From positions 1 to 36,779 of IMG/VR virus record IMGVR_UViG_3300043420_000100: 36,779 bases of DNA, one strand, 5' to 3'. Position 1 is the stretch's first letter. Every line of letters begins with the position of its first letter. The notes under the pieces were generated by a model that made no database searches, was not told the DNA's origin, and saw nothing but the letters and a program-made list of their open reading frames with translations. Below, one piece after another: positions 1 through 36,779 of the stretch. Made by a program: the position numbers and the translations under genes. The stretch is from a virus. Lineage: Duplodnaviria; Caudoviricetes.

Positions 1-254
1 ACGGTATCCCAGTTGTAGTTTCTACTAACTGTCCAGTGCTTGAAACTGCTGCAGAAAACTCTGCTGGTGGTGAAGTTAAAGCTGCTGTCCTAATGCACAA
101 AGATGCTCTTGTTCTTGCTGAACAGCAGGGCGTGCGTTCACAGACTCAGTACAAACAGGAATACCTATCTACTCTGTTCACTTCTGACACTATCTACGGT
201 GTTGAGACTGTTCGTTCAGAAAGTGGTATCATCATCGCTCTACCAACTGCGTAA
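1..254 (+). CDS. Major capsid protein, C-terminal part (5' truncated by window edge)
   Basis: Frame is open from position 3 (GIPVVVSTNCP...DTIYGVETVR), a typical podovirus coat C-terminus. Followed by a hairpin terminator. The N-terminus is at the other end of the window. Confidence 0.88.
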   Translation, partial: GIPVVVSTNCPVLETAAENSAGGEVKAAVLMHKDALVLAEQQGVRSQTQYKQEYLSTLFTSDTIYGVETVRSESGIIIALPTA

Positions 255-264
255 GTAGTTAACT

Positions 265-300
265 GAGGGGGCTCTTCGGAGTCCTCTCTCCTTTCTTTCC
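265..300 (+). terminator. Intrinsic terminator after the capsid gene
   Basis: GAGGGGGCTC-TTCG-GAGTCCTCTC forms a 10-bp stem with a cUUCGg loop, followed by an interrupted pyrimidine/U tract. Confidence 0.8.
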
Positions 301-353
301 TATGGGCTTTGCCCTAGAGTCCATTGCAAAGATAATTCAAGGAGATTGTATAT

Positions 354-3300
354 ATGGCAATCTATCGTGGAGCTGGCGGTACAACTGATACTACCGATCA
401 AGCAACAGTAGACGAAGTAACTACACTGGCCGCTAATGCGGCTTCTTCTGCATCTAGCGCAAGCACATCTGCCTCAAGTGCTGCTACTTCAGCTAGTAAT
501 GCATCAACCTCAGCCACTAATGCAGCAACTTCTGCAACTAATGCAGCGGCAAGCGCGGCTACAGCTTCTAGTGCTAAAAATACTGTGGTATCTGCCGCAG
601 ATGCAGCTACAGTAGCTAAAACAGCAGCAGAACTAGCAGCAGCCAATGCAGATGATGACGCGACTACCGCATTGTCAGCAGCTTCAACAGCTACGTCGGC
701 AGCAACTACGGCTACTAATGCAAGTAATGCAGCTGTTCAGGCTAAAGATCTAACTATTGATGCAGCCTCAAATGTAGCAGCGGACAAAGCAGCAGCAGCG
801 GCTAGTGCCTCTTCAGCGGCTACTTCAGCTACAGCAGCTAATACAGCTAAGTTGGCAGCTGAAGCGGCTCAAGCATCAACTGAAGCTCTATTCAATCAGT
901 TTGGTGATCAATATCTTGGTTCTCACGTAGATGCAGCAGCAGTTGCAGCGTATGCAGCTTCTAATGGTTATACGTTAGATGAAGGTGATGTATACTGGGA
1001 TAGCACAAATAACTCATTGCAGTTTTATACTGGTACTGCGTGGGCTATTCCTGAAGACGTAGCATCAACAGCAGCAGCTAGTGCTACTGCATCTGAAGCG
1101 GCAGCTGCATTGTCTGAAAGTAACGCAGCTGACTCAGCTACTGCAGCGGCAGGCAGCGCATCTACTGCAACTACTAAAGCAAGCGAAGCAGCTACATCTG
1201 CAACTAATGCCGCAGCCTCAGCAACTACTGCTACAACTAAAGCAGGCGAAGCTTCTGCATCTGCAACCTCTGCAGCAGGTAGTGCTACAGCAGCAGCTAG
1301 TTCAGCCTCTGCAGCTTCTTCAAGTGAAACAGCGGCAGCAGCTAGTGAAACAGCAGCGTCTGCAAGCGAAATAGCTGCAGCAGCCTCAGAGGGCGCAGCA
1401 GCAACGTCTGAAACTAATGCAGCAGGTAGTGCTACAGCGGCAGCAGCATCAGCAGCTACAGCTACAACACAGGCATCTATTGCTACTACAAAAGCTAGTG
1501 AAGCATCTACATCTGCTGCGAATGCTGCTACATCTGCAGCTACTGCTACAACTAAAGCTAGTGAAGCATCTACGTCTGCTACTAGTGCAGCAAGCAGTGC
1601 TACAGCAGCAGCTAGTTCAGCCTCTGCAGCCTCTGCAAGCAAAACAGCGGCTGCAGCTAGTGAAACAGCAGCGTCTGCAAGTGAGACTGCAGCAGCAGCT
1701 TCAGAGACTGCCTCTGCAGCGTCTGCAAGCTCAGCTAGTGCATCAGCTACAGCAGCAGCTAGCTCAGCGTCAGCAGCCTCTACGTCGGCTACAACAGCTA
1801 CTACTAAGGCATCAGAAGCAGCGACTAGTGCAAGTAACGCATCAACTAGTGAAACTAACGCAGCTTCTTCGGAATCAGCAGCAGCTATATCTGCCTCTGC
1901 AGCTAGTGCAGCTAAAGACGCGGCTCTTGCAGCTCTTGATTCATTTGATGATCGCTACCTTGGTACTAAGACTTCAGATCCTACGTTAGATAATGATGGT
2001 AATGCGTTGGCATCAGGTGCTCTATACTTCAATACTACAGACGGAGTAATGAAAGTATATGATGGTTCGCAGTGGCTTGCTGCATATGCTGATTTGTCTG
2101 GTGCGTTGATTGCAGCATCTAACCTTTCAGATCTAACTAACGTAGCAGCAGCACGTACTAACCTTGGTTTAGGTACAGCAGCTACTACAGCATCTACTGA
2201 TTATGCAACAGCAGCACAAGGTGCTCTTGCTGATTCAGCATTACAACAAGCAGTAGCTGATACATTGTACATGGATATTAACGCTGTAACTCTTCCTGAT
2301 CAAACAGGACACAGCGGTCAGTTCCTTTCAACAAACGGAACAACTGCTGATTGGGCTACAGTAGATACTTCTCAAGGTGACACTGCTTACTCTTGGGGTG
2401 ATCATGCTTTAGCAGGCTACGCTGATGATACTGCAGTTACATCTGCTCTTGCAGGTAAGCTAGACACTACACATGATATGTCTCTAACTCTGTCTGGTGA
2501 TGTTAGCGGTTCTGCTACATTTACTAACATGGGCAATGCGACACTTTCTGTAACTGTTGCAGATGATAGCCATAATCACACTATTGCTAACGTAGATGGA
2601 TTACAGGCTGCATTGGATGGTAAAGTAGACGATAGTCAAGTACTTACAAATGTTCCTGTAAATGCTGTGTTTACTGATACAGTATATACACACCCTACAT
2701 ATGCAGGAGATGACATTAACCTAGACACTGGTGCATTGTCAGGTGCTACAGTAATTAGTGATTTGGACTTTAACGTAACTACTGACACTCAGGGTCACGT
2801 AACTGATGCTAATGCTACGTACTCTACACGTAACCTAACTTACAGTGATGTAGGTGCAGCAGCTGCTAGTCACTCGCATAGTTACTTACCACTATCTGGC
2901 GGCACTGTTACTGGGGAGATTAAGCTACAAGGGACTGCTCCTCAGTTAAAATTTGAAGATACTGATAATGATGATTATTGGATTCATGTAAACGCTGGTA
3001 AGTTTTTCATACTACCCGATAGAGATAGTAATGGATCTTGGGAAACACCTTATCCTTTAGAAATTACTGCGGATTCAAATTCATTTTTAATCTTTGGGAA
3101 TGAAGCAATTCATGCTGGTAATATAGGTTCACAATCTGTTAACTATGCAGCTTCAGCTGGTAATGCAGATACTCTTGATGGTCAACACGCTAGTGCATTT
3201 CAGCCTGCAGGTAGTTACTTAACAGGTAACCAAACAATTACCCTGACAGGGGATGCAAGTGGTTCAGGTACTACTTCTATTAACGTAACTGTCGCTAATG

Positions 3301-4010
3301 ATAGTCACTCCCATAGTACATCTACGATTTCCGGTCTTGGTGCTTTAGCTACACTCTCTAGCGTCAATGCGAATACAATTGCTGATAACTCAGTAGGAGC
3401 TGCAGAGCTTAACGTATCCGGTAATGGTACTTTGGGACAGATGCTTACGTCAGATGCTGATGGCTCTTTTTCATGGGCTGACGCACCAGAAGGTTTTTCT
3501 CCTGCTTTAGCTTCTATTTCAGAAGAGCAAGTATTTTATTCGTCAGGTACATTTACAGTACCAAACAACGTAAACCATCTTGGTGTTATTGTTATAGGTG
3601 GTGGAGGCGGGGGTTCATTCCACTCAGCTAACTCAGGTACTGGCGGTGGTGGCGGCATCTCTATGGCTATCATTGAGCGTAATGCACTTGGCTCATCTGT
3701 AGCTGTAACAGTAGGTGCTGGTGGTTCTCCAAGCGACTACGATGGTTCAGGTCCAGGAGGACAGTCATCATTTGGCGGTATGCTTGTTGCTAATGGTGGT
3801 AACGGCAACCCATATGGTAATACAAACGGCAAACAAGGTAGCGGAAGTATTAACATCTCTAACCTTAAGTCATATACACCAGCAGGTGGCGGTAGTACTT
3901 ATGTACCTCCATATGATACATGGTCAACTACTTATGGATGGAGTGGAAACCAAGGTTATGGAGGTCGAGGCTCAGTAGGTCAAGCAGGGGTTGTACGAAT
4001 CTGGTATTAA
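354..4010 (+). CDS. Long tail fibre protein
   Basis: 1218 aa. Lambda Stf-like Ala/Ser/Thr heptad repeats, NLSDLTNVAAARTNLGLG motif, HxH motifs, Gly-rich C-terminal domain (VIVIGGGGGG...GVVRIWY). AGGAG RBS upstream. Confidence 0.88.
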   Translation: MAIYRGAGGTTDTTDQATVDEVTTLAANAASSASSASTSASSAATSASNASTSATNAATSATNAAASAATASSAKNTVVSAADAATVAKTAAELAAANADDDATTALSAASTATSAATTATNASNAAVQAKDLTIDAASNVAADKAAAAASASSAATSATAANTAKLAAEAAQASTEALFNQFGDQYLGSHVDAAAVAAYAASNGYTLDEGDVYWDSTNNSLQFYTGTAWAIPEDVASTAAASATASEAAAALSESNAADSATAAAGSASTATTKASEAATSATNAAASATTATTKAGEASASATSAAGSATAAASSASAASSSETAAAASETAASASEIAAAASEGAAATSETNAAGSATAAAASAATATTQASIATTKASEASTSAANAATSAATATTKASEASTSATSAASSATAAASSASAASASKTAAAASETAASASETAAAASETASAASASSASASATAAASSASAASTSATTATTKASEAATSASNASTSETNAASSESAAAISASAASAAKDAALAALDSFDDRYLGTKTSDPTLDNDGNALASGALYFNTTDGVMKVYDGSQWLAAYADLSGALIAASNLSDLTNVAAARTNLGLGTAATTASTDYATAAQGALADSALQQAVADTLYMDINAVTLPDQTGHSGQFLSTNGTTADWATVDTSQGDTAYSWGDHALAGYADDTAVTSALAGKLDTTHDMSLTLSGDVSGSATFTNMGNATLSVTVADDSHNHTIANVDGLQAALDGKVDDSQVLTNVPVNAVFTDTVYTHPTYAGDDINLDTGALSGATVISDLDFNVTTDTQGHVTDANATYSTRNLTYSDVGAAAASHSHSYLPLSGGTVTGEIKLQGTAPQLKFEDTDNDDYWIHVNAGKFFILPDRDSNGSWETPYPLEITADSNSFLIFGNEAIHAGNIGSQSVNYAASAGNADTLDGQHASAFQPAGSYLTGNQTITLTGDASGSGTTSINVTVANDSHSHSTSTISGLGALATLSSVNANTIADNSVGAAELNVSGNGTLGQMLTSDADGSFSWADAPEGFSPALASISEEQVFYSSGTFTVPNNVNHLGVIVIGGGGGGSFHSANSGTGGGGGISMAIIERNALGSSVAVTVGAGGSPSDYDGSGPGGQSSFGGMLVANGGNGNPYGNTNGKQGSGSINISNLKSYTPAGGGSTYVPPYDTWSTTYGWSGNQGYGGRGSVGQAGVVRIWY
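1281..1685 (+). repeat. Intragenic direct repeat in the fibre shaft
   Basis: 35-bp identical block at 1281-1315 and 1596-1630 (offset 315 bp), with similarity continuing about 55 bp further. Confidence 0.85.
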
Positions 4011-4049
4011 TGCTATGATGTTAAATCAGCATTAAACCATAGGTGATTT

Positions 4050-4595
4050 GTGGAAGTTATAACTTGCGATGATTTTCTAACAGAAGAGCAGAAGGAACAG
4101 ATAGATCAATACTTCAGTAAAGGTGCTCTGTTCCCAATGTTCTTAACTAACCAATGTGTGCGAGGTGATGGTATTCCTAACATGTCGCATACAGTGGTTG
4201 CACGGAAAGACTACGGGCAGGATAAAGTGAGCTTAGAATCTCGTATAGAATCTAGCTCTTTTTATTTCTGGATGTCAGTACTGGAAGCCTTTTTAGATAA
4301 AACAGGTGTGGAAGTTAAAGGTGAGATACTACGTATTGCCGTTAATGGATCATTCGCTGTTCATGTTGAAAGAGGTGTATTTCATACGGACGAACAATCA
4401 GATTACAAACATCTGTTAGTCTATCTTAACGATGACTTTACAGGCACAGGTAGGACAATACTTCAAAATGAAGATGGCACTGAAGAGTACATAGAACCTA
4501 AGAAATTTAGGGGAGCATTCTTTGGTAAATGTCTACATACATTGGAGTATCCGACAAGCGGTATGCGCTTAATTGCAGTATACACATTTAATTAA
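4050..4595 (+). CDS. 2OG-Fe(II) dioxygenase family protein
   Basis: HTD motif, LVYLND strand, distal His (CLHT) and Arg (MRLIAVYTF). Confidence 0.78.
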   Translation: MEVITCDDFLTEEQKEQIDQYFSKGALFPMFLTNQCVRGDGIPNMSHTVVARKDYGQDKVSLESRIESSSFYFWMSVLEAFLDKTGVEVKGEILRIAVNGSFAVHVERGVFHTDEQSDYKHLLVYLNDDFTGTGRTILQNEDGTEEYIEPKKFRGAFFGKCLHTLEYPTSGMRLIAVYTFN

Positions 4596-4605
4596 GGAAA
4601 GTAAG

Positions 4606-5193
4606 ATGAAACCAAGTATTGAGAATTTCATTGGAATTTACGAAGACGCTTTTGATAAAAACTGGTGCGAGGGTGTAATGCACTTTATGGACAAAGCTTA
4701 TGAACTAGGCTATGGCTATAATCGCATTGAGGCTAATGACGCAGATAAACACAATAAAGATGATATGCAGCTTTATGCATGTTCAATACTAAAAGCAGTT
4801 AGTGTATTAGATGCACCTTACTTAGATAAATTCAATGAAGTGTTATGGCATGATTGCTATAAACATTACGCAGATGAATTCTCAGTAATTAAGAACTTAC
4901 CTTTCCATTCTGCATACGGAGTTAAACTGCAGCGTACACCCGTAGGTGGAGGCTATCATGTATGGCATAGTGAGCGTGGAGATGCTGATGCATCGGGACG
5001 TGTCATGGCATTTATTGCATACTTAAATGATGTTGATGAAGGTGGAGAGACGGAGTTTCTTTACCAGCATAAACGCGTTAAGCCTAAACAAGGTACGCTT
5101 GTTCTATTCCCTGCAGGATTTACACATACACATAGAGGCAACCCACCACTCAGTAACACTAAATATATTGTAACTGGATGGATAGAGTTTTAG
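4606..5193 (+). CDS. 2OG-Fe(II) dioxygenase, prolyl-4-hydroxylase-like
   Basis: WHSE, YLNDVDEGGETEF, THRG and KYIVTGW motifs. Start placed at ATG 4606 after AAGGA. Confidence 0.9.
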   Translation: MKPSIENFIGIYEDAFDKNWCEGVMHFMDKAYELGYGYNRIEANDADKHNKDDMQLYACSILKAVSVLDAPYLDKFNEVLWHDCYKHYADEFSVIKNLPFHSAYGVKLQRTPVGGGYHVWHSERGDADASGRVMAFIAYLNDVDEGGETEFLYQHKRVKPKQGTLVLFPAGFTHTHRGNPPLSNTKYIVTGWIEF

Positions 5194-5202
5194 GAGTATA
5201 TA

Positions 5203-5514
5203 ATGGCACTAAAGATCGCTGCCGTAAAAGAGAATGGCGTAGTGGTTAATACCATCATGCTAGATGAAGCTGAAGATCCAGCTAATTTTAATGCTGAATG
5301 GTATGAAATTGTAGATAATAGCACTGAAGCTGCTTATGAATTCGCTGCAAATTCAATAAGGGAAGAGCGTGATAAACGTTTAGCAGACTGCGACTGGTGG
5401 GCACTGACAGATATTGAAATTACACCTGATCAACTAGCTTATCGTCAAGCACTTCGAGATATAACCAATCAAGAAACTTTCCCTACTAGTGTCAACTGGC
5501 CTATTAAACCGTAA
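5203..5514 (+). CDS. Tail fibre assembly chaperone
   Basis: IREERDKRLADCDW...YRQALRDIT..FP..V.WP.KP signature. Confidence 0.85.
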   Translation: MALKIAAVKENGVVVNTIMLDEAEDPANFNAEWYEIVDNSTEAAYEFAANSIREERDKRLADCDWWALTDIEITPDQLAYRQALRDITNQETFPTSVNWPIKP

Positions 5515-5524
5515 GGAATAAATA

Positions 5525-5770
5525 ATGGATGAGTCACGCTTTGACCGATTGGAACAGAAGATTGATAAGCTCACTGATGCTGTGACAAAGATTGTACGTG
5601 TTGAAGAGCAGCTCATCAGTAACAACAAACGTTTAGATCGTGCTGAGAAACGATTAGATAATGTTGAAGCTGAGTTAAAGGAAAGCACAGGAGTAGTACG
5701 ATTTTCTGAGAAGTTATTCTGGATTGTTGTGGCTGCTGTTGTTAGTACAGGGTTGTGGTGGAGTAAATGA
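5525..5770 (+). CDS. Coiled-coil protein with C-terminal TM helix (XhlA/holin-like)
   Basis: Heptad-rich N-terminus and C-terminal hydrophobic segment LFWIVVAAVVSTGLWW. Confidence 0.6.
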   Translation: MDESRFDRLEQKIDKLTDAVTKIVRVEEQLISNNKRLDRAEKRLDNVEAELKESTGVVRFSEKLFWIVVAAVVSTGLWWSK

Positions 5771-6198
5771 TTACTGAAATACTTCCATTAGTTGGCGGTG
5801 GCATCTTTGGTGCTGTCGTCAAGCTACTTAGTATGGGCATGCAGAATAAAGCAGAAGAGCGTAAGGCTATGTTCGATGCTTTCTCTGCACGTCAGGGGGC
5901 AATTGATAAGGTAAACGAAGTGGCATCTACTAACAGCTACTTTGCTTTTACGCGTCGTATCATTGCCCTATCAGTTACTGCTGTAATCGTACTACTAGCT
6001 TTGTTCCCTATAGTACAGCCTATTAACGTACTACAGGAAATACAAACTGGTGGAAGTTACTTGTTCGGTTTAATTGACACGACACAAGTAGAACAGAAGT
6101 GGGTTCAGTTACAAGGCAGCGTAGTGTTACCTGTAATTATACCAAGCTTCCAAGCAATTATCGGTGCATACTTTGGTGCATCTATCGCAGGTAAATAA
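5767..6198 (+). CDS. Putative holin (about 3 TM segments)
   Basis: Three hydrophobic segments, FTRRII before TM2, terminal IIGAYFG motif. ATGA coupling to the upstream gene. Confidence 0.55.
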   Translation: MITEILPLVGGGIFGAVVKLLSMGMQNKAEERKAMFDAFSARQGAIDKVNEVASTNSYFAFTRRIIALSVTAVIVLLALFPIVQPINVLQEIQTGGSYLFGLIDTTQVEQKWVQLQGSVVLPVIIPSFQAIIGAYFGASIAGK

Positions 6199-6435
6199 AT
6201 GCAAGATCAAGAGAAGAAGTTCTTAGGCGGTATACTCTACGTGGGTATGCTGCTTGTTTGTTTTGCTGGTGGCGTGGCTTATCAGTTCTACTATAATCCT
6301 ATCCCTGTAACCCCACAGGTTATAGAGGTAACTAAATTAGTTAACGTACCTAGTGTAATTGAAACTACTAAAGTAGTAGAAGTGCAAAAGGATTGTCCAA
6401 TAGTTAAGCCTGACGATAAAGGGTGGTTTAAATGA
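6199..6435 (+). CDS. Small membrane-anchored protein
   Basis: N-terminal TM helix; abuts the neighbouring genes. Confidence 0.6.
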   Translation: MQDQEKKFLGGILYVGMLLVCFAGGVAYQFYYNPIPVTPQVIEVTKLVNVPSVIETTKVVEVQKDCPIVKPDDKGWFK

Positions 6436-6809
6436 AAGGTGGATCAGAATCACAACTCAAAGACAGCATTGTGGTTTATTTTCTCAACTCAATGGTAGCC
6501 TTGGCTGCATTGGGTACAGTTATTTACACCATTATGATTCCAAACGTAGATGCTGGACTGGTAGCTGTTGTGTCCTCTATCTCGACACTAATCGGTAAGA
6601 CTGTATTAGATATAATGATGAGTCAATCTGGCGCAGAGAAAGAAGATCCTATGACTTCTGTTGCTAAAGAGATGCTTGATCTTCTACGTATCAAATCATC
6701 TGAAGCAGATCCTTACACACTGGACATCACTAAAGATAATGTACTTATTAACAAAGGTAACACGCAGATGAAGACTGATCGTGACATCTTTGATGGAGAT
6801 AAAGAGTAA
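6432..6809 (+). CDS. Two-TM membrane protein
   Basis: Two hydrophobic helices then a charged tail. ATGA coupling. Confidence 0.65.
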   Translation: MKGGSESQLKDSIVVYFLNSMVALAALGTVIYTIMIPNVDAGLVAVVSSISTLIGKTVLDIMMSQSGAEKEDPMTSVAKEMLDLLRIKSSEADPYTLDITKDNVLINKGNTQMKTDRDIFDGDKE

Positions 6810-7675
6810 TGGCAGATTTACCACAGTACACTGGAGCGTCATACAACGCTGACATGTACAAGAAACCAGACGAAACAATGTCTGAATATATGATGCGTCT
6901 AGCTAAGCTACGTGCTCAGGGTATCTTAGGCGGTGGTGGTATGTTAGATACTCCTACTGTTGATGCTACTCAGGTAGATGCTACTACTTCAGTTCCTCTT
7001 GGTCAAGTAATTAAAAATAGAGTGGATGGAAATGCAGCAAGTGCTATAGCGGATGCAGAGTTTTTAGCTAGCATGCAAGGAAAACCTGCTGTACGAAATG
7101 CAAGCACTAAGTATGGTCTAACTCCTGATTGGATGAAAGGAGCAGCTGCTTTAGTACCGTTCCCATTTGGTTTGTTAGCGGGTGCGGGGATAGTTTTAAA
7201 CGACAGCGATGCTATTAAAGCAGCTCAAATTGCAGCTAACATTCCAGAAGATCAGCGTACAGGAACATGGTTTAAAGGTGCTGAGGATGTTATAGGCAGT
7301 CGGAATATTAACGATAAGACTTATCAGGTTTCTATTGGAGGTATTGCTGATGACCCTACAAACAGCATTATTGAAAACCTATTTAACACTGGTAATATGA
7401 TTACTACGTTAACGCCAGACGAAGCCCGTCGTCGTGCATCTTCAGCACAGTACAGAAGCCAGCCTATAGCTTACGCTGCTCCTCAAATCCCAATGACAAC
7501 TGGTATGCTTACAGGGCAAACTGTAACACCAGATATGTCTAATTATATAGTTGACACAGGATCTGGTCTAACTACTAGTGGTAGCTACAATGATTCAGGT
7601 GATTGGTCATGGGGTGGTACAGACTTCTCAGATCCGGGAATTTCTGGTGATGGAAGTGACTGGAACAGCTGGTAA
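6809..7675 (+). CDS. Hypothetical protein, possibly virion-associated
   Basis: 288-aa ORF with TAATG coupling, a central hydrophobic stretch and a Gly/Ser/Asp/Trp-rich tail. Confidence 0.65.
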   Translation: MADLPQYTGASYNADMYKKPDETMSEYMMRLAKLRAQGILGGGGMLDTPTVDATQVDATTSVPLGQVIKNRVDGNAASAIADAEFLASMQGKPAVRNASTKYGLTPDWMKGAAALVPFPFGLLAGAGIVLNDSDAIKAAQIAANIPEDQRTGTWFKGAEDVIGSRNINDKTYQVSIGGIADDPTNSIIENLFNTGNMITTLTPDEARRRASSAQYRSQPIAYAAPQIPMTTGMLTGQTVTPDMSNYIVDTGSGLTTSGSYNDSGDWSWGGTDFSDPGISGDGSDWNSW

Positions 7676-7683
7676 AATAATGC

Positions 7684-7712
7684 TTGACTTTTAACTGAAA
7701 ATATGCTACCCT
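7684..7712 (+). promoter_or_regulatory. Sigma70-type promoter for the tail genes
   Basis: TTGACT-17 bp-TACCCT with TGn extended -10, in the intergenic gap. Confidence 0.7.
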
Positions 7713-7737
7713 CCTCTACATAGACAGGACACAGTAA

Positions 7738-8385
7738 ATGACATACTTAGATATGGTTAACAATGTACTGAAGCGACTACGTGAACGCACAGTATCATCT
7801 GTTAATGAAAACGCCTACTCTACTTTAATCGGTGTATTAATAAACGATGCGAAGAACGAAGTAGAACATGCTTGGGACTGGTCTGCTTTACGTACCACAC
7901 TGACAGCAACAACCTCTTCTAATACTTTTAGCTACACACTTACTGGTTCAGGTGATGACATGAGAATGTTGGATGTCCTGAACGACACTGAAAACTTTGT
8001 CATGCAATATGCAGATGCTGCATGGATGAACCAGCAGTTACTATTGGCAACACCACAGCTAGCTGCGCCTACTCATTACTCATTCAACGGTACAGACAGT
8101 AACGGTGATACTGTTGTTGATATTTATCCTGTACCAGACGGTGTATACAAAGTTCGATTTAACGCAGTGATCCGCCAGCCTGAACTGTCTGCTAATACAG
8201 ACTCTTTAGTTATTCCTACGCAACCAGTACTTATGTTAGCTTATGCTAAAGCTATTGAAGAACGTGGTGAGGACGGAGGCGTAGGCGCATCTTCTGCATA
8301 CATGACTGCAACACGTAGTCTTAATGATGCGATCAGTCTTGATGCAATCAAACACCCTGAAGAACTAATCTGGCAGGAAGTATAA
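7738..8385 (+). CDS. Tail tubular protein A / adaptor (T7 gp11-like)
   Basis: MTYLDMVNNVLKRLRE start, WDWSAL, YPVPDGVY; size and position fit. Confidence 0.78.
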   Translation: MTYLDMVNNVLKRLRERTVSSVNENAYSTLIGVLINDAKNEVEHAWDWSALRTTLTATTSSNTFSYTLTGSGDDMRMLDVLNDTENFVMQYADAAWMNQQLLLATPQLAAPTHYSFNGTDSNGDTVVDIYPVPDGVYKVRFNAVIRQPELSANTDSLVIPTQPVLMLAYAKAIEERGEDGGVGASSAYMTATRSLNDAISLDAIKHPEELIWQEV

Positions 8386-9920
8386 TGGCTAAACCACTAC
8401 AGTCAGCGTCTATTGCAGCTCCGGGATTCTTCGGACTCAATACGCAGGAGAGTTCAATCACTCTTGCTGCTGGCTTTGCGTTGCAAGCAGACAACTGTGT
8501 TATAGATAAATACGGTCGTCTTGGTGCACGTAAAGGTTGGCAGTTACTAACAGAGAATAACACAGGTGTTAACCTCAAAGGTGCACATGAGTTTATTGAC
8601 ATCAACGGTACACGTTACTTTGGTTGTTGGTCTGATACTGACTTCTACATCTCTCAGGGATCTGTGCTTACACAGGTAACATATTCTGGTAATAACAACG
8701 TTACTACTGATGGATGGCAAGCTGCTACACTTAATGATGCAGCGTACTTATTTAATCGTGACTACACTCCTATCTACTTCTCACCTACTTCAGGTGTGCT
8801 AGATGATATTACAAACGTAGCATCAAACGTAAATAAGTTTGTACCACAAGCTAACACCGTACTTTCAGCTTATGGTCGTCTATGGGCAGCAGATACAACA
8901 GATAATAAAACAACTGTATACTGGTCTGACCTACTAGATGGTGTTACTTGGGAAGACGGTACTGCTGGTAGTATTGATCTATCATCTGTACTGATCAAGG
9001 GTAACGATGAGATTGTTGCATTAGGTGCACACGCTGGTCGTTTGATTATATTCTGTAAGAACAACGTAGTTATCTACGGTGCTCCAGATAGCAGTAATAC
9101 ACTTGATCCTTCTACTATGAAACTGGTAGAGGTTATCAATGGTATTGGCTGTATCTCACGCGACACAGTTCAGAACACAGGTGTAGATATTCTATTCCTA
9201 GCACGTGATGGCCTACGTTCACTTGGTCGTTTGATCCAAGAGAAGAGTCAGCCACTACGCGACTTATCTAAGAACGTCCGTGATGATCTAGTACGCGATG
9301 TTATGAATACAGATGAGACTGAGATTAGATCAGTATACTCACCTAGTGAAGCATTTTATCTGTTGTTGATTCCAGAGTATAAACGTATCTATTGTTTTGA
9401 TACACGCTCAATGCTAGAAGATGGCTCAGCACGTGTGACGTTGTGGGATAACCAGACGCATACGAATATGATTGAAGCTAACAATACGCTGTATTTTACT
9501 ACAGCTGATGGTATTGCACGTCATTACGGCTACTCAGATAACGGCACTAACTACACTATTAAATACTACACCAACTACTTTGACTTTGGTGACTCAACCA
9601 AACAGAAGTTCTTGAAGCGTCTATCAACTACATTGATTGGTGGTTCAGGTCAGGACTTCGTATTGAAGGTTGGTTATGATTATGACGATAGTTACCGCTC
9701 ATTCCCTATTAGTATTGCTACTCAGGAGAATGCTGAATATGGTGTCGCGGAGTACAACACTACTGCTGAATACACAGTAGGTACGTTGTCTGACACTGTA
9801 CGTGCTCCTGTAGGCGGTTCAGGTGGTGTACTGCAGGTAGGGTTTGAAGCAACAATTGAAGGGAGTCAGCTATCTATTCAGAAGCTGGACATCTACATTA
9901 AAGAAGGCAGGGTATATTAA
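8385..9920 (+). CDS. Tail tubular protein B / nozzle (T7 gp12 or P22 gp10-like)
   Basis: GLN near the N-terminus, beta-rich, GIGCISRDTVQ motif; follows the adaptor gene. Confidence 0.8.
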   Translation: MAKPLQSASIAAPGFFGLNTQESSITLAAGFALQADNCVIDKYGRLGARKGWQLLTENNTGVNLKGAHEFIDINGTRYFGCWSDTDFYISQGSVLTQVTYSGNNNVTTDGWQAATLNDAAYLFNRDYTPIYFSPTSGVLDDITNVASNVNKFVPQANTVLSAYGRLWAADTTDNKTTVYWSDLLDGVTWEDGTAGSIDLSSVLIKGNDEIVALGAHAGRLIIFCKNNVVIYGAPDSSNTLDPSTMKLVEVINGIGCISRDTVQNTGVDILFLARDGLRSLGRLIQEKSQPLRDLSKNVRDDLVRDVMNTDETEIRSVYSPSEAFYLLLIPEYKRIYCFDTRSMLEDGSARVTLWDNQTHTNMIEANNTLYFTTADGIARHYGYSDNGTNYTIKYYTNYFDFGDSTKQKFLKRLSTTLIGGSGQDFVLKVGYDYDDSYRSFPISIATQENAEYGVAEYNTTAEYTVGTLSDTVRAPVGGSGGVLQVGFEATIEGSQLSIQKLDIYIKEGRVY

Positions 9921-10351
9921 TGTCTAACTATACAAAACTAACAGACTTTGCATCTAAGGACAGCTTGCCTTCTGGTAATGCTGCTAAGATTGTTAAAGGT
10001 ACAGAGATTGATGATGAGTTTGAAGCCATTGAAACGGCTATAGCAACTAAAGCAAACATTGATAGCCCAGCGTTATCGGGTACGCCTACTGCTCCTACAG
10101 CTACGGCTGGTACTAACACAACTCAGATTGCTACTACTGCTTTTGCTACTACTGCTGCAACTAACGCAGCTAATACAGCAGTAAGTGGTATCAACGTAAC
10201 CTCTACAACTGTAACCCTAGACACTAACTGGGTGATTGAAGCAAGCGGTACGAAGTTAACATTCAAGTACAGTGGTACTGCTGTAGGCTCTTTAGATAGC
10301 AGCGGTAACTTCATTGCTCTTGGTAACGTAACGGCTTACGGTACTCCATAA
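9920..10351 (+). CDS. Short tail fibre / needle protein
   Basis: SPALSGTPTAPTATAGTNTTQIATTAF fibre motif and C-terminal GNFIALGNVTAY. Confidence 0.7.
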   Translation: MSNYTKLTDFASKDSLPSGNAAKIVKGTEIDDEFEAIETAIATKANIDSPALSGTPTAPTATAGTNTTQIATTAFATTAATNAANTAVSGINVTSTTVTLDTNWVIEASGTKLTFKYSGTAVGSLDSSGNFIALGNVTAYGTP

Positions 10352-11079
10352 TGACTTTACAAGCTACTGGTGCAATCTCTCTTGCAGATGTTGCAGGGGA
10401 GTTTGGAGGAACAGCTCCTCATTCGATGGATGAGTATTATGGTGTTGCTGGTGGTATCCCTACTAGCGGCACTATTGCTCTTGATGATTTTTATGGAACT
10501 ACTGCTGCGGCTTCTCTAACCTTTCTAGGTACAGATGAGAGCACAGGATATACAGTAGACGGTCCTGGAGTTATTGTAGTGTCGGGAGACCGTGTAGGTA
10601 CTACGTCTTACCCAACATTAACTTCACTTACTATTGACGGAAGTGACGAACTAAGCAGTATAACAACTCTAACGCTTGGTGGTAACGATAACCGACTTGG
10701 TACTGAAACTAAACACGTAACGGCTATATACGCTATCTTTGCTGTACCTGCTGGTCAGCACACAGTGGTGTGTGGTAGCAGTAACGCATCGTGTTATCAG
10801 TACTTTATTGCTAACGGTAATATGTCTAACTACAGTACAGCATCTGGTCTACAGACTCAGAACATCACTGTACCTGCAGGGTTTGCATTAATTACTGCAG
10901 CATCAGGTGAGAAGAACGAAGCACTTGGTACTCCTAACTCACCAATGGTGGTGGATTACTTTGAATCAGCAGCGTCATCTTGCCTTGCTCACTTAGGTGT
11001 ATCTGACGTAGAGCAAACAGGTCATATCCGTACAACAAGCTATGCAGGACGTGGTGGTTACGTCTTGATCGGTAACTAG
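10351..11079 (+). CDS. Putative fibre-tip adhesin
   Basis: N-terminal SGAISL..V..EFG...P.SM.EYY-type attachment module followed by a beta-rich domain. Coupled to the short fibre gene. Confidence 0.55.
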   Translation: MTLQATGAISLADVAGEFGGTAPHSMDEYYGVAGGIPTSGTIALDDFYGTTAAASLTFLGTDESTGYTVDGPGVIVVSGDRVGTTSYPTLTSLTIDGSDELSSITTLTLGGNDNRLGTETKHVTAIYAIFAVPAGQHTVVCGSSNASCYQYFIANGNMSNYSTASGLQTQNITVPAGFALITAASGEKNEALGTPNSPMVVDYFESAASSCLAHLGVSDVEQTGHIRTTSYAGRGGYVLIGN

Positions 11080-11091
11080 AGGAATTAAATA

Positions 11092-11862
11092 ATGGATTGG
11101 ACAAGTTTAATCGGAACTGGTCTTGGACTGCTAGGTCAGTCATCTGCTAATAAGGCAGCTTCTCAGGCAGCAGCAGCTCAGCTAGAAGCAGCTAAGATTG
11201 CAGCAGACGCAGCAGCATTTAAACCATACAGCGTAACAACTGGTCTTGGTACATCATACTTCAATGCTGACGATAAGACAGCAGGATACACACTAGATCC
11301 TGCACTACAAGCATGGCGTGATCAGTACATGACGATGGCAGCTCAGGCTATGCCTACGTCTATGGACACTACTGCTAATGCTCAGCAATATTACAATGAA
11401 ATGCAGAACATGATGGCCCCTTCTCGTCAGGCAGAAAACCTAGCTATGCAGCAGGATTTGTTTGGCTCAGGTCGTCTTGGTATGCGTATGGCCGGTGCAG
11501 GTGCTGGCGCAGGTACTGGTATGGTTCAGCCTGATGTATTTGGTTTGAATCAGTCACGTGCTCTAGCTGATCAAGCTCTTGCACAGCAAGCACGTAGTCA
11601 GGCACAGACAGAACTTGATCAATCAATTGCACGTGGTACTGGTTTGTTCCAGACTGGTGTAGGTACTGAGCAGCTTGGTCTAACTCCTCTTGAACTAGGT
11701 GCTACCTTTGGTGGTTACGGCTCTACTGCTGGTGCTAATCAGGCTAATGCTTTAATGGCTGGCGGTCTAGGTGCAGCTCAGGCTAACCTTGCAGCAGGTC
11801 TTGGTACTTCTAACATGATGGGTCAGCTTGGTCTTGGCCTAATGAAATACAACGCGAAGTAA
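11092..11862 (+). CDS. Internal virion / DNA ejection protein
   Basis: Gly/Ala/Gln-rich with a hydrophobic Gly-rich N-terminus; position after the tail genes. Confidence 0.7.
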   Translation: MDWTSLIGTGLGLLGQSSANKAASQAAAAQLEAAKIAADAAAFKPYSVTTGLGTSYFNADDKTAGYTLDPALQAWRDQYMTMAAQAMPTSMDTTANAQQYYNEMQNMMAPSRQAENLAMQQDLFGSGRLGMRMAGAGAGAGTGMVQPDVFGLNQSRALADQALAQQARSQAQTELDQSIARGTGLFQTGVGTEQLGLTPLELGATFGGYGSTAGANQANALMAGGLGAAQANLAAGLGTSNMMGQLGLGLMKYNAK

Positions 11863-11872
11863 GGGGTAACAA

Positions 11873-12637
11873 ATGGCTATTGATTACGCAGGTTTATTTA
11901 CGACCCCAGCAGAACTTCAGAGCGCACGTATTGATGAGCTGATGAAACAACGTCAGGCTATTGGCGCAATGGGCGGCTCTATGTCTGGACTGCTTGGTCA
12001 GGTTGCAGCAGGAGGCGGAGCTACTGGTGCTATGATGGCAGAAGGTCTAGGCGGTATGCTTGGACTTAAGACTCAGCAGGAAGCTGATGCTGCTAAAGTT
12101 CAGGAGATGGCTAAGGTTATTGACTGGAATGCGCCTGAAGATTTGAATCAGTTTGCTATGGCTCTTAATGATATGGGCATGACGAAGCAAGCTGTTCAGA
12201 TTCTTGAAAAGCGTCAGTCAGTTATTAACCAGCAGAATGCTGATGCTGATCGTGCAGAGAAGAAAGCTAAGGGTGACATCCGTCGTCGCAGTGCTACTGT
12301 ACCTGTTCAAGTACCGATCTGGGATACTAAGAAAACTAAGATTGTTGGTTACAAACAGGAGATGCAGACTGTGTCGTGGGATCAGACTTGGAATCCTAGC
12401 ACACAGAAATGGGAGCCTGAAAACCCTCCAGCTAATGCTGGTAAAGCTGACGGTGGCGGTGCAGTGGAAGACTACCCTGCAGTACGTATGCCAGCAGGTG
12501 AAAAGAAAGTTGTTAAAGATCCATTAACAGGTAAAGACGTAACACTAGATACTAATGTTATGGTAAACTCTAAAGAAAAACCTGTACTAGACATGCCTAT
12601 GATTCAAGGGCTACGTAACTGGTGGAACAACCTGTAA
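11873..12637 (+). CDS. Internal virion protein
   Basis: Gly/Met-rich helical N-terminus; lies within the ejection cluster. Confidence 0.65.
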   Translation: MAIDYAGLFTTPAELQSARIDELMKQRQAIGAMGGSMSGLLGQVAAGGGATGAMMAEGLGGMLGLKTQQEADAAKVQEMAKVIDWNAPEDLNQFAMALNDMGMTKQAVQILEKRQSVINQQNADADRAEKKAKGDIRRRSATVPVQVPIWDTKKTKIVGYKQEMQTVSWDQTWNPSTQKWEPENPPANAGKADGGGAVEDYPAVRMPAGEKKVVKDPLTGKDVTLDTNVMVNSKEKPVLDMPMIQGLRNWWNNL

Positions 12638-12655
12638 TTAACCGTTGAGGTAATA

Positions 12656-15600
12656 ATGGAATACGTTAAGATCCCTGCGCCTGCAGGATTAGAAGATGTG
12701 TTCCCAGATGGAATAGAGGTTCGTAAGGATCTCTACGATTCTGGTAATCAAGAAGCACTGAACCAAGCTATCGTCGGACTAGGCGGTGAAGTTATTCCAA
12801 TGTCTGCATGGGACAGACGCGTACAGTTTGCAGAAGGTGCTACGTCTACACTACGTGGTTTAGGTGAAGCTGCTGGTCTTGTTGATCAGAACGTGTCTGA
12901 AGAGATGCGTAACCGAATGATCCGTGAAGGTGACTTAGGTGCTGAAGCTGCATACCTAGCTGGTGCTGCTGCTGAGTTTATCCCTGCTACTGCAATCAAA
13001 GCTATTACACTACCATTCAAGGCTGTAGCTAACCCTGTGGTACGTACTGCATTAGAGTTTGGTGCTATTGGTGGTGCTATTGGCGCAGCTCAGCCAGTCT
13101 ACGAACAGCTTGGTGATGATCGTATTAAGAATACGTTGACAACTGCTGGTCTAAGTACTGCCCTAGGCGGTGCTGTTGGTAAGCTCATGACTATGATGGG
13201 CGCGAAGACTGAAGCTGAGTTTGTTGCTAAGTGGGAACAGGCTACACCTGAGCAGCGTCTTGAGTTGGAGCAGATGGTAGATAATGCCATTCCGCTTGAG
13301 TCACGTGAAGCACAGATGGCACGTTACAGTGCTGACAATGCTGCTGCTGCAGAGGCTGACCTAGCTAAACAAGCAGAAGTAGAAGCAATCAAGAAACAAG
13401 GTGATGCCCTTGCTGCAGAACGTGCACAGGCTGAACTAGGTGCACAGGCAGAGAAAGACTTTGCTGCGAACCTCGCTGAACAGCGTCGATTGACTGACAA
13501 CATGAACCTACGCGACGTTACTAATGAAGTAAACACAGCACGTCAGGTTAAGTACGAAGAAGAGTTGGCTAAGATTAGCAGCGAACTACGTACCAAACGT
13601 CTTAAAGATCTTGAGACTACCATGAAGAGCATCATTGCTCCGAAAGCATCTAAAGAGTACAACGCTGAGGTTAAATCCCTCACTGCTAAGGTTAAGTACT
13701 GGCAGAAACAGTTGGATGATATTGTTGCAGGCCGTCGTAAGACTGGTACGAATGGACGTACTGGTATGCAGGTACGTGAAGAACGTCTGAAAGCTAAGCA
13801 AGACTTAGAAACTATTCAGACAATCCAGCAACGTGCTGCTAAACGTGAAGCTGCAATCAAAGAGTATGTACTGATTAAGCATAAAGGTGAAACTTCACCT
13901 ACGCTACAGGCACAGATCGATAAGGCACACGCAGAAGTACCTAAGCCACGCTTTGATGAACCATCTCAGATTCCTCCACGTCAGGCTGAACCAGCCCCTG
14001 AAGCTGCACCGCTTGACCTGCAGATTCCACAGCAACTACGTGGCAATCCTAATACCCCACGTAATGCAGCAGGTAGTGTCGAGAGTGTTGGTGGTCTACG
14101 TCAACGCGCAGTTAACCGTGCAGACTACGAAGCACAGCAGGCAGCTCAGCAACAAGCCCAGGCTGCACAGCAACAAGCTTATCAGCAGGCGCAGCAAGCT
14201 CGTATGGGCGGCTCAGGCAACGTTCCTCCTACTGGTGGTGCTACCCCACAGGGTGCAGCTAACGTGCCACCACAGGGCGCACAGGCTGCACAGCAAGCTG
14301 CTAAAGATCAGGGTGGATTTGCTGAAGGCTTGGATAAACTACTTGGCTCGGTGTCTACTCGCATTGGTAACATCAGTCAGAAGATCCTAGGCCGTGCACG
14401 TATGCTTGAATACAATATCAGCACGAAGAATGCTGAACACATCAAGCGTATTGAGCCGTTCCTTAAGCATCTAAGTCAGCGTATCCCTGCTAATATGCGT
14501 GAAGACATCGCACTGAAATTATTCAATGGCGATCATGCTGAAGTAATGAAGATGTTACCTGCTGACATGCGTAGAGAATTCTACGAAGTTAAGAAGGTGT
14601 TGGAAGAGTTCAAGACTGAGTTCAAAGACTTGGGTATTGACTTCCACTACATCACTAACTACTTCCCACGACGTGTGAAAGATTATGATGGGTTATTAAA
14701 ACACCTAGGCCGTGAAAAGTCTGGTTTGTTTGATGATGCATTGAAAGTTTACGCGACTAAGAACGGTATGAAGGTAACTGATATACCTGAAGACAAACGT
14801 GCTGACATCTTGGATCAGGTTATTCGTGGTGTGTTCCGTAAGGGTGACACGTCGATTATGCCTAACGCTAAGATGCGTAAGTTTAGTCGTATTACTGATC
14901 CTGAGTTGTTGAAATACTATGATGATCCAGCATCATCACTAGCGTATTACATTCAGAACTCACGCAATGCCATTGAAACAGCTAAGTTCTTTGGGCGTAC
15001 TGGTGTAAGCAGAACCTCTACTGGTGCTGTTGATGCAGAGAAATCAATTGGTCATATGATTGCGAAGGTTGCAGCAGAGACTGGCATTACGCCACAGCAG
15101 CAACGTCAACTTGAGAGCATGCTACGTTCACGCTTCATTCAGGGTGAACAAGCACCTAACAAGTTCTGGTCTACTACACGTGACATTGGTTACATGGGTA
15201 CAATTGGCAACCCAATCTCAGCTCTTACTCAGCTAGGTGATATTGGTGTTTCACTATACCGTAATGGTATTGTTGAGACTATCAGCTCGCTGTTTGGTAA
15301 GAAGAACTACACTGCTGCTGAGATGGGTATTGAGCACACCATTGCACACGAACTACAGAACGAACGCTTATCATCTAAAGCATTGAATAAAATGTTCACT
15401 GCTGTAGGTTTCCGTGCTGTTGATAACCTTGGTAAGTCTACGTTGATGAACGCAGCGATCAAGAAGAATCAAAAGTTAGTACGTACTTCGGCTGGAGAGG
15501 CCAAGTTCCGTGAGCGTTGGAGTGGTATCTTTGGAGATGACATCGACAGTGTAATCACTGACCTTAAGATGGGGAACAAGACAGAGAATACTAAGTTCTT

Positions 15601-16156
15601 AGCATTCAACGAACTGTCTGATGTTCAACCTATCTCATTGTTGGAGATGCCACAGGTTTACCTTGACCATCCAGACGGACGTGTTCTTTACATGCTTAAG
15701 TCTTTCACATTAAAACAGATTGACTTGGTGCGTAGGGATATTGTTCAGGAAGCTGCAAAGGGTAATCTATTTGAAGCAGGTAAGAACGCTTTCCTATTGG
15801 CAAGTTTCCTAGCTGCTGCTGGCGTACCAGTCGGTATCGTTAAAGATTACCTACGTGGTCGTGATGTTGAACTAACACCTGAAGCATTAGCAGATCGTGC
15901 GATGTGGTCTGTGTTGGGTGTGTTTGGTATCAACCAGTACATTACTGATCGTTACCTTTCAAGAGGGGATGTGGTAGGGGCTATTCAGAATACCCTGACA
16001 CCTGCTGCTCCACTGCTAGACTTTGGCGGAGAAGCTGTTAAGCAATTAACTAAAGGTGAACAGGGAGATTTGATGAAATCTCTTGATACTGTCCCGTCAA
16101 TTAAATCAACGCGACAAATCATCAATAACTTCTGGTTAGGTGGAGATGAAGAGTAA
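12656..16156 (+). CDS. Large internal virion / DNA ejection protein
   Basis: 1166 aa, largely helical, with a Gln/Pro linker and NYFPR motif; last large gene of the virion arm. Confidence 0.72.
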   Translation: MEYVKIPAPAGLEDVFPDGIEVRKDLYDSGNQEALNQAIVGLGGEVIPMSAWDRRVQFAEGATSTLRGLGEAAGLVDQNVSEEMRNRMIREGDLGAEAAYLAGAAAEFIPATAIKAITLPFKAVANPVVRTALEFGAIGGAIGAAQPVYEQLGDDRIKNTLTTAGLSTALGGAVGKLMTMMGAKTEAEFVAKWEQATPEQRLELEQMVDNAIPLESREAQMARYSADNAAAAEADLAKQAEVEAIKKQGDALAAERAQAELGAQAEKDFAANLAEQRRLTDNMNLRDVTNEVNTARQVKYEEELAKISSELRTKRLKDLETTMKSIIAPKASKEYNAEVKSLTAKVKYWQKQLDDIVAGRRKTGTNGRTGMQVREERLKAKQDLETIQTIQQRAAKREAAIKEYVLIKHKGETSPTLQAQIDKAHAEVPKPRFDEPSQIPPRQAEPAPEAAPLDLQIPQQLRGNPNTPRNAAGSVESVGGLRQRAVNRADYEAQQAAQQQAQAAQQQAYQQAQQARMGGSGNVPPTGGATPQGAANVPPQGAQAAQQAAKDQGGFAEGLDKLLGSVSTRIGNISQKILGRARMLEYNISTKNAEHIKRIEPFLKHLSQRIPANMREDIALKLFNGDHAEVMKMLPADMRREFYEVKKVLEEFKTEFKDLGIDFHYITNYFPRRVKDYDGLLKHLGREKSGLFDDALKVYATKNGMKVTDIPEDKRADILDQVIRGVFRKGDTSIMPNAKMRKFSRITDPELLKYYDDPASSLAYYIQNSRNAIETAKFFGRTGVSRTSTGAVDAEKSIGHMIAKVAAETGITPQQQRQLESMLRSRFIQGEQAPNKFWSTTRDIGYMGTIGNPISALTQLGDIGVSLYRNGIVETISSLFGKKNYTAAEMGIEHTIAHELQNERLSSKALNKMFTAVGFRAVDNLGKSTLMNAAIKKNQKLVRTSAGEAKFRERWSGIFGDDIDSVITDLKMGNKTENTKFLAFNELSDVQPISLLEMPQVYLDHPDGRVLYMLKSFTLKQIDLVRRDIVQEAAKGNLFEAGKNAFLLASFLAAAGVPVGIVKDYLRGRDVELTPEALADRAMWSVLGVFGINQYITDRYLSRGDVVGAIQNTLTPAAPLLDFGGEAVKQLTKGEQGDLMKSLDTVPSIKSTRQIINNFWLGGDEE

Positions 16157-16452
16157 TGGCTGAGAAAAAGAAAAAGGATAGTAGATTAGAAAGGGCAGGC
16201 GTAGATGGCTACAACAAACCAAAGCGGACACCAAATCACCCAACCAAGTCACACGTTGTGGTGGCGAAGGAAGGAGATCAAATCAAGACGATTAGGTTTG
16301 GAGAGCAAGGAGCTAAGACAGCAGGCAAGCCTAAAGCAGGAGAGTCTGAAGCGATGAAGAAAAAGAGAGCTTCGTTCAAGGCAAGGCATAGAGCCAATAT
16401 AAAGAAAGGCAAAATGAGCGCGGCTTATTGGTCAGATCGAGAAAAGTGGTGA
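16156..16452 (+). CDS. Small basic phage protein, putative nucleic-acid binding
   Basis: K/R-rich; KSHVVVAK...IRFG..G...SFKARH...SAAYW pattern familiar from phage proteins of unknown function. Confidence 0.75.
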   Translation: MAEKKKKDSRLERAGVDGYNKPKRTPNHPTKSHVVVAKEGDQIKTIRFGEQGAKTAGKPKAGESEAMKKKRASFKARHRANIKKGKMSAAYWSDREKW

Positions 16453-16457
16453 GAATA

Positions 16458-16483
16458 GCGGGGCTTACTGCCCCGTTTGTTTT
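16458..16483 (+). terminator. Intrinsic terminator where the two arms converge
   Basis: GCGGGGC-TTACT-GCCCCGT followed by TTGTTTT. Confidence 0.78.
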
Positions 16484-16866
16484 AACTTATATTGTAAAAG
16501 GCGTTCAGCTATTACGTCTAAGTTATCTCCAAGTTTCCCTAGTCCAGTATTACACTCTTTACATAGAGTGCCTCGGTACTTACCTGTATCATGACAGTGA
16601 TCTAGTTGCTTACTCAAAGAAACATCGCAGCCGCAGAAATCGCATTCTGAAGTGGCTTCGTGCCTACGTATATCCTCTTCACTGATAACAGCTCCTCTAT
16701 TCTTCCAGTGACTACGTTTAGCGTGCCCATCTTTCCAGCGTTCAGCGTTATATAGTGATTTAATGTTATCTACATTAGCATGGAAACATACAGCACAGTA
16801 GCCTGACTTACTAGGTCGTTTTACTATCTTGTTACAGCCCCTACATGCGATTGCTGTAGTGCACAT
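16465..16866 (-). CDS. Recombination endonuclease VII family nuclease
   Basis: CDFC...LDHCHDTGKYRGTLCKECNTGLG, plus an N-terminal CxxC...CxxC. Confidence 0.9.
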   Translation of the reverse strand: MCTTAIACRGCNKIVKRPSKSGYCAVCFHANVDNIKSLYNAERWKDGHAKRSHWKNRGAVISEEDIRRHEATSECDFCGCDVSLSKQLDHCHDTGKYRGTLCKECNTGLGKLGDNLDVIAERLLQYKLKQTGQ

Positions 16867-16868
16867 TA

Positions 16869-17039
16869 TTAGTTCCTCTCGTCGTCGTGATAACGAAGTT
16901 CAATCTTTATATTACCAAAGGCTACGTCTTCACAAGCATCCATGTATCCCTCTTCACGTTCTCGCTTGAGTAGCCACCAGAGTAGACCAGCCTGCACTGC
17001 AAGGATAGCACCAGCAGCTTCGTATGTTAGCTGAATCAA
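16869..17039 (-). CDS. Small membrane protein (56 aa, absent from ORF track)
   Basis: TTG start overlapping the upstream TGA, AAGGAGG RBS; MIQLTYEAAGAILAVQAGLLWWLLKRE...HDDERN. Confidence 0.65.
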   Translation of the reverse strand: MIQLTYEAAGAILAVQAGLLWWLLKREREEGYMDACEDVAFGNIKIELRYHDDERN

Positions 17040-17254
17040 TGCAGCCCCTCCTTATTCATAGGACGTGCTGTGATTAAACTATCGCTGATTAGCATAGTTG
17101 ATGTCTGTAAGAAGATGGTATATTCGTGCATCAGTGCAAGCAGATCAGCTGGATCAACAACTTCCTTGAGTGCGTTAAGGAACTCATCTGCACTCCCTTC
17201 CATAGCACCGTATAGTTCAGTTACTACTACGTCAAAGCTACTGTACTCAGCCAT
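17036..17254 (-). CDS. Hypothetical acidic protein
   Basis: MAEYSSF...EGLH. Start reassigned to ATG 17254 to fit operon packing. Confidence 0.65.
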   Translation of the reverse strand: MAEYSSFDVVVTELYGAMEGSADEFLNALKEVVDPADLLALMHEYTIFLQTSTMLISDSLITARPMNKEGLH

Positions 17255-17429
17255 TGTTATCCCTCTTGTGCTTGTTAATCCAATATCCATAGCCCCATTT
17301 GTTACTAGGGTATGAAGACCACGGTCTACGTATGTTTTTAGTGTGGAATCTAGTGACAAGATACACTGTCTGATAGCGTATAGGTTTGAATGCCCCGCTA
17401 GCACGTAGCTTCCAGTATAGTTTAGACAT
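17247..17429 (-). CDS. Hypothetical basic protein
   Basis: MSKLYW...; overlaps both neighbours by 8 nt. Confidence 0.5.
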   Translation of the reverse strand: MSKLYWKLRASGAFKPIRYQTVYLVTRFHTKNIRRPWSSYPSNKWGYGYWINKHKRDNNG

Positions 17430-17610
17430 GAGTGCAGTCCATCTTGTGTTGACCACCTGTAATTCCGCATTGTGGGCAGATGTCGTACAGTCTGTACATA
17501 CGGTCTATGCCTTCTTGTATACCCGCTTCCCATGCCCACTTAGCCATGTACTCTGGAATCTCTGAGCCAATAGCACCTCTTGTACCTTTAAGCCATTCTT
17601 CAAACGTCAT
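17422..17610 (-). CDS. Hypothetical protein with C-terminal CxxC-H-C zinc site
   Basis: MTFEEW...CPQCGITGGQHKMDC. Confidence 0.65.
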   Translation of the reverse strand: MTFEEWLKGTRGAIGSEIPEYMAKWAWEAGIQEGIDRMYRLYDICPQCGITGGQHKMDCTHV

Positions 17611-17782
17611 CCTTATTCTCCATGTAATCCTTCCATACTTGCTCAGGCGTAACACCAGTAGCACCTGCAACGATAGACCAGAGTATACCTTGCTGTGTCA
17701 TGATGATACGCTCTTCTTCAGTTAGGTCGAAGGTGTACGTAGCACTTCCGTCTTCGTGTTCTACTTCGTCAATTACTTTCAT
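17600..17782 (-). CDS. Hypothetical protein
   Basis: 60-aa ORF with an EHEDGSAT motif. Confidence 0.65.
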   Translation of the reverse strand: MKVIDEVEHEDGSATYTFDLTEEERIIMTQQGILWSIVAGATGVTPEQVWKDYMENKDDV

Positions 17783-17821
17783 AGTTTGTATCTCACATTC
17801 TGTTAAATATGATTAACAAAG

Positions 17822-17989
17822 TTATAGTTTACAAGCTCCGCCTGCACAGCCATCGTCTTCATCAAAGTCTACTTCCAGTAGTTCAAGACGTTCAAGTTCA
17901 TTAGCAATAGCACCCATTAGGATGGGACTACCGTTAGCCTCTTCAAGTGCTTCAAAGATTGTAATCAATTCGTCTTTACTCAGTTCCAC
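17822..17989 (-). CDS. Acidic microprotein with an RNR-alpha-like C-terminal CxxxxC tail (55 aa, absent from ORF track)
   Basis: GTG start after AGAGGG; MELSKDELITIFEALEEANGSPILMGAIANELERLELLEVDFDEDDGCAGGACKL. Fills an otherwise empty operon gap. Confidence 0.7.
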   Translation of the reverse strand: MELSKDELITIFEALEEANGSPILMGAIANELERLELLEVDFDEDDGCAGGACKL

Positions 17990-18140
17990 CAGTCTTTCCC
18001 TCTATCAATACGCTGGCCTGATTAGGCTTCAGCTTCCACTTGCTATATTTTTTACAGTCCGGACAGATCATCCGATCAATAGAAGATAGTAGGATCATAG
18101 ACCCTACGTATCCACAATGTTTACACGTTCTATTCTTCAT
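17976..18140 (-). CDS. Small zinc-ribbon protein
   Basis: CKHC...CPDC. Confidence 0.62.
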   Translation of the reverse strand: MKNRTCKHCGYVGSMILLSSIDRMICPDCKKYSKWKLKPNQASVLIEGKTGGTE

Positions 18141-18432
18141 CTTTAACGAAGACACCATCTACCATCTTACCAGTACGCTGTGCAATAACACCGTATGCTT
18201 CAATCATACAGTTGTAAGCGGACATACCGTTAAGGTAGGCGAGGATCGTTAGGACAACTTGGATGTCACCGATGGCATCAGCGATCTCCTTGTTATCTTT
18301 CTTAGCAATAGCTTCTTCTAGTTCGCTAACCTCTTCGTGAAGTTTAGTTAGCTGGCCTTCGATTGTACCGTTGCGTAGAATGTTACGATCACGTGCCCAG
18401 TTTAGAATTAATGTTTCCATATTATGACTCAC
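18130..18432 (-). CDS. MazG-like NTP pyrophosphohydrolase
   Basis: KLHEEVSEL...EIADAIGDIQV and R.GKMVDGVFVK. Confidence 0.88.
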   Translation of the reverse strand: MSHNMETLILNWARDRNILRNGTIEGQLTKLHEEVSELEEAIAKKDNKEIADAIGDIQVVLTILAYLNGMSAYNCMIEAYGVIAQRTGKMVDGVFVKDEE

Positions 18433-18620
18433 TCCTGCTCTTCCTCTTCGTCGTCTTCCCAGATGTTATCGACTTCTAAATCTTCTTCAATGTAGTCACG
18501 TCGTTCTTCAACTACATCTTCAAAGCGATCAACAATCTGACCGCTGTTAATATTAAGCAGTTCAAGGAGAAGAGTTTCCTCAATCTCCTTTAATCGCTCA
18601 CAAAGTTCTGTGAATGTCAT
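18429..18620 (-). CDS. Hypothetical acidic protein
   Basis: 63 aa, coupled to genes on both sides. Confidence 0.7.
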   Translation of the reverse strand: MTFTELCERLKEIEETLLLELLNINSGQIVDRFEDVVEERRDYIEEDLEVDNIWEDDEEEEQE

Positions 18621-18907
18621 ATGTGATCCAACATCTTAGCCAGATAATGCTGTGCTTTCTCAAGGTCAGTGCGTCCTCCCTTGTCCTGCCAGCGTGACAT
18701 ATACTTTATAATATTTCCCCACAAATAGCCAGTGAACTGTTCTTCAGTCATGATGGCTTCCATGTATTCCCAAGGCTGGATCTCTTTCTGATAGTGATCA
18801 CCGCCAATTTGAGAGTTATTAGGAAAGAACGTAGGGTCAGTGATCAGCGTGTCGAACTCATCCTGATCCATGTATTCATCGGGGTGTTGCTGTTCGTATA
18901 GGTTCAT
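18617..18907 (-). CDS. DUF3310 protein (T7 gp1.7-related)
   Basis: QIGGDHY...GNIIKYMSRW..KGG..DLEKA.HYL. Confidence 0.85.
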   Translation of the reverse strand: MNLYEQQHPDEYMDQDEFDTLITDPTFFPNNSQIGGDHYQKEIQPWEYMEAIMTEEQFTGYLWGNIIKYMSRWQDKGGRTDLEKAQHYLAKMLDHI

Positions 18908-19668
18908 GAGTATTTTCTCCGTAAGTAGTTTAGTGATACAGGAAGCTCGTCAAAGCTACCGTTATTAACTTCATTAAACATCCATATACCAGCCCAGCTA
19001 CCATTGGTTTGCGGAGTTAGGTATCCCTCGTCGTGAGTGTAGAAGATACCAGCAAATAAACCAGTAACATTACTACCATCAGCACGTCGTCCATACGCTA
19101 TGTCCCTGTCCTGTACGTGACCCATGACACAGCTCATCATCTTCTTGCTAAGCATTAGCTTCGCGGAGGAAACAGGTCGTCCCATAACACCACTAGTAAA
19201 ATAGTGACAGTAAACAACCCCATCAATTGTGATAGGCTCAAGAAAGTCATACACTTCCCATCCCATTTCTTCTAGTTGAAGATCTGCGTATCCAATTAAA
19301 CCATCTAGCTTTGCATCGGATTCAATTGCACGTTCAATACGTTGCTCATGGTTGCCCAATGTAAATACTAAACGTGGATTCCAACGCTTACGCTTACCAT
19401 CAATTAGACGTTGCTGCTCTTCACGGATAGGCTCAAGGAATGCTTCCATCCCTGCGATGCCTGCCTTAATGTCGTCAGCGTAACGTCTTCCTTCAAATGA
19501 TTTTTTACCCACGTCGTACACAGATAGTGACGGCATATCCCAATGGTCGCCAAGGTGTACGATGACATCAGGTTTCTTATCAACTGCGTACTGACCAGCC
19601 CACTTAAGGTGCTCGACAGAACCGTTAGGCTTGACCTGAGTATCAGGGATAATTAAATGCTTAATCAT
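18904..19668 (-). CDS. Calcineurin-like metallophosphoesterase
   Basis: DTQ, GDHWD, GNHE, YCH and GHVQ motifs. Confidence 0.88.
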   Translation of the reverse strand: MIKHLIIPDTQVKPNGSVEHLKWAGQYAVDKKPDVIVHLGDHWDMPSLSVYDVGKKSFEGRRYADDIKAGIAGMEAFLEPIREEQQRLIDGKRKRWNPRLVFTLGNHEQRIERAIESDAKLDGLIGYADLQLEEMGWEVYDFLEPITIDGVVYCHYFTSGVMGRPVSSAKLMLSKKMMSCVMGHVQDRDIAYGRRADGSNVTGLFAGIFYTHDEGYLTPQTNGSWAGIWMFNEVNNGSFDELPVSLNYLRRKYS

Positions 19669-20036
19669 TTCTTCTTGCGCTCCTCTGCTGTTTTAGCTTT
19701 ATGGCAAGTCTTACATAGAACTTGAAGGTTCTCAGATTCGCAGAACAAATTAGCAACAAAGGCAGGTAGGTCTTCGTAGGTTTTCAATGAGCCTGCTGGC
19801 TTAATGTGATCTACTTGGACTTCGCTGCCTTTGAACCATCCCTGACATTCAGCACACTGGTGTTCAACCTTGTGACGCTGGCCAGTTACTCTTCGCTGTG
19901 CATCCTTAAGCACTTGGTACTTGACAGGATAGCGAGAGAATGCTCCACGTAATGCTGTGCGTATGAATTGGAAATACCTAGACTCAGTCCAAGTATCCCC
20001 TGCTCTGCACTTTACGCCACGCTTGGGTGTTTGCAT
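19665..20036 (-). CDS. HNH endonuclease
   Basis: CAEC...VDHIKP...NLQVLCKTCH. Confidence 0.88.
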   Translation of the reverse strand: MQTPKRGVKCRAGDTWTESRYFQFIRTALRGAFSRYPVKYQVLKDAQRRVTGQRHKVEHQCAECQGWFKGSEVQVDHIKPAGSLKTYEDLPAFVANLFCESENLQVLCKTCHKAKTAEERKKK

Positions 20037-20248
20037 TTGATTACTGTATCTCCATTACGTCCATCGTGTAAGATGAATGTGATGTCATTAAAGAAACCAA
20101 CTTCACTACTGTGAAGGAAGTCTGCGAACCCAACAAGCACTTCATCTAGCTCGAAGCTTCTGTTGACGTAGGTTGTTGTATCGACTCCGTCGCTGTGCTC
20201 GAAGACGAAGGTGTACTTGAAACTGTTTCCAAACTTGGAGGCATCCAT
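20012..20248 (-). CDS. Hypothetical protein
   Basis: 78-aa ORF with AGGAG upstream; overlaps the exonuclease 3' end. Confidence 0.55.
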   Translation of the reverse strand: MDASKFGNSFKYTFVFEHSDGVDTTTYVNRSFELDEVLVGFADFLHSSEVGFFNDITFILHDGRNGDTVIKCKHPSVA

Positions 20249-20901
20249 AGTTCATTCTCCTTTCTGCGTAGGTAGAGGAGTCGCCCATTCTCTACCGCAC
20301 GATCATACCCTAGGTGCTCAACACATACAGCAAACATATCCTCTTCCGTGACCTTGGTTGATAATAGTTTGTGAGCCTTGACGGGGCCTATCCCCTTAAC
20401 ACCTACGATGTTATCAATGCGATCACCAGTCAGGAACTGGCAATAGAAGTTGAGCAACCCCTCCTCAGCAGTGACGTAGTATGTATCATCCTTTACAAAG
20501 TTGTGATGCCAACCCTGTACCTGATCGAAGTCCTTGTCAAGACTCACGATAACACTACTGTCACCAAGAGCAGTAGCCCTGATAGCGATTGCATCATCTG
20601 CTTCCTGTCCATCGCTCACTGTTGCGTCCCATTTATTTACTAGGAACTCTCGCAGTGATTGCAAGTGTACAGGTTTCTTAAGCTCAGTACGGTTTCCCTT
20701 GTATGGCACTGTTACTGCGTACTCGTTACGGAAGTTATCTTTCCCAGTAAGAAAGACCTCCCACTCTGTCACAGGCAGGTGGCACACAAGATCCGATAGA
20801 AACTTATCCATCGTCTTGTGGGCAACGCTTGCACTCTCCTTGTCACAAGCGAAGCCAATGCGATAGCAGAGCATGTCACCGTCTATCAGGGCAGTCTGCA
20901 T
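20146..20901 (-). CDS. 5'-3' exonuclease (T7 gp6 / FEN-like)
   Basis: LIDGD, YKGNR, EADD, DKD and GDRIDNIVGVKGIG motifs. Confidence 0.92.
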   Translation of the reverse strand: MQTALIDGDMLCYRIGFACDKESASVAHKTMDKFLSDLVCHLPVTEWEVFLTGKDNFRNEYAVTVPYKGNRTELKKPVHLQSLREFLVNKWDATVSDGQEADDAIAIRATALGDSSVIVSLDKDFDQVQGWHHNFVKDDTYYVTAEEGLLNFYCQFLTGDRIDNIVGVKGIGPVKAHKLLSTKVTEEDMFAVCVEHLGYDRAVENGRLLYLRRKENELWMPPSLETVSSTPSSSSTATESIQQPTSTEASS

Positions 20902-21305
20902 TATAGAACCTCGTCGATCTCTTCTTCTTCAGCTTCTTCTTTAGAAGCGTATGGAACTAGAGACTTAACCACAATTTTCTTCACTGATACACCAGCGTAA
21001 GTACCAAACTTGTTCTTACCTGAGTATGTGTCGAAGATGATGTCAGCAACAGTACCGTTGCCAAGTAGGTCTTCCATAATTTTACCAGAAGTATCTACTG
21101 TTAGGATTGGGTACTGTGATTTCGCAGTGACAAACGTACCCATCTCAGGTAGGTTTTCTTTAGTGCGAACATTGATGCCCTGATCTTCAAGCCAATTGAT
21201 ACGCTCGTCAGACAGGTTGGTAAGATCTACTTGGAACTTACCTGACATGTCGTTAGGAGTGTGAACATTAGCCCAGTAAAGTACAACGTCAGTAAACTTT
21301 TTCAT
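20901..21305 (-). CDS. Single-stranded DNA-binding protein (gp2.5-like)
   Basis: Beta-rich 134 aa with LLGNGT motif and acidic C-terminus; lies between pol and exonuclease. Confidence 0.72.
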   Translation of the reverse strand: MKKFTDVVLYWANVHTPNDMSGKFQVDLTNLSDERINWLEDQGINVRTKENLPEMGTFVTAKSQYPILTVDTSGKIMEDLLGNGTVADIIFDTYSGKNKFGTYAGVSVKKIVVKSLVPYASKEEAEEEEIDEVL

Positions 21306-21335
21306 TTGTATTCTCCATTAATTAGGTACAGCTAG

Positions 21336-21365
21336 ATAGTACTGCATAGTTACAGTACTTGTCAA
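21336..21365 (-). promoter_or_regulatory. Sigma70-type promoter for ssb
   Basis: TTGACA-18 bp-TACTAT on the minus strand; the spacer is an inverted repeat. Confidence 0.65.
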
Positions 21366-21374
21366 GCATTATTT

Positions 21375-23021
21375 TTAGTGCGTGTCATACCACGTCTTGC
21401 CGATCTTAGCCTCTGCATCGACAGGTACGCGGAATCCTAATGTCTCACCAGCTAACTTAGCTGCCTTGACCATTAGTTCTGCTGCAAGGTCAGCTTGATC
21501 TTTGCGGACTTCCATCTGTATCTCGTCGTGTACAAATGCAACCTGCTTATAATCAATCTTATTCTTGCGTAGTAATTGATGTGCTTCCACACACCATTGC
21601 TTGGCGATAATACTACCGCACGACTGGAGCAAACTATTAAGTGCAGCATGCTCTGATCGTACAATAATACGTCGCCCATCTAATGCAGGTACGTAGCCCT
21701 TTGCTGCGAACCTCTGCACTTTTACCATCAGCTTACTCAAGGCAGGCATGTTCTTCATGAACCTGTCTATAAGCCTCTTTCCCTGCTGTGAAGATCCACC
21801 CACGATTGACCCAATTTTTGCTGGGCCTGCTCCGTAGAGGAGGGCGTAGATAAACGTCTTAGCTTGATCTCTAGTCTCCAGACCAGCAGCTTGCTGGTTA
21901 GCCGTATGTATATCGCCTTCAAGTAATTCATTTGTGTACCTCTCGTCTTGCATGTAATGTGCCAAGCACCGTAACTCAATGCCTGACAGGTCAGTGCCCA
22001 CTAACTTGTAGCCGTCAGGAGTAGTCCAGCATTGGCGTGACTCCTTACCGTACTCAGATTTAACACTGGTAACTTGGCCGAGGTTAGGGTTGCTGTGTGT
22101 CATTCGCCCAGTAATAGTACCGTTAGAATTAACACGTCCATGTACCCTGCCATCATCCTTGCAGTTGTCCATCCAACTGTCCAGCATACCAACACGTTTC
22201 TGTAGCATCAGGTACTCAGCAATGAGCTGTGCTTCAGGTCTGTTGATAGCCTTAAGTGTAGGCTCATCCACAATGATTGATCCTTTCTCCGTAGTCTTAG
22301 TAAACTCTACACCTAACGACTGTAACCGTGAGGCTATTTGTTTACGTGAGCCCACGTTGAATTCCTCCACCTTATCCTTAAGCTTCTTGCCAGTCTTCTC
22401 TGACCAACGCTCATGGACTAGTGGTGGGAAGATCTCTTGCAGGTGTATCGTGATGTCCATCATACGCTGGCGCATCTCAGCTAACAGGCTAGTGCATAGA
22501 CGTTGGTCTAACATGTAACCGTTACGCTCTTGCTGTGCCATGTACATAGCAACACGATGCTCAAGTTCAAGTGACTGCTCAGGGAATGACCAGCTACTAA
22601 ACTCTTTCACAAGGTGCTTATGTAGCATCTCAAGGACATCTACGTCACGAATACAATACTCAATCATCTCAGGTGTTAAGCCACCATCGAAATCTTCAGT
22701 GTCGAAGTCCATCTTATCAAAGCCAAGACGTTTGCCCCATGCTTTAAGACTATGTCCACCTTCAACTACTGGGTTAAGTAAACGTGACATGACAAGAGTA
22801 TCGAGTGCTTTGTTAACAGGGATCGTGATACCCCATACCTTGCGTAGTACAGGAGCATCAAAGCCTATTAGGTTATGAGCACACACGTAGTCAGCATCAT
22901 CGATCCACTTCTGCAAGCCATCAGGCTTAGTGAATTTATGTGTATGGTTTCCTCGCTTCGCTACGCATAGCCATATGGTATCGTGAGCAAGGTTGGTTTC
23001 AATGTCCAAGTATACAATCAC
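21375..23021 (-). CDS. Family A DNA polymerase with 3'-5' exonuclease (T7 gp5-like)
   Basis: DIET, HNLIGFD, YCIRDV; motif A DLSGIELR, motif B RDQAKTFIYALLYG, motif C VHDE. Confidence 0.97.
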   Translation of the reverse strand: MIVYLDIETNLAHDTIWLCVAKRGNHTHKFTKPDGLQKWIDDADYVCAHNLIGFDAPVLRKVWGITIPVNKALDTLVMSRLLNPVVEGGHSLKAWGKRLGFDKMDFDTEDFDGGLTPEMIEYCIRDVDVLEMLHKHLVKEFSSWSFPEQSLELEHRVAMYMAQQERNGYMLDQRLCTSLLAEMRQRMMDITIHLQEIFPPLVHERWSEKTGKKLKDKVEEFNVGSRKQIASRLQSLGVEFTKTTEKGSIIVDEPTLKAINRPEAQLIAEYLMLQKRVGMLDSWMDNCKDDGRVHGRVNSNGTITGRMTHSNPNLGQVTSVKSEYGKESRQCWTTPDGYKLVGTDLSGIELRCLAHYMQDERYTNELLEGDIHTANQQAAGLETRDQAKTFIYALLYGAGPAKIGSIVGGSSQQGKRLIDRFMKNMPALSKLMVKVQRFAAKGYVPALDGRRIIVRSEHAALNSLLQSCGSIIAKQWCVEAHQLLRKNKIDYKQVAFVHDEIQMEVRKDQADLAAELMVKAAKLAGETLGFRVPVDAEAKIGKTWYDTH

Positions 23022-24622
23022 AGTTCATCCTCATCAGTTCGTTCGAACATCCTACCAGTAACATGATTGAATAACAACCTACCAGCAGGGCCAGTGATGC
23101 CACAGAAGCGGTTCTTTAGAACACGAACGTATGTTGTGTTACGTTCCTCTGGATCTTCGGCTTGTCCGTTACGCTCAAGGCCGAGCACCATGTCACTGAG
23201 CTGGGCGATAGATCCTGAGCCACGCAACTGAGCAAGACTAGTAGCAGCACCTTCTTCATGTCCTTTACCGTCCGGTCGTTTAAGATGTGACACGACAATC
23301 AACGCGACACCTGTTTCTTGAACAAGCATGCGAAGGCGTGTCATGATTTCATCTATCGCTTTACGTTCATCGCCAGATGCCTGAGCACTGACCACGATAC
23401 TAATATGGTCGAGAAATATATAACCGCATCCGAGACCTTTAGCGAGGTACCGAACTCGGTTAATGATATTGTCAACACTAGTACTACCAAAATGATCGAA
23501 CAGATAGAGTCTACCAGTTCCGAGAGTTGCGTGGAATGCATCATCCTTCTCCTGTTGTGTAGCTTCACAGTCAGGTAGGTGAAGCGGTTTGTTTGCAGCT
23601 AGTGACATGATCGATAGGCCAGTCTTCTTCGTGCCTTCCTCAAGGAACAGAGCACCGATACCCTCTTCAGTCTTGTTGAAGATGTGCCATATCATTTCAC
23701 GTAGCACTTGTGATTTACCAAGGCCAGAGCCTGCTGTGATTGTAACCAGCTCACCCTTACGAATGCCGTATGTTAGTTTGTTTAGGCCATTCCAAGGATA
23801 GTCACAGTCACATGGTTGTATCGGTTTCATCACCTCATCGTATAGAGAAGCACCGTTGATGATGCCATCAGGTACATACTGATCAGCATTCCACCATGCA
23901 TCACTGAACTCTTTTCCTTGACTGATACGCTGGTAGTCACATGCATCCTTGTGTCCGGAAGTGTGCTTGAATACTCTAGCCTTTGCACCGAACAATTCTG
24001 ATACTTGGTTGCTAGCTTTAATGCCAGCCTCATCAGCATCGAAACATATGACGATGTTATCAAAGCTAGTTAGCCATTCGTACTCTGCCTTACAATCCTT
24101 CAGTGCACCAGTAGCACCATTACGGATGGACACGACAGGCCACTTGCTACCTAGCATCTGATATGCAGCTAGTGCATCCAGTTCACCCTCAACAACAGTG
24201 ACATATTTACCACCAGCACTGAACAAACTCTGCCCGTATAGACCAGCCGCTTTCCAGTCACCTTGGATAACGAAATCTTTGGATGGCTTGCGTGTCTTCG
24301 TTGCGGTGATCACACCATCCTTAGTAGTGTAACCAAAGATGATGTCCTCTCCGTCTAGGAAACACTTGTATTTCTCACAGGTTTCACGACTGATTCGTCT
24401 GTCGGTAAGTGTGCGATATTGTTTATGCGTCAACATATCAATGACGTTTTCATTTAGCGGAGTCGCTGTCACGATTCTCTCCTTTGGTGTGTAGTCACCA
24501 TCAACTTTCTTTCTGGTTTGGCACACAAAGCATGTGCTCCAGCCTTCGGTGTTAATACTACGGCCATCACTTGAGCCACAGTCTTCACATGGTATATGTT
24601 GAGCTATCCATTCACTCATCAC
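23018..24622 (-). CDS. Primase-helicase (T7 gp4-like)
   Basis: CEDC...CFVC zinc finger, TOPRIM (VEGELD, FDAD), Walker A GSGLGKS, LRGSG and KNR. Confidence 0.97.
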   Translation of the reverse strand: MMSEWIAQHIPCEDCGSSDGRSINTEGWSTCFVCQTRKKVDGDYTPKERIVTATPLNENVIDMLTHKQYRTLTDRRISRETCEKYKCFLDGEDIIFGYTTKDGVITATKTRKPSKDFVIQGDWKAAGLYGQSLFSAGGKYVTVVEGELDALAAYQMLGSKWPVVSIRNGATGALKDCKAEYEWLTSFDNIVICFDADEAGIKASNQVSELFGAKARVFKHTSGHKDACDYQRISQGKEFSDAWWNADQYVPDGIINGASLYDEVMKPIQPCDCDYPWNGLNKLTYGIRKGELVTITAGSGLGKSQVLREMIWHIFNKTEEGIGALFLEEGTKKTGLSIMSLAANKPLHLPDCEATQQEKDDAFHATLGTGRLYLFDHFGSTSVDNIINRVRYLAKGLGCGYIFLDHISIVVSAQASGDERKAIDEIMTRLRMLVQETGVALIVVSHLKRPDGKGHEEGAATSLAQLRGSGSIAQLSDMVLGLERNGQAEDPEERNTTYVRVLKNRFCGITGPAGRLLFNHVTGRMFERTDEDEL

Positions 24623-24864
24623 TCTTCCTCCTTGTTAAGTGCGTTCATAATTATGCAAGCAGCTTCATAAGTATGCTGCATTTCTGTGTGATCGTAGGTG
24701 CACTCCTCAGGATCCCATCCCTTTTCTAGCTCCCTATCAGATACCCTGTAGTCTTGTACGTGGTCTACAGGAAGCCAAACTTTAATAAGATTACCTGTAG
24801 GTTCATGGATTATTCTAGTCCCGTAGTATTTACCTTCCAAAGGTTCTATAAACCAAGACATCAC
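24619..24864 (-). CDS. Hypothetical protein
   Basis: 81-aa ORF coupled to both neighbours. Confidence 0.65.
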   Translation of the reverse strand: MMSWFIEPLEGKYYGTRIIHEPTGNLIKVWLPVDHVQDYRVSDRELEKGWDPEECTYDHTEMQHTYEAACIIMNALNKEEE

Positions 24865-25049
24865 TCTTCCTCCACTATAGGGACATCACGCCATTCTGAT
24901 TGGTACATAAACTTAGGGTCGTTAAGTTCCCACTTCTGCTGAAGGATGCGTAGTGTCTTTCTGCTAGTGATATATGGACGACCTGTTACTGGTACGTCCT
25001 CTACACGCATAACAAACCGTAGTTCATTAGTTGCTATCCAGTTACTCAT
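24861..25049 (-). CDS. Hypothetical protein
   Basis: MSNW...LRF...ILQQKW...EWRDVP; ATGA coupling. Confidence 0.65.
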   Translation of the reverse strand: MSNWIATNELRFVMRVEDVPVTGRPYITSRKTLRILQQKWELNDPKFMYQSEWRDVPIVEEE

Positions 25050-25246
25050 TGGAATACCCTCGACTGACAAGCAAAGCACATACCAGTTAGTAATACTTCA
25101 CGCTCATCTGGTTCTAAGTCAGGGAACTGGTTCTGTACTGGTGTGTCATAATCCTTCAACCACTTCTCCATCTGCTCATAAGTGATGTCCATCTCATAGT
25201 CAGGTGATTCATGACAAAGTGGACAGTGCTTAGAGAATTTAAACAT
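25046..25246 (-). CDS. Small zinc-binding protein
   Basis: CPLC...FPDLEPDEREVLLTGMCFAC. Confidence 0.7.
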   Translation of the reverse strand: MFKFSKHCPLCHESPDYEMDITYEQMEKWLKDYDTPVQNQFPDLEPDEREVLLTGMCFACQSRVFQ

Positions 25247-25523
25247 CTTTGTTCACCTCATATAGAACTTCATCAGCACGGCGCATAGAGTACAAGACAC
25301 GGTCATGCTTCTCAGCAATTAATAATAACTGAGTGAGGACGTGTTGTTCGATTGGATTCATCATGTGTCGAGTGACATCACGTAGGAATGGTACTACGCC
25401 CATCTCATCTATGAGTAGAGCAGAATCTAAGACAGTATAGAAGTGACCTGCTTCGGAGAAGTCAATGTCTGTAGCGTCTATATAGTTTTCTTCTGAACTA
25501 AGTAGTTCTAAGTTAGTATTCAT
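25239..25523 (-). CDS. Hypothetical protein
   Basis: 94-aa ORF with AGGA RBS, downstream of a promoter. Confidence 0.68.
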   Translation of the reverse strand: MNTNLELLSSEENYIDATDIDFSEAGHFYTVLDSALLIDEMGVVPFLRDVTRHMMNPIEQHVLTQLLLIAEKHDRVLYSMRRADEVLYEVNKDV

Positions 25524-25582
25524 CGTATTAATCCTGTTGATTAATAATTATAATGAATGCTGTGTTCCTATATAGTACAGAA

Positions 25583-25611
25583 ACAATAGCATATTTTTTG
25601 GCAAACGTCAA
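25583..25611 (-). promoter_or_regulatory. Sigma70-type promoter upstream of the replication genes
   Basis: TTGACG-17 bp-TATTGT with TGn on the minus strand. Confidence 0.7.
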
Positions 25612-25799
25612 TCTTCTGAATCAAATGGGATGTCAAGACTTTCGTAGTCGTTGTCATCAGCTAGATCAAAGCGATCAATCGTTGTCGTACCAGTGCAGGT
25701 AATACATTCATTACACATGTCAACGTATTGAAATGTATGGGAATGTTTACGTGTCGATTCAAAGTCTGACAGTTCAGCGTCACAAATCTTGCAGTGCAT
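25608..25799 (-). CDS. Small zinc-finger protein
   Basis: MHCKICD...DMCNEC with an acidic tail; GGAGG RBS. Confidence 0.7.
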   Translation of the reverse strand: MHCKICDAELSDFESTRKHSHTFQYVDMCNECITCTGTTTIDRFDLADDNDYESLDIPFDSED

Positions 25800-25801
25800 T
25801 G

Positions 25802-26239
25802 TTACCTCCAAGCTTCTAGTTTTTCAAAGATTTGGCCAGCTAGCTTCTCAGGAATATCTTCTCCTGTCAAGCTTCCGATCCAGCCTACACCACATAAGTG
25901 ATGATCAGGTACTGTTTTACATAGCCTATCATGGTGCTCAGTCAGTACATCAACCAAGTCTTCATGATAATAGCGCGACGGTGTGAAGATCTGCTCCCCC
26001 TTGAAGTACTCATCAACCATCGTGCGACCAAAGGCAGCAACGTACACGCTCCACTGATGGGGGCGTGAAGCAGATGCTATCATGAGATCAGTCGGTTTAA
26101 CTACGTACCCACCCTTCTTATCATAGAACACACAACCACCTAGTGTATCAGTGTAGCAGATAAGAATGTTTCTCATCACGCTGTCAGCTACTCGGTTAAG
26201 TTGCTTCACTCTATTAAACTTCTTTCTAACCTTTGCCAT
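25802..26239 (-). CDS. Hypothetical protein
   Basis: 145-aa ORF with a basic N-terminus and AGGAG RBS. Confidence 0.72.
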   Translation of the reverse strand: MAKVRKKFNRVKQLNRVADSVMRNILICYTDTLGGCVFYDKKGGYVVKPTDLMIASASRPHQWSVYVAAFGRTMVDEYFKGEQIFTPSRYYHEDLVDVLTEHHDRLCKTVPDHHLCGVGWIGSLTGEDIPEKLAGQIFEKLEAWR

Positions 26240-26523
26240 CACCACTCCTTACTCAACCACTCAAGGGACATGCCGTCACCTGTCATGCTCTCAGGTATAC
26301 GACTGAACACCGATTCAACTGGCTTCCTGCGTGGCTTCTTCAGCCTAGCTGTACGCTCATTGATGTTGATGCCCATACGATTACCTTGGTAGCGGATAGT
26401 CTCACCACTTGTATCAAACCTCATGCCTATCTCAGCCAAAGACATCTCAGTATCTTCAAGTAGCCGTTTGATTTCAGCTAACTGCGAGATAGATAGTGAG
26501 GCACGTGAACGTCTACTCAACAT
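26239..26523 (-). CDS. HTH protein (paralogue of the adjacent gene)
   Basis: MSLAEIGMRFDTSGETIR HTH-like segment. Confidence 0.68.
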   Translation of the reverse strand: MLSRRSRASLSISQLAEIKRLLEDTEMSLAEIGMRFDTSGETIRYQGNRMGININERTARLKKPRRKPVESVFSRIPESMTGDGMSLEWLSKEW

Positions 26524-26810
26524 GACTTCCAATCCTCTGATAGGAACTTCAGTGAGCGACCATCCCGTGACATACTCTCAGGAACAAGAGTTGTCAGGTA
26601 TAGCGCACTCACCTCCGTTAAGTTTGTTTTCTTTCTGCAAGCTATGGCTCTAGCCTTCATGTCAAAGCCTAGCTTCACACCTCTGCCACGTATAGCGTCA
26701 GCATTAACGCCAACCTTCTCACCAATCTCAGCTGTTGTCAACTTAGTATTAGCGAGAAGGTCACGTATCAACGCTATGTCTTCAGACTTAAGACGTTTGC
26801 GTTGTGTCAT
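26517..26810 (-). CDS. HTH protein
   Basis: LTTAEIGEKVGVNADAIR HTH-like segment. Confidence 0.7.
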   Translation of the reverse strand: MTQRKRLKSEDIALIRDLLANTKLTTAEIGEKVGVNADAIRGRGVKLGFDMKARAIACRKKTNLTEVSALYLTTLVPESMSRDGRSLKFLSEDWKSC

Positions 26811-27175
26811 AGGCCAAGCTCTTTCAGCAGTTGGATAGCCTGATCAATCTTAACTACCTCAGCCATCAGCTCTTCACGCTTAGTGGACAGAGCGGACACA
26901 GCGGACACGGCACGTTGCATTCTTGAAGCAGACACCGCCACCTCTTTGCTGTAGCTATGCTTGTGAAGGTTACGCTTCCACTTGAACACAGTTGGTTGTG
27001 TGATGTGAAGGCCACGTAGGATGGCAGATTCAGACATCGGTTTGTTAGGGTTCATCACCAGTGCACAAACTCTCTTACGGAATTCGTTGGTGAATTGAAT
27101 TCGACCATCAGATCCACGTGGTAGTGTTGCTTTGATTGCGTTTAGTTCTGCGATTTCAGTGTTGTAGTTAGTCAT
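26807..27175 (-). CDS. HTH plus coiled-coil protein
   Basis: FTNEFRKRV...SESAILRGLHITQPTVFKWKR and a C-terminal heptad. Start placed at ATG 27175 after GAGG. Confidence 0.65.
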   Translation of the reverse strand: MTNYNTEIAELNAIKATLPRGSDGRIQFTNEFRKRVCALVMNPNKPMSESAILRGLHITQPTVFKWKRNLHKHSYSKEVAVSASRMQRAVSAVSALSTKREELMAEVVKIDQAIQLLKELGL

Positions 27176-27176
27176 C

Positions 27177-27362
27177 TTAGTATTCCTCATTGATTGTGTA
27201 GTATGCTGTGTCACCTTCAAACTCACGTTTGATGTAGCCACGGTCTAAAGCAATTGCTAGCAGCTCAGTGCCGCCATGATTGAAGTTAAAGTTAGGCGCA
27301 TGCCACTTGAACAAGTAGTCGCACATCTCTTGGTAGTTGTAACGCTTAGTCGTAGTAGTCAT
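27177..27362 (-). CDS. Hypothetical protein
   Basis: MTTTTKRY...; GGAGG RBS. Confidence 0.6.
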   Translation of the reverse strand: MTTTTKRYNYQEMCDYLFKWHAPNFNFNHGGTELLAIALDRGYIKREFEGDTAYYTINEEY

Positions 27363-27690
27363 TGCGGCAGTCCTCCAAATATTTTTCGTACTCGTCATCG
27401 ATGACAGCTTGCATTTCCTTTTCATCTTCAGGTAGAAGCTCATCATGTCTCTCACCTTCCATGTCACCACCGTTGGTGTGCTTAACCTCAACACCATCAG
27501 CACTGAACAGGATAGCCACAGGTCTACACTCCTCGTAGTCCTGCCCGTTGTAATACTTCCACTCACATTCCTCGTCGAAGTCGAGTGTCACGTAGTATCT
27601 GATTGATAGTGTCTCAGTCCAAGCAAAGTCGAACCAACACTTTCCTGCAGGGAAATCACATTCCCAATTCTCTAGCACCAAGTCACTCAT
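27346..27690 (-). CDS. Hypothetical acidic protein
   Basis: 114 aa, very D/E-rich; GAGGAG RBS. Confidence 0.7.
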   Translation of the reverse strand: MSDLVLENWECDFPAGKCWFDFAWTETLSIRYYVTLDFDEECEWKYYNGQDYEECRPVAILFSADGVEVKHTNGGDMEGERHDELLPEDEKEMQAVIDDEYEKYLEDCRNDYYD

Positions 27691-27692
27691 GA

Positions 27693-28340
27693 TTAGCTCC
27701 TCTTCTTAACGTGTTCGATGATGCAGTCAACGTCGTTGTGCTCGTAGCATACACGGCATTCGATACACTTCTGCCCAGTGCAGTTAGCATCGCCAGTATA
27801 ATCTTTAGGCACGTTGTTGAACACCTTGTCAAACCCAGCAGGTGGATGATGAAGGATACGATCAAGCCTAGGGTTGCTGAATATCAGGATGATGTTGCTC
27901 GGCAAGTCACCGACGTGCTTGCGGTACTCGTTCACAATGTCCTTGCGCTTAGTCCACAACCCAAAGTTACACCACGGGTTAGACTCTGCGATCAACACTA
28001 GGTTGTGCAGGTGTTGAACATTGATCAGCTCACCGTGCCCATCGTATCGAAACCATCGCTCATTAAGAACAGGGATCTCATCAGGCAACAAGGCACGGCT
28101 AGACAACAAGTCACTGTTACGCTGGAACGACGGCTGACAATTCTTGCGAGAGCCAGACAGCATATCCTTACTGTAGCAGTGAGTGCAGATGACATCTTCA
28201 TCGCCAGTCGAGTACATCTTCTCGCAGAATTCATTAGTCATCGTGTTGGTATTGATCGCGCTGATACCTTTCAGCTTGCCAGACATCACGGAGATGTGCA
28301 CCTTTGCAGGTACACGATCCGTTGCAATTACGTTACGCAT
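27693..28340 (-). CDS. Cys-rich, radical-SAM-related (GP88-like) protein
   Basis: SGK...C-x12-CTHCYS, FRYDGHGE, LWTKR, NIILIFS and a terminal C-x4-CIECRVC. Confidence 0.65.
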   Translation of the reverse strand: MRNVIATDRVPAKVHISVMSGKLKGISAINTNTMTNEFCEKMYSTGDEDVICTHCYSKDMLSGSRKNCQPSFQRNSDLLSSRALLPDEIPVLNERWFRYDGHGELINVQHLHNLVLIAESNPWCNFGLWTKRKDIVNEYRKHVGDLPSNIILIFSNPRLDRILHHPPAGFDKVFNNVPKDYTGDANCTGQKCIECRVCYEHNDVDCIIEHVKKRS

Positions 28341-28518
28341 CGCTAGTCTCCTCATCCATCATACGGTTATGTGCAGTCGCCAGAAAGTTATGCGTCATCA
28401 TCATAACGATTGTTGCGTTGGCACGTTCAGCTTCAGGCAGTGAAGCAATGAAGTCATTGACCTGACCGTAGTTGTCAGGCACACGACACAAATCGATTGT
28501 TGGTATACGTTCCATCAT
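28333..28518 (-). CDS. Hypothetical protein
   Basis: 61-aa ORF coupled to neighbours. Confidence 0.6.
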   Translation of the reverse strand: MMERIPTIDLCRVPDNYGQVNDFIASLPEAERANATIVMMMTHNFLATAHNRMMDEETSDA

Positions 28519-28760
28519 TATTCTCCCACATAAACTTCAGTTACACGTCGAACGATAAAGGCTACGTCAGCCTCTTCATCTTGAGACGGGTTAAAGAATA
28601 CCTCTTGATCGCGGTCAATAGTGATACGATCAGCCGACAGTGAACGCCACCCATCAAGTGCTTTGAGTGCACCCTCAAGCGTAGTGAATAGGTCAGCGTA
28701 TGAGCGATAGCCGTTAGCCGTGTTAAGGTGGCGGATGGTTTCAAGTTGATATACAGTCAT
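28518..28760 (-). CDS. Hypothetical protein
   Basis: 80-aa ORF with GGAG RBS. Confidence 0.65.
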   Translation of the reverse strand: MTVYQLETIRHLNTANGYRSYADLFTTLEGALKALDGWRSLSADRITIDRDQEVFFNPSQDEEADVAFIVRRVTEVYVGE

Positions 28761-28786
28761 TTCAATTCTCCCGATAGAGCGATAGC

Positions 28787-29293
28787 TTATGCTACCGCGT
28801 TAATGTCAGCTTTGATTAGGCGTTCAAGTTTGCTGATCATCTCAAGCGTATGGTCTTCAGAGCCCTCTTTGATAGTCTCTTTATCAAAGGCCGAGCGAGC
28901 CGCCTTGATTAGTGCCTCGATCTTAGAGTCAATATCGTATTCAGGTTTAGTCGCTGACTGTTTGGTAAAGTCAAACCAAGTCTCTTCAGGTTCAGTCACC
29001 AACACTGGCGCGGCTTTGGTTTTCTTTTTAAACACTGGTTCCTTGTCTTTTTCCGCAACCCATTTAACGTTAGCGTGGGCAGTGATATAGCGTTGAACAT
29101 CTTGAGCCTTGACACTACGCGCCTTGCTAGCCGCGTTTAAAGCTTTAGTCAGGAACGACGCATCACCGTGATTTTCGTAATAATCGAACCCCATTTCTAG
29201 TGCAGTTTGTAGGCGATCCGCGACAATGTTGCCAGAGCGAACTACTGTTTGAATTGAAGCGGTGAAGGTTTCTTTATTGAATTGAGTTTTCAT
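28787..29293 (-). CDS. First early gene, hypothetical
   Basis: MKTQFNK...; GGAG RBS before ATG 29293. Confidence 0.72.
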   Translation of the reverse strand: MKTQFNKETFTASIQTVVRSGNIVADRLQTALEMGFDYYENHGDASFLTKALNAASKARSVKAQDVQRYITAHANVKWVAEKDKEPVFKKKTKAAPVLVTEPEETWFDFTKQSATKPEYDIDSKIEALIKAARSAFDKETIKEGSEDHTLEMISKLERLIKADINAVA

Positions 29294-29515
29294 TTTGACG
29301 TTCTCCATTGTAAGGTCAATATGATGCATTGTTGCACCCAGAAAGCCCCTCTACATACCTTGGGAAGGGCTTTGAAGTTGCATCCGTTGCAATCCGTTTC
29401 ACTTCTTTATAGTGGTCAGTTTAGGTGTCATCTATCCCCCTTGGTAGGATAAAGCCGCACCATATTCACCCACTACTCGCAATTGTAGCTTGTCAGGCCT
29501 TGCAAGATTTCCCAT

Positions 29516-29529
29516 ATTGTTAAAGAGCG
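29516..29529 (-). promoter_or_regulatory. boxA antitermination element (downstream copy)
   Basis: CGCTCTTTAACAAT on the minus strand. Confidence 0.8.
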
Positions 29530-29717
29530 TCGCTCCAATCTAACCCCGAATGAAAACCTTTTGAACGCAGATCAACCGAAAACCCAGAGGGAGCAACCAA
29601 GGTTGCTATGCTATAGGGAGGCCAGCTTCACTAGACTTACATCATCCAATAATCAGCTCCGAATCAAGCGCGTCAAAGTCCCATAGGGCGAGCACAAGCT
29701 TCAGCTTTGGAGGTCAG

Positions 29718-29731
29718 ATTGTTAAAGAGCG
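29718..29731 (-). promoter_or_regulatory. boxA antitermination element (upstream copy)
   Basis: Identical CGCTCTTTAACAAT, 23 nt downstream of a predicted -10. Confidence 0.8.
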
Positions 29732-29754
29732 GTATCAATCACTTGATGTTGCAC

Positions 29755-29783
29755 AGGTTAATTCCTATCGAATCACTTGTCTA
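29755..29783 (-). promoter_or_regulatory. Early sigma70-type promoter
   Basis: TAGACA-17 bp-TAACCT on the minus strand. Confidence 0.62.
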
Positions 29784-30119
29784 ATACCGATTCCTCATAA
29801 GCATATAACTTTTTTGCATAAGTCTTTTTTATATATGTAGACAGTCTGATCTTGACCTATAGAACTACGTATCAATTGTCAATCCCCTCACATAGAACCA
29901 TTTGGAATAACATATAACCATTTGTTTGGTACTTCTCTCTAGCCCAGTAAAACCGTTTAAGGCCTACCTACCGCCCAGAGCTAAAACGTCTCTACGGGGC
30001 TATTTGAGGCCTTCTCGAGCTTAGACTGTTTTGTTCTATCAACTGGGGATTCTTATAACCGTTTGTCCTTACTGTATAGATGTACAGTATTGATACCTGT
30101 ATCGTCGCTCCGCTCCTAG

Positions 30120-30164
30120 CTTCACATAACTTCACACTCACTTCACATTCACTTCATTGTGAAC
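30120..30164 (+). repeat. Short tandem repeat array
   Basis: CTTCACATAA-CTTCACACTCA-CTTCACATTCA-CTTCATTG. Confidence 0.8.
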
Positions 30165-30398
30165 TGGGTGCGAAGGTTTCATGTAGTATAGGGTGCTTAC
30201 TGTATACATATACATTGCTGTATAGAACACTGTATAATATTAATGTAGCACTTTAACTTCATTGTCAGTGTGTACTAACTAACTTATCAGCGCGTAGTCA
30301 CTGGGGAGGGTACTGGGTAGGGGCGGGGGAGGGGGCTAAGGGTGTGCAGGTAGTGGTGCTCCTTCTCAGACACAAAAAAGAGGTAAAATAGACCACTA

Positions 30399-30417
30399 AA
30401 TAAGAATGATTCTCATT
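30399..30417. promoter_or_regulatory. Fur-box-like 9-1-9 palindrome
   Basis: AATAAGAAT-G-ATTCTCATT; 15/18 match to AATGATAAT-N-ATTATCATT. Confidence 0.5.
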
Positions 30418-30532
30418 AGCTATAAAGCTCAATAAGCCCTTGAAAACTAAAAAGAACTGCGGAGTAAGGGGCTCACTACCCAGACCCGCCAGTAAAGCTA
30501 ATTAAAGGCAGGGGAATTAGACTAGAAAGTAC

Positions 30533-30561
30533 TTGACAAATTAGTAAAAGTATGCTAGTAT
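30533..30561 (+). promoter_or_regulatory. Sigma70-type promoter for the packaging/structural arm
   Basis: TTGACA-17 bp-TAGTAT with TGn. Confidence 0.78.
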
Positions 30562-30669
30562 TAGACATACTATGTAGGAAAACAAGAAGACAACGCGATT
30601 CACATTATCATCCATCGAATAACCCTCTTGTCTTGAACTACATTGTTCTCTAAATAGTAGATAAAGAAC

Positions 30670-31059
30670 ATGACAGAAGAAGTTAAACGTAGACGTGGTC
30701 GTCCCCCTAAGACTGATGTCTTGGAAAATAAGAAAGGTAATCGCGTAGCTAGAGGTAGACCTAAAGGCGACGCTGCTATTATTAATGAATACAAAGCACG
30801 TATGCTTGCGTCACCTAAAAGTGCTAAGGTCTTGGAAAAGATCTTTGAAGCTGCCTTAGATGATGAGCATAAACATCAAGCAGCTGCGTGGAAAATAATT
30901 ACTGATCGCGTTGTTCCTACTGCAGCCTTCGAGAAGGATGTCGTGAAGGGAGCAGGGCGTAATGCTATACAGATTAATATTACTGGCGTTGGTGGTGAGA
31001 CTACTATCATCGGAGGCGATGACGATGCCATTGACGGAGAATACACAGATGTCGATTGA
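30670..31059 (+). CDS. terS: Terminase small subunit
   Basis: Two RGRP motifs, helical core and IQINITG tail; first gene of the arm, upstream of terL. Confidence 0.7.
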   Translation: MTEEVKRRRGRPPKTDVLENKKGNRVARGRPKGDAAIINEYKARMLASPKSAKVLEKIFEAALDDEHKHQAAAWKIITDRVVPTAAFEKDVVKGAGRNAIQINITGVGGETTIIGGDDDAIDGEYTDVD

Positions 31060-31870
31060 TAGCGATATTAAAAGTGCTTTACTGAGCTTAGAAGATACAG
31101 TTACTTCAGGCTACGTACCTACAAAAATAGTTAAAGATAAGAATGGCACTAAGAAAAAAGTAGCTATCGGTAAGTCTGGTGTTACTATTGCTAAAGGCTT
31201 TGACCTTGGGCAGCACAGCACTAAAGATTTATTCCGTTTGGGTATCCCACCTGATACGCTTGTAAAGTTAGTTCCTTATATGGAAAAGAAAGGAGCTGAC
31301 GCACAGAAAGCTCTTAACACTCAGCCATTAAACATCTCTGAAGATGAGATGAATACTATTAATGATTTGGTATACGCTGATCAAAAAGCTAAAGCAATTA
31401 AAGCATACGAAGATAATACTGGTTTTGCTTGGGATAACGTACCAGAAAACGTACAAGCTGGTTTAATCATCCAAGGCTTTAACATGGGTGAGGGTCTTTA
31501 CAAGAATAAAGGTAAAGAGACTAACTTCACTAAACAGTTACGTGAAGCAGCAATGAATGATGATTACGAAGCTGCTGCTCAGAACATGGCGAACTGGAAT
31601 CCATCATGGACACAGGGCGGTAATGATGGATTACTTAAACGTGCAAAAGCTGCTGCTGATGTAATGCTAGGTAATACAGCAGTTGCTGATATGGGTACAC
31701 GTGCTGACTATTATTTAGATGAGATGCGTAGTGGAAACGTAGCACGTAACTACAAACCAACAGCTCCAGCTCAGCCTGTACAAACTGAACAAGTTGTATC
31801 AGCAGATGAACTAAATGGTAGTAAGTCTTGGTATGACGATATGTTTAACACGCTTAAGGGTATGTTTTGA
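31049..31870 (+). CDS. Pesticin-like (T4 lysozyme fold) muramidase
   Basis: LE....GYVP...SGVTIAKGFDLGQ signature; GGAG RBS before ATG 31049. Confidence 0.78.
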   Translation: MSIDSDIKSALLSLEDTVTSGYVPTKIVKDKNGTKKKVAIGKSGVTIAKGFDLGQHSTKDLFRLGIPPDTLVKLVPYMEKKGADAQKALNTQPLNISEDEMNTINDLVYADQKAKAIKAYEDNTGFAWDNVPENVQAGLIIQGFNMGEGLYKNKGKETNFTKQLREAAMNDDYEAAAQNMANWNPSWTQGGNDGLLKRAKAAADVMLGNTAVADMGTRADYYLDEMRSGNVARNYKPTAPAQPVQTEQVVSADELNGSKSWYDDMFNTLKGMF

Positions 31871-33120
31871 CATCATTAAACGTACAGCTATTGAAGTGGC
31901 AGCAGGAAGTATTTGAGGATGAGACTCGATTTAAAATTGTTGCCGCAGGACGTCGTACTGGTAAGTCACGACTTGCTGCATGGAAGCTTATCCTTAATGC
32001 ACTTCAAGTTACACGTGGTCATGTCTTTTATGTAGCCCCTACTCAGGGTCAGGCTCGTGACATCATGTGGTCTACGTTGTTAGAACTAGGCCACGAAGTT
32101 ATTAAAAACGCACACATTAACAACCTACAAATCACGTTGATTAATGGTGCTACGATTTCATTGAAGGGTGCAGACCGTCCGGAAACCATGCGTGGTGTTA
32201 GCCTCAAGTACCTCGTGATGGATGAATACGCTGATATGAAGCCTAGTGTTTGGGAACAAATTCTCCGCCCAGCACTAGCTGACCAGAAGGGCGGTGCACT
32301 CTTCATTGGAACACCAATGGGACGCAACCACTTTTATGATCTCTACATGTACGGAGCTACTGCTAACGATCCTACTTACAAGTCTTGGCACTTTACTTCT
32401 TATGACAATGAGCTACTTGACCCCGAAGAGATCGACATGGCTAAGAAATCTATGTCATCGTTTGCGTTCAAGCAGGAATTCATGGCTTCGTTTGAAGCAC
32501 AGGGTTCTGAAATTTTTAAAGAAGAGTGGGTAGAGTTTGATGAAGAAGAACCGGATGACGGTGATTACTATATCGCTATCGACTTAGCTGGCTTTATCGA
32601 TGAGAGTAGTTCCTCTAAGAAGAACAAGCGACTCGACAACACTGCGATCTCAGTTGTAAAAGTAGGCCCAGAAGGCTGGTGGGTTGATGAAATAATCTAT
32701 GGCCGCTGGACGCTAGATAAGACAGCAGAGAAAATCTTTCACGCAGTAGACAAGTATCGTCCTGTCGCTGTGGGTATAGAACGTGGTATTGCTAAGCAAG
32801 CCGTGATGTCACCACTGATGGACTTGATGAAACGACGTAACAAGTTCTTCCGTGTAGAAGAATTAACACACGGTAACCAAAAGAAAACTGACAGGATTGT
32901 GTGGGCATTGCAAGGTCGCTTTGAACACGGCAATATAAAACTGAACAAAGGAGAATGGAATGCTGAATTTCTGGATCAATTGTTCCAGTTCCCAAATGCA
33001 CTAACCCACGATGACCTTGTGGACTCACTGGCATACATCGATCAAATGGCTCAGGTATGCTACAACTACGAATATGAAGAAGATGAGTGGGAAGCACTCG
33101 ATCCAATAACAGGATACTAA
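31867..33120 (+). CDS. terL: Terminase large subunit
   Basis: AGRRTGKS, LVMDE, GTPMG.N, IAIDLA and HDDLVD motifs. Confidence 0.96.
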   Translation: MTSLNVQLLKWQQEVFEDETRFKIVAAGRRTGKSRLAAWKLILNALQVTRGHVFYVAPTQGQARDIMWSTLLELGHEVIKNAHINNLQITLINGATISLKGADRPETMRGVSLKYLVMDEYADMKPSVWEQILRPALADQKGGALFIGTPMGRNHFYDLYMYGATANDPTYKSWHFTSYDNELLDPEEIDMAKKSMSSFAFKQEFMASFEAQGSEIFKEEWVEFDEEEPDDGDYYIAIDLAGFIDESSSSKKNKRLDNTAISVVKVGPEGWWVDEIIYGRWTLDKTAEKIFHAVDKYRPVAVGIERGIAKQAVMSPLMDLMKRRNKFFRVEELTHGNQKKTDRIVWALQGRFEHGNIKLNKGEWNAEFLDQLFQFPNALTHDDLVDSLAYIDQMAQVCYNYEYEEDEWEALDPITGY

Positions 33121-33121
33121 G

Positions 33122-35095
33122 ATGGATTTCAACGAAGATACCTCAGATAAGTTTGGTGATAGTCTCACCGCATGGGTAATGGATAAATGCGAAGATTGGC
33201 GCGATCATTATGATGTGACATATCGTGACAATCATGAAGAATACAACCGTCTATGGCGTGGCATCTGGGATGCTAATGACAAGATGCGTGACTCAGAACG
33301 TTCACGTATTATTAGCCCAGCATTGCAACAGGCTGTAGAAAGTAGCGTAGCAGAAGTAGAGGAAGCTACGTTTGGTCGTGGTAAATGGTTTGATATACGT
33401 GATGACAAAGCTGATCAAAACCCACAAGATATTCAAATTTTACGTACTCAACTCCAAGAAGACATGGAGTTCGTGAAGGCTCGTAAGAGCATTGCTGAGT
33501 GTATTTTGAATTCAGCTATCTACGGTACAGGTATTGGTGAGATCGTCCTTGAGGAGGTCACTGAGCTTGTTCCAGCTACACGTCCAGCTATGGATGGTGC
33601 TATGCGTGCCATTGGTGTTGAAGAACGTCAGCGTTTTGTAGCTAAACTTGTACCTGTACTACCACAGAACTTCCTTATTGACCCTGTTGCTACTACTATT
33701 GAGGAAGCACTAGGTGTTGCAATTGATAAGTTTGTACCTAAACACATCGTTGAAGAGGGTATTAGCTCTGGTATTTACTTCGATGTTGACCTAGAAGAAG
33801 CTACTGATGACGACAAGATTGCGTTTGACAGTGAAGAAGCTGGCTCAAACATGTCTGATAAGGTACGCCTAACTACTTACTACGGTAAAGTACCAGTAGA
33901 TTTGTACAATGAAGAGTTGTACGGTGAGGTAATGAGCGAAGAAGACGAAGAAGATATGGCTACTGGCAGCTATATTGAAGTCGTTGTTGTAATTGCTAAT
34001 GAATCTCAGCTACTAAAACTAGAAGCTAACCCTTACATGATGCAGGATCGCCCTGTTGTCGCGTTCTCTTGGGACAATGTACCGTCTCGCTTCTGGGGTC
34101 GTGGTGTTTGTGAGAAAGGGTATAACTCTCAGAAGGCTCTTGACACTGAACTACGTGCTCGTATCGATGCTCTTGCCCTAACAGTACACCCAATGATGGC
34201 TGTTGACGCTTCACGTCTACCACGTGGTGCTAAAATGGAGATCCGTCCGGGTAAAACACTGCTTACTAACGGTAATCCAGCAGAAATCCTACAGCCATTT
34301 AAGTTTGGAAACCTAGATCCTAACACGTTTAACCAAGCTGCAGCACTTCAGCAGATGGTTCAGCAGGCTACAGGTGCTATTGACACTGCAGGTATCCCAT
34401 CATTTGCCGGAAGCGAAGCGACTGCTGCTGGTATTAGCATGTCGTTAGGTGCAATCATCAAACGTCATAAGCGCACGTTGATTAACTTCCAAGATAGCTT
34501 CTTGATTCCGTTTGTAAGTAAGGCAGCGTGGCGTTACATGCAGTTTAATCCAGAACTTTACCCAGTTCAGGACTACAAGTTCATCTCTTCTAGCTCATTG
34601 GGCATTATTGCACGTGAATACGAAGTGACTCAGCTTGTGCAACTACTGCAAACTATGGGTCAGGATAGTCCACTATACCCTACGCTTGTTCAATCAATAA
34701 TTGATAACATGAACTTGAGCAACCGCGAAGAACTTATTGCAGCTATTCAGCAGGCATCGCAGCCTAATCCACAAGCACAGCAGATGCAGATGCAACAGAT
34801 GCAGTTGGCTATGCAGAAAGAGCAGGCTACATTGGATTACATCAAAGCACAGACTATGGAAATTCAGTCACGTATTGAGCAGAACATGGTTGAGACTCAG
34901 TTGCTACCATTTGATGCAGAATCACAACGTATCCGTAGTATGTCTGTTGGTATGCGTGATCAGGATGTTACGCAGCAAGACTTTGAGCAGAAAACTAAAG
35001 TTGCTGAACTTGCCCTTAAGGAGAAAGACCTTAAGATTAAAGAAGAAGCGATGCGTAACCAACTACGTATGGCAATGATGAAAGGAAATAACTAA
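33122..35095 (+). CDS. Portal protein
   Basis: 657 aa directly after terL; YGTGI, FWGRG and a Gln-rich helical C-terminal barrel. Confidence 0.9.
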   Translation: MDFNEDTSDKFGDSLTAWVMDKCEDWRDHYDVTYRDNHEEYNRLWRGIWDANDKMRDSERSRIISPALQQAVESSVAEVEEATFGRGKWFDIRDDKADQNPQDIQILRTQLQEDMEFVKARKSIAECILNSAIYGTGIGEIVLEEVTELVPATRPAMDGAMRAIGVEERQRFVAKLVPVLPQNFLIDPVATTIEEALGVAIDKFVPKHIVEEGISSGIYFDVDLEEATDDDKIAFDSEEAGSNMSDKVRLTTYYGKVPVDLYNEELYGEVMSEEDEEDMATGSYIEVVVVIANESQLLKLEANPYMMQDRPVVAFSWDNVPSRFWGRGVCEKGYNSQKALDTELRARIDALALTVHPMMAVDASRLPRGAKMEIRPGKTLLTNGNPAEILQPFKFGNLDPNTFNQAAALQQMVQQATGAIDTAGIPSFAGSEATAAGISMSLGAIIKRHKRTLINFQDSFLIPFVSKAAWRYMQFNPELYPVQDYKFISSSSLGIIAREYEVTQLVQLLQTMGQDSPLYPTLVQSIIDNMNLSNREELIAAIQQASQPNPQAQQMQMQQMQLAMQKEQATLDYIKAQTMEIQSRIEQNMVETQLLPFDAESQRIRSMSVGMRDQDVTQQDFEQKTKVAELALKEKDLKIKEEAMRNQLRMAMMKGNN

Positions 35096-35241
35096 TGGTA
35101 ACTCAGAAAGATCTACAAGATGTGGTTAAAGCATTGAACGAAGTGTTGCTCCACATAGATCAGAGGATTACTAAGCTAGAGGAGTTGGCTGCAAAGCCAG
35201 CTTCTCCACGTACAGTTAAAAAAGTTACAGAAAAAGCTTGA
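35095..35241 (+). CDS. Small coiled-coil protein (48 aa, absent from ORF track)
   Basis: TAATG coupling and AAGGA RBS; MVTQKDLQDVVKALNEV...EKA. Confidence 0.65.
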   Translation: MVTQKDLQDVVKALNEVLLHIDQRITKLEELAAKPASPRTVKKVTEKA

Positions 35242-35266
35242 CAAATTAGTAAAAGTATGTTAGGCT
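35238..35266 (+). promoter_or_regulatory. Sigma70-type promoter for the head genes
   Basis: TTGACA-17 bp-TAGGCT with TGn; 23 bp identical to the terS promoter. Confidence 0.8.
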
Positions 35267-35301
35267 ACATACACGTATAACACATAGAACGGACAAAGTC
35301 A

Positions 35302-35547
35302 ATGGCCCCCGAACTACAAAAGTACTTTGAGTCTTACTTTGATTTATTTCTAACTGATGGTTGGAAGCAATTCATGGAAGATGTAAAAGAAAGCGCAGAC
35401 TCATTTAACTTACGACACGTAGAGAATGAATCTGGACTTAAGTTTGCACAAGGACAACTTCTCATCCTTGACAGACTGATTAACTGGGAAGCGGGTATTC
35501 GTAATACCTACGACACAGTTCAAGAAGAAGAGAAGGAAGAAGAGTAA
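35302..35547 (+). CDS. Head-module hypothetical protein
   Basis: LF.TDGWK motif; lies between portal and scaffold. Confidence 0.75.
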   Translation: MAPELQKYFESYFDLFLTDGWKQFMEDVKESADSFNLRHVENESGLKFAQGQLLILDRLINWEAGIRNTYDTVQEEEKEEE

Positions 35548-35615
35548 ACTCACGGCTTGGGCAATGAGCCTCTTTTAATTTATTTCCACAATACTGTTAC
35601 AGTACGGAGTTTATA

Positions 35616-36428
35616 ATGGCAGAGATTCTGAATGAAGTTCAGGACGAAGAACTAAACGCAGACGAAGAATACACATCCTTTGATGAACCGGACACGCAAC
35701 CGGACAACTCAGAAGGGGAACAACCCGCAGAGCCAGAGATGGTGCAGGATGAAGACGAAGACATTCCGGACAAATACCGAGGCAAGAGTGCTAAGGAAAT
35801 TGTTAGGATGCACCAAGAAGCTGAGAAGCTACTAGGTCGTCAGAGTTCAGAGGTTGGTGAACTACGTAAGCTCGTAGATAACTTTATCCTTTCACAGACA
35901 AACACTGCACAGCCCAAAGAAGAAGAAGACGATGTTGACTTCTTTGATGATCCACAGAAAGCTATTGAACGTGCTATCGCTAAGCATCCGAAGGTTCGTG
36001 AAGCTGAACAAGCATCTGCTGCAATGCGTCAGCAGGCTGCAATGGCAACGCTTAAAACTAAGCACCCTGATTATCAGGAAGTACTTGGTGATCCAGCATT
36101 CAGTGAGTGGGTTCAGGCAAGCAAGATTCGCATGGAGTTGTATAACCGTGCAGACCGTGGCTACGATGTTGATTCAGCAGATGAGCTATTGGCTACATGG
36201 AAAGAACGTCAGCGTGTTGTGAACCAAACTAAAGAAGTTGAGGACAAAGCACTCAAGCAATCACGTAAAGCTGCCGCTACTGGTGGTGGTAAAGGTGGTG
36301 GCGAAGGTCGTTCTCGTAAAGTATATCGTCGTGCTGACATTATCAACTTAATGCAAAACGATCCGGCACGATACTTAGAGTTGGCAGATGAAATTACTCT
36401 TGCTTACTCAGAAGGCCGTGTCAAATAA
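35616..36428 (+). CDS. Capsid scaffolding protein
   Basis: Acidic N-terminus, IPDKYRGKS, helical body, C-terminal AYSEGRV; precedes the capsid gene. Confidence 0.85.
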   Translation: MAEILNEVQDEELNADEEYTSFDEPDTQPDNSEGEQPAEPEMVQDEDEDIPDKYRGKSAKEIVRMHQEAEKLLGRQSSEVGELRKLVDNFILSQTNTAQPKEEEDDVDFFDDPQKAIERAIAKHPKVREAEQASAAMRQQAAMATLKTKHPDYQEVLGDPAFSEWVQASKIRMELYNRADRGYDVDSADELLATWKERQRVVNQTKEVEDKALKQSRKAAATGGGKGGGEGRSRKVYRRADIINLMQNDPARYLELADEITLAYSEGRVK

Positions 36429-36451
36429 CACTATTGTAAAGGTAAATTAAA

Positions 36452-36779
36452 ATGGCTCTTGGCTCAAATCATGTAACTAACACAACTGCAGCAACTTTCA
36501 TCCCAGAACTATGGTCTGACGAAATCGTAGCTGCGTACAAAAACTCTCTAGTACTTGCTAACGCTGTAAGCAAAATGCCAATGAAAGGCAAGAAAGGTGA
36601 TACTATCCGTATTCCTAAGCCTACTCGTGGCACTGCTTCTGCTAAAGCTGCATCTACTCAGGTAACTCTACAGGCAGCTACTGAATCTGAAGTTGTTATC
36701 TCTATCAACAAACACTACGAGTACTCTCGTCTAATCGAAGACATCACTGAAGTGCAGGCTCTTGCGTCTCTACGTAAGT
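36452..36779 (+). CDS. Major capsid protein, N-terminal part (3' truncated)
   Basis: MALGSNHVTNTTAATFIPELWSDEIVAAYK...KKGDTIRIP, open to the window end. Confidence 0.92.
   Translation, partial: MALGSNHVTNTTAATFIPELWSDEIVAAYKNSLVLANAVSKMPMKGKKGDTIRIPKPTRGTASAKAASTQVTLQAATESEVVISINKHYEYSRLIEDITEVQALASLRK

Follow-up and report, generated by a model that had tools for sequence, protein, structure and literature searches.

On the minus strand of this phage genome, at 17822-17989, lies a 55-codon open reading frame (ORF) with a GTG start and a TAA stop, whose product ends in FDEDDGCAGGACKL directly before the stop codon. The window, by which we mean the whole stretch of 36,779 bases that was analysed, is 100% complete according to CheckV; it starts within the major capsid gene, its last ORF, as read, ends within the same gene, and a search of the 36,779-base record for a terminal repeat found none. 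A preliminary description had reported a 55-aa ORF with the redox tail of ribonucleotide reductase (RNR) at its end, placed just downstream of the MazG, DUF3310 and phosphoesterase genes, and both statements were borne out. The ORF stands last in a same-strand run whose order is primase/helicase, family A polymerase, exonuclease, HNH, metallophosphoesterase, DUF3310, MazG-like pyrophosphatase, zinc-ribbon-like ORF and tail ORF. The features of this region are as follows.

17822..17989, minus strand: gene for an acidic microprotein of 55 aa, GTG start, TAA stop, with 15 D+E and 3 K+R residues
17825..17857, minus strand: NrdA-type redox tail DDGCAGGACKL, residues 45-55, the same as the end of 73 NrdA sequences; predicted to be disordered
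17846-17848 and 17831-17833, minus strand: Cys48 and Cys53, respectively, the cysteine pair of the redox tail
17873..17977, minus strand: helical hairpin predicted by AlphaFold2, helices 5-17 and 22-39, without a match to NrdA
17998..18002, minus strand: ribosome-binding-like motif GAGGG, read from the sequence, ending 8 nt before the GTG of the tail ORF
17976..18158, minus strand: zinc-ribbon-like 60-aa ORF upstream of the tail ORF, with a 14-nt overlap; below the Pfam cut-off
18130..18432, minus strand: MazG-like nucleotide pyrophosphatase, a neighbour of the tail ORF
18617..18907, minus strand: DUF3310 protein (PHROG label: nucleotide kinase), a neighbour of the tail ORF
18904..19668, minus strand: metallophosphoesterase, a neighbour of the tail ORF
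21375..24622, minus strand: family A DNA polymerase and primase/helicase, among the first genes of the run that holds the tail ORF

Relatives carry purine-rich motifs at the position equivalent to GAGGG, and in close relatives a zinc-ribbon-like ORF adjoins the tail ORF there too. A promoter scan returned 9 candidates against 9.2 in shuffled sequences, i.e. no excess. In one RNA run (X14), contigs of related sequences cover the bins of the tail ORF, but such contigs cannot show transcription. Downstream of the tail gene, at 17036-17782, are short ORFs that are conserved in relatives but shuffled in order; the 167-aa call at 17036-17539 seems to be a spurious 5' part joined to a real gene of ~72-84 aa. 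Elsewhere in the window, a 1218-aa tail-fibre-like gene (354-4010) directly follows the major capsid gene and is itself followed by two 2OG-Fe(II) oxygenase-like genes (4050-4595 and 4573-5193). A 302-aa ORF with a pesticin-type lysozyme domain, probably the endolysin, lies just upstream of the large terminase gene (30962-31870), and the ~1.3 kb that separate the diverging gene arms and lack long ORFs (29330-30669) are probably a control region or the genome ends.

In the AlphaFold2 model of the peptide, residues 1-40, which hold both helices, have pLDDT values of 93-98, while beyond residue 39 there is no secondary structure and pLDDT falls to 50-62. As in NrdA, the tail is predicted to be flexible and is preceded by acidic residues, here the run DFDEDD. 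A fold search with the hairpin in a viral library gave nothing at E<=0.001, a search of the ESM Atlas gave unnamed clusters only, and the sole match in a PDB profile search, the end of Neisseria gonorrhoeae NrdA, was not significant (E 0.054). Pfam and NCBIfam gave no hit for the peptide, and since the model is a helical hairpin, it is not a thioredoxin fold with a CxxC motif. Prediction of a complex between the peptide and residues 1-736 of Thiomicrorhabdus NrdA scored 0.02, which gives no answer. Speculatively, the hairpin may be a stabilising or docking module.

The preliminary description saw no nrdA, nrdJ or trx in the genome, and this stands in a record that CheckV regards as complete: PF02867 (the RNR large subunit), glutaredoxin, thioredoxin and NrdD were all looked for in the 36,779-base record and none was found, and RNR families gave 0 hits among the 57 ORFs scanned. 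A split RNR, with a cognate tail-less large subunit encoded in the same genome, is not what we see, as the phage has no large subunit of any kind. Given that the phage lacks RNR, thioredoxin and glutaredoxin, any partner of the peptide must be a host protein.

The tail and its gene family

E. coli NrdA ends in DDGCESGACKI, as had been correctly stated, and the end of the phage peptide follows the same plan: a Cys pair with the spacing C-x4-C lies within the last 8 residues and is followed by K-[I/L]-stop, as in the tails of class Ia NrdA. Across GTDB, DDGCAGGACKL directly followed by a stop occurs at 74 loci, 73 of which are NrdA ends (mostly from Thiomicrospiraceae, Moraxella and Psychrobacter) and one a member of the peptide's own family on a 906-base MAG contig. 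The long ORFs carrying this tail end like class Ia NrdA. Judged by its sequence, the tail of the 55-aa peptide is of the class Ia type.

All 35 candidates in a protein search match, one of them being the phage's own protein, which gives 34 homologues of 48-56 aa that are 55-89% identical. G47-C48-A-G-G-A and K54-L55 are invariant among the 35 family sequences, and C53 is present in 34 of them. Conservation of the Cys pair among homologues, which had been suggested as a check, is thus found, with both cysteines in 34/35. Selection was measured on 12 genes, namely the tail ORF of the phage and those of 11 loci; L001 (identical), L009 (a protein duplicate of L008), and L010 and L011 (one-codon insertion) were left out. 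In this set, pN/pS is 0.037 for the last 11 codons versus 0.35 for codons 2-41, with pS ~0.64 in both, and the stop codon varies between TAA, TAG and TGA yet always comes directly after the final L. Our conclusion is that the tail and the position of the stop are under strong purifying selection, and that the identity of 11 residues with NrdA, the 34 homologues and the purifying selection are beyond chance. It is important to note that the bare pattern C-x4-C-x2-stop, which had been proposed for searching phage genomes, is uninformative and too common to count as evidence, because it occurs 17 times over the six frames of the 36,779-base sequence.

Out of 1.84 billion representatives, a profile search picked 11, five of which are distant members that share the hairpin pattern and whose tails include DDCAGGACKL, DDCAGGGCKL and NDCGDACKL. 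Two other short matches, P0039 and P0045 (possibly frameshifted reads), have the hairpin without the tail. The 55-aa peptide found no match by tblastn in 50,697 GenBank phages. A search through 7,993 candidates for longer or fused forms yielded one 99-aa protein, and a lone sequence is weak evidence either way.

The preliminary description allowed, as an alternative, that the ORF is a deletion remnant of an RNR gene. That it is a remnant of a phage nrdA, or an ORF that is not translated, we consider nearly excluded. It is true that the 3' end of an nrdA gene is the probable origin of the last 11 codons, and that these are about the sole DNA similarity of this half of the phage to Thiomicrospiraceae genomes. 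However, only the last 11-15 residues of the ORF align with NrdA. Residues 1-44 have no NrdA match and show merely scattered identity against 72 NrdA ends (picked by the shared last 11 residues), and neither a PF02867 barrel nor a YYxNTRDG segment was found before the tail in the 55-aa ORF. The viral loci found with the peptide number 42, comprising 15 full-length family members, 24 NrdA ends and 3 instances of another short ORF; at 15 of 15 related loci the same short ORF is present and nrdA is missing, and tblastn hits with NrdA, both at these 15 loci and in the phage itself, are confined to the last 12-15 residues of the ORF. Furthermore, the hairpin part and the tail are both under purifying selection, and the phages that carry a gene of the hairpin family have replication modules of at least two kinds. 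Because the relatives have no RNR at the locus, the alignment is limited to the end and the Cys pair is kept in 34/35, the remnant explanation fails. What the preliminary description took to be a free-standing RNR redox tail in a phage without RNR is upheld by the family, by the selection acting on it and by the absence of RNR.

Free tails in other phages and in bacterial chromosomes

The DNA pattern G-C-x-x-G-A-C-K-[L/I/F]-stop matches at least 119 viral loci, with about 150 estimated. Sorted by type, the 119 viral matches listed comprise 73 ends of NrdA-like ORFs, 45 closed short ORFs and 1 match truncated too early to be assigned. The 45 short ORFs among these listed matches fall by single linkage into six N-terminal groups, of 18, 11, 7, 5, 3 and 1, and the YY motif is found in none of the 45. 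Every short tail ORF examined is strongly acidic. Mimicry of the NrdB tail by the acidic N-termini was considered as well, but a comparison of 5 peptides with the last 16 residues of 17 NrdB proteins spoke against it, 29-95 of 300 shuffles reaching the observed score.

Carriers of free tails include SPN3US-type jumbo phages as well as Alexandravirus-type Erwinia and Dickeya phages, and a related protein matched 77 GenBank phage records, among them SPN3US (gp234), SPAsTU and CR5. Such proteins are contained in PHROG 14561, 24014 and 38753, which have no function annotated. The tail gene of SPAsTU and CR5 lies between thyA (upstream) and a MazG gene (downstream), and MazG is also its neighbour in the present phage, L004 and L014. 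dCMP deaminase is near the tail genes of L280 and L281, with thyA also in L280; dNMP kinase and thyA are near that of L035; other neighbours include polymerases and exonucleases. At L278 and L279, no nucleotide-metabolism neighbour was found. In G039, a complete 41.7-kb phage without RNR, an 80-aa ORF located between primase/helicase and DNA polymerase (L275:5930-6172) has the same tail behind an N-terminal part that is unrelated. SPN3US gp234 itself (L320:2501-2689) is a 62-aa member that ends in CTGGACKI.

PF02867 is missing from 41/41 carrier records and was found in 5/5 controls, in which the motif is an NrdA end; the 41 are not independent, as they include many closely related records, and one of them (G025) comes from a Neisseria chromosome. 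In terms of completeness, 21 of the 41 records reach 90% or more and a further 2 are GenBank genomes, and only 9 of the 41 belong to the hairpin family, 1 of these being at least 90% complete. No glutaredoxin, thioredoxin or NrdD was found in 23/23 carriers.

The record that holds L277:6164-6292 (G025) was filed as viral and is a stretch of Neisseria chromosome, in the order iscR, iscS, 42-aa free tail, iscU, iscA, hscB, gyrA. The cluster of this peptide has 210 members, and among 40 of these, 13 are named, as Neisseria hypothetical proteins. For N. gonorrhoeae, PMC3032703 describes an isc operon whose transcript spans iscR to hesB, together with a gene, NGO0635, that by its numbering lies between iscS and iscU and that goes ~4-fold down without oxygen and 4.2-fold up on iron depletion; peroxide induces iscS and iscU (PMC3032703). 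Going by position only, NGO0635 is probably the Neisseria free-tail copy.

The family of Moraxella catarrhalis has the motif in 88 of 251 genomes, with two occurrences in 23. Thirty loci from this family comprise 18 NrdA ends and 12 short free tails, the genes for which encode ~45-50 aa (L286:1387-1530, L293-L314); 7 of the 12 come after aroE, 3 are near a gene for an Rrf2-family regulator and 2 are elsewhere. In all five free-tail genomes of the family that were checked, NrdA keeps its own tail, and in three of these the NrdA tail has drifted more from the consensus than has the free copy. Most of the free tails have CEGGACK where NrdA has CAGGACK. The copies from Neisseria and Moraxella belong to an acidic G-V-D group, and what they share with the hairpin family is the tail.

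The host of the present phage is likely to be a gammaproteobacterium with this type of NrdA. Within Thiomicrospiraceae, the tail motif occurs in 83 of 99 genomes, nearly always once. The tail type is restricted, since a stricter pattern matched only 4 of 401 genomes in an even class-level sample. We found no CRISPR-spacer-like or prophage matches in 98 and 99 Thiomicrospiraceae genomes, a weak result given that 3 candidates were scored per genome, and no close cultured relative for the polymerase or the terminase (best 46% and 38-47%, respectively). The sequencing run that best contains the phage is a freshwater metagenome, which may be where it comes from. Identity of the tail is a weak guide to the host, because the free tails of jumbo phages and Moraxella differ from the NrdA tails seen.

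Possible roles of the free tail

In class I RNR, a cysteine pair in the alpha tail re-reduces the active-site disulfide, and the tail is itself reduced by thioredoxin, glutaredoxin or NrdH, as set out in PMC11903788, PMC6187632, PMC3483043 and PMC9669993. With the Cys pair, the acidic run and the exact C-terminal position all kept, the phage peptide should therefore meet the same partners. By analogy with this known chemistry, we tentatively suggest, with confidence that falls a little short of even, that the peptide may be an electron shuttle that works in trans, taking electrons from the host's thioredoxin or glutaredoxin and delivering them to the host's NrdA. Host thioredoxin or glutaredoxin would reduce Cys48 and Cys53, the tail with its free K-L end would enter the oxidised active site of host NrdA, and the catalytic disulfide would be re-reduced by the peptide as it is by NrdA's own tail. 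The outcome would be that dNTP output is sustained in phage replication or under oxidative or iron stress.

We rank this explanation first because both cysteines are kept, the neighbouring genes favour dNTP supply and bacteria keep chromosomal copies. Two kept cysteines would fit dithiol/disulfide cycling better than they would an inert decoy or a one-cysteine trap, and the presence of chromosomal free copies beside a tailed NrdA argues against a plain toxic inhibitor. The tail of yeast R1 is reportedly able to serve a neighbouring subunit. Nevertheless, several points count against electron delivery in trans. Bacteria with this tail type keep the tail on NrdA, and as NrdA of this type is already equipped with a tail of its own, it is hard to see what a free copy would add. 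The free tails are not simple copies of a host tail, to judge by CTGGACKI in SPN3US gp234 versus CESGACKI in E. coli NrdA, which stands in here for the Salmonella tail, and by CEGGACK versus CAGGACK in the Moraxella family; and some carriers, such as L278 and L279, are without a nucleotide-metabolism neighbour. According to PMC11903788, tail and substrate are mutually exclusive in the pocket, and the step named there as slow in class I turnover is a conformational one. Finally, a separately expressed class II cysteine-rich domain (CRD) is described in PMC5704485 as having failed to restore TCEP-driven activity, with the caveat that this CRD was poorly soluble and that the data are not displayed in that paper.

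Instead of serving the host class Ia RNR, the peptide could restrain it, the tail filling the substrate pocket or the alpha-tail site on beta and the hairpin adding affinity. A phage might use such a brake to spare ribonucleotides or to dodge dNTP-triggered defences, living on recycled host DNA, and a bacterium might use it to slow down an iron-dependent enzyme during iron shortage. That tail and substrate compete for one pocket, and that the alpha tail is also able to bind beta (both from PMC11903788), would be in keeping with this, as would the invariant K-[L/I]-stop, which suits pocket binding, and the possession by the phage of nucleases, MazG and a DUF3310 protein for salvage. NGO0635, the probable Neisseria copy by position only, goes 4.2-fold up on iron depletion (PMC3032703). 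We nonetheless think inhibition unlikely, given that the strong selection acts on both cysteines, which a steric blocker does not need, and that thyA, dCMP deaminase or dNMP kinase near the genes of several carriers points to more dNTP rather than less. Distinctly unlikely, in our judgement, is that the target is a redoxin, with the tail baiting or draining thioredoxin or glutaredoxin, recruiting the redoxin to a phage process, or buffering oxidative stress as a dithiol. The tail is a natural thioredoxin and glutaredoxin substrate (PMC11903788, PMC6187632), and peroxide induces both of the genes that border the Neisseria copy, iscS and iscU (PMC3032703). The carriers encode no redoxin of their own (23/23). 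As an isolated peptide of 25 residues, the NrdA tail has a solved structure in the PDB (chain 1qfn_B), presumably with Grx1 as its partner. Redoxins take many dithiol substrates, however, and a redoxin bait should not need so exact a GGACK[L/I]-stop, kept in unrelated families. The T7-type family A polymerase uses thioredoxin, but this is no evident common need of phages so different.

We regard as improbable a role for the acidic two-cysteine peptide in handling iron or Fe-S clusters, e.g. in upkeep of the NrdB diiron cofactor, as opposed to re-reduction of the active site. Such a role would account for the location of the Neisseria copy between iscS and iscU, for the Rrf2-family regulator gene near 3 of the 12 Moraxella-family copies and for the strong acidity of all versions. 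It sits badly with the other 9 of these 12, which adjoin aroE or unrelated genes, with the phage carriers examined, none of which has isc genes near the tail gene, and with the sequence identity, which is specifically to the end of NrdA.

Known systems and wider meaning

The part itself, an RNR redox tail, is known, and among the systems we compared, the only precedent for its separate encoding would appear to be class II NrdJb. The class Ia alpha tail (E. coli NrdA, C754/C759; N. gonorrhoeae 7MDI, ending in QDDGCAGGACKI) is alike in having C-x4-C-K-[L/I]-stop after an acidic linker, and 11 of 11 terminal residues of the peptide are identical with those of Thiomicrospiraceae and Moraxella NrdA. 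Unlike class Ia alpha, the peptide is encoded by a free 55-aa gene, has a predicted hairpin instead of the catalytic barrel and belongs to a phage without RNR. NrdJb (P. aeruginosa NrdJa+b) resembles it in that a reductant-relay part of RNR has become a gene of its own; as described in PMC5704485, NrdJb is a folded cysteine-rich domain of 150-220 aa that completes its tail-less partner, whereas the peptide bears an 11-residue class Ia tail and has no cognate enzyme in the genome. A further comparison is with yeast Sml1 and the R2 C-terminal peptides (PMC3483043), which are also small and target the RNR large subunit. Unlike the R2 peptides, the free tails show no likeness to NrdB C-termini that we could find. 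Both Sml1 and the R2 peptides act without redox chemistry. T7 gp1.2, said to be a phage inhibitor of host dGTPase, is comparable in that it is small, phage-encoded and directed at a nucleotide enzyme of the host, but it has another target, no copied part of the host enzyme and no redox role.

The proteins of PHROG 14561, 24014 and 38753, including the SPN3US gp234 type, have the same terminal motif and come from carriers without RNR. The match to PHROG 14561 is limited to residues 44-55 of the peptide (E 4e-4) and does not extend over its full length, and the SPN3US gp234 type, which has an acidic G-V-D linker where the peptide has the hairpin, forms a separate N-terminal group. In the main text of the openly available papers searched, we found none that reports a free class Ia tail, whether from a phage or from a bacterium.

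It is possible, though we hold the view with some doubt, that free NrdA-tail microproteins make up an unrecognised layer of class Ia RNR control in bacteria and phages alike. Were this so, Neisseria, with the copy inside its IscR-headed isc operon, and Moraxella would use free tails to adjust RNR, or to restore its function, during iron and oxidative stress, and phages from 37 to ~270 kb would have made versions of their own from several scaffolds that are unrelated, of which the hairpin family is one, driving the host enzyme in place of carrying a 2.3-kb nrdA. The free tail would be a trans-acting redox arm for an already-tailed class Ia RNR, a case that no paper we found describes, and hypothetical genes in SPN3US (gp234) and in the Neisseria isc operon would gain a function. 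RNR is the sole de novo route to dNTPs and a drug target. The sharing of its active site by the tail, the beta subunit and redoxins is still being worked out (PMC11903788), and with a natural free tail one could readily ask if re-reduction is possible in trans and if it sets a limit to dNTP supply. If the peptide does shuttle electrons, it would be a minimal auxiliary metabolic gene, of 168 bases instead of a reductase operon; if it is an inhibitor instead, it would be a natural peptide lead against bacterial RNR.

Two minor observations concern nrdA genes that carry this tail. At L016, L017, L029, L038 and L167-L170, several such genes of phages seem to be interrupted by inteins or introns, the signs of which are split PF02867 matches and a 1560-aa frame. 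In one genome (L250-L251, G049:C17) there are two nrdA genes, with the tail motif at the end of each.
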